Virus record (IMG/VR): IMGVR_UViG_3300017917_004576 | Location: 56,069-120,068 of that record | Source: a virus | Direction: 5' to 3' (one strand) | Length of the DNA stretch: 64,000 nucleotides | Part shown: positions 1 to 64,000 of the stretch, in pieces | Numbering within the stretch: the stretch's first letter is position 1 | Layout: each line of letters begins with the position of its first letter | Translations under genes and position numbers: made by a program | The notes under the pieces: generated by a model | The model's database searches: none | What the model saw: the letters and a program-made list of their open reading frames with translations, nothing else | What the model was told of the DNA's origin: nothing

Positions 1-1
1 A

Positions 2-649
2 TTAATTGATGAAATTTTGGACGATGGTGCATATAGTTTACTAAGAGAAAATAATAGTTATTTAATAACACATAATAGTAATAAGAAGTATTTCTTACCC
101 AATATTCATCAGTGGCATAAAGCAGCATATTTTCAACCAGTACCAGCCGTACTTGTTTCTGGCAAACCGGTTGTGACCATAAATACAGACACTCCATATA
201 TTGTTGCAACAGAAAAGATAACTACTACTCAATCTCAAAATACTAACTCAACAGTTGTTCCCAAACAACTTTTGGCGGATCTAACAGTAAGTGGTTGGCT
301 AGTTGTTGATAAACTTATAGTGAGAGACGGAACAATTGCTTCTTCACTGAGCGATATTGGATTTGAGCCAGAAGTACCAACTGAAGAAACTATTAGTGGA
401 CAAACAATTGTAGATGGAGATCCACCACCACAACAAAATGAAACAGGTGGATCTAACAGCAATGTGTATTGGTCAAACTCAACAGCTTCTGTTAGAAAAG
501 ATGGAGTATATGGTGAAACAGAGCCTCCCTATCCACCAAATGGTAATGGAGAATCATTAGATTGTGAAGACCCACTACTTATAGAGACAAATAATATTCC
601 GTACTGGTGTAGACCAAGCGGTATATTTATAGGTCCTTATTTTTATTAA
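2..649 (+). CDS. Virion structural protein, C-terminal part (5' truncated by window edge)
   Basis: Frame open from window start; lies at the head of the + strand structural operon; no recognisable motif. Confidence 0.6.
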   Translation, partial: LIDEILDDGAYSLLRENNSYLITHNSNKKYFLPNIHQWHKAAYFQPVPAVLVSGKPVVTINTDTPYIVATEKITTTQSQNTNSTVVPKQLLADLTVSGWLVVDKLIVRDGTIASSLSDIGFEPEVPTEETISGQTIVDGDPPPQQNETGGSNSNVYWSNSTASVRKDGVYGETEPPYPPNGNGESLDCEDPLLIETNNIPYWCRPSGIFIGPYFY

Positions 650-661
650 TAGGAATTAAAT

Positions 662-3238
662 ATGTTATGGTATAATATTCTAAATCCACGTAATTGGCCT
701 GGTGTTAATATTCAAACAGGAAATAATAAAATAGATGGAGTATATTATAATCTATTAAGTAGCAATCATGTTAGCTTAGCAGCTAGTGGTAGTATGTTCT
801 TAGCAGCTAATAGCGGTATAAAGTTAATTAGTAAATCTTTTGTAGATACAAGCGGTATTAGAGCAAGTACTATTTTAGCAGAAAATTTTGGTAAAATTAA
901 TGCTACCGGAGGTATTATTCCATTTTATTCTGGCGTTAATAGTGGAATAGTGATTAAAAAGGATGACTCAACACTAATAACTACTGATTATATTGTATAT
1001 AATACTGGTAATTTTCTATCTTTTCCAGGAGGTTCCCCTGGATCGCTATTATATCTTGTTCCTCAATTTATACAAGATGGTGTTGTCGTCCCCACAACTA
1101 GAAAAATTGCCACATTTGACTATATCAACTTAGTGCCCGAATCAACAGATGCTGAAGGAGAAATTCTTTTTCCTGCTAGCATAAGCACAAATGTTGCTAT
1201 AAAGGCTAATAGTGGTATTGTGTTAGGACCAAATAATGATCTTGAATCTTATAAAGGATATATATTAACTCACAATGGTTCTGGTAATGTTGCTCAGTGG
1301 AAACCAGCAACATATCTAAGGGAAAATTATGATTCACAAGTCCCATATGAGGGATTAGAAGATGTTGGTTTATCGTGGATTAGATTTCCAAGAAGACCGG
1401 TATCATTTTTATCTAATAATAGAATAGCATTTTATTTATCTGATAGAACATGGTCTCCATATCCAGCTGTCACAAGTATAGAGCAGATAATTAAGGAGTT
1501 CGGTGACGGTTTGGATACTATAAGATTAGAAAATTTGGGTGGGGATGGAGAAGAAAGACAATATGTTTTTAGTAAATTCGCCACCACTGATATTTCTCCA
1601 TTTGCAGAATCTGTTCCGACTGGCTTGGTTATAGGTCCGTATGACTTTACAGATATTTTTGAGTCAACAGAAATTTTTGACCCTATGGAAACCGTTGGCG
1701 TCGGACAGTCCCCAACACCTGTTCCTGTTTTAATAGTACACATGTGTCCATCTGATCCATTATTACAAAGCACATTCTTAGATCAGAATGGATTTGCTTT
1801 TTCTGTTACGAAAGGTGGCTATTTACCTATGCAGTTGTCTCCGGATGCTATAGATCCACTATTGTGTCCAGATGCTACAAATTTAACTTTTAAACCATCA
1901 ACATCTAATAATATTAGTATAAGACCAAATATTTTTACTTCATTCAATATGCTTGGAGAAAATATTGATTTCTTAATTTATGGCAAAAAAACTATTCCAT
2001 ATAATAATTATGTTAGTGATATATATGAACTAAATGAAAATTATATTCCTAAAGGTTTAGAACCAGCTTTTAAAGTAGACGCTAATATCGAAAATTCTGT
2101 TATAGGATCTCCATCTGGTGTTGTATTTAGTAGATATTTAGATAGAAATAAAACTATTCCATCTGGATGGAGTTTTGATGATAAAGCTAAAATTAGTATA
2201 AATACTAGTGGATCATATATTTTATCTAGTATACCAAGTGGAAATTCTACATTATCTACATATGCAGATTTAACAATAAGTGGACACACATATTCTACAA
2301 CAATAACGACAGAAGACATATATTTAAAACCTGCACCATCTCAAGATAATACAGGAAAATATATTGCTAATGCTTTATTAACTATAGATAGTAATGGAAA
2401 AATTGTATCTAGAACACCAAGAACCAATCCAACGGTACCATCTAGACCATTGAATGTTAGAGGGTCTGTTGGTCATTACAATGCCGGTGCCGGTAATTAC
2501 GAATATTCAATTCAGTGGGATGCTCCAACAAACGATGGAAATAGTAGTATTATTAAATATTATATTCAATTTTCATTAGACGATGGATCAACTTGGACTA
2601 ACGCTCAGGATACAGCCCCAAACAGCACGGCCTATATTGATAGAGGAATATCCAATCAACAATCTTGTACTATCAAAAGTGTTGGTAGCAATATTATTTT
2701 CAGAGTAGCTGCTCAAAATAAAGTTGGTATCGGATCTTATTCCGAAGCCACATCAATATTTGTAACAAATACAACCGTACCAACTTCTCCCATATCACTA
2801 TCTGGAACTAGAGAAGTTATAGATACTAATATTTCTCAAATTAATTTATCTTGGGGCGATAGCGCCCAATTAGGACTTGGTGGAGAAGCAGCGTTTTCTG
2901 GTTATGTGATAGAAGAATCAGAAGATTATGGTAATACTTGGTACTATTATAATTTACCATCTGGAAATAATTTTATCACAGATACCGACGAGACTATAAC
3001 AGGCTTATCTAGTAGAAAAGATTATTTATATAGAATTAGTGCATGGAATACCAGCGGGCCTAGCGCATATTCATTTTTATATTCTTCTGGCTTGACCATA
3101 ATTGAAATTGATCCAGAAGAAGGTGAGGCTGTTATTGATAATAATACTCAAACAGCAGAAGAAATACAAGAAGCAGAAGATATCTTAGGTAATTGGGATT
3201 TTGGTGTTATTTTATTCACAGGAGTGTGTAGCATATGA
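662..3238 (+). CDS. Tail-associated protein with two C-terminal fibronectin type III domains
   Basis: FN3 motifs PSRPLNV...IQWDAPTNDGNSSIIKYYIQFS...FRVAAQNKVGIGSYS and a second repeat ...YRISAWNTSG; AGGA RBS upstream. Confidence 0.75.
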   Translation: MLWYNILNPRNWPGVNIQTGNNKIDGVYYNLLSSNHVSLAASGSMFLAANSGIKLISKSFVDTSGIRASTILAENFGKINATGGIIPFYSGVNSGIVIKKDDSTLITTDYIVYNTGNFLSFPGGSPGSLLYLVPQFIQDGVVVPTTRKIATFDYINLVPESTDAEGEILFPASISTNVAIKANSGIVLGPNNDLESYKGYILTHNGSGNVAQWKPATYLRENYDSQVPYEGLEDVGLSWIRFPRRPVSFLSNNRIAFYLSDRTWSPYPAVTSIEQIIKEFGDGLDTIRLENLGGDGEERQYVFSKFATTDISPFAESVPTGLVIGPYDFTDIFESTEIFDPMETVGVGQSPTPVPVLIVHMCPSDPLLQSTFLDQNGFAFSVTKGGYLPMQLSPDAIDPLLCPDATNLTFKPSTSNNISIRPNIFTSFNMLGENIDFLIYGKKTIPYNNYVSDIYELNENYIPKGLEPAFKVDANIENSVIGSPSGVVFSRYLDRNKTIPSGWSFDDKAKISINTSGSYILSSIPSGNSTLSTYADLTISGHTYSTTITTEDIYLKPAPSQDNTGKYIANALLTIDSNGKIVSRTPRTNPTVPSRPLNVRGSVGHYNAGAGNYEYSIQWDAPTNDGNSSIIKYYIQFSLDDGSTWTNAQDTAPNSTAYIDRGISNQQSCTIKSVGSNIIFRVAAQNKVGIGSYSEATSIFVTNTTVPTSPISLSGTREVIDTNISQINLSWGDSAQLGLGGEAAFSGYVIEESEDYGNTWYYYNLPSGNNFITDTDETITGLSSRKDYLYRISAWNTSGPSAYSFLYSSGLTIIEIDPEEGEAVIDNNTQTAEEIQEAEDILGNWDFGVILFTGVCSI

Positions 3239-3777
3239 GACTTCAACTTAAAAGAGATGAAACCGGAACAGGTTTTCCAGCACCAGATCAAATAGCTGTT
3301 GGAGAATTAGTTATAAACAGTAAAACAGGTAAATTATATACAAAATTAGTGGATGGTTCAATTATGGAATGGATAGGACAAAAAATATGTTTTGAACCTT
3401 TACCAATTATATCATTTGAATATAATAATACTAATATATCTAATATAGATAAATTTTGTTGTGCTGGAGATAACATAATTGTTAAAGTAGATAAATTAAA
3501 AATAGAACCTTTTATTTATAATTTTGATTTTATAGAACTAACACAAAATTCTGGATCAGAATTAATATCTATCTCTGATCCAAGATTTGAAACATATACA
3601 GAAACTGTCGATGGAATCACAAGAAATATTAGGAAAGCTGTTATTCCTATTAATTTTTCTATAAAAAATACAAACTATAATAATATTAGTATGTTCAAAT
3701 TTATAGTTAGTGATTCTAATCTAACAACTATTACTGAACAAATAATCACACTTAAATGTTTGGAAGCATCACTATGA
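3235..3777 (+). CDS. Tail fibre-like protein
   Basis: N-terminal LQLKR...P..IAVGELVINSKTGKLY resembles the common phage tail-fibre N-terminal motif; ATGA overlap with upstream gene. Confidence 0.55.
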   Translation: MRLQLKRDETGTGFPAPDQIAVGELVINSKTGKLYTKLVDGSIMEWIGQKICFEPLPIISFEYNNTNISNIDKFCCAGDNIIVKVDKLKIEPFIYNFDFIELTQNSGSELISISDPRFETYTETVDGITRNIRKAVIPINFSIKNTNYNNISMFKFIVSDSNLTTITEQIITLKCLEASL

Positions 3778-4658
3778 TAAATATAAAGAATTTTAGTTTA
3801 TCAGATGGTGAGTCTGGTATATTGCTAGTATTTCCACAAGTACCGCAATCTTTGCCAAATAAAGACATTTATATTATTGATTTTAAAGTTTCATCAGTTT
3901 TACCAACATTATCCCCACCGACTGTTTCATTTATTCCGGAAAATCCCGCATATACAATAATAAAAAACAAAAATTTCTCACCAACTGTTAATATTAAAAT
4001 AAAAGCTAATCATAATTTTGAAACACAGTCATTGATTCAAAGTGTTATTAAAGATCAATATAATAATATTATTTATAATGATTATATTTTAGTTATATGT
4101 TCTCCAGTTTCAGAATTTAGTTTCAAAGGAAGACTGTTGAGTTGGACAACATCAGAAGGCGTTGGTCCTAATGGTGGGTCTATTCTCAGAATGAATGATG
4201 CTAATGCTACTGCTTCTTTATTATCTGGAATGATTGTTAAAGGGCCTGGAATACCGGAAGACAAAACAGTGTCAATTCGAAGCTTTATTCAGGGTAGTTC
4301 GACTGATATTGAATTATCAGAAAATTTAAATGTTTCGTTAAATAATTATTCTGGAACTTATATTTTTTCCAGGTCTTTGACATGTGCAAATAGTGAACAA
4401 TTAATTAATAAAATTATACAAAATAATTATACTATTCTAAATAAATCAAATAACTGGACGCAAACTTATGACGAACAAGTTATTGTGAAATTTGTTAGAT
4501 TAGATCTATTGGATGATGATATTGAGGTCTTTTTACCCTTAAAAAATATTAGTGTTATAGTAGACAAAAATACAGCCGCTCCAATTCCCTCTGTTGCTGA
4601 TATATATGGTGTTGGTAGAGTAATCAACTCCTCTATTTGCTTAGTAAATATTTCGTAG
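3774..4658 (+). CDS. Hypothetical virion protein
   Basis: Start moved to ATG 3774 (ATGA overlap); contains a GMIVKGPGIP motif seen in phage structural beta-domains. Confidence 0.55.
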   Translation: MINIKNFSLSDGESGILLVFPQVPQSLPNKDIYIIDFKVSSVLPTLSPPTVSFIPENPAYTIIKNKNFSPTVNIKIKANHNFETQSLIQSVIKDQYNNIIYNDYILVICSPVSEFSFKGRLLSWTTSEGVGPNGGSILRMNDANATASLLSGMIVKGPGIPEDKTVSIRSFIQGSSTDIELSENLNVSLNNYSGTYIFSRSLTCANSEQLINKIIQNNYTILNKSNNWTQTYDEQVIVKFVRLDLLDDDIEVFLPLKNISVIVDKNTAAPIPSVADIYGVGRVINSSICLVNIS

Positions 4659-4666
4659 ATGACTTA

Positions 4667-4677
4667 GGTGTATATTA
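4667..4677 (+). promoter_or_regulatory. GGTGTATATTA putative phage-specific (late) promoter
   Basis: Intergenic, upstream of ORF 4713; same motif recurs upstream of several - strand genes. Confidence 0.55.
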
Positions 4678-4712
4678 CTTATAATTAAATTACTTTTAAG
4701 ATATTAATTTAT

Positions 4713-5924
4713 ATGATTATTAATAATCAATTTTATATTTTTACATACGCTGGATCTGAACCATTAAACCTAATGGAAATTCCAGAGGAATTTAGCAATA
4801 ATCCAATATTGTTATCACAATATAACACATTTATACAATCTATAGACTCCATATATGGTAGTCAAAATATAAATGATAATATTCCAGTATTTTGGACTCG
4901 TAGGGTTTCTTTAACAGATTCTCTTGGAAATAATAATATCGGTTATCAACCACACCCTGACTCAACTCTTACACAATTAGATTCAAAAGAATCTTATTAT
5001 GTTATAGTAAGAAATTTGGATAGTCTACCTATAATTGTTCCCATATTAGGAGATGCCGTAGCAGGATTCACTGATAATAGTCTAGCTCCAATTATAACAG
5101 GAATAAATAATATTTCTCTTTCAGCTAATTCTGGTAATAGTATTGTAATAAAACCAGAAATAGGACAACTTCAACAATATGAAACATATTCGTATGAGTA
5201 CAAGGGCTTATCTGCAAATTGGCCAATTACCATATCGCCAATATCCGGAATAATTAGGCCATCAACAGATAAGGCTAAATTAAGTTCAGTTTTATCTTTT
5301 TGTGCAACTTCTGGTTCCTGTTGTTCTTGTGTAATTGATCCAGATATAATTATGGGCAATATTAAAAATAGATGTCCTAACTTTAATGAGATAGATTTAT
5401 ATAGTACATTCGAATTAGAAATAAAACCAGTATCTTTTAGTGGTATAACTGTTAAGAGCAATCCTATCACAATGGAGTGCAAAGACTGCTTACCAAGAGT
5501 ACGCATTAATTTACAACAATATAGTCCATCTATAGATCTTACATCCACAAACACTGTCAATGTTTCTTCTGTAATATCTAATTTGGAACCGACACAAAAT
5601 TATACTTATGAATATGTTGGTATTGGTGGCAATTGGCCAGCTATGTTTATAACACCAATTAGTGGAGTTATAACTTCTTACAGGCCAAATGAAGACTTTA
5701 CACTAACATCAAGACTAACATTCTGTCCAACAACTGGTCTTTGTCCATCTACGGATTCTTCTGTTTTAGATTATACTGTTGATCCAAAATTTATAGAATC
5801 TTATTACACATCTTTTGTTCTAAAAATTACCCCAAACACATGTACGGAGCCATATTATTTATTTCAAAACAGCAGTAGTGTATATAGCACGCCACTAACA
5901 ATATATTGTAATGATTGCTTATAA
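4713..5924 (+). CDS. Cys-rich repeat virion protein (two YxY..NWP..PxSG modules)
   Basis: Internal repeats YSYEYKGLSANWPITISPISG and YTYEYVGIGGNWPAMFITPISG, modules ending in CxxC. Confidence 0.6.
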   Translation: MIINNQFYIFTYAGSEPLNLMEIPEEFSNNPILLSQYNTFIQSIDSIYGSQNINDNIPVFWTRRVSLTDSLGNNNIGYQPHPDSTLTQLDSKESYYVIVRNLDSLPIIVPILGDAVAGFTDNSLAPIITGINNISLSANSGNSIVIKPEIGQLQQYETYSYEYKGLSANWPITISPISGIIRPSTDKAKLSSVLSFCATSGSCCSCVIDPDIIMGNIKNRCPNFNEIDLYSTFELEIKPVSFSGITVKSNPITMECKDCLPRVRINLQQYSPSIDLTSTNTVNVSSVISNLEPTQNYTYEYVGIGGNWPAMFITPISGVITSYRPNEDFTLTSRLTFCPTTGLCPSTDSSVLDYTVDPKFIESYYTSFVLKITPNTCTEPYYLFQNSSSVYSTPLTIYCNDCL

Positions 5925-5935
5925 GGTTTTTAATT

Positions 5936-7075
5936 ATGAAAAAAAATAATAACTTTAATCTATCTATTCCAGTTAGTGGATTAATAAAAAGAGAAGATTA
6001 TAGATACGATATAGTCGGACTTGGTGGGAATTGGCCCGTTATAGCGTTGCCTCCTAGCGGTTCTTTTACAGCAACAAGTAAAACTAGAAATATAGATACT
6101 ACTATTATATTTTTACCCACAACAGGATCATCTCACAATCAAAACTATTTAGATTATGATCTATTAACTTGTGGGTATCAAACAGACGAAGTATTCACGA
6201 ATATATCTGCCAAAGTCACTAGTTTGGGAGATGGGTCAATTATTCAATCTCCGGTTCAACTTGTTAAATGCTCGGGATGCGTTTATCAAATGGGTGTTGA
6301 TATTTCTGGATGTGGCAGTCAAAACTGCGAAACTATTCCTAGTAAAATTACTTTAACGTCATCTAATATAGTTAGTATTACTGGGATAGCTAGTGGATTA
6401 TTACCTAATGCGAAATATAATTATAGTTTTACATGTAATGATAGTAATTGGCCTAGCATATTAAAACCCATTAGTGGATCATTTATTGCGTCACAAGATG
6501 GAACAGAAACTATAGTTAGCAAATTAATGTTTTGCTATCCTTCCGGAAATTGTCCCAGCGGAACATCGAATTTATTACCATATACTCTTGATAGTATGGC
6601 TGAAAAAGATCTTAATAATAAAAAACTTCATACGAACTTGACATTGAGTATACTATCGGAGTGTGGTGATTTAGCAACTAGTAAAGAGACCGCTATAGAA
6701 TGCGATAATTGTCTACCGTGTGTTAGATACGCTAATATTGTTTTTAGTGGATCTCCATTAATAACGCTAGAACCAGGATGTTGTCAAGGTCAAAAATTTA
6801 TGAGCGTTAATGTTAGTAATGCTATTCCTGGAGAAAAATATACTTATAATTTTGATAGTATTCCTTCTAGCGGCACACAGTTTTTAACATTTAGCCCAAG
6901 TAGTGGGGAGATTTATTTTGGGAGTGGCGGATATGGAAAAATAAATACTATAATGAGTACCAATCTTACTGATTATGCTCAAACTTTATTAACTGTTGAA
7001 CTGATTCATACAAATACAAATATAAAGGTTCATGACACTGTTGGATTAGCTTGCAGAAGTGATTCGTGTGATTGA
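5936..7075 (+). CDS. Cys-rich repeat virion protein, paralog of 4713..5924
   Basis: YRYDIVGLGGNWPVIALPPSG, YNYSFTCNDSNWPSILKPISG and a degenerate third module; start at MKKNN after AAGG. Confidence 0.6.
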   Translation: MKKNNNFNLSIPVSGLIKREDYRYDIVGLGGNWPVIALPPSGSFTATSKTRNIDTTIIFLPTTGSSHNQNYLDYDLLTCGYQTDEVFTNISAKVTSLGDGSIIQSPVQLVKCSGCVYQMGVDISGCGSQNCETIPSKITLTSSNIVSITGIASGLLPNAKYNYSFTCNDSNWPSILKPISGSFIASQDGTETIVSKLMFCYPSGNCPSGTSNLLPYTLDSMAEKDLNNKKLHTNLTLSILSECGDLATSKETAIECDNCLPCVRYANIVFSGSPLITLEPGCCQGQKFMSVNVSNAIPGEKYTYNFDSIPSSGTQFLTFSPSSGEIYFGSGGYGKINTIMSTNLTDYAQTLLTVELIHTNTNIKVHDTVGLACRSDSCD

Positions 7076-7093
7076 CCAACTAAGGACTAAGAT

Positions 7094-7432
7094 ATGACAG
7101 ATATTTTTGTTTCTACAGATATTATTCCGATTCAATTAAATAATTTATTAATATGTCATGAGTATCTTGTAACCTATAAAATACACTATGCTCAAAATCA
7201 ATATAATGCTAATTTAGATAAATATTCTTTTAATTTTAGAGCAGCTAGTTCTGTTAAAAATATTTTTGTTTTACTCACCAAAGATACGAGAATTAGTAAT
7301 CTATTGTTAGAGGTTAATGTTTTTGATATTAATGAAAATAATAGTTTAACTTATAGTAATTTTATTAAGTGTCCAGATTATAATAGTTGTGATCCTCCTA
7401 TACCTACTCCCACACCAACAGTAATAGTATGA
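7094..7432 (+). CDS. Hypothetical protein ending in a short PTPTPT stub
   Basis: 112-aa ORF with AAGGA RBS. Confidence 0.55.
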   Translation: MTDIFVSTDIIPIQLNNLLICHEYLVTYKIHYAQNQYNANLDKYSFNFRAASSVKNIFVLLTKDTRISNLLLEVNVFDINENNSLTYSNFIKCPDYNSCDPPIPTPTPTVIV

Positions 7433-7491
7433 ATGGACAAGCATATATTAGTAATGATAGTGGAATTTCTTGGACACAAAAAAATATTTAA
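7429..7491 (+). pseudogene. 20-codon remnant encoding a single BNR/Asp-box (MNGQAYISNDSGISWTQKNI)
   Basis: Manual translation; S-x-D-x-G-x-S-W motif; ATGA overlap with upstream stop. Confidence 0.4.
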
Positions 7492-7499
7492 TATAAAAT

Positions 7500-9503
7500 A
7501 TGGTATACAATCAATTAAATTTACAACAAGATAATTTTACTACTCAGAGTGTTGGGAATACACCTAGGATAGTAATAAATTATAATGGAATTGATATTCA
7601 TAGTATAACTGGACCAGTTCCTGTTGTTGATATTAGTTATAGTTTTAATAATAATGGTAATGATCTAGCCGAAAGCGTAACAACAAATGTAACTCTTATT
7701 GGTAAAATTCTTAGATGGCCAGAAGGTCAAAATATTGGTGGTGTAGATACTAATAAAGCAATGCCAGGATTTAGTGGTATTATAGCTGGTGTTAGTGGAT
7801 TGAGAAAAATTTTTACAGACGAACCGTATGGTGTTCTGAAATTTAAGTGCGGCTCTTCAATATTACATGAAATAAGTGGATTAAGAGCACGAGATATACA
7901 AATTAATAATACAGAAGATAATTGGGCGCAAACTGCGGACTATACAATTACTTTGGAAGGATCAGAAAGATTGTGGAGCGGAAGTGGCGATGATGCAATA
8001 GAAGCATTTGTTACAGAAAGACAGGACACATGGAATATCGAACCTTTAGACGACAGCACATACACAAATTTCACCAGATCTGTTACAGGAAAATACGAGT
8101 ATAGTAATCCTAAGCTTAACAGACCACAAGGAGCCGGGGCAAATTCGTTCAGCACTCCCGGAGGACCATCATCAGAAACAAATTCTTTGCGAGTTACTAA
8201 TATTCCGCAGTTTCGTATAACTAGAAGACTGTCCGCCAAAGGATCTGTTAGACCAAATGATCCGGCCGGGAAAATATCTAGATCGAATCTATATGATGAA
8301 AATACAAAACCTTATGTTTTTGCCAAAACATGGGTTGAGAATATGGCAAAAAAGAGTTTTCAAACATCGGATATAACAAATAATAGTTCTCCATATTTTA
8401 AAAATCCTTTTGATCAAAATTTATTTGCTTTTAATCATAATAGAACAATTAATATTGATATATATAATGGTACATACGAGATTAATGATACTTGGCTGGC
8501 AATGCCAAGCGGTATCCCATATACCGAAACTTATACTTTGGAAACATCTACTGGAGAAGATTATATTAGAACAGTAAGGGTAGCTGGTACCATAGTGGGC
8601 TTAGTAATATCAGATCACGGATTAATGACAAATAGTGGCGTTTTAGTTAGCGGCACTGGCAACGGTGGAGATATAAATTCTGCACTAAGACTAGATAACT
8701 ATGCTGTTAATGGACAAAATTATGGAACCGCCTATAGTTCTCTAGATATGACCACCCCCACTTTTGGACAACCAACCTCTGCTTTAACGCCACAGTCTAT
8801 ATCTGGTACAAAATATGATAATGCTCGTAATGCTTGGCTAGAACATATTAAACCGATGCTTTATAGGAGAGCGTGTCTAGCTGTTAATAGTCCAGATAGA
8901 ACAATGACCTATACTCCATCTTATCCTACAAATCCTCCAACAGTTCCTAATAATCCTATATATAGTCAAGAAACATTATTAAGTACAATTCCCGTAAATA
9001 CAAGCGAAGGACACGATCCGAGGAAAGGAACGATTAATTATAGTTATGAATATAGTAGTCGATTAACAATTATTAGTGGTGTAATTAGCGAAAATATTAG
9101 TGTTAATTATGATAATCCTATAGATAGTACCACAGAATTAAATATTATAGGTAGAGCTTTGGGTCCAATAATACAAAGAACCGGAAGATCTTTGCCTAAA
9201 AAAACAATTAGTATAGAAATAGGAATAATGCCAATAACAGGAATTAATCAATTATCTATCAATAGTCCAGAATGTCCGATGCACAAAAGCGGCTATCTTT
9301 TTCAAACTATCGAAAAAATTATAGAGGCACATAGACCATATTCTCCAAGTAATTTCTTGACTAATGAACCAATACAGACCGAGGGTTTGGTGTATACATC
9401 TCAGGATGGTGAAACATGGAATCCTACTGCTGGAAAGTATTCTAGAAATGTTAGCTGGACATATCAGCAACTTTCAATAACAAGAGATTTTAGGGACCAT
9501 TAA
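7500..9503 (+). CDS. Putative tail/baseplate structural protein
   Basis: 667 aa, beta-rich T/S/N/G composition, position before giant virion genes. Confidence 0.55.
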   Translation: MVYNQLNLQQDNFTTQSVGNTPRIVINYNGIDIHSITGPVPVVDISYSFNNNGNDLAESVTTNVTLIGKILRWPEGQNIGGVDTNKAMPGFSGIIAGVSGLRKIFTDEPYGVLKFKCGSSILHEISGLRARDIQINNTEDNWAQTADYTITLEGSERLWSGSGDDAIEAFVTERQDTWNIEPLDDSTYTNFTRSVTGKYEYSNPKLNRPQGAGANSFSTPGGPSSETNSLRVTNIPQFRITRRLSAKGSVRPNDPAGKISRSNLYDENTKPYVFAKTWVENMAKKSFQTSDITNNSSPYFKNPFDQNLFAFNHNRTINIDIYNGTYEINDTWLAMPSGIPYTETYTLETSTGEDYIRTVRVAGTIVGLVISDHGLMTNSGVLVSGTGNGGDINSALRLDNYAVNGQNYGTAYSSLDMTTPTFGQPTSALTPQSISGTKYDNARNAWLEHIKPMLYRRACLAVNSPDRTMTYTPSYPTNPPTVPNNPIYSQETLLSTIPVNTSEGHDPRKGTINYSYEYSSRLTIISGVISENISVNYDNPIDSTTELNIIGRALGPIIQRTGRSLPKKTISIEIGIMPITGINQLSINSPECPMHKSGYLFQTIEKIIEAHRPYSPSNFLTNEPIQTEGLVYTSQDGETWNPTAGKYSRNVSWTYQQLSITRDFRDH

Positions 9504-9504
9504 A

Positions 9505-12500
9505 ATGAAGGTTGTAGGACAAACACTGTTTTTAGGAGCTAGTGTTATTAGTTATAGTAGCAACATAGGTTGGGGTGGAAACGCAAGTAGTCTTACAGTA
9601 GAATTAATAGAAGATATTCAACCTTTTGGTAAAGTTCCTTTTAGAAAATTTTATCAAAATCAACCAGCGGACTATGGACATCTTCATGACGAGTCGTCAG
9701 CTCCTTTACCAGGCGAACCTCAAATATCTCCATTGCCTAGTGGGCATAATGGAAATAGAAGTTTAGGTCAAGATTTTTATAATATTTCACACTATAATAG
9801 TAGTTTATCTTATTCGCCTAATCATTACTATGAATGCTCTGGTGACGATTGTTATGTGGATGAATTAGGAAATCCTTATAATCCTAACAGAACTAAACAG
9901 GATGGCACTCCCGATCCGCCAAAAGAAAGAAATATTCCTGGTAAAATATATTATGAATGGATAAATAATAGATTTATTTCCAAATATTGGATGCATGGAG
10001 ATCCAGGATTCTTTGCAACAGGCACCAAAGTACAGCCAGGCGGATTCATATCTTTAAGTGCTGGCCATAATGGACAACCTTTTAATACTCCTGGTGCCAA
10101 TGGTTTATGGACTTATGATATTATTAATACTCCGGTATATTTTAAATTTGATAATTTTGAATTTATAGGATTAGTTAAAAACTGGGAAAGAAATAACAGG
10201 CCAGGAGGAATAACATATAGTGTTACAATAGAAGGTTTTGAAAATTTATTAGATAACTGTTGGATAATATTGGATCCTTATGGAGGATCTATCTTTGGGG
10301 CGCAGGGAGCTGGTAAAGGAACTCCAGTTAATGATATTAATTTAAATAATTTTAATTATAATGGATTATTAAGTCAAGGAAATATTCCAAATATTTTTAA
10401 TGTATATGGATTTTTAGAAAGTTTTGGAATAGACTTTTTTGGTGGATCTAATCGAAATGATAATGGACTAAGAGCAACAGATGTATTATCTGCGCTAGCA
10501 GCCCTGACATCTGCTCATACCAGACTAGAAAGAGATGCTGCTTTTTCTCCATTTGGACGAATACTAACAAAATCCATGGCAGATATTAATGGTAATATTC
10601 AAGATATTAAATCATTTGGTATTATAACACCAACGATAGGAACTAATAGAAATATTATAAATAATCCTCCACCACTATATAATAGTTTTAGTCTTGACTT
10701 ATCAGATATTGGAGGACTTATATCCGATTATAGAATAGATAATTCTTCACAAAGCATATCGTCATTATTACAAGAATTAACAACAGCAAATGGAACAGAC
10801 TATACCATTAAAGTTATACCATCTATAGTCAATAATACTTTATATCAATTTGCAATTAAAGTAATGACTGTTGATAGAACCACATATAGATCACCGAATA
10901 ATATTCGCTCCATCGTTACAAATTTAGAAAATCAGAGATTTTCTATATCTAATAGTAATTTTGGACAAGATGTTAATCCAAATATAACTCATAAATTTAT
11001 TATAGGCGGACCTCAACAAAGATTATTACAGGTTAAGAACTATAGACTCCCATATGCTCAAACTAATTATGTTTATAATCCTGTTATTAAAAAATTTATT
11101 ACTTTAAATAGACCATCTAATAAAGCACGAGTTCCTGATGTTATGTCAACACGCCATCCATACATTTCAACTTTAAGTTTGGGTCCGTATATAGGAGATA
11201 GAATAAATACTAACGACACTGAAAGAGATACTAGATTCACCAGCCTAGATAGTCAGTGGAAAGATATTGAAGTTAGCGCTATAGGACGAAGTGAAGAAAT
11301 TATAAAAGGAAATTATAAAAATAGTAATATTTATTTATCTGAGTATAAAAGTTATATTGTTAGAGAAGATGATCTAAATAAGGATGTGCAGCCTAGTCAA
11401 CCGAATGTACCTTGTGTTCCTAATACTCCAACAATATTTAATAATGAAACACAATATGTTGATACTGATTGCGTGTATTATGTACCAACAACTTGTCCAG
11501 TAAGAGACTATGGAGATAACTTATCAAAACCAGATGGATGTCTTAATAATCCTACTCAACCTGGAGGTAATCAGGTAACCACAGACCCAACTATGGATGA
11601 AATTCCAGATTTTAGCGATGGAGGTTTTGTACCAGTTACTGGTTTTGATGCTCCTGCTAGTAGATATCTGAATTTACATAATGATTGGATATGTCCATAT
11701 TTTGGCAGAACTCTAGAAGAGCAATTACCACCAGCTGATGATGCTAATGAATTTAGAAGTATACGACCAGTACATCTTGATATATGGACAAATCAAATAG
11801 TTGTTAGTTTTTATATGCATGAACTACCTCAATTAAATATAGGGGAACCATTACCTTTATATGATAGTAGTATATTTGATAAAAATCGATCAACTATGGA
11901 TGTTATGGGCCCTGGAATAGATAGGGGAGAAGTTGGAGCTGGTGCGGGCGGCACAACTGCGGGATCAAGCCAGCCACCAAATCCAGCAGAAGAAGGAAAT
12001 GCTGCCGAAGGATCTTGGCAACCTTTAGGAACAGATCCAAAAAGAAGATATTTTTATAATAAACCAGGATTTACTGTTACAGAAAGTGAGATGAGAGCAG
12101 CCCAAGTAGGTTTTCCCAGCTATTTGGCATATTGCTTAGGAAAAAGTAAATATAGTAAACCTGATTTATTTATGATGTTGGTTTCAGCTTATCAACTTAA
12201 AGGTGAATTATTCGCTAATGAGGATCTTACAACATATTATAGTATTAATGATAATGATATACAAGAGCCTGGATTAAAAAGAGGTGGTGGTGTTGGAGAG
12301 AGAAATATAAATCATGAAGGTGTTAATTCAATACCTGGTGATAATATAAAAACAAATATGAATATAAACTGGAATTTATATTTAAATCATAATTTTATTA
12401 AAGATTTACAAGTAGTTTGTGAATTTATTAAAAGTTTAGCAGATAAATACTATGGTAAGCAATATATGGTTAAGCTACCAGATATGATATTGTATAGAGA

Positions 12501-15500
12501 TTCCCAATATGCCAGTATCAGAATACCGGGAGTATATAGTAGCGTAGCAGTGTATGCTGGTAGTAATAAGATTTTTGGAAATTATGAATTAGCTGAAGGA
12601 GCTTGGGAAGAACCAGGCAACTTTATAGATGATTGTATAATGATTGGTACGAATGCATCAAAAATTTTTACTGATGATAATAATCTGATAGAGCCAATAG
12701 CTGGTTATAATAATAGTTTAAATATAGACGATGTTAGACAAAGGTGGTGTCAATTAGATGCTCAAGAAAGAATAAAAAGATTATTTGGAGAAGGAGACAA
12801 TAGTATTGGGCAACAAATGCTTGATAGCCTAAGTGAAGCTGCTAATGAGATTGATGATATTATAGATAATTTAGATCAGTCAGATGCTGAACTAGGTAGT
12901 GTTCCCCAAATACAAGCCGAAAACAGAATACGAACAATATTAAATGATATAGTAAAAAAACATAATAGAGAATTAGAAGCTCAGAAACAAATTAGAGAAT
13001 TTGGAACAACTATTAACTGTATTAGCGGTTTAGATAGAGCTAGAATACAGATTATTTGGAATAATATGTGGGCCAGTATTAATAAAAGTATTCAGGAATA
13101 TTTAGAAGATCCAACTGTTACAGGATTGGGGGACTTAGCTGATCAGTGGCCATCAATCATCGACCAGGCTCAACAGTCGATACTGAATATGTCTTTACTT
13201 ACTTTTGGTGTTCATTCGCTGGATATATCTAATTTAGGCGGAGGGTCCGATGCTGATTATATTATTGTTCCAGTATCGTCCAAAAAAGAGCCATTTGGAC
13301 GACAATCACCAAGATCATCTAAATTATTTATAAAAGCTAATAGAGATAAAATTATTTACGGAAATATTATTAATCTTACTGATCCTAGAGCGATCATGAC
13401 TGTTGATAAACTAGAGGTCTTTGATAGTAGTTTAGCATATGTAAAAGATCCCGGTTTATCTATTATTGCAAATATAGCTATTGAAGATAGTAGTATCTAT
13501 ATACATGTAAAAAATAGACTTAATGAACTTAGAGAAAATAGAAACGAGGCATTAGAAAGTGGAGATAATCAACGTGCTGAACAAATATTAGACGATATGC
13601 GTGTTTTAAAAACAGAAGTAGATTATATTAGATATTTAAAACAATATATTGTGCCAGAAATAGATCCTAGGTATTTAGTAACCACAGGATCAAAAGCTAA
13701 TCCTAGTGTTGATCATGCGAGAATGGCCCCAAGAGCTGCCCATCCTTACTTTTTTGCCATACCCTTAAAAAGTAATCAATTTTGCTATGGTCCTTGGACA
13801 AATTATGCTGATAATTTTATTGCGCAGCCATATATCAATAATTTAATTCATAATGCTAAAGTAGAATACGATGAAAATTTAGTGCCATGGAAATATGGTT
13901 CAGTCAGTGCCTTGGATCGTGCTGTTGGATATAGACTAAATGCTGATGTTAATTATCAAACAATTTTAGAGAAAGGATCTGTATCAATTTTAGGCCCACC
14001 AATATTTGGTTTAGGAGGAATCTTTTTTGATAATCCAAACTCTACTTTACCAGCAGGACAATATAGATTTGATAATGAAAACTATAGAACTAGATATGTC
14101 CCAAATACTTTTTTTGATACTAAAAGAAATGGATATAGAGAAATAACTTATGATTGTTTAAGAATAGATCATAGAGGAGTATCCTTTAATGGTCCATTAA
14201 TATCTAATATCAGCATACAAGTAGGTGTTGATGGTGTTACTACAACATATCAGTTTCAAACATATAATCCCAGAACAGGTCTATATAGTAAAACATATGC
14301 TGATGCTATTAGAGAAGCAAATAACGATACTAATAAATTACAAAAAGCCATAGCTAATATACAAAATAATCTTACATCAAAAATCGAAACACAAAGACTA
14401 AAAATCTTAAAAGAAGCGAGAACTGGTAGGGCTCCGTTTGGTATCGATAAATTTAAGACAGACTTATATGGAGAAAGTCCAATAGAGATTTTTGTTGGAC
14501 AAAATACTAGTAGTTTAAAGAATCCAGTTTGGTGGACAAATATTAATACTAATTTGATTAAAGATGCTGGAGACAATCCTTTGCCAATTGGAAACACTAT
14601 TGAAGATCGAAAGCGATTTTTAAGTCAAAAAAGAATGTATTCATGGGTCGGTGCCGTAATGGGAAAGGAGGTAGGAGCTGAATTATTACAACAATATAAT
14701 ACTAAAGCGGCTATGAGTTTGGATGGACTAATGTCCCCAGTGTCTTTTTATCCAACACAAGGAAATAGAACGTTTAATATTAGTACATATGTAGGTGGTA
14801 GTGGCGTTCCAGTAGGAGGAGGTAATACAGATACAACATGCCCGTATTGCTATAATAAAAGATATGTGACAATACCTTATATTGACTATCATACTAATGC
14901 TGGAGAATCATTAACAACTACATTTTATGATAATAAAACACCAGCAGATATACAAATTCCCTGCCCTGTTTGTAGTAGAGCAAAGATATATATTAAGAAA
15001 AATGATAAATTTCCAGATAGCGAAACAGGATTACCGGATATTAATTTATATAGTTTAAATCCAATAGTTGTTTCGTCTGGAGAATTTAGAAATCCATATG
15101 CTTCTGGTATTGATCGATGTAGACATTCTATCGGAGCTATTAGTAGAGGAGAATACAATCCTACCGAAGAAAGTTTTTATATAAATACCAATATTAACAC
15201 TTATAGAAATGGACATAATCCTGATTTTTCTAGATTTGATACTAAAGTCAAAGAACTAGAAAATATTAATGTGTTGCTCAATCAAAGATTTTTAGCTTTG
15301 AGAGGCCCATTAATGATGCATGGTTGGGGATTCGATACCGATGGATATCCTATACCCAATGCTTATGATATGCCATATAGTATAGACGATAAAGGAAGAC
15401 ATTTGAGATTTCAGCTTGTGTCCGATACTGGAAATAATAAGTTTGGTTCGAATAATTTAGAAACATTTGGTAAATATGAAGTATCAATCGGAGACACTGC

Positions 15501-16245
15501 TCCATTAGGAGATATAATTACAACAAGATACGAATGGAAAGGCACCGGAAATGGTATAAATACTGGAAATGGAAAATGGACCAAAAAAAATAAACCATCT
15601 AAAAAATTCTATCTTAATTGGGCAGAAAGGCCTGATCTTTGGCCCGTTGGCCCAATCGATGTTAGATGGGATAATGAGAGAAGAGTATGGGATGCTAGTG
15701 GCGGCGGCTGCAAAGAAGAGATTTTACCGCCATTTATAGTAACTAATAGAACAGATATATCAACACTACAAGAATTTTTAGAAAATAAAACAGAAAATAA
15801 ATGTCCATATAGAAATATTTATGTTACATTGGAAAGCGACATGATTAAAGAAGATGATTATGATAGTACATATTCTACAAGAGCTTTTATTGATGATATA
15901 GAATATAATAAAGAACCTGTGCAAAATGGATATAGAAGATTAGTATACGTTATAGATAAAACAGGCTATACTGCACCAAGAGGAACCAAGCTATTGTGTA
16001 GATACGATAGATTTAGTGGTTTTTATGAGCCTATAGGAAAACCGTCTGTGACAGCAATAGGAACAATAGGAACAGGTAATCAAGCAAGAATAGAAGCACA
16101 TTATGTATCTGGAAGAAGAGCTGGACAAGCACCAGTTTTTGTTATATCTTATTCCAATCCATTAGGACTATCAGCATCTGTTGGGACCAAAGGAATTTTT
16201 ATTTTTATCAATGGAAAATGGACACTTTCGTCTGCTAGATCATGA
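9505..16245 (+). CDS. Giant virion protein (putative tail/baseplate hub-like)
   Basis: 2246-aa uninterrupted ORF; helical segments and a CPYC...CPVC pair; operon context. Confidence 0.6.
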   Translation: MKVVGQTLFLGASVISYSSNIGWGGNASSLTVELIEDIQPFGKVPFRKFYQNQPADYGHLHDESSAPLPGEPQISPLPSGHNGNRSLGQDFYNISHYNSSLSYSPNHYYECSGDDCYVDELGNPYNPNRTKQDGTPDPPKERNIPGKIYYEWINNRFISKYWMHGDPGFFATGTKVQPGGFISLSAGHNGQPFNTPGANGLWTYDIINTPVYFKFDNFEFIGLVKNWERNNRPGGITYSVTIEGFENLLDNCWIILDPYGGSIFGAQGAGKGTPVNDINLNNFNYNGLLSQGNIPNIFNVYGFLESFGIDFFGGSNRNDNGLRATDVLSALAALTSAHTRLERDAAFSPFGRILTKSMADINGNIQDIKSFGIITPTIGTNRNIINNPPPLYNSFSLDLSDIGGLISDYRIDNSSQSISSLLQELTTANGTDYTIKVIPSIVNNTLYQFAIKVMTVDRTTYRSPNNIRSIVTNLENQRFSISNSNFGQDVNPNITHKFIIGGPQQRLLQVKNYRLPYAQTNYVYNPVIKKFITLNRPSNKARVPDVMSTRHPYISTLSLGPYIGDRINTNDTERDTRFTSLDSQWKDIEVSAIGRSEEIIKGNYKNSNIYLSEYKSYIVREDDLNKDVQPSQPNVPCVPNTPTIFNNETQYVDTDCVYYVPTTCPVRDYGDNLSKPDGCLNNPTQPGGNQVTTDPTMDEIPDFSDGGFVPVTGFDAPASRYLNLHNDWICPYFGRTLEEQLPPADDANEFRSIRPVHLDIWTNQIVVSFYMHELPQLNIGEPLPLYDSSIFDKNRSTMDVMGPGIDRGEVGAGAGGTTAGSSQPPNPAEEGNAAEGSWQPLGTDPKRRYFYNKPGFTVTESEMRAAQVGFPSYLAYCLGKSKYSKPDLFMMLVSAYQLKGELFANEDLTTYYSINDNDIQEPGLKRGGGVGERNINHEGVNSIPGDNIKTNMNINWNLYLNHNFIKDLQVVCEFIKSLADKYYGKQYMVKLPDMILYRDSQYASIRIPGVYSSVAVYAGSNKIFGNYELAEGAWEEPGNFIDDCIMIGTNASKIFTDDNNLIEPIAGYNNSLNIDDVRQRWCQLDAQERIKRLFGEGDNSIGQQMLDSLSEAANEIDDIIDNLDQSDAELGSVPQIQAENRIRTILNDIVKKHNRELEAQKQIREFGTTINCISGLDRARIQIIWNNMWASINKSIQEYLEDPTVTGLGDLADQWPSIIDQAQQSILNMSLLTFGVHSLDISNLGGGSDADYIIVPVSSKKEPFGRQSPRSSKLFIKANRDKIIYGNIINLTDPRAIMTVDKLEVFDSSLAYVKDPGLSIIANIAIEDSSIYIHVKNRLNELRENRNEALESGDNQRAEQILDDMRVLKTEVDYIRYLKQYIVPEIDPRYLVTTGSKANPSVDHARMAPRAAHPYFFAIPLKSNQFCYGPWTNYADNFIAQPYINNLIHNAKVEYDENLVPWKYGSVSALDRAVGYRLNADVNYQTILEKGSVSILGPPIFGLGGIFFDNPNSTLPAGQYRFDNENYRTRYVPNTFFDTKRNGYREITYDCLRIDHRGVSFNGPLISNISIQVGVDGVTTTYQFQTYNPRTGLYSKTYADAIREANNDTNKLQKAIANIQNNLTSKIETQRLKILKEARTGRAPFGIDKFKTDLYGESPIEIFVGQNTSSLKNPVWWTNINTNLIKDAGDNPLPIGNTIEDRKRFLSQKRMYSWVGAVMGKEVGAELLQQYNTKAAMSLDGLMSPVSFYPTQGNRTFNISTYVGGSGVPVGGGNTDTTCPYCYNKRYVTIPYIDYHTNAGESLTTTFYDNKTPADIQIPCPVCSRAKIYIKKNDKFPDSETGLPDINLYSLNPIVVSSGEFRNPYASGIDRCRHSIGAISRGEYNPTEESFYINTNINTYRNGHNPDFSRFDTKVKELENINVLLNQRFLALRGPLMMHGWGFDTDGYPIPNAYDMPYSIDDKGRHLRFQLVSDTGNNKFGSNNLETFGKYEVSIGDTAPLGDIITTRYEWKGTGNGINTGNGKWTKKNKPSKKFYLNWAERPDLWPVGPIDVRWDNERRVWDASGGGCKEEILPPFIVTNRTDISTLQEFLENKTENKCPYRNIYVTLESDMIKEDDYDSTYSTRAFIDDIEYNKEPVQNGYRRLVYVIDKTGYTAPRGTKLLCRYDRFSGFYEPIGKPSVTAIGTIGTGNQARIEAHYVSGRRAGQAPVFVISYSNPLGLSASVGTKGIFIFINGKWTLSSARS

Positions 16246-19200
16246 ATAACTGTATAGTTTATAACAAAAGTTTTTTAGAGGACCTGATCGATTTCGAATC
16301 ATCCGTTAAGGATGCTGTATTAAATTTTAATGCTATATCTTCATTGATTACAAATACAACACATGAAGATAATATTTGGACACCACTATTTGTTAATATT
16401 GACAATAGTAGAGAATATTGTCCCTATAAACTACTATCTGATTTAGGATATATTTCTGGATACGATAATAATTATAATTTTTTAGGAATTCAAGATTTTT
16501 TGTCTTTAAAAAATCCAAGATTTAATTTTTGGAATGTTGAAAATGGAGAGATGGTAGCTGACTGGGTATTAAATAATCCATTATCATCGCATTTTCCTGT
16601 GAAAGGTTTGTTGTTGTGGTTCAAAAAATTGCCAATATCGCTATCCAGTCCGTCGCCCATAGACACTTTTCCAAATAATAGTAGATTATTATTTAATGGC
16701 AGGGTTTTTATTAAAATAGATAATGAAACATTATATGAGGTTGGAGATAATACTAAAATATCTCATAGATTTACCAGTAATACTATTGCTTTTAATTATG
16801 GTGATAATAATCCTTATAATAATTTTGTTAAAATAAATACTTTGGGTGGCGGAACCACTCCATTATTTACCATAACTAATAATCATAGTGCAGAAAATAG
16901 ATCTTTTCAAACAACATCTACTATTTACCAAGAATCCGATATTATTATCAATGGTGGTAAATATTTATTATGGGTACCAAATGGAGATGTATATAGTTAT
17001 TATACAAATCTAGATGAAAGCACAAGAATTTTAGAGCCAAAAGCATTTTGCCCATCATCTCTTTATCAAGCCTATAATGCTTGTTATCATAGAATAACAT
17101 TAGATAATGCGAAAGATTTTGAAAAAAGACAGCTTAATATCGCTAGATGCTATAAAAATTTAGCCAAATATTTAGCCACAAGTCCATATATAGATGAGTT
17201 TTCTATTAGTAGACTATCAAATAAAAAAATTAGAGATATTAGCAATAACTATATACTAGACACTAATCTGCAAAATGCATTAATTAAAACAGTGCAGTAT
17301 TTAGAATCAAAAAGTTTAATAGACGATATAAAAAATACTTTAAATACTAATATAATCTTTAATTTACATGATCTAAAATTAAAAATAATACAAAAATATG
17401 GATTAAAATTACAATTATCTAATAGTAGCGCAATATATAGCACACAGCCATTGAGACATGGCGCTAATATTGTTGTGAATCAAGTAGGAGCCTATTTAGT
17501 AGATAAAAATATTAAGAATACCCATGTTGTTGCTAATCAAAATATTAAGATTGGTGGCTTAACTGTTGGCACAAATTTTAATGAAGAAGAATCTAAGGTA
17601 TCTTTTATTGGTCCTCCATCGCCACAAACAGATGTTGGGCTCGGGCAAGATGGCGGCGGCTACGCTCGACCAAGACCATTATATGCTATGAATGCATATA
17701 TGCCAAAGATAAAAAATAGTAGAAAAAATAAAATCAATCTTGTAATGGAAAAAACCTGTAATATTCCTAATCATCCAGAAAATATTAATCCTTCATCAGA
17801 AAATAGTCCTTTTAATGTTTTATTTAAGTTTGGTAGATCTATTAAGTTTTTTACAGATCTGATAAAGTTTAATGTTGTTACAGATGATTTCGAGTTAGAC
17901 ACATATAGATACGCAGAAGATCCTTCTGCTCCATCGGAAATTATTGCAAAAGACTATATTCAATGTAGATGGGAGCAGGTTAGCGGACCACCCATATTTT
18001 TTATTGATCATATAAAAATGTATATTTCTCCCAATAGTGGCCCAGCAATAGTGGTTTCGAATGGAAGATTTACAGACTTATCGGGATATGATATATCTAC
18101 TGATGTTTTTATTGGATCAACAGAGGCATATGTTTGGCCTAGCCAATCTGGTAGATATCAAATAAAATGCACTATAAAAACACCATATGGTACCTTTGTA
18201 AAGATTAAAACCTTTTATGTTACAGCTCCTGTAATTGCGGATTGGCGAGCTGCTGGAACCAATGAAAATGCAATACCACGAGATCCAGACCCAGAAGAAA
18301 TATTTGTTCCAGAACCATCGGACGAATTTTATATTAAACAAAAAGAGAGCCTACCTATTTATCTTAATCAAGATAATTTAAGAGTTATAGTGCCAAAATT
18401 TAATAAAATTGCTTTGAATGCAAATGGGCTATGTTGGCCAGTAGATACTAATTTGTATATCAAAAAAATTAAGCATAGACCTCAACTATTAGTTAATTTA
18501 CCGATGTTTCAATTTATGTTTGATAATAAAGGATCATCTGATCCAAGTACATTATTATTAGAATATAATTTAAACAATATAAAATATAGATTAGATAAAA
18601 TAGTATTAGAAAATACTAGAATTAATAACGATCCAAAATGTGCTGATTGTTTTAGTTTCTATTTACCACAATTATATAGTAATGGAAATGTTTGGAATAG
18701 GATCAAAGGCAGTGCTGGAGGAACAGAAGTCGCTTTCTCTCTTGTGGGGATTAGCAAAGCCGATGGTCTGGAACAAATATTTCGTTATTATACTCTTCCT
18801 TCGATATCTACAGATTATAGTCCACCAATTAAATCTTATGGTGGTTATGATCAAAATATAATTAATACTCTAGATATTTCTACGATTCCAGATCATATAG
18901 GTCCAGGACAAACTTTTTCGGCTATTACGGGCAGACCCTTATATTATTCTGCCGATAAGCCTGGAGAAGAAGCCCCTTTTGGTAAAAAGAAATATTGTTT
19001 CGAGGACTATTTACCAGAATCAACTTCTAGTTATCTATCTTTCAACAAAGGAGTTTTTCATCCTCAAAGCGGATGGATTCCACACGATAGTATCCACTAT
19101 AATAGTGTTAGAAATACATCTAGTGTGTTAAAATTTAATCCTGGCGCAAGAGACTCGTTTAGTTTTACCGGCCCAAGTATTACAAACTTGAATAATGAGG

Positions 19201-22200
19201 GATATATTGTAGAAAATAATATTGTATATATATTACCTAAAATATGTAAATCCACAATTAATTTAGGCGTAATTCCTGATGCTCAATTTTTACCATATAC
19301 TCAGCCGTGTAATATAAATATAACACCCTGTAGACCTGATGTGCCACCAGAATGGGAATGGCTGAATCAACTACATAGAGACACTACAGATCAATATCCA
19401 AATAGTACACCTGGTATAAATGATGCTCATGGATATAGAGTATTGGGAGGAGGAGTACCCAAAAGAATAGAAAGAAGAATTAATTCTAATTCAAATCCAG
19501 TTATGGATGAATTCAATTTTACTAGTGATACTATGAATAATAGTTTTAATTATCTTTTTACTCAATCTGGGCCAGCATATCCAATTAGCCCCATTCCTAA
19601 TGAAGTTAATAACTTTTTTAGGATTCTAACAACGCCAAGAGATAATATAGATCCAGAGACAGGAGATATTTCTTCTGGTCTGCCCCAACCAAATTGTTTA
19701 AAACCAGACGGATCAAAACCAGAAGGAGGTTATTACAAAGGAGTCCCGGATCCTACTGGAGAATGGAAAGGTATAAGAAATCCAAGAGTACTAGATTTTA
19801 CTATTCAAGATCTTGAAGTAAAATTAAATTTTTTGAATTATGTTAATACAAAAGATATTGCCATATCATTGGCTTTAAGTCCGTGTACAGATGAGTATGC
19901 TAGAATATGTGATGCTAAGTGTAAGGATCCTCCTCGTTTTCCTCTAGAGTCTGCTATAAAACCTGAAGCAAATACTTTTATTGATCAAACAGTAGGAACT
20001 ACTGTGGATGGTCCTTATAGGTTATTAGGTAATGGATATACTAAATTTAATAATTGGACACCAAGGGCTGGTGATGGTAATATAAATTTTAAAAACAGTT
20101 TATCTTTTATTCCATTAGGTAATGATGATTTTGACGATTATCTTCGTATACTAACCATAATGAATACGGTCTATGATCCTATTAAAATAGAAAATGAAGC
20201 TTTTGAAGATGTACTAAAACCACAAGTGTTATATTTGTTAAATCAAGAATATATTCAAAATCATAGTATGAATTTAAGTTTAACTTTTTCAGATAATGCA
20301 AATAAATATAGTGTGCTGTATGACAAGAGCTTTGCAACAAAAGGCTCTGGTGTCGGCTCGATATCTCAAAGCAGTCTTCGATATGGCGCTGGTGATGCAG
20401 TATTCAACGAAATAGATGTAGATAATCAAACCGCTCCGCCATATAATAATCAATATATTATTGGTAATAATGATAGTATCAAACCAACAACAAGCTCGAT
20501 ATATTACTCGGATCGTCAGGCTGCTATTTATCAAAATATTATGACTACTAATAAAATAAATATAGTCAATAATAGCTTTGCAAAATATAGAGCTAAGCCA
20601 TTATTTCATAATTCTTCTTGTATAGGAGTAAATGTACCGGTTGGGAGGCCCAGATACGATAGTCAAACTTCTTTTTCTTTGAACATAACAGTATATGACG
20701 AATCTGACGATATGTTTCCGTTAAACAATAATGTCGGCTCTATGATGTTTACGAACGCCTATGACTTTGCTGGAAAAATCAATACTAGTCAATTTGACAA
20801 CGCTCTATGCAGCTGGGATCTGTTATTACATGTAAATAATATCATTAAACCAACAATGCCTAATTTAAGCTCGTGTCATACCTACGGGAATAATGAAGCA
20901 TTAGCATTAATAGATTATTCTAATAAACCTAAATATGCTGGCTATAGTTTTATAGCAAATCTTAAGAATCATAAACATCTTTTACCATTTAGTAATATTA
21001 ATGCTCCTAATATATTTTTTTATGACTATAGTCTATGTCAATCAGCTAAACTAGACCAACTAGGATCTCCGACGCCGGGCTATCTCGTTGATTTTCCAAC
21101 AAATGCAATTTTAAATATAATGACAATTATAGCAGGAATGGCTGGCATGAGCGGAGCCGGTCTGGTCGGAATAGGTGCCGGAATAGCTGGATCAGGCCCA
21201 GGTTTGGATAGTGCATATGGGGCTCTTGTCGCATATTTTAGTAGTATTAGAGCAGCTGAATATCAACAAGATATTTCGCATGACATTTTTCATCAAGACT
21301 ATAGTAGATATCCTTTTGGTAGTCCAGAAAAAATATTAATTAATTTTAGTAAAGATGGCGTATTCTGGTATAAAGCAGAGGCTTCGATATTTAAATATAT
21401 CAATACTCCTGTTTTATCTCAAAAACAATATACATATATTAAATTAAATAAAAATTCATTTCCTATATTATCTAGATTTACATTTGATTTTGTAACAGAT
21501 ATTAGGGATTTGATAGACGATAAGTATATTAAGCCGTTATCGTTGCCTTGTAGCAGCGCAGCCTCTTTGGTTGGTCCGATAACATATAATAATACGTCTT
21601 ATAATTCATATGATCTGGTAGATGTTTCTTTTTCGATAGACGATGAATCTAACGCTACGGAATCATGCCAGAATGGAATCTATTCTGTTACAGATAATCA
21701 GTGGACCTTATTGACAGGCAATCCATTATTAATAAATAGTAATCTAGATTATATTTCTGATAACAATATTCTTTTTAATAATCAAGATATTTATCGTACA
21801 AATAATATTTTTTCAAATTTTACTGTCAATGCAACAGATAACCAAATAATTATTTTAAATGGTAAAATACCCTATGAAATATTTTCTCTTAATGATAATG
21901 TAGATGTAAGTGGTAATAATCTGGAACCAGATCCTATCATAGAAGAACCAATCGGTCCGGAAACTACGCCAGGATTACCAACAGAAGACAATACTCCGCA
22001 ACCTATTTTACAACGAGCTACCGGGCCAACATATACTAGAAAAGTTATAGCAAAAGCTCTAATCTATAAAGACCACAAACCATATAGCGTATTAAAAATG
22101 GATAGGTCAATGCTTGGAGTCGATTTTATAAGTCCGCAAGATAATGTTGTTGTTGTTTTTGATCTATCGTCATCTTTTGATAATAAAGAAAGTCCATTAA

Positions 22201-24356
22201 ATCAATATGCTTTTGAAAAAGACAGTATTGATACACAATATCCCCCAGAAATATTAAAGACCACACATAGTATAGGATCATATGGGAACGGATCTAATTT
22301 TAGAAATAAAAATATACTTAATACAGTTCCATCATATAATAATATTAAAAAACTTGATGATATATTAAATAATCATATTAATGATAAATTTAAAAAACCA
22401 AAAATTACTATTAATAATAATATTATAATTTCATCGGAGTCTATTGGATATCCACATAAAATTATAGATATACCAGAAATAATGAATCAAAAAAATTATA
22501 TAGTTCAAGAAACTAATTTAGATGATGCCATAAAAAATAAATTAGAGTATGTTTTTAACAATATTGAATCTACATATTCTCTATTTTATATTAAGAATAA
22601 TCAACTTAAAAAAGAAAATATTCCATTAATTGGTAATATCAGTATAGAAGATGATTTGGAAATTAAAAAAACTATAACTCCAATAAATGGAGAGGGGCTA
22701 GGTCCAGACCAACCTATTGGACAAGAAATGTCAGATACAACATATAATTATCTTATAGCTAGGCTAAATATTTTAGAAGACCAACGAGAATATCCTAGTC
22801 TAGAACAGAGCATAGGGGTGGATAATCAAACTAATCAAATCTTAGAATCTAGAAACTTAAATTATATAAATAAGCACTTAGTAGCATTATCAAATTATAA
22901 TATTCATAAAAAAAGAACGGAATATGCTTTAAGGGTACTTTATAAAGAAAAAGAAGACATATTAAGATTATTAAGCGAAATAAGTATCAAGCAAACAGCC
23001 GAAATTAATCTAATTAATAATAATACTATTATTGGAGATATTATTTCTGAAGATACTAATAATATTGAAATAAAAATACAAGAAGAAATACAAAAAATAG
23101 AAAAAGATAATATTCTAAATATTAGAAGAGCTTTTACTAGAAACACATCGGGCATTAGAGGACAAGAAATAGCTAAAATCTCTTTAATAGCACCATTTGA
23201 ATGGATGCGTAGTTTTAATGTTTATGATATCAATTATGAGAAAAATAATGACGACTACTGGATCAACTTAGATCCACATCAATCTTGCAGCATAGCGGAA
23301 GAATTAAGACCCAAGGTGCTCAAAAAGATAGAATATATATGTAGAGGAACACCATTTATACAAACTATCGCTGGCACACCATTATTACCAAGCAACAATA
23401 TTTGTATAAGATTAAGAGGACAATCTATACAAAATAATATAGGGGATCATGTTACTTTCAAAAAAAGCAATAAAAACTCTGGTAGAGGACCATCTTATGA
23501 ATCTTATATATATGAAATTAATGAAAATATTATAAATTCTAAAAAAACTAATTTAGAGAATAAACTTAGACAACAAGGATTACCAATATATTGGAAAGAA
23601 TGGATATCGAGAAGAGATTATCATATAAATGGTGATACAGAAAATCTCGATCTTGCTTATGATAATAAAGAAATACTCGTAACCGCTTTTGAAACATACG
23701 ACATATTACTTACAGAAGTAGAAAATAATAATGGTAAAGCTATTATAAAAACTACTTCGGATGGAGACGTGAATGAGTTTGGAAAAGAAGGTGGAATTCC
23801 AGCTCTCGCTAGTAGAGAATCGAGATCACCAAACGGTTACGGCCTGCTAAGTCAAGGAATTAGGGTGGAACAATCTGTTAAAATCTATAATGTTTGTAAT
23901 TTAGACAATATCAATAATTTAAAAGTTAAAATTAGAAAATTACCACGACTAGTAAGAGGAATGGATATGCTATCTACCATATTTAGATATGGTATAGAGG
24001 TTCCGTACAGAGCATATCCTAGAAGATCTGCTCTTGAACCCTTAGATCCTTTCATAGTTGTTAGCGCCGGATCATTTAGTGGCGGAGTAAATGTTATTAA
24101 TAACGATTTCCATTATTGGAAATGTATGGAAATAGACAATACTACGAATACATTAATTCCATCTTCAACTCCATTATTTTTTCAATTAATGAATGAGATG
24201 ATGTATAGGGCATTCTATGGATCTGTTGATGGTATAGAAATTAAAACCAATGACATGATTAGTCAATTTTTATGGGAATTAATTCCATATGAATTTTTTA
24301 CCAAGCCTAAAATAATTTCAGAACCACCATTAGGAGACGATGCTGTGCAGCTCTAA
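16242..24356 (+). CDS. Giant virion protein with PKD-like and P-domain-like segments
   Basis: 2704 aa; CRWEQVSGP...GRYQIKCTI (PKD-like); TIQDLEVKLNF...DIAISL...CSWDL (proprotein convertase P-domain-like); ATGA overlap. Confidence 0.55.
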   Translation: MNNCIVYNKSFLEDLIDFESSVKDAVLNFNAISSLITNTTHEDNIWTPLFVNIDNSREYCPYKLLSDLGYISGYDNNYNFLGIQDFLSLKNPRFNFWNVENGEMVADWVLNNPLSSHFPVKGLLLWFKKLPISLSSPSPIDTFPNNSRLLFNGRVFIKIDNETLYEVGDNTKISHRFTSNTIAFNYGDNNPYNNFVKINTLGGGTTPLFTITNNHSAENRSFQTTSTIYQESDIIINGGKYLLWVPNGDVYSYYTNLDESTRILEPKAFCPSSLYQAYNACYHRITLDNAKDFEKRQLNIARCYKNLAKYLATSPYIDEFSISRLSNKKIRDISNNYILDTNLQNALIKTVQYLESKSLIDDIKNTLNTNIIFNLHDLKLKIIQKYGLKLQLSNSSAIYSTQPLRHGANIVVNQVGAYLVDKNIKNTHVVANQNIKIGGLTVGTNFNEEESKVSFIGPPSPQTDVGLGQDGGGYARPRPLYAMNAYMPKIKNSRKNKINLVMEKTCNIPNHPENINPSSENSPFNVLFKFGRSIKFFTDLIKFNVVTDDFELDTYRYAEDPSAPSEIIAKDYIQCRWEQVSGPPIFFIDHIKMYISPNSGPAIVVSNGRFTDLSGYDISTDVFIGSTEAYVWPSQSGRYQIKCTIKTPYGTFVKIKTFYVTAPVIADWRAAGTNENAIPRDPDPEEIFVPEPSDEFYIKQKESLPIYLNQDNLRVIVPKFNKIALNANGLCWPVDTNLYIKKIKHRPQLLVNLPMFQFMFDNKGSSDPSTLLLEYNLNNIKYRLDKIVLENTRINNDPKCADCFSFYLPQLYSNGNVWNRIKGSAGGTEVAFSLVGISKADGLEQIFRYYTLPSISTDYSPPIKSYGGYDQNIINTLDISTIPDHIGPGQTFSAITGRPLYYSADKPGEEAPFGKKKYCFEDYLPESTSSYLSFNKGVFHPQSGWIPHDSIHYNSVRNTSSVLKFNPGARDSFSFTGPSITNLNNEGYIVENNIVYILPKICKSTINLGVIPDAQFLPYTQPCNINITPCRPDVPPEWEWLNQLHRDTTDQYPNSTPGINDAHGYRVLGGGVPKRIERRINSNSNPVMDEFNFTSDTMNNSFNYLFTQSGPAYPISPIPNEVNNFFRILTTPRDNIDPETGDISSGLPQPNCLKPDGSKPEGGYYKGVPDPTGEWKGIRNPRVLDFTIQDLEVKLNFLNYVNTKDIAISLALSPCTDEYARICDAKCKDPPRFPLESAIKPEANTFIDQTVGTTVDGPYRLLGNGYTKFNNWTPRAGDGNINFKNSLSFIPLGNDDFDDYLRILTIMNTVYDPIKIENEAFEDVLKPQVLYLLNQEYIQNHSMNLSLTFSDNANKYSVLYDKSFATKGSGVGSISQSSLRYGAGDAVFNEIDVDNQTAPPYNNQYIIGNNDSIKPTTSSIYYSDRQAAIYQNIMTTNKINIVNNSFAKYRAKPLFHNSSCIGVNVPVGRPRYDSQTSFSLNITVYDESDDMFPLNNNVGSMMFTNAYDFAGKINTSQFDNALCSWDLLLHVNNIIKPTMPNLSSCHTYGNNEALALIDYSNKPKYAGYSFIANLKNHKHLLPFSNINAPNIFFYDYSLCQSAKLDQLGSPTPGYLVDFPTNAILNIMTIIAGMAGMSGAGLVGIGAGIAGSGPGLDSAYGALVAYFSSIRAAEYQQDISHDIFHQDYSRYPFGSPEKILINFSKDGVFWYKAEASIFKYINTPVLSQKQYTYIKLNKNSFPILSRFTFDFVTDIRDLIDDKYIKPLSLPCSSAASLVGPITYNNTSYNSYDLVDVSFSIDDESNATESCQNGIYSVTDNQWTLLTGNPLLINSNLDYISDNNILFNNQDIYRTNNIFSNFTVNATDNQIIILNGKIPYEIFSLNDNVDVSGNNLEPDPIIEEPIGPETTPGLPTEDNTPQPILQRATGPTYTRKVIAKALIYKDHKPYSVLKMDRSMLGVDFISPQDNVVVVFDLSSSFDNKESPLNQYAFEKDSIDTQYPPEILKTTHSIGSYGNGSNFRNKNILNTVPSYNNIKKLDDILNNHINDKFKKPKITINNNIIISSESIGYPHKIIDIPEIMNQKNYIVQETNLDDAIKNKLEYVFNNIESTYSLFYIKNNQLKKENIPLIGNISIEDDLEIKKTITPINGEGLGPDQPIGQEMSDTTYNYLIARLNILEDQREYPSLEQSIGVDNQTNQILESRNLNYINKHLVALSNYNIHKKRTEYALRVLYKEKEDILRLLSEISIKQTAEINLINNNTIIGDIISEDTNNIEIKIQEEIQKIEKDNILNIRRAFTRNTSGIRGQEIAKISLIAPFEWMRSFNVYDINYEKNNDDYWINLDPHQSCSIAEELRPKVLKKIEYICRGTPFIQTIAGTPLLPSNNICIRLRGQSIQNNIGDHVTFKKSNKNSGRGPSYESYIYEINENIINSKKTNLENKLRQQGLPIYWKEWISRRDYHINGDTENLDLAYDNKEILVTAFETYDILLTEVENNNGKAIIKTTSDGDVNEFGKEGGIPALASRESRSPNGYGLLSQGIRVEQSVKIYNVCNLDNINNLKVKIRKLPRLVRGMDMLSTIFRYGIEVPYRAYPRRSALEPLDPFIVVSAGSFSGGVNVINNDFHYWKCMEIDNTTNTLIPSSTPLFFQLMNEMMYRAFYGSVDGIEIKTNDMISQFLWELIPYEFFTKPKIISEPPLGDDAVQL

Positions 24357-24360
24357 TTAA

Positions 24361-24723
24361 ATGTTTTGTAATTTCATATTAAAAAATAACAATATATATA
24401 AATGCAGTAAATGCGGTATAGAGATTTCGACAAATGATGGAGATGCTCCGATATTTCCATGTTCCTCAATAGATATCGATTCTGATCAACCAGACTTCAT
24501 TAAGGAACTAAGGGACTTGTCTACAGACATATTGGATAAAACAATAAATAATGAAGATATTGCTTCTGATGATGAAATAGAAAGACGTTTTAAAATTTGC
24601 GAAAGCTGTGAATTTTTTAAGCACTCAATATGCTCACAGTGCGGATGTCCAGTAAATAGAACACGTAATTATATTAATAAATTAAGCTTGGTCAACGAGC
24701 AATGTCCGATGAATCGATGGTAA
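24361..24723 (+). CDS. Cys-rich zinc-binding protein (DUF6171-like C-terminus)
   Basis: RFKICESC...CSQCGC...K...CP..RW pattern. Confidence 0.6.
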   Translation: MFCNFILKNNNIYKCSKCGIEISTNDGDAPIFPCSSIDIDSDQPDFIKELRDLSTDILDKTINNEDIASDDEIERRFKICESCEFFKHSICSQCGCPVNRTRNYINKLSLVNEQCPMNRW

Positions 24724-25047
24724 TTATTCTTTATCTTTAGTCCACTTGTGCCATCCACTATGTGGAAGATAGTTTCCATTATCATCTTTACGTTTTGGAA
24801 ATAATGTTCCGCCCTTTTTGTGCTGACCAAATGCTAAGACAGCACCACAATCAGAACATCTCAATTCATAGTAATCGTTTCCATCAACATTTCTAACAAC
24901 AAACTTAATATTGGTGCTACCACACATACCACATTTGGCTTCTCCAAAAATTTCTTGGATTAGAGCAAGCTCTTTAAATATTTCTTTTTGCCCGCTGCCT
25001 TCTAATTCAAATTGTAATTTATCATTAGCTTTGTATAGTACTTTCAT
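24724..25047 (-). CDS. Zinc-ribbon hypothetical protein
   Basis: CGMC...CSDC; stop abuts the stop of the + strand operon. Confidence 0.65.
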   Translation of the reverse strand: MKVLYKANDKLQFELEGSGQKEIFKELALIQEIFGEAKCGMCGSTNIKFVVRNVDGNDYYELRCSDCGAVLAFGQHKKGGTLFPKRKDDNGNYLPHSGWHKWTKDKE

Positions 25048-25050
25048 AAA

Positions 25051-25779
25051 TTATTTCCATTCGTTAGAGTAGCCTAAAATATCTTGTGGTATACTATCAA
25101 TATTTTGTTGGTATTTTGATAATAATCTTATTATATCAACCGCACTCTCATGTGTCAAACTATAAATATTCTTAGTTTCCATATTATTTTGTTCTAATAA
25201 TTTGATAACATTAATATTTAATCTCTGAGCCAAAACGTCTATAAAATTAATTTGTTGGTTACTAATCTTATTTACTGTATCATGATCAGGATGGTCTTCT
25301 ATATCTTTTGATAATTCTTCGGCCGCTACTACTTTGCGTAGTCTTAACGCTCTTCTTAGGGCTCTTCCTTCTGCCCTAGTTTCCGCAACAGCAACGGGAT
25401 GATTACGGTATACTTTATCGCAGTTGCCCCAGTAAACGTCCGCAGAGCCATCCACAGACACAATATTTAAACCGTTTAAGTCCTGAACAGCTGGATTTAA
25501 ACAGTAAGATAGGGAATGTATGACCGTTGCTCTTTTTTCATTTTCTGGACTAGGAGACTGAACAACCGAACTTGTTGACGATATTAATCTGCAATTTAGG
25601 ACGGTTTCAAAAATACGTCTTAAACCATCCGTTGTTGGATTACCAGCAATCTTCTCGTCGTCTGATAAAAGTCCAAGAACATAGTCTGTCCAATCTAAGT
25701 CAGCAATAGTTGGAATTTTCTTTTCAACGATATTATCTTCGGTATTCTCAATTGTTTCGTTCTTATCTTTTTTAGCCAT
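25051..25779 (-). CDS. Putative single-strand annealing protein (Rad52/ERF-like)
   Basis: G.AD...AVAETRAEGRALRRAL motif and a short C-terminal helical domain. Confidence 0.45.
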   Translation of the reverse strand: MAKKDKNETIENTEDNIVEKKIPTIADLDWTDYVLGLLSDDEKIAGNPTTDGLRRIFETVLNCRLISSTSSVVQSPSPENEKRATVIHSLSYCLNPAVQDLNGLNIVSVDGSADVYWGNCDKVYRNHPVAVAETRAEGRALRRALRLRKVVAAEELSKDIEDHPDHDTVNKISNQQINFIDVLAQRLNINVIKLLEQNNMETKNIYSLTHESAVDIIRLLSKYQQNIDSIPQDILGYSNEWK

Positions 25780-26584
25780 TGGTATCCTTTATAGTAAATT
25801 TCTGTTGCCCAGAAATAAGGTTAGAGTGATTTGTTTTTATAATTTGAAGTATTTGATCATAAATTAAGAAGGCGCGAGCATCAGAATAATCTTTGGTTTG
25901 TATGATCCTCAATAAATTCCATCCTTTACCAATTATTAGTCCTTCTTTTTTATTATCGTAATTTTTATTTCTTTTTAATGATTCTTGACCCCAAACAGGG
26001 GTAAAGTGAGATGGACCATCGACCTCTATCGCTAGATTTATACTAGGAACGAACAGATCAATCTGCAACCTCGTATTCACCAGAGTTTGTTCTTTATGAA
26101 ATTCTACTTTGTATCCGTCATTTAATAGTCTTTTATGTAGATATTTTTCTAGTTTTGATCCTACCTTACTTGTGGCTCTGACCGCGGTATTAGCAGATTT
26201 AAGAATGTTCTCTTTTGTATTATCGTCTAAATTTTCCCAATTTTGTTTAGCTTGAAGTTTTCTTTTTTGTATTTCATCATCTTCTAGATTTTCCCATGCA
26301 TTTAATACGCCCATACCTATCTTTTGTTTTGTATCTTGAGATCTTTCTTTCCCTTTTGTTGGATGCGAATGCTTACCAGTTTTTAGAGCATTTTTTTGAG
26401 CTTCGCTCTTATCTCGTATTTTAATATTTAATTTTTTAGCATCTCTCCTTATTCTATTAGCGTATGTGTCATACATAACAGCTATATCTGCAAAACTTTT
26501 ACCTTGTTCAGAATATAGAGATAGAATTAGATCTTTTTTGTCTTGGTCAGACAAATTATCGTAAGATGTGTTGTATTTTTTCAT
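25772..26584 (-). CDS. Vsr/DUF559 (EDxHD)-like endonuclease with N-terminal HTH and basic NUMOD3-like region
   Basis: IDLFVP..NLAIEVDGPSH...D..K; KGKERSQDTKQKI. Confidence 0.65.
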   Translation of the reverse strand: MKKYNTSYDNLSDQDKKDLILSLYSEQGKSFADIAVMYDTYANRIRRDAKKLNIKIRDKSEAQKNALKTGKHSHPTKGKERSQDTKQKIGMGVLNAWENLEDDEIQKRKLQAKQNWENLDDNTKENILKSANTAVRATSKVGSKLEKYLHKRLLNDGYKVEFHKEQTLVNTRLQIDLFVPSINLAIEVDGPSHFTPVWGQESLKRNKNYDNKKEGLIIGKGWNLLRIIQTKDYSDARAFLIYDQILQIIKTNHSNLISGQQKFTIKDTNG

Positions 26585-27014
26585 AATTAAAACTCTCCAT
26601 AATATCTAATGGTTTTCTCCAAGACATATCATATATATCATATATATATTGGTTAGAAGCTATAAAATCTATATCATTGTAGATATCTTTCCATTCATTG
26701 TATAGATTATTTCTATTTTTAATCCATGGTATATCATTACAGTATAATATCTTTTTATTAATATTTGGAAATTTTTTCGATATAATAAGACTAACCAAAT
26801 CGAATGTCCATAAATCGCCTTTAAAAAACTTAGCATGGGAAAGATGTAATATTGGTATATTATAGGTTAATACTTTATCGCAATTACTATTGAATATTAC
26901 AATATTATAATAGGGATTATTATCTATTAAAAGTTTAATATTTTTTAGAATATTATCATAATATTCATTATTTTCTATGCTAATGATCATAAAGCCTATG
27001 CTTTTTTTATTCAC
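26556..27014 (-). CDS. Hypothetical protein (glycosyltransferase-fragment-like)
   Basis: ORF in the overlapping GT operon. Confidence 0.45.
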   Translation of the reverse strand: MNKKSIGFMIISIENNEYYDNILKNIKLLIDNNPYYNIVIFNSNCDKVLTYNIPILHLSHAKFFKGDLWTFDLVSLIISKKFPNINKKILYCNDIPWIKNRNNLYNEWKDIYNDIDFIASNQYIYDIYDMSWRKPLDIMESFNYEKIQHILR

Positions 27015-27720
27015 GGAATAGTACCTTTAAAAAATTAGAATACGACTGAAAACTTTTACTATTTTTATAAGTTGTGGGCTGTAAGGTTTCAAGATCATCT
27101 TTGGACAAAACTAAACACTGGCTCGCCCACGCTTCTGGAACATAATCATCATTTATTGCTAAATAGTATTTAGACTGTCGCAGTAATAAGGCTTTATCAT
27201 TTTCGGAGACGAGTCCTAAATTTTGAGGATGAATAATAGCATTATTATTGAATAATTTAATAGGTAGTTTACTTGTTGGATATAAAAAATTATTTAGCCA
27301 ATTTGGCAACGAGTCGATACCGTCTAGAAAAGATATAATATGATTATTCTTTAATGTTTGATCTGGAGAAGAAAAAAACAGCTCATTGTTAACTAATTTA
27401 GGAATACTAATTGTATCATAATCAGATGGATTTTTATCTTTTTGCAAAATCTTTTTAATATTTAAGTTTTTTCTTAATTGAATATTATTATCATTATATA
27501 CGAATATGTTTATATTTTTACCAAAATCATCTATAAATTGATATTCTTCCTGTTCCATAATTGACGCTATGAAAATTACATGACTAAAATTATAAGTATA
27601 ATATAGTTTATATAGATTATTCTTAGTTTCTGTAACTATCTTATTACAAAAATCAGTGCTAGATAAACCTATATTATTAATAAATTTAATGTTTTTATAC
27701 TGTACTAATAAATTATTCAT
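27007..27720 (-). CDS. Degenerate GT-B-like protein
   Basis: C-terminal NLGLVS...LL..SKYYL...YVPEAWASQC resembles the GT4 E-A-x-x-x-G-C region. Confidence 0.4.
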   Translation of the reverse strand: MNNLLVQYKNIKFINNIGLSSTDFCNKIVTETKNNLYKLYYTYNFSHVIFIASIMEQEEYQFIDDFGKNINIFVYNDNNIQLRKNLNIKKILQKDKNPSDYDTISIPKLVNNELFFSSPDQTLKNNHIISFLDGIDSLPNWLNNFLYPTSKLPIKLFNNNAIIHPQNLGLVSENDKALLLRQSKYYLAINDDYVPEAWASQCLVLSKDDLETLQPTTYKNSKSFQSYSNFLKVLFRE

Positions 27721-28394
27721 ATAAATATCCTGGCGCTTGTAATATCTTTAGCATTATTTATTTTCATTATGTTATTTTTGTTAATATAAATTTTCTTAAA
27801 CACAATATTTTTTTGTAGTAAAAAGTTGATAGCCTCAAACAGATACATTTGTTTAAACATAGAACTATCGCATGACAAGAAGGTGTCTATGGCCAAATTA
27901 TTAAAATAGACTATCTCCGACCACGACTGTTCCATATCAAAAAAAAGATATTCGAGATTTGTAGATAATGATGATCCTATTGTAAAATTTTTTTTAGGCT
28001 TGTTAAGCATAAATATTTTTGACTCATTATTTAGAAAGCTTTTATCTATAATTTTGTCTTTAATCAGTATTCCACTGTTGATTACTAACAAATTTTTTGG
28101 TCTATACTTATTAATATAAGTTATAAGATTTTGTGCTTGATTAGTATGCTCATATTCGTTATTAATTAAAAAATTAATATTTTTATATCTATAAAGCTTA
28201 CTAATAATCTTGTCATAATCAAAACCTATATTAATTGTTATATTAGATATTTTATTTATTTTTTGAGCCTGACTAATTTGGTATTCCAAAACACTCATAT
28301 TCTTTTTTAGATTAAGTAAACACTTTGATCCTATAGATTTCATTCCTTTCGTTATTTCTGGAGTTATTATTAGTATATCAATCATAATAATCAA
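27717..28394 (-). CDS. Sugar-phosphate nucleotidyltransferase-like protein (degenerate)
   Basis: KGMKSIGSKCLL...LEYQI...IGF...N.EY..TN; the usual AAGxG loop is replaced by TPEIT. Confidence 0.55.
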   Translation of the reverse strand: MIIMIDILIITPEITKGMKSIGSKCLLNLKKNMSVLEYQISQAQKINKISNITINIGFDYDKIISKLYRYKNINFLINNEYEHTNQAQNLITYINKYRPKNLLVINSGILIKDKIIDKSFLNNESKIFMLNKPKKNFTIGSSLSTNLEYLFFDMEQSWSEIVYFNNLAIDTFLSCDSSMFKQMYLFEAINFLLQKNIVFKKIYINKNNIMKINNAKDITSARIFI

Positions 28395-29100
28395 ATAATA
28401 TATTCGTATTTTGTTCTATAGTATAGTCTATATTTTTTGAGAAAAGCTTATAGTTATCTGTGCCTATAAAAACGCCATCAATATTTGAATCTATATTAGA
28501 ACATTTATAATAATGAATAGATTTTTGTTCCACATTCACCAAATAATTGATTTCTTGTATGCTATCGTTCTTAACAACATGATCTAATCCTGCTTCTGTT
28601 AGAATCCACAACACATTTTGGATATTTTTCTTATTTGTTTCCAGTGCAATGTGAAGAGCTTGTGGTCCAGGAATATCTTCTAAAAATTTATGGATCTTAT
28701 ATTTAATACCAAGATTGTTGATTTTTTTTGTTAAATTTTCGGTATTGTTATAACAGACTATGGTTATATAGTATGGCTTAATAGATAGATTATTTAAGTT
28801 GTTTATCAGCAGATCAATATCTGGAGATTTGTCTAGAATAACTGCGATGGAGTAGCGAATTGTGTTTTGTTGTTTAATATATTCTATAAGATCCACAGAA
28901 TGAAATTTATCAATATTTTCTTTGTATATTTTATTACTTATTCCATATCTGCACTGATAGTTTTCTATAATATTAAATTCATTATCAATACGTATATTGT
29001 GAATATCTTTTATTATTGTTGGAATATCAAAAAAACACGCTTTATCGTCTGATGTTGTTTTTTTAGCGAAATAACAGTCTTGACATAGTGTATTTCTCAT
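28378..29100 (-). CDS. Hypothetical protein, Cys-containing N-terminus, GT-A-like C-terminus
   Basis: CQDC..C..C; weak GT2-like pattern; cluster context. Confidence 0.4.
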   Translation of the reverse strand: MRNTLCQDCYFAKKTTSDDKACFFDIPTIIKDIHNIRIDNEFNIIENYQCRYGISNKIYKENIDKFHSVDLIEYIKQQNTIRYSIAVILDKSPDIDLLINNLNNLSIKPYYITIVCYNNTENLTKKINNLGIKYKIHKFLEDIPGPQALHIALETNKKNIQNVLWILTEAGLDHVVKNDSIQEINYLVNVEQKSIHYYKCSNIDSNIDGVFIGTDNYKLFSKNIDYTIEQNTNILFDYYD

Positions 29101-29501
29101 AACTGTTTTCTCTCTAAGAATAGTGTTGTAAAATATTCTTCTTGATTTATATGTATAATATCGAAAGTATTAAAGTCTATAAATGTATAAAGACTATCTA
29201 TAGACAGTAAGCTTTGTTTATTCTGAAAAAAGGTTAAGAAATCTTGATATGACATACTTCCAGCCATAAAATTTTTAGTGATACTGGTAACATTATTAAT
29301 TGTAATAATGAGTTTTCCAAGAGGTTTTAGCTTAGATAATAATATATTAATAACCTGTCCATGGGCATTCTCTGGTAAGAATTCTAAACACGCAACTTTA
29401 ATACTATCGCAAGAATAGTTAATTATTGATGCAAGATCATTTATGTGAATAGTGTTTTTATCAGAAGGTTCTGTGATGGATATGTTGATATTACGGCTCA
29501 T
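29097..29501 (-). CDS. Methyltransferase-fold fragment-like protein
   Basis: SCDSI...LEF...LLSKLKPLGKLIIT resembles class I MTase motifs; no SAM-binding GxG seen. Confidence 0.4.
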   Translation of the reverse strand: MSRNINISITEPSDKNTIHINDLASIINYSCDSIKVACLEFLPENAHGQVINILLSKLKPLGKLIITINNVTSITKNFMAGSMSYQDFLTFFQNKQSLLSIDSLYTFIDFNTFDIIHINQEEYFTTLFLERKQL

Positions 29502-30342
29502 AAATATATACTCTTTTAAAGACTTGATTAAAAACTTGATTTATATTATGTTGCATATTTTTTATATTTATATATGTATTAGAATAAGATTGTATTTCTT
29601 TTGGTAAAGAATAGTTTTCTAGTATGGATTTTATTTGCTCGTTTATATTTTTATTGTTGATATTTTTTATTAGAGGATTATAAAACTCTTGAGATAATGG
29701 AATATTTGTTAAAACAAAACAATTTAAAGCAGAACTAAGGATAGCGTCGTATTGACCTTGTGTTACAATACATATTTTATATTTAGATATTATATTTAAT
29801 ATATCTTCATAAGAACTAATATCGTTTTTATTTAATATGTCACAACTATTTGCTAATGTTTTGATATAGTTATATAGCTCTATATTGACATTACTATGAT
29901 CAATATTTAATATTAAAATGTCTTTATCTTTTGTCATATCAATATTCTCTGGTAGGCCATATTGTAGAATATGACAATTATTGTCCATGTTCCATAACTC
30001 TTTAATAGTTTTACTAAAAAATATTCTATGACTATTTCTTAGTTTTCTATCTAGGATATATTTATCTTCTTTTTTAATTATATTTGATGGTGGATCATGG
30101 AATACCAGAACACTATTTACATTATATTCTAAAGACAGCTTTTCTATGTTTTGAGAATAAAACAAAGGATCGTCGGATAAGATAGCTGAAAAAGGTTGAG
30201 ATGGTTCGGTAATGATATTATAATCAGAATTAACATTTAACATATAAAAAAATATGTTCTTTTTACCAATATAGTATATGGTTTTATTATCTAGTAAATT
30301 ATTAATAATGTTTGAACAGGCTAAATTATTTAACATAGGCAT
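29491..30342 (-). CDS. Degenerate glycosyltransferase-like protein
   Basis: GT-B-like pattern (IFFS...W...YGL...SALNC); cluster context. Confidence 0.4.
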   Translation of the reverse strand: MPMLNNLACSNIINNLLDNKTIYYIGKKNIFFYMLNVNSDYNIITEPSQPFSAILSDDPLFYSQNIEKLSLEYNVNSVLVFHDPPSNIIKKEDKYILDRKLRNSHRIFFSKTIKELWNMDNNCHILQYGLPENIDMTKDKDILILNIDHSNVNIELYNYIKTLANSCDILNKNDISSYEDILNIISKYKICIVTQGQYDAILSSALNCFVLTNIPLSQEFYNPLIKNINNKNINEQIKSILENYSLPKEIQSYSNTYINIKNMQHNINQVFNQVFKRVYIYEP

Positions 30343-31294
30343 CTATAATTTCGCTAAGATTGTTTTTTAAACTGGGATATTTTTTCTCAGATAAAAGGTC
30401 GATATCTTGTGTATTTTTTAATTTACCATATTTATGCAGATCGTTTTGATCCCATTGTATAGTAACATTAGATGTATTTAATACAATATGTTTACCATAT
30501 TCTTTAGCAAGCATAAGATGAAGATCATTGTCTTTGTGTATATAGATATCACCAGTATTATGTATTGATCTGATGGACGTTTCGTTTAACAATGTGGGAA
30601 CAATTATAACTTTCGAAATAGTATTATTGATTTCAAATTTTTTATACACGCTCTTTATATATTCATTGCATTTATTGAGCATTTCCTGATCAATATCTTG
30701 TATAAATAATACCAAACAATTATTTTCTTGATTAAGTTTAATAAAATCTACAATTATTTTTTTTGTATCATAATCTATATTGGATTGAATTATGGTATAA
30801 TATTTTTTATATCTATTATAGATACCTAAATTAAATATATTATTTGTTGGAGATAATAATTTATTATTAATATTGTTATTAAGAAATAAACCATTATCAA
30901 TATTAAGATATTCTAATAATTTTTTATGAATATTATTACTATATAATAGCAATCCCCTATTACTTAGAAATATATATTTTTGTGATATACTATCATCAGG
31001 AATAATATCTTTATAATTAGGAAAAAAGATATGATATGGTATCTTAGAATTATAAGAAATAGTATTGATCTCTGTGTTTTGTATTAATAGATCAAAAGAT
31101 TTAGACTGATGATTTTCCATTGACAGAATTGTATCATTTAATTTGCTGGCTAGATTATTAACTCTATTTGATATAAATATGGGTCTAGCTGTCACAGTAT
31201 ATTGTTTCAGATCCTTTAAATTCAATAATAGATTCAAAGACAAATAACCATCGATACTTAATGATCTATAAGGACCTATATATAGAATATTCAT
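30326..31294 (-). CDS. Degenerate GT4-like glycosyltransferase
   Basis: MNILYIGPYR..GY start; IHNTGDIYI near C-terminus but no EGFG motif. Confidence 0.5.
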   Translation of the reverse strand: MNILYIGPYRSLSIDGYLSLNLLLNLKDLKQYTVTARPIFISNRVNNLASKLNDTILSMENHQSKSFDLLIQNTEINTISYNSKIPYHIFFPNYKDIIPDDSISQKYIFLSNRGLLLYSNNIHKKLLEYLNIDNGLFLNNNINNKLLSPTNNIFNLGIYNRYKKYYTIIQSNIDYDTKKIIVDFIKLNQENNCLVLFIQDIDQEMLNKCNEYIKSVYKKFEINNTISKVIIVPTLLNETSIRSIHNTGDIYIHKDNDLHLMLAKEYGKHIVLNTSNVTIQWDQNDLHKYGKLKNTQDIDLLSEKKYPSLKNNLSEIIDAYVK

Positions 31295-32934
31295 ATATCA
31301 TTCTTTAAATGTGCATATTGTATAAAGTCTTCTTCAAATTTAATATTTTTTTGTCTGACTTCTTCTGATCTATTATTATTATCTATCATAGTATTGATAT
31401 GATCGCATAAATTATTTATACCATATCCAGAGATTTGTGTTGGAGATACATAATGGAAACCATAGTCTGCATTCTGAAGCATATTCAAAAACTTGAAAGA
31501 CGATAAAAGTTCACTATTCTTCATCGTATTATTGCATAGGTTAATGAATTGTGAAAAATTAGAATCCTTATTAGATATGCTCGCTTTGCGCAAGATTGGT
31601 AGAGGTTTGGACCAGTCTGCTCTAAAGTCTAGATTATCAAAATAATTCTCCCAAATTTTTGCAATATTATCCCAGTTATAATATTTTTCTGTTAAATTTC
31701 TTATTCGAACTCTATTATTATTTCTAATAGATATTGGTTTATCTAATTCTTTTAGTATAATATCAATTAGGCAATCATTATCTGGATATACTCTAATAGC
31801 TTTTGTTTCGAGTTCTTTGAAATATGTTTTAATTTTTATTGGATATGCTTCTAATTTTGATATGATATCTATCATAGCACTATATTCTACGGTTGCTATT
31901 GGGACACCACAAGCGGCGGCTTCGACTTGAGGCATACCAAATCCTTCGCATATAGCATATTGAACATATAAATCAAATGTATTGTAGATTATACTGAGTT
32001 GTTCGTCAGTAACGCCTTGAGATACAGATGGAAATTGCGATGATTTATTAAAACATTTTGAGCATACTTTTTGAGGTCCACAGTATACACAGCTCTCTAT
32101 ATTAGAACAGTTCTTACATAGGTATGTAAAAAGAACATTATTAGATATTTGATGATCATTTAGCAACTCAGGGATATCCCACCCCATGTCCGGATATGTT
32201 GTATGTAGATATAGAAATATTTTATCAGATCGTTTTTCTTTCTCAAAAATGGATAATATTTTTTTAAAAGAAACTAAAAGCTCCGGAATAAGTTTTCTTT
32301 TTTGGTTTCTCATAACAGAACCAACTATAAATACATCATTATCTATGCCCAGAATTTGTCTACAACTATTTTTATCCTTAATATTAAAAATATCTAAATC
32401 AACACCAGGACTAGCAGTAGCAATATATTTTATTTTATCATTAGTTTGCTGTTTAAGGATTTGAGCGCCCCAATCACTATATGTAAAAATAGCATCTGTT
32501 GATAGAAATACATCTACCCACTCTTCTTGTTGCGGTGCAGAATCTACTGTGGGCATGAGAATATGATGAAAATAAGATCTTAAAGGGGATAGAGTTTGGT
32601 ATCCACTCATCCAAAAATCTCTAACATCAACCACAATATCTGGCTTAAAATCTAATAGAACCTTTTCGAATCTCCATTTTCCAAATTGATTATCTGTCCT
32701 AGACATATATTCTTTATATCTAGGATCGTTGTCCCTTACGGCATTAGCATAATAAATCCAATCTATATTTTTATCTCTCGGATCATTAACCATCCCATAA
32801 GAAGCAAATTCTGCAACAATATATTTATTGGTTTTATGCCATCTCGATAATATTTGTTTTGCATATTTTCCAAAACCAGAATTTATGAAACTAGCTTCGG
32901 AACACATCAATATTTTTAATTTAGATTTTACCAT
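31291..32934 (-). CDS. GT4 family glycosyltransferase with inserted zinc ribbon
   Basis: SGFG, RNQKRK, YNTFDLYVQYAICEGFGMPQVEAAACG; CKNC...CSKC insert. Confidence 0.85.
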   Translation of the reverse strand: MVKSKLKILMCSEASFINSGFGKYAKQILSRWHKTNKYIVAEFASYGMVNDPRDKNIDWIYYANAVRDNDPRYKEYMSRTDNQFGKWRFEKVLLDFKPDIVVDVRDFWMSGYQTLSPLRSYFHHILMPTVDSAPQQEEWVDVFLSTDAIFTYSDWGAQILKQQTNDKIKYIATASPGVDLDIFNIKDKNSCRQILGIDNDVFIVGSVMRNQKRKLIPELLVSFKKILSIFEKEKRSDKIFLYLHTTYPDMGWDIPELLNDHQISNNVLFTYLCKNCSNIESCVYCGPQKVCSKCFNKSSQFPSVSQGVTDEQLSIIYNTFDLYVQYAICEGFGMPQVEAAACGVPIATVEYSAMIDIISKLEAYPIKIKTYFKELETKAIRVYPDNDCLIDIILKELDKPISIRNNNRVRIRNLTEKYYNWDNIAKIWENYFDNLDFRADWSKPLPILRKASISNKDSNFSQFINLCNNTMKNSELLSSFKFLNMLQNADYGFHYVSPTQISGYGINNLCDHINTMIDNNNRSEEVRQKNIKFEEDFIQYAHLKNDI

Positions 32935-32940
32935 TATGGA

Positions 32941-32977
32941 ATAGAATAAGGGGGATATTTCACCCCCAATATTCTAT
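32941..32977 (-). terminator. Hairpin downstream of ssb (putative intrinsic terminator)
   Basis: GGGGG-8 nt-CCCCC stem extended by ATAGAATA/TATTCTAT, followed by TTATTCT on the - strand. Confidence 0.55.
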
Positions 32978-32997
32978 ATACATTCCTTTAGGTTTGG

Positions 32998-33372
32998 TCA
33001 GAAAGCAACCGGTTCTGATTCTTCGGTCTTTGATCTACTAAGCTTAGTAATCTTTGAAAAGTTATTAACTCTAACCTTTAGACTACTATGCTTAACTCCA
33101 TCCTTTTCCCATGTATCGTTTCTAAGGGACCCCTCAACCATAACCAGATCACCTTTCTTTAGTGACTCAGCAATAGTTTCGGCTCCGCTATCCCATGCTT
33201 CGCAATTAATAAAAGATGTAATTCGATCTTTTTCTCCATTCGATTTTACATAATCCCTATTAACAGCAATGGTAAAATTTACCACACTAGTTTGTTTTCC
33301 ATTTGGATTAACAACTCTTAACTCAGGATCTCGTGCAAGATTACCCTTCAACAATGTAATATTCATTTTCAA
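32998..33372 (-). CDS. ssb: Single-stranded DNA-binding protein
   Basis: GNLARDPELR, KKGDLVMVEGSLR, acidic tail ending VAF; TAGGAG RBS. Confidence 0.95.
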   Translation of the reverse strand: MKMNITLLKGNLARDPELRVVNPNGKQTSVVNFTIAVNRDYVKSNGEKDRITSFINCEAWDSGAETIAESLKKGDLVMVEGSLRNDTWEKDGVKHSSLKVRVNNFSKITKLSRSKTEESEPVAF

Positions 33373-33407
33373 AACTCCTAAAAGTAAAAACGCTACAACT
33401 ATACAAT

Positions 33408-33435
33408 ATTATACCAAGCGGCAGCGTTTTGTCAA
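33408..33435 (-). promoter_or_regulatory. Sigma70-type promoter for ssb
   Basis: TTGACA-16 nt-TATAAT with extended TG. Confidence 0.75.
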
Positions 33436-35045
33436 GACCTTGGTATAAAACATTTTTCTACTATAAAAGAATCTTTTTTAGGACTCTTATTACCTAGAAA
33501 TATTAGTACATTTCCTTCAAACAGATAGTTTCGGTATTTAGATAATTGATCAGGAAATAAGATGACCGAGTCTAAGGACGCATATTGATCCTCTATCGTA
33601 ACAAAAGCCATTTCTGCACCAGCATTTTTCCCATTCTTTGTTTTAACAAAATTTATATTACTAATTTCACCAGCCAAAATAATATTTTTAATATTATTGG
33701 TATGTTTAAATATTTTGCAATCACAGTTTGTCATGCTGATATCGTATGAATCTATTTTAAAACAGGTAATGGATGCTCCAAGCAACGCATTTTCTGTATC
33801 AGATAACCATTCTATTTTATCATTTAATGAGTATGGTGGATTTTCATATAGCTTAATTAAATTTTGTATATTAGTTTTTCGTTTAGTATTGATCTTACTA
33901 TTAGTTAGCAAATTCTCTAAAACTTGTCCTAGATGTTTTTGGTTTATATCTAAAAGATCTAATTCTCTAGATGTTAATTCCGATATTATATCATACTCGA
34001 ATAACATTTGTGTGCGTGACATATGATAATAATCAAGAGCGCCACATGATATTAGCGCCTTAGCGGCTGTAGAGTTTATTTTATTGAGTAATTTTACTAA
34101 GCAGCCATACCATGATATGGAATTAAGATCAATATTTTTGACTATCTCTATGATCTTATCATATACCGAATAACCAACCCCTTTTATATCTGTTAAGCCA
34201 AAATAAATTTTATCATCATTTATGGTAAAATGCTTATTAAGTTTTCTTAAATCTGGAACGCAAACAGTAACATCCATTTCTGTGGCGTTCCTGATTAATT
34301 CCTTGATTTCTTTTTGTGGATCCATCTTGTCTTTTGCGAACTTTAAATATGATGCAAAAAACACTTTCGCGAAGTGGGCTTTAGCATATGCTGATGAGTA
34401 TGCATTCATAGCATAGCTTACAGCGTGACTCTTATTAAAACTATATCTTTGACTTTTTTCTATCCAACCAAAAATTTCTTCGCTCTCATCTTCCGATACA
34501 ATATTAAGTTTTTTAACACCGTCTTTGAATTTAACTTTGATTTTGGCCATTTCTTCTGGTTTCTTTTTGCCTATAGCCTTACGAAGCATATCGGCCTCTT
34601 GAAGATCGAATCCAGCCACCGCCTGCGCGATTTGCATAGCCTGTTCTTGGTAAATCATCTCGCCATAGGTCGATTTTAATGAAGGCTCAAGAGAAGGGTG
34701 AAAATAGTCTAATTCTTCTTGACCATTTTTTTTATCTATATAATGATCACTAATACTTTTGCCTTCCCTATATGCCTCTAACGATCCTGGTCGCATAATA
34801 CTAATTAACGCAGAAAGCTGCTCTATATTCTGTGGTTTAAGTTTTTTGGACATACTAGAGCCTAGTCTGGACTCTAATTGAAAAACTCCTTTTGTATTTC
34901 CTTGCGCTATCATATCCCATGTTTTGGAACATTCTAGATTTAGATTTTCTAGTTTGCCATCGAAATCTATTCTAGGAATACCATCATTGGTATAGTCCAA
35001 TACTTTAAATTTACAACCACAATCAAACGTATAGTGATTATTCAT
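33432..35045 (-). CDS. dnaE: DNA polymerase III alpha, C-terminal fragment (fingers, HhH, OB)
   Basis: GVFQLES, RPG, IYQEQAM, ADMLRKAIGKK, FNKSHAVSY, GLTDIKGVG, MAFVTIED. Confidence 0.92.
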   Translation of the reverse strand: MNNHYTFDCGCKFKVLDYTNDGIPRIDFDGKLENLNLECSKTWDMIAQGNTKGVFQLESRLGSSMSKKLKPQNIEQLSALISIMRPGSLEAYREGKSISDHYIDKKNGQEELDYFHPSLEPSLKSTYGEMIYQEQAMQIAQAVAGFDLQEADMLRKAIGKKKPEEMAKIKVKFKDGVKKLNIVSEDESEEIFGWIEKSQRYSFNKSHAVSYAMNAYSSAYAKAHFAKVFFASYLKFAKDKMDPQKEIKELIRNATEMDVTVCVPDLRKLNKHFTINDDKIYFGLTDIKGVGYSVYDKIIEIVKNIDLNSISWYGCLVKLLNKINSTAAKALISCGALDYYHMSRTQMLFEYDIISELTSRELDLLDINQKHLGQVLENLLTNSKINTKRKTNIQNLIKLYENPPYSLNDKIEWLSDTENALLGASITCFKIDSYDISMTNCDCKIFKHTNNIKNIILAGEISNINFVKTKNGKNAGAEMAFVTIEDQYASLDSVILFPDQLSKYRNYLFEGNVLIFLGNKSPKKDSFIVEKCFIPRS

Positions 35046-35050
35046 AAATA

Positions 35051-35752
35051 TTATGCAGATGCTGTGGCGAAGGCGTTTTTGAATTTAACCTTATTACCAA
35101 GATTTCTATGAAGTTTCATAAATCTAATGAGAATATCAGCGGTGGCTCTTACATCGTTTAACGCATCATGAGATCCGCTATTGCCAAGACCTAAATATTC
35201 TCTAACATTATCTAATGTATAGTTTTTTAGTTCGTTATTTCCTTCGAACCAATAAAATATCACATTCATTAAATCTATAACGTCTCGGGGATAAAAAAGA
35301 GATGTTCTTCCCTCCTTATTGACATTATTGTATTTGGTACTTAGTCTTTCTATGATTCTAAGATCGAATCTATTTATATTGTATCCAGCGGCTATGGGCG
35401 CTGTAAAACAAGATTTTTTATCTGATCTTATATGATATTTCTCTAAATAAGATACGAACATTTTCCATCCATTATCCTGATTTTGATAAGATTTCCAATC
35501 CTCTAATATTTTAGTTTTTTCACATCCTCTAACCTTAGCATGGAAATCAAGAACATCACTATCATCATATATATAGTCAGGTTTTTCATCCAATATAGAT
35601 GGTTTTAGATTAATATTAAATTCTGAATCTTTGATAATTTCTAATTTATATGGATCTATTATCAGAGAAGCGATTTGAACGGGGCTGCAAAGGTCGGGAT
35701 TAGCCCCGTCCGTTTCTAAATCAAACACACAAATTTTTTGTAAATTAGCCAT
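35051..35752 (-). CDS. DEDDh 3'-5' exonuclease (DnaQ/epsilon-like)
   Basis: VFDLETDG, AGYNINRFD, HDALNDV. Confidence 0.9.
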   Translation of the reverse strand: MANLQKICVFDLETDGANPDLCSPVQIASLIIDPYKLEIIKDSEFNINLKPSILDEKPDYIYDDSDVLDFHAKVRGCEKTKILEDWKSYQNQDNGWKMFVSYLEKYHIRSDKKSCFTAPIAAGYNINRFDLRIIERLSTKYNNVNKEGRTSLFYPRDVIDLMNVIFYWFEGNNELKNYTLDNVREYLGLGNSGSHDALNDVRATADILIRFMKLHRNLGNKVKFKNAFATASA

Positions 35753-35927
35753 TTGTCTCCACTACTGTGTTTCCTGGGAAAAAAGTCCTTTGATTACTAT
35801 CTGTAACAACGTGACAATTAGCGCTTCTGCAACAACTTACTCTAACCTCTTGGATCTTAGTATACTCTACATTATTAACTTTAAAATTTTCGCCTACAGC
35901 AACTTGATCTAATGTTTTTGTTAACAT
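35745..35927 (-). CDS. Small hypothetical protein
   Basis: 60 aa, overlaps both neighbours, GGAG RBS, SCC..NC. Confidence 0.6.
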   Translation of the reverse strand: MLTKTLDQVAVGENFKVNNVEYTKIQEVRVSCCRSANCHVVTDSNQRTFFPGNTVVETNG

Positions 35928-36811
35928 TATAGTTCTCCATTTTTTAAGTATTCTGATACAGACATGATTTTGTCTAAATAAGCTATACCCAATATATCAA
36001 ATTTAATTAAACCCAAACTCTCTAGATCATTCATCTCCATGCCTGCTATCAGCTGATCATTTCTATTATCATAGACCATAGGACACAGAGATGCAAGATC
36101 TTCAGTACCTATTATTACACCAGCAGCATGTTTGCTTTGATTAGATTTTGTTCCTTCGAGTCTTATGGCCTGTTCAAATCTTTTTGATAATGGGCCAGCC
36201 AACGAACCATCTTCTGCTATATAGCACCATTCTTTCAGTTTATCTGTGTTATTCTCTAAAGCCCATCTAATAATCGAGGCTTCTCCGGTATCTTCTTTCA
36301 TCTCTTGAAGCTCGTCGGCTATTTTGGCTTCGTCAGGAATAAATTTAGTAATAGAATTCATTTCTTCGAAAGATATATTACCATATACTCTTAGTACATC
36401 TTTTAATGCCCCTCTACCTTTCATAGTATTAAAAGTAATCATTTGTGATACTTTGCCATGTCCATATTTACTTTTTATATATTCTAATACTTGTTCTCGT
36501 TTATCTATTGGAATATCTATATCGATATCTGGCATTTGTATTCTGGCTGGAATGCTTTGTATTGGGCGAGTATTATCAAGCTGATCGACAATACCATATA
36601 TCCACATTATATAACTATTAATAGTGTTTTCGGATAAAATATTTTTATTTACTATTATATGATTATAGTATGATATATTTTCTGGAGCCGAAAGAACTAT
36701 AGAGCATTCATGTTCAAGAAATCTATTATTTTTTTCTTGTTCTAACCTTTCGATTATAGGCTGGCTTTTAATCTCATGTACTAGTCTAGTAAGTGTAGAA
36801 TTTTTTTCCAT
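35927..36811 (-). CDS. dnaE: DNA polymerase III alpha, middle (catalytic palm/thumb) fragment with 92-aa N-terminal extension
   Basis: MPDIDID, KHAAGVII, LIKFDILG: all three catalytic Asp. Confidence 0.9.
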   Translation of the reverse strand: MEKNSTLTRLVHEIKSQPIIERLEQEKNNRFLEHECSIVLSAPENISYYNHIIVNKNILSENTINSYIMWIYGIVDQLDNTRPIQSIPARIQMPDIDIDIPIDKREQVLEYIKSKYGHGKVSQMITFNTMKGRGALKDVLRVYGNISFEEMNSITKFIPDEAKIADELQEMKEDTGEASIIRWALENNTDKLKEWCYIAEDGSLAGPLSKRFEQAIRLEGTKSNQSKHAAGVIIGTEDLASLCPMVYDNRNDQLIAGMEMNDLESLGLIKFDILGIAYLDKIMSVSEYLKNGEL

Positions 36812-37599
36812 TTGTAGTCTATATATAAATGATTGTTTAGTAAATATTTTGCTATAACTTTAATTTCACTCTTGTTTTGGTATATTAACTGATATAAGTC
36901 TCTATTTTTTATTTTTGTTGGTTTTTTATATTTTACAGGCAAGGCTTTGGACACTGTTTCCAAATTTTCTGGAAGATATGAACATATACCTATGTTGTAA
37001 CCAGTGTAGACTTTATTTTTATTGGTTTGTTTTTTTATACTAACCCATCCATCAGCATCCCAATATCCTCTTATAAAATCTGGCCATAATAATTGATCCG
37101 ACGGTAATTTTAAAGTACTATACCATGTTTTTCTTGGTATAATACCATATTTTGATATATTATTTGCTAAAATATCGCTAGTAAATTGAAATGTACACCT
37201 ATTATCGTAGTCTTTTACTATATTAGAGCCTATTAAAAATTTAGAAAATTTAATCAAATGTTTTTTTGATTCTGACCCCAAGCATAATTGTAGCTTATTA
37301 CTATCACTAATATTTCCATCGCCAAAAATAAAACCAAGCCAATAAGCTGATGCGGCATCTAATTTAGAAAAATCATTTAATAATTTTTTTTTACTATTTT
37401 TAGTAAATCTAGTTGATTTTGCTAAACAACCACAACTTTTAACATGGTTAATCTTTATCATAGATAGTTTCTTATAACAGATATTGCCGCATTTACATTT
37501 ACACTTAGCAATTGTTTCTCCTTTACTATCCGGAACTAAAGTTATTATAGTAAGTAAATTATAACTCTTATTTTTATAGTCTTTTATTTTAGTTTTCAT
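36781..37599 (-). mobile_element. Free-standing two-motif LAGLIDADG homing endonuclease inserted between dnaE fragments
   Basis: AYWLGFIFGDG and FIRGYWDADG; N-terminal CKCKCG...SCGC; GGAGG RBS before ATG 37599. Confidence 0.85.
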
Positions 37600-37621
37600 A
37601 TTGCCTCCGGAATTATACTGT

Positions 37622-38920
37622 TTATACACCATTCTTAAATGTTTGTATAGAAAATTCCGGAAAAGATATGTGTTCTTTTACATTCCTGCCATCGGAATAA
37701 AATCTTTCAAATAGTAATTCATGTTTAATAGGATCTATATCTGTAATACCTATTAAATAAGAAACCAAGCATCCGGCTGCGCTTCCTCGTCCTGGTCCTG
37801 CTAACCAATTATTATTTTTAACATGTCTTAGTATGTCTTGAACAATTAGAAAATAACTACTAAGCCCAGCATTTTGCAAAACCTGTAGTTCATATTTTAT
37901 TCTATCAACATAAATATCGTGTTGTGATTTGTCAATATTCGGTATAATTCTATTTTTCCAACCTTTTCTACATAATTCTCTTAAATATTCATCCGGAGAG
38001 AATCCTTCGGGACATTCGAATTTAGGCAATTTAGGTGGCGATAGTATATCAAAATTTTCTATTAGACTATCCACAAATAAAGTGTTTTCTATCTCTTCGT
38101 CATTATGAAGAGTTTTCATTTCTTCTGGAGACAGAATATAGTATTTGTCGCTTTTAAAGAAACACTCCATAGGTACAGATTGATTATGAAGCATCTTAGT
38201 ATTTATATCTGATAATGTTGTTTTAAGATTATTACAGAGTAATATTCTTTGATCTATAGCATCATCTTGTTCGCAATAATGGGCATCCGGTGTGCATACC
38301 GCTTTTGTTTTACTTAATTGAGAGATTCTTCTTATTGTATCTGTTAAATATGTTTGTTGTTTTAGATATGCTTGATCAAATAGTTGTGTCTCTAGAAAAA
38401 AATTATCATTACCAAATATAGTTTTCATATAATCTACAAAAGATAATCCATTATCTATAGCTTTGGATTCGTCGCATAATATCTTATCTGCTAATGTTGA
38501 TCCCAAATGTCCACAGATACCTATAATATTACCGTCTAGTATTTCTGCTAATTTTGCCAGACTTAAACGTGGCTTATGATAAAAGTAATCGGGTCTGTTA
38601 GATTCGGAAACAATCTTTATTAAGGTTTTCCATCCTTGCAAATTCTTCGCCAATACCAAAAAATGTGATAATGAAGCATTTTCTTTTGTTTGTATACTCG
38701 GATCATCTTCACATATATATAATTCACAACCAAGAATTGGTTTTATATTTTTATTTCGCATTTTCTGATAGAATTGTACAGAACCGGCGATGTTCCCGTG
38801 ATCGGTTAAGGCGCAAGAATTAATGCCTAACTTAGAACATCTATTGGCTATTTGTTCTGGACGATTAAGACCATCCAAAAGACTAAAATGCGAATGACAA
38901 TGAAGAACAGAATAGGTCAT
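37622..38920 (-). CDS. dnaE: DNA polymerase III alpha, N-terminal fragment (PHP domain to FERF)
   Basis: LHCHSHFSLLDG, LTDHGN, DAHY, GPGRGSAAG, LLFERF. Confidence 0.93.
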   Translation of the reverse strand: MTYSVLHCHSHFSLLDGLNRPEQIANRCSKLGINSCALTDHGNIAGSVQFYQKMRNKNIKPILGCELYICEDDPSIQTKENASLSHFLVLAKNLQGWKTLIKIVSESNRPDYFYHKPRLSLAKLAEILDGNIIGICGHLGSTLADKILCDESKAIDNGLSFVDYMKTIFGNDNFFLETQLFDQAYLKQQTYLTDTIRRISQLSKTKAVCTPDAHYCEQDDAIDQRILLCNNLKTTLSDINTKMLHNQSVPMECFFKSDKYYILSPEEMKTLHNDEEIENTLFVDSLIENFDILSPPKLPKFECPEGFSPDEYLRELCRKGWKNRIIPNIDKSQHDIYVDRIKYELQVLQNAGLSSYFLIVQDILRHVKNNNWLAGPGRGSAAGCLVSYLIGITDIDPIKHELLFERFYSDGRNVKEHISFPEFSIQTFKNGV

Positions 38921-40905
38921 ACTGATCCTGGTGCTTTGTAAGATCCAAAAGAATGATTCGGGTGTTTGTACATACTCATTGTAGCATCGATCCCGTAAAG
39001 TTCAAGGTCGTGCTTGACTTGTTCGCACTTTGTCATGACAGATCCTTTTTGACATATTTGTCCATCTCTATACTCCTGCAAAGGTTCTATATTAGTATTC
39101 TCAAAAGTGGTTTTACCAAAATGACATAATTTATTACACATCCATGTTTTATTAAGTTTAGGTCGTTTTGTTTTCTTAATAATATCAAATTTTTCTCTTA
39201 GCATATTCTCTGTATCTATTAAATCACTATCGTGAAATACCATAGAAAAAGGACCACCATCATTAATAAAGTAGATAGAAAAAATTACATTTTCAATATG
39301 CGGATATAATTTTTTAATAGCATAGTGATAAATTTTGAGTTGTGGATCTTTCTCTAACTTTTCTTGGGTTTTTTCTTGACCGGTTGCCCAATCTAGTCTT
39401 CGTCCAGTATTATGTGTTGGAATATAATTTTCTGTACACAGATAAGTATTGTCTGGACTGTCTACGGAAATGCATTGAGTTTTTTGTATAATCGATTCTT
39501 CTATTTTAGAAACTCGTCTAACCCTAGATCTTCCAGATCCCCAATTTACATCCACAAGTTCTTTTTTCCTGTTCAATAGAAAAGGATTAATATCAATTGG
39601 ACGAAACGAAATAGGATATATGATTATGTTTTTTTTGTAATTTGTATCTCTTTTAATACACGCTTGATTCGGTCTTTGCCCAAGGGTTAAAAGTAGGTCT
39701 TTAACATCGTCGGATAGTTTTTTATTACAAGAAGTAAAGATGGTTTGTTTTCTAATTGGATTTACATTTCCGTCTGTATCCATCAAACCCCTTAGTAAGT
39801 CTAGTCTTTGTTGAAAAGATGCTCTCAAATAAATTTTTGGTATATGTTTATTATTCAATAGCTTTAAAGATTTTAGTATTTTTGTCACATTTAGGATCGA
39901 TACTGTCTTATTTTTTGATCTTTTATCATTTTGAATTTTTCCTAGCTCATAACCTCTTGCTTGTATTTCTTCAAAAATTTCGATATCATTGCCACTAATC
40001 TCGCAGCCTCTATTTCTTCCGTCTCCTAACCAGACTCCTAATAGATAAGGATCTATTGGTAGGGATTGTTCATTACATTTTAATGGTTTTGTCACATTAA
40101 TAGTATCGCCAATAGCTAGATCCTGTATAGATACCGTTTCACCATTAGATAATTTCCATAAATGCTCATCGTCACAAATTACCGATGTTTTGTCATCAAA
40201 AGTTACTCTGAAACATTTTTTTGTTTTGACTTTTGATTTTCCAACAACGCGACATATATTACCGTATTGATCAAAGACATTACATCCCACATTTATATCT
40301 GCAATTGTTGTCCATCCGTCAAGAGTAGGTAATTTTGTATCTAATGGCAATCCTTTCCAATCTATGACCTCAATAGTATTATCATTGGCTAAAGTTATAA
40401 GATCTATAGTGCCTTTTAAACCCAAATATCCATCTAGTTTTTGATTATTGATATTATACTCGTATTTAGCCCATGGTTTTTCTATTACCAAATCAAAATG
40501 TTGTTCTGGTCTAAGAATTGTGCGATTTCTAGGATCAAACATACCACCATTAAATTCTATAGCCTTGTAAACCCAATTATAGCAGTCCTTATAATCTTTT
40601 AGAGTCCAAGTATGATGACTATTAGCGGTACTATAATGCTTGTATACTTTTTCTATTATGGTATTAAGACTATAGTCATTTATATCTATAAGACCTAAGA
40701 ATTCGTCGTCGTTTATATGAGATAATTTATCTTGCTGACCTTGTTTGATCATAGCAAGAATTTCTAAAACTTTATGGACTATTGTTCCTTTATCCGCCTT
40801 TTGTCCACTTGGACCCCTCCATCCTAGTACATATTCAAAAAAAAATTGTTGTTCACACATAGAATGGGCATTGTAAGACGAACTACGAAAATAAGTTATA
40901 ATCAT
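38917..40905 (-). CDS. Cas4/RecB-like PD-(D/E)XK exonuclease precursor containing an intein
   Basis: SS...C, GTIVH, GTIDLI, IDWK|TG, QLKIY, C-terminal Cys cluster. Confidence 0.85.
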   Translation of the reverse strand: MIITYFRSSSYNAHSMCEQQFFFEYVLGWRGPSGQKADKGTIVHKVLEILAMIKQGQQDKLSHINDDEFLGLIDINDYSLNTIIEKVYKHYSTANSHHTWTLKDYKDCYNWVYKAIEFNGGMFDPRNRTILRPEQHFDLVIEKPWAKYEYNINNQKLDGYLGLKGTIDLITLANDNTIEVIDWKGLPLDTKLPTLDGWTTIADINVGCNVFDQYGNICRVVGKSKVKTKKCFRVTFDDKTSVICDDEHLWKLSNGETVSIQDLAIGDTINVTKPLKCNEQSLPIDPYLLGVWLGDGRNRGCEISGNDIEIFEEIQARGYELGKIQNDKRSKNKTVSILNVTKILKSLKLLNNKHIPKIYLRASFQQRLDLLRGLMDTDGNVNPIRKQTIFTSCNKKLSDDVKDLLLTLGQRPNQACIKRDTNYKKNIIIYPISFRPIDINPFLLNRKKELVDVNWGSGRSRVRRVSKIEESIIQKTQCISVDSPDNTYLCTENYIPTHNTGRRLDWATGQEKTQEKLEKDPQLKIYHYAIKKLYPHIENVIFSIYFINDGGPFSMVFHDSDLIDTENMLREKFDIIKKTKRPKLNKTWMCNKLCHFGKTTFENTNIEPLQEYRDGQICQKGSVMTKCEQVKHDLELYGIDATMSMYKHPNHSFGSYKAPGSV
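39409..40353 (-). mobile_element. Class 3-type intein with LAGLIDADG endonuclease (315 aa)
   Basis: GLPLDT start, EHLW, TQCISV, PTHN/T end; LGVWLGDG and LRGLMDTDG. Confidence 0.88.
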
Positions 40906-40914
40906 GATATCCTA

Positions 40915-41508
40915 TTATTGGGGTAGTACATTAAAATGTAACATAAGTTTTTTAAGTTTATCATATTGTTCTCTGACCGTCATATGTTCATTATTAATGA
41001 TAGCATTAAAATTATTCCAATCATATCTACAAGCATCTAATATTGATTCGCTAATATGTTCTGATTTGTGTGGATTTCTATTTAGTCGAAATACTATTCC
41101 TCCATTATTTTTTATAGCTTCTATTTCATTAGGAAATCTACAATCAGAAACTATAACAACTTGAAGTTTACTCTTTTTAATTTTATTGATAAGAGCATTT
41201 ACCCAAACATTATTATTTAATTTTCTAAATAAGTCAGTGCCTATTAATTGCATTAAATCTCTAGCTGTTAGTTGCTTATCTTCCCAATAGGCATCAATTA
41301 GTTCATTCTTGTTATGATCTTCGCCATAACACTGAACATATGATAATCCAAACATGTTCATGCATATGTCTTCTTTTAATGGGTCTGCAAAGTTATATAT
41401 TTCAACCTCAGAATATCCATTAGATAACAATAACCCTTTTAAAAATTCTGAACAAATAGTTTTGCCAGACTGCTTACGGCCAGAAAATGCTATTATTTTA
41501 GTATTCAT
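40915..41508 (-). CDS. Deoxynucleoside monophosphate kinase
   Basis: SGRKQSGKT, FADPLK, RDLMQLIGT, DCRFPNE, HISE. Confidence 0.9.
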   Translation of the reverse strand: MNTKIIAFSGRKQSGKTICSEFLKGLLLSNGYSEVEIYNFADPLKEDICMNMFGLSYVQCYGEDHNKNELIDAYWEDKQLTARDLMQLIGTDLFRKLNNNVWVNALINKIKKSKLQVVIVSDCRFPNEIEAIKNNGGIVFRLNRNPHKSEHISESILDACRYDWNNFNAIINNEHMTVREQYDKLKKLMLHFNVLPQ

Positions 41509-42683
41509 TAGTATTTATCTTTTAATTGTGGTAAAATAATCTCTTTTACTTCAGCTACTGACATATCAGCAACATCGCTGTGGTCGATATCAATATAGAA
41601 AACATTATATGTCTTATGACATTTATCATAGATTTTTTGAGCAGCTCTTTTTCCGGCTTCGTCATTATCCATAAGTATATATATGCTCATTGCTCCAGAA
41701 ATATCCAATAACAATTTTTGTTTTTCTTGTAATACAGAGCCGAATAGTGCCACGCTGTTGTGAATTCCAGCCTCTTCTAGTCTCCAAACATTTCCTGGGC
41801 TTTCAACCAAAACAACATTTTTATTTTGTTGTATATAGTCTTTGGCATACCATAGATTATATAAATATTCTTGAGTCTTAAATCCTTTATTATGTTTCCA
41901 TTTGGAATATTGCCATAAATAATCTGGATTTGGACAATCTTTTGTTAAATCGTGATAGCTTTTACATTTAGAGCATTGAGTAAAAATACTTCTGCCAGAA
42001 CAACCGACCATATGCTCGTGAGTGTCGTCGTATACTGGCACAACAGCTCTGTCGCCCATTTCTTTTTCGGAACTTAAACATTCACCAACATCATATTTGA
42101 TAAGTATTTCAGAAGAAAATCCTCTGCTAATAAAATAATCTGATGGAATTTTTAAATTCTTTACTATTTTATCTCTTGTGATTTTAGGAGTATCGTCAAC
42201 AGATCTAATATCTGTTTGTATATTATTAACAATATTTACAAAATTATTTTTTTCTACTTCTTTTTTACTAACTTTTATTTGACTAGGATTCTTTTTAGTA
42301 AAATTAATAGCATATTCTACAGCATCGTTAAAAGAAACGGTTGGATCCCCCGGTCCTGTCCAACCATTTTGTTTAGATAAACAACCTCTTATAAATCCTA
42401 TAATAGATCCTTTAAATGTTTCTTCACATTGATGTGTTCTGCATTTCCAGTTGCCTCTATATGAGTCTCCTTTGTAATATAGATTACAAGCAGAATTATT
42501 ATCTCCACCATGAATTGGACATCTCATGGCTATCATGCGATCAAAAGTTTTATACTCACCAACATTTAAATTATCTAATAGATTATCTATATCTTCACAT
42601 AAATAATCAGATAGTACTTTAAGTTGTGGCTGATTATACGAACGGGATTTCTTGATCATCGTCATTATTCTCGTCATTAACAA
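41508..42683 (-). CDS. DNA primase (DnaG-like, Zn finger + TOPRIM)
   Basis: CPIH...C..H..C, VGCSGR, LVES, MDNDEAG, DVAD; true start may be slightly downstream. Confidence 0.88.
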   Translation of the reverse strand: MLMTRIMTMIKKSRSYNQPQLKVLSDYLCEDIDNLLDNLNVGEYKTFDRMIAMRCPIHGGDNNSACNLYYKGDSYRGNWKCRTHQCEETFKGSIIGFIRGCLSKQNGWTGPGDPTVSFNDAVEYAINFTKKNPSQIKVSKKEVEKNNFVNIVNNIQTDIRSVDDTPKITRDKIVKNLKIPSDYFISRGFSSEILIKYDVGECLSSEKEMGDRAVVPVYDDTHEHMVGCSGRSIFTQCSKCKSYHDLTKDCPNPDYLWQYSKWKHNKGFKTQEYLYNLWYAKDYIQQNKNVVLVESPGNVWRLEEAGIHNSVALFGSVLQEKQKLLLDISGAMSIYILMDNDEAGKRAAQKIYDKCHKTYNVFYIDIDHSDVADMSVAEVKEIILPQLKDKY

Positions 42684-44100
42684 TAAATCCTTTATCTGTG
42701 TTAGTATTATTATTTACTAATTCCAATCTGGTCTTACCTTCTTCAATTTTAGCACACCATCCCTTCATATGACAATTAATATAATCATTATCATCTAGAC
42801 CACCGCCGTGTCTACTAATAATAGGAACAAGTTTTCTATTACCATTAGTTGGTCCGTCTTCAGCGATCTCTTCATCGCTTTTTCTTTTGAAAATAGTAAA
42901 ATTGCTACATAACCATATTATACGATCAGAACCACTGGCGGTATCTGTGGTTTCTTTTGTTATTCCATCTCTATTTAATTGTATAAAACCAAGAATAGGA
43001 ACTTTATATCTGACAGCAAAATTATGTAAGCTTGTCATCATAAAACCTAAAACCTGATACTCTTTCATATCCTGAGATATTCCTGCGCTATCCATTAGTT
43101 TTAGATAATCATAAACAATAACGCAGTCTTTGGCTGTTCCATCTGGATGTAGTCCAACCTCTTTAACTAGCCATCTTCTCATGATAGCCAATTGTTCTTC
43201 AAATGGTTTACCAGCAATTGACTTGTAATATAGTCTAACATCTTTAAGTTCTTTTTGAGCCGTTTGTAATCTATTATTTTTATCCGGAGACTCAAATGCT
43301 TTACCAGTTTCTATACTTGAAATGTCTATTTCTGTCATCATGGCCAAAACCCTATTAAGATGATCGTCTGTGCTCATCTCGGTGTCCATATTTAATACTG
43401 GCACTTTGACATTTTTTGCTATGTGTAAGCCAATATTATCTGCTAGCAGAGTCTTACCAGTTTTTGGTCTTGCGGCTATAATACTTACTGATCCTTTTCT
43501 AAGGCCACCACCTATAGCATTGTCATAAACATGAAATCCTGTAGATATACCAACTTGATCAATAGGATTTTCTTTGATATTATTGATATAATCATCAACG
43601 ATATTGGCTATACAAACAGGATTATTATCAGTATCATTTAGTAGTGTCGAGAAATTGAAGATACTATCTTCTGCTAATCCTATAATCGACGATATTGGTT
43701 CGGCTCCGGTGATATCTAATAACTTTTCTTTTGCTTCTTCTAATTGGTCCCTAAGTAATCTAGCTATTTGTAGTTTTCTAATTTTAGCCGCAAATTTTCT
43801 AACATTTTCTAGATTAACAGGAAAATCTATAATAGCCTTTAAATGTTGAGTCTCATTTTTTTGGGATAAAATATGACCAAAATTTAACGATTGAGCAACA
43901 GATAGTATCGACGCTATGTCTATAGAAGGACTATGATCTTTTTCACATATCTCTTTTATTACTTGATATATCATTATATTACTATCAACAGTAAATGTCG
44001 ATGGCTGTATAATATCCGCAATATCTAAGTATGCATTTTCACCGTATTTGCATATTCCAGACAATACCGCTCTTTCTGCGGCAGGATCACAAAGTATCAT
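42634..44100 (-). CDS. dnaB: Replicative DNA helicase
   Basis: AERAVL, AARPKTGKT, VYDYL, QLNR. Confidence 0.93.
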   Translation of the reverse strand: MILCDPAAERAVLSGICKYGENAYLDIADIIQPSTFTVDSNIMIYQVIKEICEKDHSPSIDIASILSVAQSLNFGHILSQKNETQHLKAIIDFPVNLENVRKFAAKIRKLQIARLLRDQLEEAKEKLLDITGAEPISSIIGLAEDSIFNFSTLLNDTDNNPVCIANIVDDYINNIKENPIDQVGISTGFHVYDNAIGGGLRKGSVSIIAARPKTGKTLLADNIGLHIAKNVKVPVLNMDTEMSTDDHLNRVLAMMTEIDISSIETGKAFESPDKNNRLQTAQKELKDVRLYYKSIAGKPFEEQLAIMRRWLVKEVGLHPDGTAKDCVIVYDYLKLMDSAGISQDMKEYQVLGFMMTSLHNFAVRYKVPILGFIQLNRDGITKETTDTASGSDRIIWLCSNFTIFKRKSDEEIAEDGPTNGNRKLVPIISRHGGGLDDNDYINCHMKGWCAKIEEGKTRLELVNNNTNTDKGFIVNDENNDDDQEIPFV

Positions 44101-44103
44101 TTT

Positions 44104-44505
44104 TCATCCAGCGTTTGTTGAACAGTTATTACATTTATAGCGAGAAGGACTATCATGCACAAGGGCCGGATTTATATTTTCTGTTTTTCCACACACCCTG
44201 CATTTCACAGATACCGGCTCGTATTCTCTTGTTCGTGCAACTGGTGGATGTTTTGCTAATTTTTCATCTATTAGCTTATCATCTTTGTGCATATGAAACT
44301 CACTCATTTTTTCAAATTTATTACCAGACTGTGCAGGAAGTCTTTTATTTTTAGTACGGATACTATTTGTTAGTTGAGTATCTTCGCTCTCGACAGAGGA
44401 AATCTCTTCTTTTGTTTCAGCTTTTTCGTCTGGTAACAAAGACTGAAGTACGGTAATTAAATTTTTTATTTGTTCTGGGTTGTTTAATAAATCTTTAAGA
44501 TCCAT
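44104..44505 (-). CDS. Hypothetical protein with C-terminal zinc finger
   Basis: CRVC...CNNC. Confidence 0.65.
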   Translation of the reverse strand: MDLKDLLNNPEQIKNLITVLQSLLPDEKAETKEEISSVESEDTQLTNSIRTKNKRLPAQSGNKFEKMSEFHMHKDDKLIDEKLAKHPPVARTREYEPVSVKCRVCGKTENINPALVHDSPSRYKCNNCSTNAG

Positions 44506-44986
44506 GTTTACTTTTACTCTTTTGGATGGAAATCATAACATCAGATAAGTTTTTTATACTATTAGCAAGATATTGCAATCTATCACTACGTTGTTTTGCA
44601 TATTTTTTTATACTATTCAATCCATTAGCTTTTTCATTATGTTTAATAGCCTGTATTGATTTTTCAATATAACCATATCCTTTATAGTTATTAATATCGT
44701 CTGCTATAACTTCTTTTATATTTTCGTCCGCCCAGTTATATCTTGCTATTTCTCTATTTAAACTACGTTGTACATAGAAAGAGAATTGGGATAATCTATA
44801 TGATATTTGCGCACAATCTTCTGGACTTAATTTCTCTATTTCATCTCTGTTCATTGATGTATATTTATTAATTTCTTCCGATGGTATAATACTAGCAGAG
44901 AATTCTGATAAACCTATAGAATTTTCGTATTCGTCTAAAATTTTATCCCAATACTGTAATTCTTCTTTAGATGATTTGCTGTTCAT
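44495..44986 (-). CDS. Helical protein, possible UvsY-like recombination mediator
   Basis: Coiled-coil character; lies between recA and dnaB; function inferred from position. Confidence 0.4.
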   Translation of the reverse strand: MNSKSSKEELQYWDKILDEYENSIGLSEFSASIIPSEEINKYTSMNRDEIEKLSPEDCAQISYRLSQFSFYVQRSLNREIARYNWADENIKEVIADDINNYKGYGYIEKSIQAIKHNEKANGLNSIKKYAKQRSDRLQYLANSIKNLSDVMISIQKSKSKHGS

Positions 44987-45386
44987 GATTTATTCTTTGT
45001 GTCCATTGATCTATATTTTCATGATATGGTAATTCTATGTATCTTATATTATTAATATTGCACCATTCTGATTTTTCTCTATCTTTTTTTTGAGCTTTAA
45101 GAAAACTCATCATATTGCCATGATAATATGGTACATACTTATAGTGTTGTTCTCCATGAACCTCAACACACCATTTTAATAGTGGTAGATAGAAATCTAA
45201 ATATGCTATTTGTCCTTTTCTTATAGGTACCAAAACCTCTTCTAATATTTGTAGTGTCGGATGAAGAGAAATCAATAGGTTTCTTGCTTGCAAATGGTAC
45301 GATGACTTATTTTGTATTTTACCCTTTGAGACGTAACCTGTCAAGGCCCAAGAAACAACTTCTCCATCCAAATTAGTTATATTCAT
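44967..45386 (-). CDS. Vsr/DUF559-like endonuclease
   Basis: LDFYLP...VEVHGEQHY...D..K..WC. Confidence 0.7.
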   Translation of the reverse strand: MNITNLDGEVVSWALTGYVSKGKIQNKSSYHLQARNLLISLHPTLQILEEVLVPIRKGQIAYLDFYLPLLKWCVEVHGEQHYKYVPYYHGNMMSFLKAQKKDREKSEWCNINNIRYIELPYHENIDQWTQRINHEQQII

Positions 45387-46399
45387 TACTTTTTAATACC
45401 CAGTAAGCTTTTAACAGAATCTTCGACCTCTTTTGCTATTTCTGGATTTTCCATTAAAAATATTCTAGTTTTTTCTGCCCCTTGAAATTTATGAGAGTCT
45501 TTACTGGTTTTGATGGTATACCATGCTCCACCTTTATTTATAACTCCGACATCTGACGCCAAGTTGACAAGCTCTGTGAGCTTATCTATGCCCTCATTAT
45601 AACGAATAAAGCTTTTTGCTACTCCTCCCGGAGGACCGAGAGCGGAACAAATAACTTGCCATTCAACCTCTTGGCCTATCTGAGTATCGTCTGCTCCTAA
45701 AGACCATGGCTTAGAACTTTTTGCTCGTAGTTTAATATCGGTTTGATATGCGATGCCCTGACCGCTCTTCTCCTTAAACTCTGCTCCATATCCTGTCGGA
45801 TTACCCATCAAATGAGTGATACCGATCACAATATTTTTATTAACAGGAATAACGTTAGAAACTTTTCTACAGAATTTGGCTAATAACTTTGCTCCATCTG
45901 CTCTCTGCATTTTGTCCATATCACTAGTAATTTCGGCTTCTGTACATAGTGCAGAATACGAATCTATGATTACTATAGAGCCGGGAATTTCATTTATAAT
46001 TCTTTCTGCTATTTGTAAATATTCTTCGGCGTGTAAGATTTTACCTTGTTGGGATCCTATAATATGAAATCTGCTCAGATCTAATCCTTTTATTCCAAGT
46101 AGATCTCGTTGTTTTAGTCTACCTTCGATATTTAGGTAGTATACTTCTCTAGGGTTCTTTAGATCTCCTTGATATTCTGGTTTTTGTGCGGTGGTTGCAA
46201 AGTCTAATGATGACAAAGTTTTACCACATTTAGGTTGTCCTGTAAATATCACAAAACTACCTTCTGGTATTCCACCACCTAGAACTATATCCAGAGCTGG
46301 ACTAATTGGAATAGTTAATATCTTTTTTTCTACCAGTGAGTTACCAGACAATATAATATCATCTCCAAAATTTTTGATTATATCTTCTTTAAGACTCAT
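45386..46399 (-). CDS. recA: RecA/UvsX recombinase
   Basis: LGGGIP, GQPKCGKT, IIDS, GAWY, FQG. Confidence 0.9.
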   Translation of the reverse strand: MSLKEDIIKNFGDDIILSGNSLVEKKILTIPISPALDIVLGGGIPEGSFVIFTGQPKCGKTLSSLDFATTAQKPEYQGDLKNPREVYYLNIEGRLKQRDLLGIKGLDLSRFHIIGSQQGKILHAEEYLQIAERIINEIPGSIVIIDSYSALCTEAEITSDMDKMQRADGAKLLAKFCRKVSNVIPVNKNIVIGITHLMGNPTGYGAEFKEKSGQGIAYQTDIKLRAKSSKPWSLGADDTQIGQEVEWQVICSALGPPGGVAKSFIRYNEGIDKLTELVNLASDVGVINKGGAWYTIKTSKDSHKFQGAEKTRIFLMENPEIAKEVEDSVKSLLGIKK

Positions 46400-46811
46400 T
46401 ATCTATGTCCTCTAGTTTTGAAAGTATATTATTAGATTTTTTATTATTGTTTGTTTTATATTTTTTATGAGATGATCTGTCTATATCTTTTGAAAATTCT
46501 TTGTTTTGTGAATCTAAAATTTTCTGGTGATGCTCTATAATAGCCTTGAGCATTGGCGCTCGCAACGAATATGTGTTCACAGTTTTGCTATCTTGTAAAG
46601 CTTTTACTATAGCCAAAGGACTGTATTGTTTAACTAATTTATTGGCTGTTGCGATCTGATTTCTATAAAAAGCAGACCATTCTTTATTTAGCCAAAATTT
46701 ATAGTGAATATCTTTTTTATCAAGTTTTGCCTTTTTTTCACAAATAATTTCTGTGATATATTGGGCAGCTGATACTTCCTTATTATTGGAGTATCTTGAT
46801 ATAAATTTCAT
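46389..46811 (-). CDS. Hypothetical protein
   Basis: 140-aa ORF in tightly packed operon. Confidence 0.65.
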   Translation of the reverse strand: MKFISRYSNNKEVSAAQYITEIICEKKAKLDKKDIHYKFWLNKEWSAFYRNQIATANKLVKQYSPLAIVKALQDSKTVNTYSLRAPMLKAIIEHHQKILDSQNKEFSKDIDRSSHKKYKTNNNKKSNNILSKLEDIDNES

Positions 46812-47122
46812 TTGTTGAATGGCTTAAATATATGATCTGGTGACTTTTGTAAATGAGACAGCTTTGTTTTATTGTGATCGTTCATCATAGACGCCTCTTG
46901 TGTCATAATAGCAACAGTATTATTTTTCTTAACTGCTGTTTTGTTTATCATCAAGTCCTTGGCTGTTGGCTGTTGATTAGTCTTAATAAGATTTTCTGAT
47001 TCCACTATTGCCTGAATACTATCAATAGATAAATTGGTTTCCGCAGCTATCTGTTCTAATGTAAAATTTTGTGAAAATAAATATTTTATAGCGTAAATAT
47101 TATTTTTTGATATTTTTGCCAT
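46808..47122 (-). CDS. Small HTH-like protein
   Basis: TLEQIAAETNLSIDSI helix-turn-helix pattern. Confidence 0.5.
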   Translation of the reverse strand: MAKISKNNIYAIKYLFSQNFTLEQIAAETNLSIDSIQAIVESENLIKTNQQPTAKDLMINKTAVKKNNTVAIMTQEASMMNDHNKTKLSHLQKSPDHIFKPFNK

Positions 47123-47505
47123 TACAATCTCTCCCTTTCTGCTTTAACTAGCCATGCATTATTTTTAGTAGATAAAAATTTAAGATAATAATTAAATACC
47201 GATTGATTGGTATTGATAAATTTATTACTTGGTCTAACAACATTATCAAGAAAACTATAGCTCTTTTCTCTATCGAGCTTAGAAAACGGATTGAATAACT
47301 CATTATTATTTGATATTTTAATCTGATAGATAATATGATTGTCTTTATTTATTGTTTTTGCTAATACTGTATTATCATCAATATTTTTTCTATAAAGATT
47401 GTTTTCATCTATAAAATCACAATCTTGCTCTAAACAAAAAAACTTGTTTGTTGTATCCGATGACTTACGATCTTTTTTAGGCGTAAATAAATAATCCTCA
47501 CTCAT
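47122..47505 (-). CDS. Hypothetical protein, paralog of 48225..48632
   Basis: Shared Y.IK...FNP...SF...F..Y..FL.TKN..WL..A.R. Confidence 0.65.
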   Translation of the reverse strand: MSEDYLFTPKKDRKSSDTTNKFFCLEQDCDFIDENNLYRKNIDDNTVLAKTINKDNHIIYQIKISNNNELFNPFSKLDREKSYSFLDNVVRPSNKFINTNQSVFNYYLKFLSTKNNAWLVKAERERL

Positions 47506-47878
47506 CTTTCACCTTTTCTGGTAGGTTTGCTTCTTCAGCCGATGATATCATGCATTTTTCTACATATTCGAAAAAGTTTTTAATATATGTATTATAATTT
47601 TCTCCAGATGGAACCGGTATGTGGTAACTGTTGGTGCATACTGTGTTAATTTCTGGGTACTTATTGTCTTCTATTTTTTTTAGAATATTTGCTGTGAGAT
47701 TGATATATATTTCATATTGGGCATCTGTTTGTTTATTAATATTATTAGGATCATCAAAAATATAACTATATTCAGAAAGATCTTCTGGCTTAAAATCTTT
47801 TAAAGAGTCTATTTGTTTTTTATAAATATCTATTTCTTCTTTAGTAAAAAATTGAGATGATTCTATATTGTCTGTCAT
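47498..47878 (-). CDS. Hypothetical protein
   Basis: 126-aa ORF in operon. Confidence 0.6.
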   Translation of the reverse strand: MTDNIESSQFFTKEEIDIYKKQIDSLKDFKPEDLSEYSYIFDDPNNINKQTDAQYEIYINLTANILKKIEDNKYPEINTVCTNSYHIPVPSGENYNTYIKNFFEYVEKCMISSAEEANLPEKVKDE

Positions 47879-47879
47879 T

Positions 47880-48221
47880 TTAGGTCCATTTTGTTTTTGG
47901 CGGTTTCTTGATTCTGTTCATACCTTTGGGCAAGACTTTATCCTCTGTTGCTTTATAAGAATTATGTTTGGAGTATAGACTTTGTTTTTGATCATCGCTC
48001 ATACGATCTCTATTTCTGTTAGCCAGATCTCCTACCGTTTTAAGCTCAGTATCATGTTTTTTGATTGAGTTTTGAATAGTAGAAACATCGTCAGTATAGC
48101 TTCTTTCTGTTTTTTTACTATTGCAAAAATTACATTTTGGCGAAGGAATATAATCCTTAATATAAAAAAATAATTCAAATTTTTTATTACAATTTTCGCA
48201 ATGGTAAGTGTACGTTGGCAT
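47880..48221 (-). CDS. FmdB-family zinc-ribbon protein
   Basis: MPTYTYHCENC..KFE...CNFC. Confidence 0.85.
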   Translation of the reverse strand: MPTYTYHCENCNKKFELFFYIKDYIPSPKCNFCNSKKTERSYTDDVSTIQNSIKKHDTELKTVGDLANRNRDRMSDDQKQSLYSKHNSYKATEDKVLPKGMNRIKKPPKTKWT

Positions 48222-48224
48222 AAT

Positions 48225-48632
48225 TTATTTAATATCTCTTTGAGCGTCTTTTAGCCAAGATAGATTTTTTGTCTTTAGAAAATTTATATATTTTTGAAAT
48301 ACTTGTGGAGTAACCTCTTTAAAGTCCCATTCACTTTTACATATATTATTAATAAATGATAAAGAATTTTTTTCTTCTATAGGAGATAGAATTTTTTTAG
48401 GATTGAAAATTTTTGAATTTGGATCCAATTTAATATAATATCTACCATAAGACTTATCATTATCAGCAAAATGTTTTGATTTTTTAGAAAATATTATCTT
48501 AGCAATGGCTTTCGAAATATTGTCATTATTCAATCTCGGATATCCATCGTCGTCTATATAGTCTTCGGATCCTAATAAACAATAAAATTTATCTTCATTA
48601 GAAGTAGATCGATTTGTATTAAAAATAGCCAT
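48225..48632 (-). CDS. Hypothetical protein, paralog of 47122..47505
   Basis: Shared C-terminal motif FLKTKNLSWLKDAQR. Confidence 0.65.
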   Translation of the reverse strand: MAIFNTNRSTSNEDKFYCLLGSEDYIDDDGYPRLNNDNISKAIAKIIFSKKSKHFADNDKSYGRYYIKLDPNSKIFNPKKILSPIEEKNSLSFINNICKSEWDFKEVTPQVFQKYINFLKTKNLSWLKDAQRDIK

Positions 48633-49206
48633 CTATATATTTTATCCATTCTTTTTGATCTGAGTCACTACTGTATATAGTAGGTAGTTCTTTAGCTAAC
48701 GGCAAGTATCTTGGCTCATAAAATGGTTTTTTAGGGATATTAAGTAACTTCATATTTGCTTGTTCTGGTGTTTTATTTGATTTTTTTCTATTACATTTAA
48801 CACAAGCAGTGGCTATATTTAACCAATTAGTAGCATTCTTTTTGTCAGGATGAAATTGACTTTTTGGAATAACATGATCGTAAGTTAATTCATTCTGATT
48901 AAATCTTATTCCACAATATTGGCAAGTATGATCATCTCTAATAAATAGATTTTTTCTAGAAAACTTTAATGATCTATTATGAATATTGAAATATTTTTGC
49001 GTTTTTGCAACTAATGGGACCTTAAATTGTTTATCATTAGTTCCTTGAATATATTTGTCTTTATAATATTCAATAATTTCTATCTTAAAAGTTGGATTAT
49101 TATCATACTTGATAGACCAAATAATAGCTTTTTGCCAACTAATAATTCTTAATGGCGAATAATCAGCATTTAATAATAAACACTTGCTATTTTCTGCCTT
49201 GTTCAT
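48619..49206 (-). CDS. HNH endonuclease (McrA-like)
   Basis: LLLNADY.P, RDDHTCQYCG, DHVIP, CVKCNRKK. Confidence 0.9.
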   Translation of the reverse strand: MNKAENSKCLLLNADYSPLRIISWQKAIIWSIKYDNNPTFKIEIIEYYKDKYIQGTNDKQFKVPLVAKTQKYFNIHNRSLKFSRKNLFIRDDHTCQYCGIRFNQNELTYDHVIPKSQFHPDKKNATNWLNIATACVKCNRKKSNKTPEQANMKLLNIPKKPFYEPRYLPLAKELPTIYSSDSDQKEWIKYIDGYF

Positions 49207-49924
49207 AATGATCTAGTTTTGCTAAAATTTTTGCTATTATTGGATTACGAATAATATCATGGTCGGTTAGTGTAGAAATACCTATACCGTCTACGTCTGA
49301 TAGATTTTTTATCATTTCATAAAAACCACCCTGTAAATGTCTAGCAAGATCTGATTGCGAAACATCTCCAGTTAATACCATTTTACTGTTTTGACCAATT
49401 CTTGTCAATAGCATTTTTAATTGTTCATACGAAGCATTTTGACATTCGTCTGCTACTATAAAACAGTCATGAAAATTTCTGCCTCTCATAAATCCTAAAG
49501 GAACGATTTCTATTTTATTATTTAGTTTAAGCGTTGCATTAAGTGCTGGGCCAATAAAATAATTTATCTCATCTTCTATAGGTAATAGATAAGGAAATAA
49601 TTTTTCTTCGTATTTACCTGGCAGATAACCTATTTTTTCTCCTGCTTCAACGACTGGTCTGGTTATAATGATTTTTTTGATTTTATCTTCCAATAAATGT
49701 TCTAAAGCTAAACCAACGGCGCAGTGGGTTTTACCACTACCGGCACTACCTTGACAAAAAGTAATAGTATTTTCTACTATAGATCGTATATATTCTTTTT
49801 GATTTTCTGTTCTTGGCTTTAATCTATTTCTAGATGATAGTCTTGTATTATCTTGATTAAGGGGCGAATTTGTGAGATCAATGATTTTTTCTTTTCTAGT
49901 GCTACCATTTTTTTTCTTTCTCAA
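49187..49924 (-). CDS. phoH: PhoH-family ATPase
   Basis: GSAGSGKT, RPVVEAGE.IGYLPG, FMRGR, DECQN, TGD..Q.D; TTG start. Confidence 0.95.
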   Translation of the reverse strand: MRKKKNGSTRKEKIIDLTNSPLNQDNTRLSSRNRLKPRTENQKEYIRSIVENTITFCQGSAGSGKTHCAVGLALEHLLEDKIKKIIITRPVVEAGEKIGYLPGKYEEKLFPYLLPIEDEINYFIGPALNATLKLNNKIEIVPLGFMRGRNFHDCFIVADECQNASYEQLKMLLTRIGQNSKMVLTGDVSQSDLARHLQGGFYEMIKNLSDVDGIGISTLTDHDIIRNPIIAKILAKLDHYEQGRK

Positions 49925-49966
49925 GTTATGCCCTTTATAATAAGTTATATATTAATAACGACATAT

Positions 49967-49977
49967 TAATATACACC
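49967..49977 (-). promoter_or_regulatory. GGTGTATATTA putative phage promoter upstream of phoH
   Basis: Exact 11-nt match to the motif at 4667 and 58228, intergenic. Confidence 0.55.
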
Positions 49978-49982
49978 ATATA

Positions 49983-50348
49983 TCATATTACAAACGACTT
50001 AAGATCAGGAGCTTTCCATCCTTCTGGTTTTAGTACTTTGCCATCTTCTCTCTTTTTTACTTTTCCTGTAACAGGGTCCACTTTAGCAAAATTCGTTTTC
50101 ATAACTTCGTCCCATGCTCCTTGAGCATTACTACCAGTGCTATTTATAGCACCTGCCGTAACCACAATAATATCTATTAAGGCATCTAGTATTTCTAGTC
50201 TATCTATATTGTTGATAGCCTCCTGAAGCTCCGACACTTCTTCTTTTATAAGAGTGTGATACATATCAAATTGAGATTGATTCCACTCGCATACTGTTTG
50301 ATCACAGGCTACCATAAACTTGGTTTGGTCTTCAAACACATTACCCAT
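49983..50348 (-). CDS. MazG-like NTP pyrophosphohydrolase
   Basis: LIKEEVSEL...DALIDI...V..TN..K...REDGKVLKP. Confidence 0.85.
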   Translation of the reverse strand: MGNVFEDQTKFMVACDQTVCEWNQSQFDMYHTLIKEEVSELQEAINNIDRLEILDALIDIIVVTAGAINSTGSNAQGAWDEVMKTNFAKVDPVTGKVKKREDGKVLKPEGWKAPDLKSFVI

Positions 50349-50366
50349 AATTTAATATCCTTTATA

Positions 50367-52019
50367 TTAAGATTCACAGTTTGTACAAGCTAAAATATTA
50401 CGTGCTAATTCTTGTGCTGGATTAGCACTTCGTTGATAATAAAAGGTTTTGATTCCTAATTTCCATCCTTCTATGAGAAGATCACTAACTTGTTTTGGTG
50501 GTATGTCTGGCCCAATCATTAGATTCAAAGATTGAGACTGATCTATATATTTTTGTCTTTGAGATGCTTGAATAATAATTTCTTTCTGACTAATTTCGCC
50601 GAATGTTTTAAATACTTCTTTTTCATTATCAGATAAAAACTTTAGATGCTGAACAGAACCTCCTTTAACCAAGATACTCTTCCAAACTGTTTCATCGTTT
50701 TTATTATATTTTTTGAGAATTTCTTTTAGATGAGGGTTCTTATATGTGAATTTTCCTTTTGCTAAATTCTTAACAAAATAATTACTATTCAATGGTTCTA
50801 TGCTAGGACTTACTTGCCCCAATATAAAACTACTACTAGTTGTAGGAGCAATGGCTAATGTTGTGACGTTTCTACGACCATATCCTTCGAGGATAGGAGC
50901 TTCTCCGAATTTTTCTGCTAATTCTCTTGATGCTTTGTCTGATCGTTCTCTAATAGTTTGCCATATATTAGCATTAATTAGTTTAGCTTGCATACTTTCA
51001 AAACTTATCATTTTGCTTTGAAGATACGAATGCCATCCCAATACTCCCATGCCTAATGCTCTATGATTTAGAGCAAAGTTTCTGGCGCTCTTCATAAAAC
51101 GAATATTCTCTGTTTTATTTACAAACTCTTGATTAACACTGTCTAAGAAATATATAAGAGTTTCTATTGCATCTGTTTGTATTATTTCGTCCCAATGAAG
51201 CAGATTAAGAGAGCTTAGAACACAAACAAAACTATTATTTTCGTCTGATGCTAAACTAATTTCTGAACATAGATTACTACTATTTATTTTTATATTCTTG
51301 TCTTTATAAGCTTGTGGGGCGTTATTATTTACAGTATCATAAAAGAATATGTATGGATATCCACTTTCAAATCGTTTTTGAATAATTTTAGCCCAAATTT
51401 TTCTTTTATGTTTGTCTCCTTCAACCATGCTATTCATCCATTCATCAGTAATGGTAACGCCAATACTCATATTTTGAATAGGATGGCCTTCATTACGAAT
51501 TTGTAAAAACTCTTCTATATCAGGATGTTCTACGGGTAAATATGCTGCAAAACTTCCTCTTCGTGCTGATCCTTGACTAATCACATCTGCTACTTTATCA
51601 AACAACTCCATAAAGTGAACAGGGCCGCTACTTTCTCCACCAACACTAATACTTGCGCCTCGTGATCTTAATTCACCAAAATAACCACTAGTACCACCAC
51701 CTAATTTGCTCATCATGCCCACTTCGGCTACTTTATAAAGAATACTATCCATCCTATCGCTAATGTGAGAATTAAAGCAACTAACTGGTAATCCTCGGGA
51801 GTTGCCATAATTGGTCCAAACAGGAGTGGATAATGAGTAATATCCTAAACTCATATAACGTTCAAATTTTTCTGCAAAACCCGGAATGTTTAATAGTCTC
51901 TCAGAGTTTTGCGATATGTTTTTTATTCTATCTTCTGGAGAAACGCCTTGTTCAAGGTATCCTCTTTCTAAGAATAAGCGACTATGCGAATTAAGCCAAT
52001 AGTACGGTTGCGTTGTCAT
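50367..52019 (-). CDS. nrdA: Class I ribonucleotide reductase alpha subunit (no ATP cone)
   Basis: PVSCF, SNLCSEI, APTTSSS, TFYY, C-terminal CTNCES. Confidence 0.95.
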   Translation of the reverse strand: MTTQPYYWLNSHSRLFLERGYLEQGVSPEDRIKNISQNSERLLNIPGFAEKFERYMSLGYYSLSTPVWTNYGNSRGLPVSCFNSHISDRMDSILYKVAEVGMMSKLGGGTSGYFGELRSRGASISVGGESSGPVHFMELFDKVADVISQGSARRGSFAAYLPVEHPDIEEFLQIRNEGHPIQNMSIGVTITDEWMNSMVEGDKHKRKIWAKIIQKRFESGYPYIFFYDTVNNNAPQAYKDKNIKINSSNLCSEISLASDENNSFVCVLSSLNLLHWDEIIQTDAIETLIYFLDSVNQEFVNKTENIRFMKSARNFALNHRALGMGVLGWHSYLQSKMISFESMQAKLINANIWQTIRERSDKASRELAEKFGEAPILEGYGRRNVTTLAIAPTTSSSFILGQVSPSIEPLNSNYFVKNLAKGKFTYKNPHLKEILKKYNKNDETVWKSILVKGGSVQHLKFLSDNEKEVFKTFGEISQKEIIIQASQRQKYIDQSQSLNLMIGPDIPPKQVSDLLIEGWKLGIKTFYYQRSANPAQELARNILACTNCES

Positions 52020-52047
52020 TTAAAGTCCTATAAACCATTAATAATGA

Positions 52048-53019
52048 TTAAAACAAAGCCTCTATATCAAACGATAGGGCTTTCTTAGAGTATTCTACGG
52101 GGCGAGAATGAAAGAAATCGGTCATATTGTTACCAAGAATCTGTTCATCAAACCACAGTGTTTTGGATAACAATTTTTGATCAATATCGAATACCGGCTC
52201 GTATCCTATTTGATCTAATGATTCGTTTAGCCTATTTTTAATAAACTCTTTGAGAAGATCGGCGTTTAAGTTTTCTTCTCCATAGCCATTAACAATCCAA
52301 TCGATTATTTCACATTCATATCTAACTGCTTCTTTAGACTCATGAATAATCTTATCCTCTAATTCTTTATCAAATAGTTCTGGATATTCTTGTTTGATAG
52401 TGTTTATTATTTTGATACCTATCATAGCATGAAGATTTTCTTCTCTGCTAGTATATTCAACTTGTTTATTTGTGTCTTTAAGTAAATTCAAGAATCTGCC
52501 AAAATAACTAATAGTATAAAATTGAGAAAATAATGCTATGTTCTCAACAAACAGAGTAAATAAAATAAGAGAGTAAATAAATTGTTTTTTATTATCTTGA
52601 TGAAATTTATGTAAATGCTTACGAAGATAATTCACTCTACCTTTAATAATATCTAATTCTAGAATTTTTTCAAAGTTATCATCTATACCCAAAACTTCCA
52701 AAAGTCTTTCGTAGGCATCGCCATGAATAACTTCCACATGGGCCATTGTGTAGCCCAAATCATTAAGAGAAGGATGTGGTAAATTATCACCAAGTTTGGC
52801 CCAAAATTTCTTTACACTAATTTCTAATTGACCAATCGTTGATAATGCTCTAATAATAATCTGTTTTTGTTGTTCTGTTAAATTTACTCTAAAATCTTGA
52901 ACATCGCTACTAAAATTAAATTCGCGATGAGTCCAAAATCCATTATGCATAGCTTCTATAAAGTCTTGGGTCCAAGGATAATTGTCGGGTTTTCTGGAAA
53001 TTTGTTCGTCGAATATCAT
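52048..53019 (-). CDS. nrdB: Ribonucleotide reductase beta subunit
   Basis: FW, EVIHGDAY, EENLH, DFF...VEY. Confidence 0.95.
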   Translation of the reverse strand: MIFDEQISRKPDNYPWTQDFIEAMHNGFWTHREFNFSSDVQDFRVNLTEQQKQIIIRALSTIGQLEISVKKFWAKLGDNLPHPSLNDLGYTMAHVEVIHGDAYERLLEVLGIDDNFEKILELDIIKGRVNYLRKHLHKFHQDNKKQFIYSLILFTLFVENIALFSQFYTISYFGRFLNLLKDTNKQVEYTSREENLHAMIGIKIINTIKQEYPELFDKELEDKIIHESKEAVRYECEIIDWIVNGYGEENLNADLLKEFIKNRLNESLDQIGYEPVFDIDQKLLSKTLWFDEQILGNNMTDFFHSRPVEYSKKALSFDIEALF

Positions 53020-53168
53020 AATGGTTTTCTTTCTTTTTTTACTAAAATAGCAGCTAAACCTAATATAGTTAAAGTTGTAAATTCTTTACCGATAGGATTA
53101 AAGTTCTCTATTAGATATAGTTGTATAAAATATATGGTGGATAAAATATAAAATAGGGTAATCATCAT
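53016..53168 (-). CDS. Small hydrophobic protein (50 aa, not in ORF track)
   Basis: MMITLFYILSTIYFIQLYL...LTILGLAAILVKKERKPL; ATGA overlaps with both neighbours. Confidence 0.55.
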   Translation of the reverse strand: MMITLFYILSTIYFIQLYLIENFNPIGKEFTTLTILGLAAILVKKERKPL

Positions 53169-53647
53169 ATTACACCATTCAATTGTCTCAGCCACTCAAG
53201 ATTTGGATCTATATAGAAAATTTTTATACCGCTCATTCTAACAAAAATATCGAATCTGTTTTTTGCATCATCATCAAATAAAATTGTTCCATGATTATTA
53301 ATCATATAAACAGTATCTATACCTTCTTGGTGTAGAGCCATGATACAGTCGTTACAGCATTGCCCAGTCACATACGCCGTCCCACCGTCTGGCCTAACAA
53401 CACAATTAGCAAGAGCATTTTTTTCGCTATGTACCATCCAATTATATTTTTCTGGTCTTGTTAAAGGTAATTGGCTATCATCCAATCCTTTGGGAAATCC
53501 ATTATATCCAACACCAAGAATACGATTTTGCTTATCTGTTATAACACATCCGTGTTGGGTATGAATATCATGACTTCTTTGAGAAACCACCCTGGCTAAT
53601 CCAAGAAAATAATCGGTCCATGACGGTCTGTTTTTTGTTTGCATCAT
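53165..53647 (-). CDS. dCMP deaminase
   Basis: GYNG.P, HSEKNA, CCNDC. Confidence 0.92.
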   Translation of the reverse strand: MMQTKNRPSWTDYFLGLARVVSQRSHDIHTQHGCVITDKQNRILGVGYNGFPKGLDDSQLPLTRPEKYNWMVHSEKNALANCVVRPDGGTAYVTGQCCNDCIMALHQEGIDTVYMINNHGTILFDDDAKNRFDIFVRMSGIKIFYIDPNLEWLRQLNGVI

Positions 53648-53653
53648 TCATGT

Positions 53654-53681
53654 ATTATACTATGGTTTCTGTCGGTGTCAA
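53654..53681 (-). promoter_or_regulatory. Sigma70-type promoter, probably leaderless transcript
   Basis: TTGACA-16 nt-TATAAT; ATG 6 nt after the -10 box. Confidence 0.7.
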
Positions 53682-54602
53682 CTAGTTTTGTATGACTGTT
53701 GCTTTATCGACGAAATCATATTTTTGAATAGGATTAGAGTCTATATGATACCATTGTATAGTGAAATTAGATATTGAGTCATCTATTATATGGCCGTAAA
53801 CATTTGCATCTTCTTGCAAATAACAGTCATTATTATATAATTTTATCATATGAAAATAGCCCATTGGTGCTTTAGTATTTAAAATTTTTATATATTGAAG
53901 TTCAGGATGATAAAAATTAAGATGGTTATATGAAATAACATATCCAAAAATTCTTTCTAGAGCATGTGAATATGTGCCACTATATTTTTCGATTACTTTA
54001 TTTTTTTCTTTGCTTAATATTTTTTGAAGTTCATGATTATATGGACAAAAATGTTTTCGAAATAATTCTGTATGACTCATAAACATTGTGCCACCAAAAA
54101 AAGAATAATTATTTATTTTAGAATAATTGATATTAAGTAGTTTACATAGTTCTTGAATTTGTTTACTATGATAATTTTCATTATTTGTTAATAAAAAATG
54201 TTTATTTCCAATAGCTCCACAATTATTATAATTTGAAATTATCTTATAGTTATCTATTATAGCATTCTTTTTTCCTATTAGATCATGTAGTAAAATATGT
54301 CTCCATTTTACATGATTAAATTGCCCTAGTTGGCTCTTCTTAGTGTGTAATTTAATAAAATATTTTTCTTTAATATATGGTAATATATTGAGAAAAGAAG
54401 ATATATCTGCTCCATAATTATTAGATAGATATATATTAGTATCAAATGTGTTAAAACATTCTTTTATAATTGATGTAGTATCATATTCTTTACATAAAGA
54501 TAAATACAATTTAATATTATTTTTAAATGGTTCTAATAATACTTTAAATTCATACCATAAATCAATATGATAAAGATGTAATATAGTAGCGATACGATCC
54601 AT
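53682..54602 (-). CDS. Rhamnan synthesis F (RgpF)-like protein
   Basis: HLYHIDLW.E, NYGADI..F, KLHTKKS, W...L, FFGGTMF, HALER.FG. Confidence 0.8.
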   Translation of the reverse strand: MDRIATILHLYHIDLWYEFKVLLEPFKNNIKLYLSLCKEYDTTSIIKECFNTFDTNIYLSNNYGADISSFLNILPYIKEKYFIKLHTKKSQLGQFNHVKWRHILLHDLIGKKNAIIDNYKIISNYNNCGAIGNKHFLLTNNENYHSKQIQELCKLLNINYSKINNYSFFGGTMFMSHTELFRKHFCPYNHELQKILSKEKNKVIEKYSGTYSHALERIFGYVISYNHLNFYHPELQYIKILNTKAPMGYFHMIKLYNNDCYLQEDANVYGHIIDDSISNFTIQWYHIDSNPIQKYDFVDKATVIQN

Positions 54603-54614
54603 TATAACTTAACT

Positions 54615-57140
54615 TTATGGAACAAAATAAATACTTTGTCCGCTAATATAAGATTGACTAGGTGTTACTGTTGGAGTTGTTGTTGGTGTTTTTGTTGGTG
54701 TTGTGGTTACTGTACGAGTTATTGTCGGTGTTACGCTATTAGTTGGCGTTACGCTATTAGTTGGTGTTACGCTATTAGTTGGCGTTACACTATTAGTTGG
54801 CGTTACGCTATTAGTTGGCGTTACGCTATTAGTTGGCGTTACGCTATTAGTTGGCGTTACGCTATTAGTTGGTGTTACGCTATTAGTTGGTGTTACGCTA
54901 TTAGTTGGTGTTATTGTTGGGGTTTGTGTTGGCGTAATACTATTAGTTGGAGTTACCGTAGGAGTTTCTGTTGGTGTTACACTATTAGTTGGAGTTACTG
55001 TAGGAGTTTCTGTTGGTGTTACACTATTAGTTGGAGTTACTGTAGGAGTTTCAGTTATACTAGTGCTCGGCGTTATTGATGGTGTTGTTGTTGGCGTTGT
55101 GCTCGGTATTAGATTTGTTGTTTGGGTTGGGGTTACTGTTGGTGTGACAGTCGATGTTATTGTTGGTGTTATGCTATTAGTTGGTGTTACTGTTGGGGTT
55201 TCTGTTGGTGTCGGTGTGGGACTTTCTGTTGGCGTTACGCTATTCGTAGGCGTTACTGTTGGGGTTTCTGTTGGTGTTACGCTATTTGTAGGTGTTACTG
55301 TTGGGGTTATTGTTGGCGTTGCCGTAGGAGTTTCTGTTGGTGTTACGCTATTCGTAGGCGTTACTGTGGGGGTTTCTGTTGGCGTTGCCGTAGGAGTTTC
55401 CGTTGGAGTTTCCGTCGGTGTTACACTATTAGTTGGAGTTACCGTAGGAGTTTCTGTCGTAGTAACTGTTGGAGTTATACTACTAGTTGGGGTTATTGTT
55501 GGCGTTGCCGTAGGAGTTTCTGTTGGCGTTGCCGTAGGAGTTTCTGTTGGTGTTACCGTAGGAGTTTCTGTTGGTGTTACGCTATTAGTTGGTGTTACTG
55601 TTGGGGTTTCTGTTGGTGTTACCGTAGGAGTTTCTGTTGGTGTTACACTATTAGTCGGTGTTATTGTTGGTGTTATTGTTGGTGTTGGCGTCGGTGTCGG
55701 CGTAGTGGTTTTTGTTGGTGTTTGACTAACAACAGCTGCATTTTCGAATACATTAACGAGTTTACTATTTAATTGTGCTCCAGATAATATAAATCCTTTA
55801 TATTTAACTATAATTTCTTCACTATTATAAACACGATTATCATAAATTAATTGACCAAGTTTAATTCTGTCACATATACTTGTGCTTGGTGTCGGAGTAA
55901 CAGTTGGCGTAGTAGTCGCTGAACAAGTAACAGTAGGCGTAGCTGTATTAGTTGGAGTATTGGACGGGGTTCTAGTTAATGTTCTAGTTGGAGTTACTGT
56001 ATTTGTTGGAGTAATAGTACAAGTTCTTGTTGGGCTAGCTGTTAATGTTGGCGTTCTGGTACTAGTTACAGTTGGAGTAATAGTTATTGTTGGTGTAACT
56101 GTTGGAGACTGGGTCGGTGTTGCGGTGAGCGACGATGTTAATGAAGGCGTTATCGATGGAGTGATAGAACAGGTTGGTGAGATACTAGGAGTTGGTGTCG
56201 GACTAATACAAATATTTGGAGAGTTAACGGTATTATTAGCTATTCCATCAGAATTTGATGTTACTTGATCTGGAATTGTATCGCTTTGTGTAGCATATAG
56301 CCAGTAATCCCCTGTTGTGTTTTTTGTAATATCGTAATATGCTGCTTTTATCCATTCATTTCTATTACATAACCAATATAAATTTTTATTATTGGCTACT
56401 GGTATACTAATAGGATTAGTAAAATTTAAATTATATACGCCACTTTCTGTAGAATTTAAACTAAGCCCAAATGTTTGTGGTCTTGAATTATATAACCAAT
56501 TAATATATCTTGCAGAATCATACCAATTAATAAAATTAACTGGCTTATCCTCCATGTCTGTTTTAACAGAATACGATATATTTGGGCTTATTCCGTTTGA
56601 TAGTATGCCTCCTCTTGGATCATTAGTCATAGCTATATTATATGGCCAAATAATACTATTTATTTGTGTATTACTACCACTACTAGCAACATTATTTAAA
56701 AATGTGACATATTCAGAATTAGTAATTTCATATTTAGATATCTGAAAATTATAATTAACTGTTCCTAAATTATTTCTATTAATATCTCCAATATTTCCTG
56801 TGCCAGAAACAGAGACAAAACTAGAGTGTGTTATATTAAGTCCACTATTAGCGCATACTCTGAATCCAATATCTGATCTTCTTGATGTTCGACTAACAAA
56901 GACAGTGCCGCTTAGAGACGACGACGAATATGAACCACCATAAGCTAATATAGCACCATTTTCTTGATAATCTATTAATTCCCAAATATTTCCATTTTGA
57001 TCATATGTACCAAAAAAACTAGGACCTCCGTTACTGCCAACGCTAGTAACGTTGCCATCTTGATTATTCCAATCTGCTGAACCATTGTAATTTGCACTAT
57101 TACAATTTCCTAAAATAGAATAAGATGGAGGATTTGACAT
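54615..57140 (-). CDS. Circularly permuted FGE-sulfatase/CLec domain followed by long Pro/Thr stalk
   Basis: DQNGNIWE...GFR precedes KYEITN...PVNFINWYD...EWIKAAY; C-terminal roughly 500 aa mostly TPT repeats. Confidence 0.8.
54727..54906. repeat. 18-bp tandem repeat x10 (encodes TPTNSV)
   Basis: GGYGTTACRCTATTAGTT units read directly. Confidence 0.9.
54907..55720. repeat. Imperfect 12-42-bp repeats encoding [14 protein letters not shown]-type units
   Basis: Repeated GGAGTTTCTGTTGG / GTTACRCTATTAGTT blocks. Confidence 0.8.
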
Positions 57141-57152
57141 TCATATTCCTAA

Positions 57153-57401
57153 TTATTTATTTATAAATTTATTATACAGTATTAAGCTCAATACTCCTCC
57201 AGCAACACCCATAAATATTCCGGATGGGCTAAGACTATCATAAGTTCCTAATATATAGAGTATTCCGCCTCCCATATATGAACCAGCAACCCCAAGAGCC
57301 ACTGTTTGAAAAAATCCTAGTCTTAAATTAATAGGAACAATAGCCTTTGCTAAAGAACCAACAAATAAACCATATACAATCCAGATTAGAAGATTAAACA
57401 T
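57153..57401 (-). CDS. GlsB/YeaQ/YmgE family (transglycosylase-associated) membrane protein
   Basis: WIVYGLFVGSLAKAIVP...G...T..LGVAGSYMGG. Confidence 0.85.
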   Translation of the reverse strand: MFNLLIWIVYGLFVGSLAKAIVPINLRLGFFQTVALGVAGSYMGGGILYILGTYDSLSPSGIFMGVAGGVLSLILYNKFINK

Positions 57402-57783
57402 TAGTAGCCTCCAGAAGGGTTAAAGATTCTTCATCATTAAGATTCTTACCAACTTCCATGATGGCATTTTTTAAACTAACTCCGTATTGTTGATATTGTT
57501 TTTTGCTCAAATGTTGTTTTAATATTTTATTTAGTCTATAATTATTTAACCAGCTATCTTTAATAGTTAAATTAACTATAGTATGTCTTAAATCTAAAGC
57601 TTCGCTCATTTTATCATTTTTTCTTCGTTTACTTCTACATTCTTGAATTACTCTTATAAGACTAAGTATAACTCCAATAACTATGATTATTGTTATAGGA
57701 TCAAATCCATAATTATTATTTTTAATATTTGCTTTGTCAATAACCTTTTGAGCAATATGTTCTAGATTAGGATTTAATTGCAT
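57394..57783 (-). CDS. Membrane-anchored hypothetical protein
   Basis: GFDPITIIIVIGVILSLIRVIQEC; start moved to MQLNP. Confidence 0.6.
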   Translation of the reverse strand: MQLNPNLEHIAQKVIDKANIKNNNYGFDPITIIIVIGVILSLIRVIQECRSKRRKNDKMSEALDLRHTIVNLTIKDSWLNNYRLNKILKQHLSKKQYQQYGVSLKNAIMEVGKNLNDEESLTLLEATNV

Positions 57784-57796
57784 ATTTAATCTTTCG

Positions 57797-58027
57797 TTAG
57801 GGTAAACAATATCCACAATCAACCATTTTTATTCCGTCTCCACTTAAATATTTTCCACTTCCTTTACAAACTGGACATTCTTTGCGTTTATATTTTTTAA
57901 TTGGTTCGTTACCTATATGTTTAACTATAGATCCGGATAAAATAACAGGAGCTGTTGATGATCCGTTATATTTTATCGAAGTAAAAAATAATGATACGAA
58001 TAAAATTGGTAATATTAATTTATTCAT
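57797..58027 (-). CDS. Secreted/membrane protein with DnaJ-like CxxCxGxG motif
   Basis: Signal-like N-terminus; CPVCKGSG...CGYC. Confidence 0.6.
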   Translation of the reverse strand: MNKLILPILFVSLFFTSIKYNGSSTAPVILSGSIVKHIGNEPIKKYKRKECPVCKGSGKYLSGDGIKMVDCGYCLP

Positions 58028-58205
58028 TTTTATCTCTTGGAAATAATCTTTTACGTTTTAATAGTGGTTTTGGAATAGGAGGAAAAGGATTTATATCATC
58101 CAATTTATCTTTTTGTTTAGGTATTATTAGTTTTACTATATTTAGTATAAAATTAAGTATTATACTAATTAGTCTATTTAATGCTAACTTATCGAAAAAA
58201 TTCAT
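58020..58205 (-). CDS. Small membrane-associated protein
   Basis: Hydrophobic segment and basic tail; AAGGA RBS and GGTGTAT motif upstream. Confidence 0.6.
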   Translation of the reverse strand: MNFFDKLALNRLISIILNFILNIVKLIIPKQKDKLDDINPFPPIPKPLLKRKRLFPRDKNE

Positions 58206-58227
58206 AAAATAATTCCTTCTTGTTTAG

Positions 58228-58238
58228 TAATATACACC
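58228..58238 (-). promoter_or_regulatory. GGTGTATATTA putative phage promoter
   Basis: Intergenic, 22 nt upstream of ATG 58205. Confidence 0.55.
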
Positions 58239-58276
58239 AAATAAATTATTGAGATAATCTAAGAACTAATATTATA

Positions 58277-58708
58277 TTATATAGCATTGATTATTGTTGA
58301 TATTCTAGTTCCATCGACAGAACTAGTTTCTGCCCACCAATTTATATTGTTCTCTGATACAACCCAAGATTCCCCGCCATTTGCACTTACATAAATTTTT
58401 CCAGCATACTCTACTGCTATCAATTTAGTCCCATCGATACTATTAGTTATTCCATACCAGTTTCTATTTTTTTCTCGTGGAAGCCAAGTTTCTCCACCGT
58501 CTGTGCTGGTATAGATTTGTCCACCATCAACTACTGCTACAAGCTTGGAACCATCAAAACTACTAGCTATACTATGCCAATTTCTATTATTTTCTTTTGG
58601 TGTCCAAGTTAAGCCCTTATCTGTACTAACATAAATTTGTCCACCTTGTATTATTGCTACAAACTTACTTCCATCACTATTAGATGCTAACTTATCAAAA
58701 AAATTCAT
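58277..58708 (-). CDS. BNR/Asp-box repeat protein (partial beta-propeller)
   Basis: Three repeats of S.DG.K..A...G.IY.S.D.G..W...E....W. Confidence 0.8.
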   Translation of the reverse strand: MNFFDKLASNSDGSKFVAIIQGGQIYVSTDKGLTWTPKENNRNWHSIASSFDGSKLVAVVDGGQIYTSTDGGETWLPREKNRNWYGITNSIDGTKLIAVEYAGKIYVSANGGESWVVSENNINWWAETSSVDGTRISTIINAI

Positions 58709-58761
58709 AAATTATTCCTTATTATATAGCAAATACACCAAAGATTAGGTCACCAAAATAT

Positions 58762-60054
58762 TTAAGAGCAACTATAGTTACTATTTATTGGTCCGTTTCC
58801 GTTAACATCAGCGGTTACGCATGTTGGAGCAGTATTGCTCTGGGTAGCATAAGTCCAGTATCCGGCATTGGTCCCGCCACCTTTGTAATAGGCCGCTTTG
58901 TACCATTCATTTTCTGTTGGCAAATGATATTTTGCGTCATTATTACTTGGTACAGCATTTCCAGTAGTTGCTCCGTTAAGAGTATAAGCTCCGTCTTCGG
59001 TAGTGCTGCTGTTTTGACTTCCAGATGGTTTATTGTTATGTAGCCAGTTACAGTATCTGGCGCAATCAAACCAAGTTACATAATTTACTGGTTTGTTACC
59101 CATATTGGTCTTAACACTATAAGTATAACTACCGCTAGAGCCAGATCGTGTTATGCCGCCCCTATCATCGCTATTCATACTGGTATTGTATAAATTGTAA
59201 GTGTCTGTTGCTGCTACCGCATTTAAGAATACTGCATATTCACAGTTGGTAACAAGATATTGAGCTATACTATAAAAATATGAGACAGCTCCATAACCAG
59301 TAGAGTCATTGCTGTTACCAGCATCTACTACACTAACAAAGTAAGGAAGAGATAAAGGATTGAGTGTAGAGAAGCGACTTGCGATCCGAAAACCGATGAT
59401 GTTGGACTCGCTCGACGTGCCCGTCGTGTTCCTGTCGGAGGACGACAAGTCGGACGCGAAGATGCCCCAGGCGCCGCCCCGCAGCCCACGAGCCGAGTTT
59501 GTTGTATTGTCTAAATCGTTCCATTCAAATACATTTCCGCTTTGATCATATGTTCCATAAGAGCTTGGTCCACCATTGGTTCCAACAGTTGTAACATTAC
59601 CGTTTTGGAGATTCCAATCAGCACAATTATTAAAATTGGCACTATTAGCTCCTATTGGAAAAATAGATTGAGGTGTTGAACTAACGGTTTGGGTCACAGT
59701 ATTTGTTGGAGTAGGAGTATTAGTCTTGGTGACTGTTGGTGTAACTGTGTTAGATGCAGTAACTGTTGGAGATACTGTTGGCGTTGCTGTATTGGATGGA
59801 GACACTGTTGGAGTAACTGTGTTAGATGGAGACGCTGTTGGAGTAACGGTGTTTGTTGGAGACACCGATGATGTAACCGACGTTGTCGGTGTAATAGTTG
59901 GTGTTGCGGTGTGACTTGGTGTTATTGTCGGAGAAGCTGTTATGCTAGGCGTTATTGTTGGCGAAGATGTTATGGTTGGAGTTATAGTATTTGTTGGCGT
60001 TGGGGTAGCGCTAGGAATTATCGCACAACATTTTATAGTTAAAATATCGCTCAT
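58762..60054 (-). CDS. Pro/Thr stalk plus circularly permuted FGE-sulfatase/CLec domain; candidate DGR target
   Basis: N-terminal TPT repeats; DQSGNVFEW..RGLRGGAW..GFR precedes YLVTN..KPVNYVTW..LPTENEWYKAAY. Confidence 0.85.
   Translation of the reverse strand: MSDILTIKCCAIIPSATPTPTNTITPTITSSPTITPSITASPTITPSHTATPTITPTTSVTSSVSPTNTVTPTASPSNTVTPTVSPSNTATPTVSPTVTASNTVTPTVTKTNTPTPTNTVTQTVSSTPQSIFPIGANSANFNNCADWNLQNGNVTTVGTNGGPSSYGTYDQSGNVFEWNDLDNTTNSARGLRGGAWGIFASDLSSSDRNTTGTSSESNIIGFRIASRFSTLNPLSLPYFVSVVDAGNSNDSTGYGAVSYFYSIAQYLVTNCEYAVFLNAVAATDTYNLYNTSMNSDDRGGITRSGSSGSYTYSVKTNMGNKPVNYVTWFDCARYCNWLHNNKPSGSQNSSTTEDGAYTLNGATTGNAVPSNNDAKYHLPTENEWYKAAYYKGGGTNAGYWTYATQSNTAPTCVTADVNGNGPINSNYSCS
59371..59496 (-). 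other. Putative DGR variable region (GC-rich patch)
   Basis: 82/126 GC and 36/42 codons G/C-ending (hand count) in an AT-rich gene; spans RG.RGG.W...GFR. Confidence 0.65.
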
Positions 60055-60056
60055 TT

Positions 60057-60347
60057 TTAATTACTTACTATATTAGTAGAATTATTAATTAATATTTCTA
60101 AATTAGTTATACGATTTTCTAAAGTTTGTAACTGATTATTTATTAATGATGAATTTTGTTCCAAAGTTGTATTTAATAAATTTTGAGAATCAGTATTTTG
60201 AGTTGTTAGATTTGTGTCTTTAAGATACGGAAATTCTATTAATACCAAAGAATTAGTATCAGCATTAATAGCCCATTCTTGATAAGCTGGTAAAGATGGA
60301 AGATTAAAACCCAAAGATGGTACAGGAATTAGTCTTGGTAAGCTCAT
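60057..60347 (-). CDS. Hypothetical protein with C-terminal coiled coil
   Basis: LQTLENRITNLE; AAGGA RBS. Confidence 0.6.
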   Translation of the reverse strand: MSLPRLIPVPSLGFNLPSLPAYQEWAINADTNSLVLIEFPYLKDTNLTTQNTDSQNLLNTTLEQNSSLINNQLQTLENRITNLEILINNSTNIVSN

Positions 60348-60358
60348 ATTAAAATCCT

Positions 60359-62305
60359 TTATTTTCCTAAATAATCAAAACCATAGTCTGGTAATTTTTG
60401 TAATGGAAATCCGTCAAAGTCGCTAAAAGCGTACGCTCCGTTGCCTTTTAACATACCGGCTGCTACATCTGCTTTTATTAAAAATGACCCGTTTGGAATA
60501 GTGTCCCATTCAGGATGCCCTCCAGAGTTCCAACTATTCCCACACCAAACAGCCCTTCCGTTTCTTCTAACATACATAATATGATTAGGAATAGTAGCAC
60601 AATATATTTTACCATTATAAGGTAATAATATTGGTTTTGTTCCATTATGTTCTCTTGGTGTTAGTGAAATTTCTTTTATATTAAGTCTATATTCTTTATG
60701 TCTAGTTATATTTTTATGACCATTTTTTCCATTATCTCTACCAATACGATCAACCTCTATTATATCTGCGGCTAATCCTATTTTTAGTATTAGTTCTTGC
60801 ATATCATCTGCTAGTTTTTTTGAGGATGTATAATAATTAATTTTACCATTAGACCTAGAACCATCTCCTAGCATCATAGCATCAAAAAATATTTTTTGTT
60901 GTCTTGATGATAAATTTTTTATATAGTCTGGGATATATTTTTGATGAGCTTTACCATAAATTTTCAATTTATTATATAAGTTTTTGTCATAAGACACCAT
61001 ATTCGAAGAAAATCTAAATGGTAGCTTATTTATACAATTTTGTATTATTTCTCTTGATTCTTTTTTATTCTGACTTATACCAACTAATCCATAATATTTA
61101 ATATCTCCATTAGACATTACTTTTTTATGATTACAAGTATGTCCTTCAGAAATAAAATATCCTAAAAATTCTAACCATAAGTCCATAGATATAATATTTG
61201 AGCCTATTTTTATATTCTCGACTTCTTCCCCTTTCCATTTTGCATTTTTTTTAATATGAATATATTTAGGGCAATTTTGTGATTCTATTAATTGCCAAGA
61301 ATCAATTTTATCTAAATCAGAATTTAACTTACCAATATACATATTATGATTATCTGTAACTAATAAATCTACTCCTCTAAAATGATAATGATTTAAATAG
61401 CCATTATAATCATACTCAAATTTTTGTTGAATTTGTTGCCACTCTAAATAATGATTATTTGGATTTAATGTTGCTAATATGTCAGTGTCTGTTAAGTTTT
61501 TAAATAATTTCCATCCTGTTTTAGTAAGCACTTCAGTATCGTCTGAATAACAACCCCAACTATTTTGTACTAAAAACGCTGGTTCACTACCAGTATCATC
61601 ACAAGCAATCCAGGCCATAGCGTGAGCCCAAGAACCTTGTGGTTTAGCAAAACCCTTACTATCTCTTTTATTACTAAAGCCATACATACTACAAACACTA
61701 ATACCATAACCATTAGCTAAAGCATCTCTTGCTTCTTCTACTGTTCTAACTAGACTAACAGTTTTAACTTGATGGTCATTGGCTAAATCTATAACTTTAT
61801 CTGGTAGTCCTCGTCCTCCCCAACCAGCACCTAGCATACCTTGATATTTTGTTAAATCTATAACACCCTTATAATTTTTTCTGACTAAAACCCCACCATA
61901 CTTACTTACAAATTCTGCTGCTCTAGCACAACTCATACCCTGACCACCATGTCCTCTTGCTCCATAAATAGCTTCTGTTGCTCCTCTTGCTATCCATGCT
62001 TCTCTATTTCTCTTAACATCTATTTCTACAGCACGAGTAACATCTACCGCATTACGGGTAGAGTGGCTAACACAGTCGCTCGTCACCTGACGCTCATTAT
62101 ATGGATTCTTATCAAACTTCAAAACACTTTTGTATGGAGTAGATAGTTTACCCTTGCCTGTCCCAACTATTCTTTTTGCTCCATCACCAAAATAAGCATA
62201 TTTAGAAACTTCTAATAAATGATCAAAAATATGCTGTTCCCACAAGCACCCTTGAAATCCATCCTTATAAAGTTTGTATAATTGTTCTGGTGAGTATCTA
62301 GCCAT
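60359..62305 (-). CDS. Papain-like (C1-type) cysteine peptidase precursor containing an intein
   Basis: Q..SDCVSH (Cys), WAHAM (His), QNSWG (Asn). Confidence 0.8.
   Translation of the reverse strand: MARYSPEQLYKLYKDGFQGCLWEQHIFDHLLEVSKYAYFGDGAKRIVGTGKGKLSTPYKSVLKFDKNPYNERQVTSDCVSHSTRNAVDVTRAVEIDVKRNREAWIARGATEAIYGARGHGGQGMSCARAAEFVSKYGGVLVRKNYKGVIDLTKYQGMLGAGWGGRGLPDKVIDLANDHQVKTVSLVRTVEEARDALANGYGISVCSMYGFSNKRDSKGFAKPQGSWAHAMAWIACDDTGSEPAFLVQNSWGCYSDDTEVLTKTGWKLFKNLTDTDILATLNPNNHYLEWQQIQQKFEYDYNGYLNHYHFRGVDLLVTDNHNMYIGKLNSDLDKIDSWQLIESQNCPKYIHIKKNAKWKGEEVENIKIGSNIISMDLWLEFLGYFISEGHTCNHKKVMSNGDIKYYGLVGISQNKKESREIIQNCINKLPFRFSSNMVSYDKNLYNKLKIYGKAHQKYIPDYIKNLSSRQQKIFFDAMMLGDGSRSNGKINYYTSSKKLADDMQELILKIGLAADIIEVDRIGRDNGKNGHKNITRHKEYRLNIKEISLTPREHNGTKPILLPYNGKIYCATIPNHIMYVRRNGRAVWCGNSWNSGGHPEWDTIPNGSFLIKADVAAGMLKGNGAYAFSDFDGFPLQKLPDYGFDYLGK
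60536..61552 (-). mobile_element. Intein with LAGLIDADG endonuclease (339 aa)
   Basis: CYSDDTEVLT..GW, VTDNH, YCATIPNH..YVRRNG..WCGN/S; FLGYFISEG and MMLGDG. Confidence 0.92.
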
Positions 62306-62823
62306 TATTTACTACCCTCATAAAAAGCCCATGCTAAACCATTAAAAGCTTCTACGGCCTTTTTCCTAAGTTCAGGATCTAGGGCTACATTATCGTCTCC
62401 GATATGCTGTACAACAACATAAGTAGCGGCCTGCGTTAGATCAGGATATTTACCCTTAAGATCAAGATTATAAAAAGCTCCAGCTATTTTATTAGCTTCT
62501 CTAATTTCATCGGTATTTTTAATTACTTCATTTTCACCATCTAGTTCTATTAGTCTTGCCAAGTCAGAGAATAATCCGCTTAATTTCACACCATCAACTG
62601 ATCGATCCGAGCTTCCGGATTTTAGGATCTCGGTTACTTTTTCACAATTATCCTTTAGTAACGGATCCAACGGAGCTAATACCGATGGAGTATGATTTAT
62701 TGGATTGGTGGATAGATTATTTTTAATAACTGGTCCAAGTAATCCGTATGTTAATAATAGTCCTCCAATAACTAAAACTATTATATTAGTATTTTTAATA
62801 TTCATTTTGTCTCCTGGCCGCAT
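62305..62823 (-). CDS. Membrane-anchored hypothetical protein
   Basis: N-terminal TM helix then helical domain; likely start at MNIK (62805). Confidence 0.65.
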   Translation of the reverse strand: MRPGDKMNIKNTNIIVLVIGGLLLTYGLLGPVIKNNLSTNPINHTPSVLAPLDPLLKDNCEKVTEILKSGSSDRSVDGVKLSGLFSDLARLIELDGENEVIKNTDEIREANKIAGAFYNLDLKGKYPDLTQAATYVVVQHIGDDNVALDPELRKKAVEAFNGLAWAFYEGSK

Positions 62824-63137
62824 GTGTTGGGACTAAGATGTGGAAATGCGCTATCTAAAACTTCAACAGCTTTTGGACATTTCATTTTTTCTGCCAAATC
62901 TCTAGTATTTTTCCAACTACTAATTAGTTTTAGAAAATCATTATCATTTTTTGCAACAGCAGACTCTGCGCTGACTCTGTTTACTAGTTTGCCAACAAGC
63001 CCAGCAACATAATCCTTAACTGGTACTAACTGATCTTTAAATAGTACAAATAATATAAGAGCGGCCCCTCCATAAACCATTAGATCTGTTCCTGATAATC
63101 TACTGCTAAATTCTTGAAAACTTTCGGCATAATTCAT
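62802..63137 (-). CDS. Membrane-associated hypothetical protein
   Basis: LMVYGGAALILFVLF TM segment; AAGGA RBS. Confidence 0.65.
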   Translation of the reverse strand: MNYAESFQEFSSRLSGTDLMVYGGAALILFVLFKDQLVPVKDYVAGLVGKLVNRVSAESAVAKNDNDFLKLISSWKNTRDLAEKMKCPKAVEVLDSAFPHLSPNTCGQETK

Positions 63138-63150
63138 AAGATTCGTCCTT

Positions 63151-63579
63151 TCAGACTAGATAATTGTGTTGAACTGTTAATTTTGGTTTAAAAACGCCCG
63201 CTTCTCTAAAGATTTTAACCATACTATCAATTGTTGAACTGACCAAAATCATAAGAAAACTTTTAACATAAGAGTGAATGTACCCTTCTATTATGTGAGG
63301 TACAACAGGAATGTCAACTGCTAAAAATAAGCTATCATAAAATTTACTAACCATGCTCATAGCAAGTGCTTTTTTATCTGGACTACTTAGATCATTTCCT
63401 ATTATTTCTATAATTTGAATGATACTAGCTATTGCTAATTGCAAAAGTTTCCACACTTGATCTATTGCGAATCTTTTAATATCCTTAAATGATTCTTTTG
63501 TTCTATTTATCAGTTTTTCTACTTCGTTTATTATTAGTTCTTGGCTTTTTGGTTGTTCGTGACTTTCTTGGTTTGTCAT
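63151..63579 (-). CDS. Hypothetical helical protein
   Basis: GAGGAG RBS before ATG 63579. Confidence 0.6.
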   Translation of the reverse strand: MTNQESHEQPKSQELIINEVEKLINRTKESFKDIKRFAIDQVWKLLQLAIASIIQIIEIIGNDLSSPDKKALAMSMVSKFYDSLFLAVDIPVVPHIIEGYIHSYVKSFLMILVSSTIDSMVKIFREAGVFKPKLTVQHNYLV

Positions 63580-63847
63580 CTTTTTTCTCCTCGTTAACAA
63601 CTGGTGCGGTATTGATAACTTCTGGTTTAATTTCAGATTTAATATTTTTTCTACTATTAATATACTTATATAATATTACAAATTGACCACCAATTAGAAT
63701 GCAACTTTCCACAGCATGACTAACAACACTAATAAGTTCTTCTTTATTAGTATGATCATTGATAATTCCAGTAAGATATAATCCACTAAAAATAAAACTA
63801 ACGAGTGTAAACCAGAACTCACTTGTGCGGTAGCCGGGTTTAATCAT
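63503..63847 (-). CDS. Holin-like membrane protein
   Basis: KPGYRTSEFW start, two hydrophobic helices, highly basic C-terminus; GGAG RBS. Confidence 0.55.
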   Translation of the reverse strand: MIKPGYRTSEFWFTLVSFIFSGLYLTGIINDHTNKEELISVVSHAVESCILIGGQFVILYKYINSRKNIKSEIKPEVINTAPVVNEEKKDDKPRKSRTTKKPRTNNKRSRKTDK

Positions 63848-63878
63848 GATTTTTCTCCAAAAATAAATACTATATTAG

Positions 63879-63887
63879 TAATACACC
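63879..63887 (-). promoter_or_regulatory. GGTGTATTA putative phage promoter
   Basis: Variant of recurrent motif upstream of holin-like gene. Confidence 0.45.
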
Positions 63888-64000
63888 ATCTTATTTTTAT
63901 CTTTTATTTAAATATGGATATTCTACGTTCGGTATGGATTTATTTAAAAAATTACACAATTTTTCCCACTTGTTCGTATCGTTAAGTGATAATACTAATA

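Follow-up and report, generated by a model that had tools for sequence, protein, structure and literature searches.

A GC-rich variable region of bacterial retroelement type in a circularly permuted phage protein, and its possible rewriting in trans

In a tailed freshwater phage with AT-rich DNA (GC 0.33) we found a GC-rich patch inside a 430-aa gene which, judged from its sequence, is a genuine variable region (VR) of a diversity-generating retroelement (DGR). The template repeat (TR), reverse transcriptase (RT) and Avd that belong to such a VR were found in contigs of GC-rich bacteria. In the explanation that we consider best, and to which we give about even chances, a true DGR VR in a permuted phage head derives from the TR of PVC bacteria, the phage itself carries no mutator, and cDNA is written into its genome in trans.

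The GC-rich patch and the gene that holds it

The window is the whole stretch of DNA that was analysed, 64,000 nucleotides corresponding to positions 56,069 to 120,068 of the IMG/VR record IMGVR_UViG_3300017917_004576. A search of the window for tRNA genes found none. The following features are referred to in the text:

58762..60054, (-) strand: 430-aa gene (ORF call) with a short N-terminus, a Pro/Thr-rich stalk and a circularly permuted FGE-sulfatase/C-type-lectin-like head in which the VR lies
59665..60015, (-) strand: Pro/Thr-rich stalk, approx. aa 14-130 (translation)
59371..59664, (-) strand: FGE/CLec half-domain that is canonically C-terminal and here comes first, aa 131-228 (blastp, Pfam)
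59378..59496, (-) strand: VR, the homologue of nucleotides 6-124 of the bacterial TR, which is 124 nt long (alignment to the TR of locus L192)
59395..59472, (-) strand: mutable core, delimited by the outermost template-adenine codons, patch codons 9-34 (codon alignment of 18 orthologs, template codons)
58780..59340, (-) strand: FGE/CLec half-domain that is canonically N-terminal and here comes last, aa 239-425, with AT-rich codon usage (Pfam, blastp)
54615..57140, (-) strand: 841-aa paralogue with the same permuted head but without the GC-rich patch (PF03781, E=1.5e-8), used as context and negative control

Between 59371 and 59496, 82 of 126 nucleotides were G or C and 36 of 42 codons ended in G or C, while the remainder of the gene had a GC of 0.40 and a GC3 of 0.26. 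Our recount agreed with the switch in composition described in the first-pass annotation, and the peptide written there for the patch was an exact match to the translation of this interval. When 100-nt windows were laid over the whole 120,068-bp phage record (mean GC 0.327, sd 0.071), the patch region gave the highest value, 0.69, with a runner-up of 0.60. Windows with a GC of 0.59 at 11876-12045 and 21115-21250 were considered as VRs and rejected, being Gly/Ala-rich protein segments. The head of the 841-aa paralogue (56200-57140) contained no window with a GC of at least 0.52, and in the counterpart of this paralogue in the near-identical phage L061 (L061 6004-6897) the GC3 of the patch-equivalent was 0.22. 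Contigs assembled from two runs of a separate study gave the identical sequence, with 0 differences over 58300-59910, and the patch is therefore no assembly artefact.

A codon alignment was made from 18 orthologous phage genes at 16 loci. The GC3 per column was raised to 0.7-0.9 over the interval that opens just upstream of RGG and closes just short of GFR, and the flanks were AT-rich with a protein identity of only 60-74%. Hypervariable columns were NNC codons, with C in the third position in 13-17 of the 18 orthologs, and the residues they encode are located in the ligand-binding loop of the C-type-lectin fold, between RGG.W and GFR. The invariant codons of the patch were free of adenine and conserved even synonymously. 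Of the 72 distinct patches taken from AT-rich loci, 15 showed a GC3 excess of 0.25 or more, and these 15 all belonged to the closest relatives. The first-pass annotation had proposed a DGR-type VR between RGG.W and GFR, which the NNC pattern in the 18 orthologs bore out. The NNC codons that it had expected to vary were likewise supported by the alignment, except for the TCC after GCG, where the template reads TTC and has no adenine codon.

The invariant 3' end, GGTTTTCGTCTCGCAAG, was common to the TR, the bacterial VRs and most phage VRs. A GC-rich hairpin of the BPP-1 type after the VR (stem of at least 5 bp, loop of 3-8 nt) was conserved neither in the phage genes nor in the cognate bacterial genes, and its absence from the phage, counted against the preferred explanation, carries little weight because the cognate bacterial VRs are also without one.

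The profile and alignment data indicate that the phage head is a circularly permuted FGE-sulfatase/C-type-lectin-like domain. The 430-aa protein matched PF03781 with 60.1 bits (cut-off 23.3, E=3.5e-16) in two stretches of swapped order, profile positions 159-254 preceding positions 36-133, the latter corresponding to aa 260-401. The phage protein departs from the canonical arrangement of the halves, in which the variable loop is C-terminal. By blastp, residues 137-237 aligned to residues 239-335 of a bacterial target with 60% identity, and residues 239-425 to bacterial residues 53-236 with 61% identity. The internal position of the phage VR in the chain follows from this permutation. An AF2 model of aa 131-430 was obtained with a pLDDT of 94.7 and a pTM of 0.94. 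The ten best Foldseek rows were FGE-fold proteins (FGE/pFGE, CarF, TvpA, PorK, PvdO, CalU17), all with an E of at least 0.039, and 34 of the 34 matches listed by VIA-align were FGE-type-domain proteins with Z of at most 6.4, i.e. below 8. The best structural matches were CarF (Z 6.4 over 155 aligned residues) and TvpA (PDB 2Y3C, Z 5.5 over 144), and the matches spanned the second half of the model alone, residues approx. 99-297. The circular permutation would explain why both searches gave weak matches covering a half-domain only.

The bacterial template and the phage without a mutator

The first-pass annotation had predicted a GC-rich template of the form RGGNWNNNA..NRN..NENNN.GFR, which was found almost to the letter beside bAvd and a DGR RT in bacterial contigs. 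This AAC-rich TR, which reads SSRGLRGGNWNNNAFNLSSSNRNTNDPSNENNNIGFRLASPC, was present in 12 GC-rich loci (GC 0.63-0.68), one of them on a contig from a Planctomycetota MAG. It lay directly after bAvd (E 6e-21 to 3e-22) and RVT_1 (E=3.1e-22), and the gene order in both L192 and L194 was target, avd, RT, TR. Template adenines were the only sites at which the TR of L192 differed from the VR next to it. Other contigs of the bacterial DGR family had a GC of 0.59-0.72. Judging by these contigs, the family, composed of a PEP-CTERM-tailed target, avd, RT and TR, lives in GC-rich PVC bacteria, mainly in MAGs labelled Planctomycetota. L175 and L201, two of the 82 metagenome loci, were rejected as chance matches. 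The Chthoniobacterales genome L142 contains a VR of the same type and a DGR on the same 532-kb contig; it was rejected as TR donor because the TR of that DGR differs.

Compared with the TR of L192, the VR of the window had mismatches at 15 of 31 adenine sites and at 9 of 93 other sites (Fisher p=1.2e-5), the bias towards adenines that a DGR origin had led the first-pass annotation to expect for the best donor. The AT-rich contig L202 differed from the TR at 16/31 adenine sites vs 0/70 others, L036 at 18/31 vs 6/93 and L074 at 15/31 vs 4/93. Bona fide bacterial VRs had up to 11 non-A mismatches of 93, the median being 2. As the VR of the window carries 9/93 non-A mismatches to the nearest TR, among them template positions 8, 48, 79 and 83, either the search missed its exact donor or the patch has changed with age, and these mismatches were counted against the preferred explanation.

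An origin unrelated to DGRs, for instance a chimeric assembly or selection acting locally on mRNA structure or in favour of GC-rich codons, would account for the composition itself and for nothing further. It is contradicted by the NNC pattern, by the adenine-specific relation to the TR and by the independent assemblies with 0 differences, and we consider it extremely improbable.

A mutator was searched for in the phage. RVT_1 and bAvd each gave 0 matches in the 120-kb record. No second copy of the patch was returned from the record by blastn with word size 7, in which only the self match appeared at E<1, and an ungapped scan for a template repeat, with genomic A treated as a wildcard, gave no site above 95/126, the best ones lying in A-rich DNA. 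The earlier observation that the window holds neither an RT nor a second patch copy was confirmed across the whole 120,068-bp record, and the description of the patch as an orphan extended to three relatives rated 100% complete (230, 178 and 154 kb), in which no RT or TR was found either. RVT_1 was absent from all seven related phage records searched, three of them rated 100% complete, and the bacterial TR, used as query against four related records (three rated 100% complete), returned from each its own VR only. In the viral collection a 16-base pattern fitting both TR and VR gave 61 matches. Three of these were true sites, all of them VRs, and the other 58 were discarded as chance matches in GC-rich or unrelated contigs. 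L078, the sole viral contig with an exact 21-mer of the patch, is GC-rich and unrelated and was rejected as a chance match. The DGR criterion of a TR and an RT in the genome of the VR itself does not describe the 82%-complete record or the relatives searched.

The TR and the RT could nevertheless be phage-borne, either in the unassembled 18% of the record, which is rated 82% complete, or carried by a co-packaged or satellite element. Assemblies frequently break at DGR loci, and several contigs end inside VRs. This proposal has to face the 230-, 178- and 154-kb relatives rated 100% complete, in each of which the only TR-like site was the phage's own VR and RVT_1 was absent, as well as the 12/12 TR-bearing loci found with a GC of 0.63-0.68, none of them AT-rich. 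We regard it as highly improbable.

The VR turns over between close phage relatives. L117 and L202 were 90.5% identical over 895 nt of flank, and their VRs agreed at 67/70 non-A sites and at only 10/31 A sites. In the window, the consensus VR was identical in three runs from two studies, as read from contigs, which are blind to minor variants, and thus there was no sign of fast turnover in the sampled population, an observation counted against the preferred explanation. Identical VRs also recurred in several samples elsewhere (L002-4, L005/6, L013/14/29).

Such recurring VRs, that of the window included, could be read as relics of an ancestral phage DGR, captured from PVC bacteria, that has lost RT and TR and left the patches as decaying fossils. 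The graded state of the patches is compatible with decay, since non-A mismatches ranged from 0/70 up to 30/93 with GC3 falling in step from 0.9 to 0.4. Fossils are difficult to reconcile with L202, which had 0/70 non-A differences from a TR of 0.66-GC bacteria despite its AT-rich flanks, with the close relatives L117 and L202, which differed at 21/31 A sites and 3/70 others, and with the synonymous conservation of the invariant codons across orthologs with saturated flanks; moreover, a TR or RT was found in none of the viral contigs searched. A relic is in our opinion improbable.

Routes by which the variable region may be rewritten

In the preferred explanation the phage genome would be inside a cell that carries the bacterial DGR. 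The RT-Avd complex of the cell would copy its own TR RNA with errors at adenines, and the cDNA would replace the phage VR, the invariant 5' and 3' VR ends providing the homology. After the writing, the patch would drift slowly toward phage-like AT-rich codons. We infer writing of cDNA into the phage genome in trans, with the DGR-bearing bacteria as its host, and the diversification would be an ongoing activity. Put for the whole lineage, AT-rich freshwater phages of 120-230 kb would possess a retrohoming-competent VR and no mutator, and would be rewritten repeatedly by the avd-RT-TR of infected Planctomycetota-type cells, a generalisation whose chances we place slightly below even. The patch of the window lay wholly within the template limits, with AT-type codons on both sides, and among the contigs of one run in which the phage occurs there is one that combines a bacterial-type VR with a PEP-CTERM flank. 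Of the first-pass proposal that the phage is diversified by a host DGR, the orphan VR and the matching bacterial template stood, but the writing in trans was not singled out, since recombination fits as well.

Alternatively, the phage VR may be replaced at intervals by homologous recombination with a finished bacterial VR, so that no cDNA enters the phage while the cellular DGR still supplies the variation. Crossovers would occur at the invariant VR ends and in the homologous upstream half-domain, possibly with help from the UvsX-like recombinase that the phage encodes. In L012, L040, L074 and L011, GC-rich bacterial-like sequence continued 10-20 codons upstream of the 5' limit of the TR, an observation counted against the preferred explanation. 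A cDNA of the TR cannot supply sequence upstream of the TR 5' end; for these orthologs at least, recombination with target genes of bacteria is suggested. In L074, 4/5 upstream 15-nt windows matched the best bacterial gene at 12-14/15. The phage head shared 50-61% protein identity with the bacterial targets, and a tree built from the VR-free half-domain placed the bacterial targets inside the unresolved core of the phage family; this tree had a midpoint root only and unsettled bootstrap, and no direction of transfer was drawn from it. The locus is also a mosaic spot, as the near-identical phage L061 has the same N-terminus and stalk but a different head, and in a strain from run X5, read over its covered parts, the interval 59094-59504 is replaced.

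The same proposal meets difficulties downstream of the VR, where the phage gene (permuted domain) and the bacterial genes (PEP-CTERM tail) are unrelated, and the 3' crossover would therefore be confined to approx. 11-21 nt of shared sequence. AT-type codons reached right to the template limit in most orthologs. Four phage VRs, the only ones comparable without gaps, were compared with 42 sampled bacterial VRs, and the best agreement was 16-19/31 A sites with a background of 11.3 (sd 2.8) under thin sampling; for these four, no sampled bacterial VR stood above background at the A sites. We hold replacement by recombination to be rather unlikely.

The phage GC of 0.33 vs 0.63-0.68 in the TR contigs was counted against the preferred explanation, writing in trans, as phages and their hosts seldom lie so far apart in GC. 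A search with the phage terminase in 401 sampled Planctomycetota genomes gave nothing at E<=1e-10, which is uninformative for a lytic phage. By terminase, the nearest isolated phages were Microcystis and Bacillus phages with an identity of only 23-25%, and the isolated phages therefore give no clue to the host. The 'provirus' relative G011 had ends without GC-rich host flank.

Should phage genes be written by cellular DGRs, such a mutator would act beyond the genome that carries it, and a virus could leave the hypermutation of its binding protein to the host. This would be a natural coupling of a host DGR to a virus, with the GC-rich patch as a built-in host label across a 30-point GC gap. A template match would then link uncultured phages to hosts by sequence alone, including pairs that composition methods never make, and surveys that demand an RT beside the VR overlook such targets by design. 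Even if recombination is the route, a cellular DGR would feed diversity into the receptor-binding module of a phage.

Comparison with known systems

Treponema denticola TvpA (PDB 2Y3C) and the formylglycine-generating-enzyme fold belong to the same PF03781 family as the phage head, and match the second half of its model only. Further counterparts are the freshwater Planctomycetota-type PEP-CTERM FGE/CLec targets (L147, L153, L172, L194 and others), which share 50-61% identity, the same VR limits and the invariant codons. These bacterial targets have a signal peptide, the canonical order of the half-domains, a C-terminal VR, GC-rich sequence throughout and adjoining avd, RT and TR, whereas the phage protein has a Pro/Thr stalk, the permuted order and AT-rich flanks.

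The DGR of phage BPP-1 (mtd VR, avd, TR, brt) resembles the present case in its adenine-specific rewriting, in a phage binding loop of C-type-lectin fold and in the invariant VR ends. The relevant sections of Guo et al. 2011 (PMC3240598) describe a complete cassette in BPP-1, with a C-terminal VR that is followed by a GC-rich hairpin. Unlike BPP-1, the phage described here has the VR only, internal and without such a hairpin, and the matching TR, RT and Avd reside on contigs of bacteria.

In the remote targets of cellular DGRs, for which the sections of Wu et al. 2018 on this subject describe Treponema (PMC5758913), one TR and RT likewise serve distant VRs with A-to-N-only differences, but there the VRs are in the same genome as the TR, and here the TR is in contigs of other organisms. 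A remote target is defined in those sections by an A-to-N-only TR match in the same genome, and the phage VR has no match of this kind. The same sections do not expect remote cellular targets of phage-associated DGRs, and do not raise the reverse case. The method of Roux et al. 2021 is, in the part of PMC8144416 that concerns it, described as blind to remote targets, and in the passages of PMC4372165 that use the term, 'orphan' carries another sense. In the literature, taken apart from supplementary tables, we found same-genome remote targets and laboratory trans-complementation, and no printed description of a phage-borne case.

The trans-complementation is a parallel to the step that we propose. 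In the laboratory, avd-TR-brt on a plasmid acts in trans on phage BPP-1, as reported in the pertinent sections of Guo et al. 2011 (PMC3240598), and the corresponding sections of Wu et al. describe avd, TR and brt as functional in trans from a plasmid (PMC5758913). As in the present proposal, TR and RT are on one replicon and the VR is on a phage genome; the plasmid system, in contrast, is engineered from cognate parts of one element, and here a natural pairing across a GC gap of approx. 30 points is proposed. By analogy, this laboratory precedent, as far as those sections describe it, shows that the trans step would be mechanistically possible (PMC3240598, PMC5758913).

The GC-rich patch and its gene

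A recount of the patch at window positions 59371-59496 agreed exactly with the composition figures and the encoded peptide of the first-pass annotation: 82 of 126 bases are G or C and 36 of 42 codons end in G or C. In the remainder of the 430-codon gene the GC is 0.40 and the GC3 0.26. The whole virus record (G000), whose final 64 kb form the window, comprises 120,068 bp with a GC of 0.327 and a completeness rating of 82%, and among all its 100-nt windows (sd 0.071) the region at the patch had the highest GC, 0.69, followed by 0.60 for the second-best. Contigs from two runs of another study covered 58300-59910 with 0 differences. Since two runs of a different study gave the same sequence, we concluded that the patch is not an assembly artefact, and the observation of a GC-rich patch is confirmed. 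The gene and the first part of its product are placed as follows.

58762-60054, minus strand: ORF of the 430-codon gene
aa 1-130 of the 430-aa protein: short N-terminus and Pro/Thr-rich stalk

G000 is a tailed phage with a terminase, a portal and a UvsX-like recombinase, and its terminase shares only 23-25% identity with that of any isolate. Bases 1-2000 of the record, outside the window, reach a GC of about 0.5 where the rest has 0.33, and small cassettes containing repeated GCATTTTGC-type boxes lie there. A 648-aa protein (window 60359-62305, minus strand) carries a LAGLIDADG_3 domain (aa 472-537) inserted mid-protein between parts with weak PHROG matches; the insert resembles an intein or a homing endonuclease insertion.

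In the Pfam search PF03781 (FGE-sulfatase, E=3.5e-16) matched the 430-aa protein in two stretches whose order was swapped. The head (aa 131-430) was modelled with AF2 from 41 aligned relatives as a single confident domain (pLDDT 94.7, pTM 0.94). The top structural matches were FGE-fold proteins, the DGR target TvpA among them; they were weak (Foldseek E at least 0.039; VIA-align Z at most 6.4) and spanned just half of the model, as expected for a circular permutant. Three permuted heads are encoded in G000, in the 430-aa gene, its 841-aa neighbour and a 1186-aa protein, and the GC-rich patch was absent from the heads of the latter two.

Window 58762-60054 was set against 3401-4861 of L061, a phage locus with flanks 96-99.7% identical to those of the window phage. 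The two share the N-terminus and Pro/Thr stalk, which in L061 carry a BNR/sortilin-like propeller head (486 aa) in place of the lectin head. The stalk seems to stay constant while its head is exchanged, and because L061 joins the same N-terminus and stalk to another head, the presumed function of the 430-aa protein is that of a virion adhesin on a stalk, with heads that can be interchanged.

A 143-aa BNR gene stands alone next to the lectin gene (58277-58708). Two neighbouring small genes share a 38-nt start (MNFFDKLA...; 58174-58211 and 58677-58714) at 89% identity, another conserved N-terminus on different bodies. A strain contig of sequencing run X5 showed 98.7% identity over 58300-59094, after which 59094-59504 was replaced by approx. 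400 unlike letters; this 410-nt block corresponds to the variable region and the start of the following half-domain. A second contig in this comparison had 59275-59516 replaced. These replacements look like a block exchange around the variable region.

Variable-region signature and an AAC-rich bacterial template

The search for related loci yielded 76 viral loci with 103 tblastn matches spanning the patch, which gave 79 distinct patch sequences. Of 72 distinct patches found in AT-rich loci, 15 exceeded the GC3 of their own flanks by 0.25 or more, and all 15 belong to the closest relatives (at least 60% protein identity). In a codon alignment of 18 patch-bearing genes from 16 loci, with AT-rich flanks of 60-74% protein identity, the per-column GC3 climbed to 0.7-0.9 from shortly before RGG until shortly before GFR and then dropped. 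Hypervariable columns were NNC codons throughout, with C at the third position in 13-17 of 18 genes. Invariant columns held A-free codons (CGG GGC GGC, TGG, GCG, TTG TCG TCC TCC, CCG TCG, GAG) with conserved synonymous sites. A conserved template rich in AAC, copied again and again, would produce just such a pattern. The ortholog comparison thus bears out the DGR-type variable region with NNC variable codons that had been proposed earlier, and the patch is, judged from the aligned genes, a DGR variable region (VR).

A 24-base-specified pattern was then searched in species-representative genomes and metagenome assemblies. It matched eight stretches in the former. Five of these belonged to MAGs whose label was Planctomycetota, Planctomycetia or Planctomycetaceae, a sixth to a 532-kb contig of Chthoniobacterales, and the last two to short contigs from MAGs of actinobacteria. 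In the metagenomes 82 loci matched, including two chance matches and one AT-rich contig (L202); the remaining ones, among those listed, were GC-rich (GC 0.59-0.72 outside the segment). At least 12 loci, including L144 of a Planctomycetota MAG, contained an AAC-rich copy reading SSRGLRGGNWNNNAFNLSSSNRNTNDPSNENNNIGFRLASPC, with a bAvd and an RVT_1 gene directly upstream of it. The AAC-rich template predicted by the first-pass annotation has therefore a near match, located beside bAvd and RVT_1 in GC-rich bacterial contigs.

In the bacterial loci L192 and L194 the order was target gene with VR, avd, RT and template repeat (TR), and the 124-nt TR-VR homology differed at template adenines only. The bacterial targets are approx. 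350 aa long, with a signal peptide, an FGE domain in canonical order, a C-terminal VR and a PEP-CTERM tail. With its two halves swapped, the phage head is 50-61% identical to them. TR/VR-family DNA was detected in 10 of 401 sampled Planctomycetota genomes (E at most 1e-10). On the 92.9-kb Planctomycetota contig of L147 a VR gene lies beside an avd whose product is 97.6% identical to the query Avd, and a search with the RT protein found no RT in the 8-kb locus nor in the whole genome (G006), perhaps because the cassette is degenerate or the assembly has a gap.

In two further loci, L172 (minus strand, at about 6173) and L177, a copy directly after the RT had template-type flanks on both sides and VR-like substitutions at adenine positions; either a template was overwritten by mutagenised cDNA or TR flanks were joined to a VR in assembly. 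The 532-kb Chthoniobacterales contig (L142 and L232) bears a Planctomycetota-type VR with a PEP-CTERM-like tail. The DGR of that genome has an RT 53% identical and a different AAC-rich template, and because of this difference the L142 VR may be a remote or foreign one, or one that another element serves.

Neither mutator nor template was found on the phage side. RVT_1 had 0 matches in G000 (82% complete) and in seven related records (5 + 2), three of them rated 100% complete (230, 178 and 154 kb); the same search was positive in 4 of 14 control genomes. bAvd was not found in G000, and a second copy of the patch was found there neither by blastn at word size 7 nor by an adenine-tolerant scan, so that the absence of an RT gene and a second copy, noted earlier for the window, extends to the whole record. 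No template was present within 6 kb of any ortholog and no bacterial RT or Avd in any phage locus. A search of four related records with the bacterial TR recovered in each case the record's own VR only, apart from one 17-nt chance match (E=0.18). The pattern obligatory for a TR or VR of the patch type occurred in 61 stretches of the viral collection; three were real, all VRs, and none was a TR.

Phage variable regions compared with the template

Mismatches were counted separately for the 31 adenine sites of the template and for other sites, and compared with the Fisher test.

Mismatches of VRs to the bacterial template
VR; adenine sites; other sites; p
Window; 15/31; 9/93; 1.2e-5
L202 (AT-rich contig); 16/31; 0/70; 1.9e-10
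L074 (phage locus); 15/31; 4/93; 8.0e-8
L036 (phage locus); 18/31; 6/93; 6.3e-9

Of the nine non-A differences of the window, three lie at the first bases of homology and two near the 3' end; two further ones recur in bacterial VRs (4/42 and 13/42). True bacterial VRs had a median of 2 and a maximum of 11 non-A differences. None of the TRs recovered was the exact donor of the window. At A sites, phage VRs had base shares of A.50, C.10, G.19 and T.22, similar to the A.45, C.09, G.26 and T.20 of bacterial VRs. The series runs on to decayed patches with 27-30/93 non-A mismatches and GC3 drops in parallel; from this graded series, it seems that patches are written first and afterwards approach the phage composition by drift. 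The phage locus L117 and L202, 90.5% identical over 895 nt, agreed in their VRs at 67/70 non-A sites and 10/31 A sites, a VR turnover visible in sequence between close relatives. Very probably the patch comes from a DGR, as a VR whose template is external and of bacterial type.

Writing in trans or pick-up

The phage VR would have been rewritten by trans retrohoming, in which cDNA from a cellular TR is written into it. We consider this the likeliest route, with confidence about evenly balanced, ahead of recombinational pick-up. The window patch lies wholly inside the template limits, most orthologs keep AT-type codons up to the template 5' limit, and phage and bacterial genes are unrelated 3' of the VR, where a DNA crossover is limited to approx. 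11-21 nt; all three favour writing. Acquisition by recombination with a finished bacterial VR gene is possible but rather unlikely. In its favour, L012, L040, L074 and L011 have GC-rich bacterial-like sequence 10-20 codons past the template 5' end, which cDNA cannot supply; the locus is mosaic among strains, and the phage encodes the UvsX-like recombinase. A midpoint-rooted tree of 41 phage and 10 bacterial half-domain sequences, built with the VR left out and with an unsettled bootstrap, placed the bacterial targets as one clade within the unresolved core of the phage family, a topology that shows gene flow without giving its direction.

Trans writing and pick-up may both operate. By either route a cellular DGR is the source of the variation, and a cell carrying that DGR must have contained phage DNA. 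Sequencing run X3 contained the phage and a contig with a bacterial-type VR running into a PEP-CTERM flank, a weak positive for co-residence. The large GC gap between phage (0.33) and TR-bearing contigs (0.63-0.68) calls for caution about such bacteria as the presumed host. The consensus VR was the same in the contigs of three runs of two studies, a further reason for caution, here over present activity. Of the proposal that a host DGR acts in trans, the external, bacterial-type template stood, and the trans step is moderately favoured over pick-up.

In the sections available of PMC3240598 and PMC5758913, plasmid-borne trans action of a DGR is established in the laboratory and homing does not need upstream sequence, which also speaks for writing. 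The literature searched yielded same-genome remote targets and laboratory trans-complementation as well. According to the accessible text of PMC5758913, DGRs borne by phages are not expected to have remote targets that are cellular. The literature searched, partly available as excerpts, described no natural case in which a cellular DGR serves a VR carried by a phage, and supplements may list the RT cluster. BPP-1 has a hairpin downstream of its VR, whereas no hairpin of this type follows the phage VR here or the cognate bacterial VRs. The machinery is a standard DGR; the unusual part is the target, which is placed on another organism's genome.
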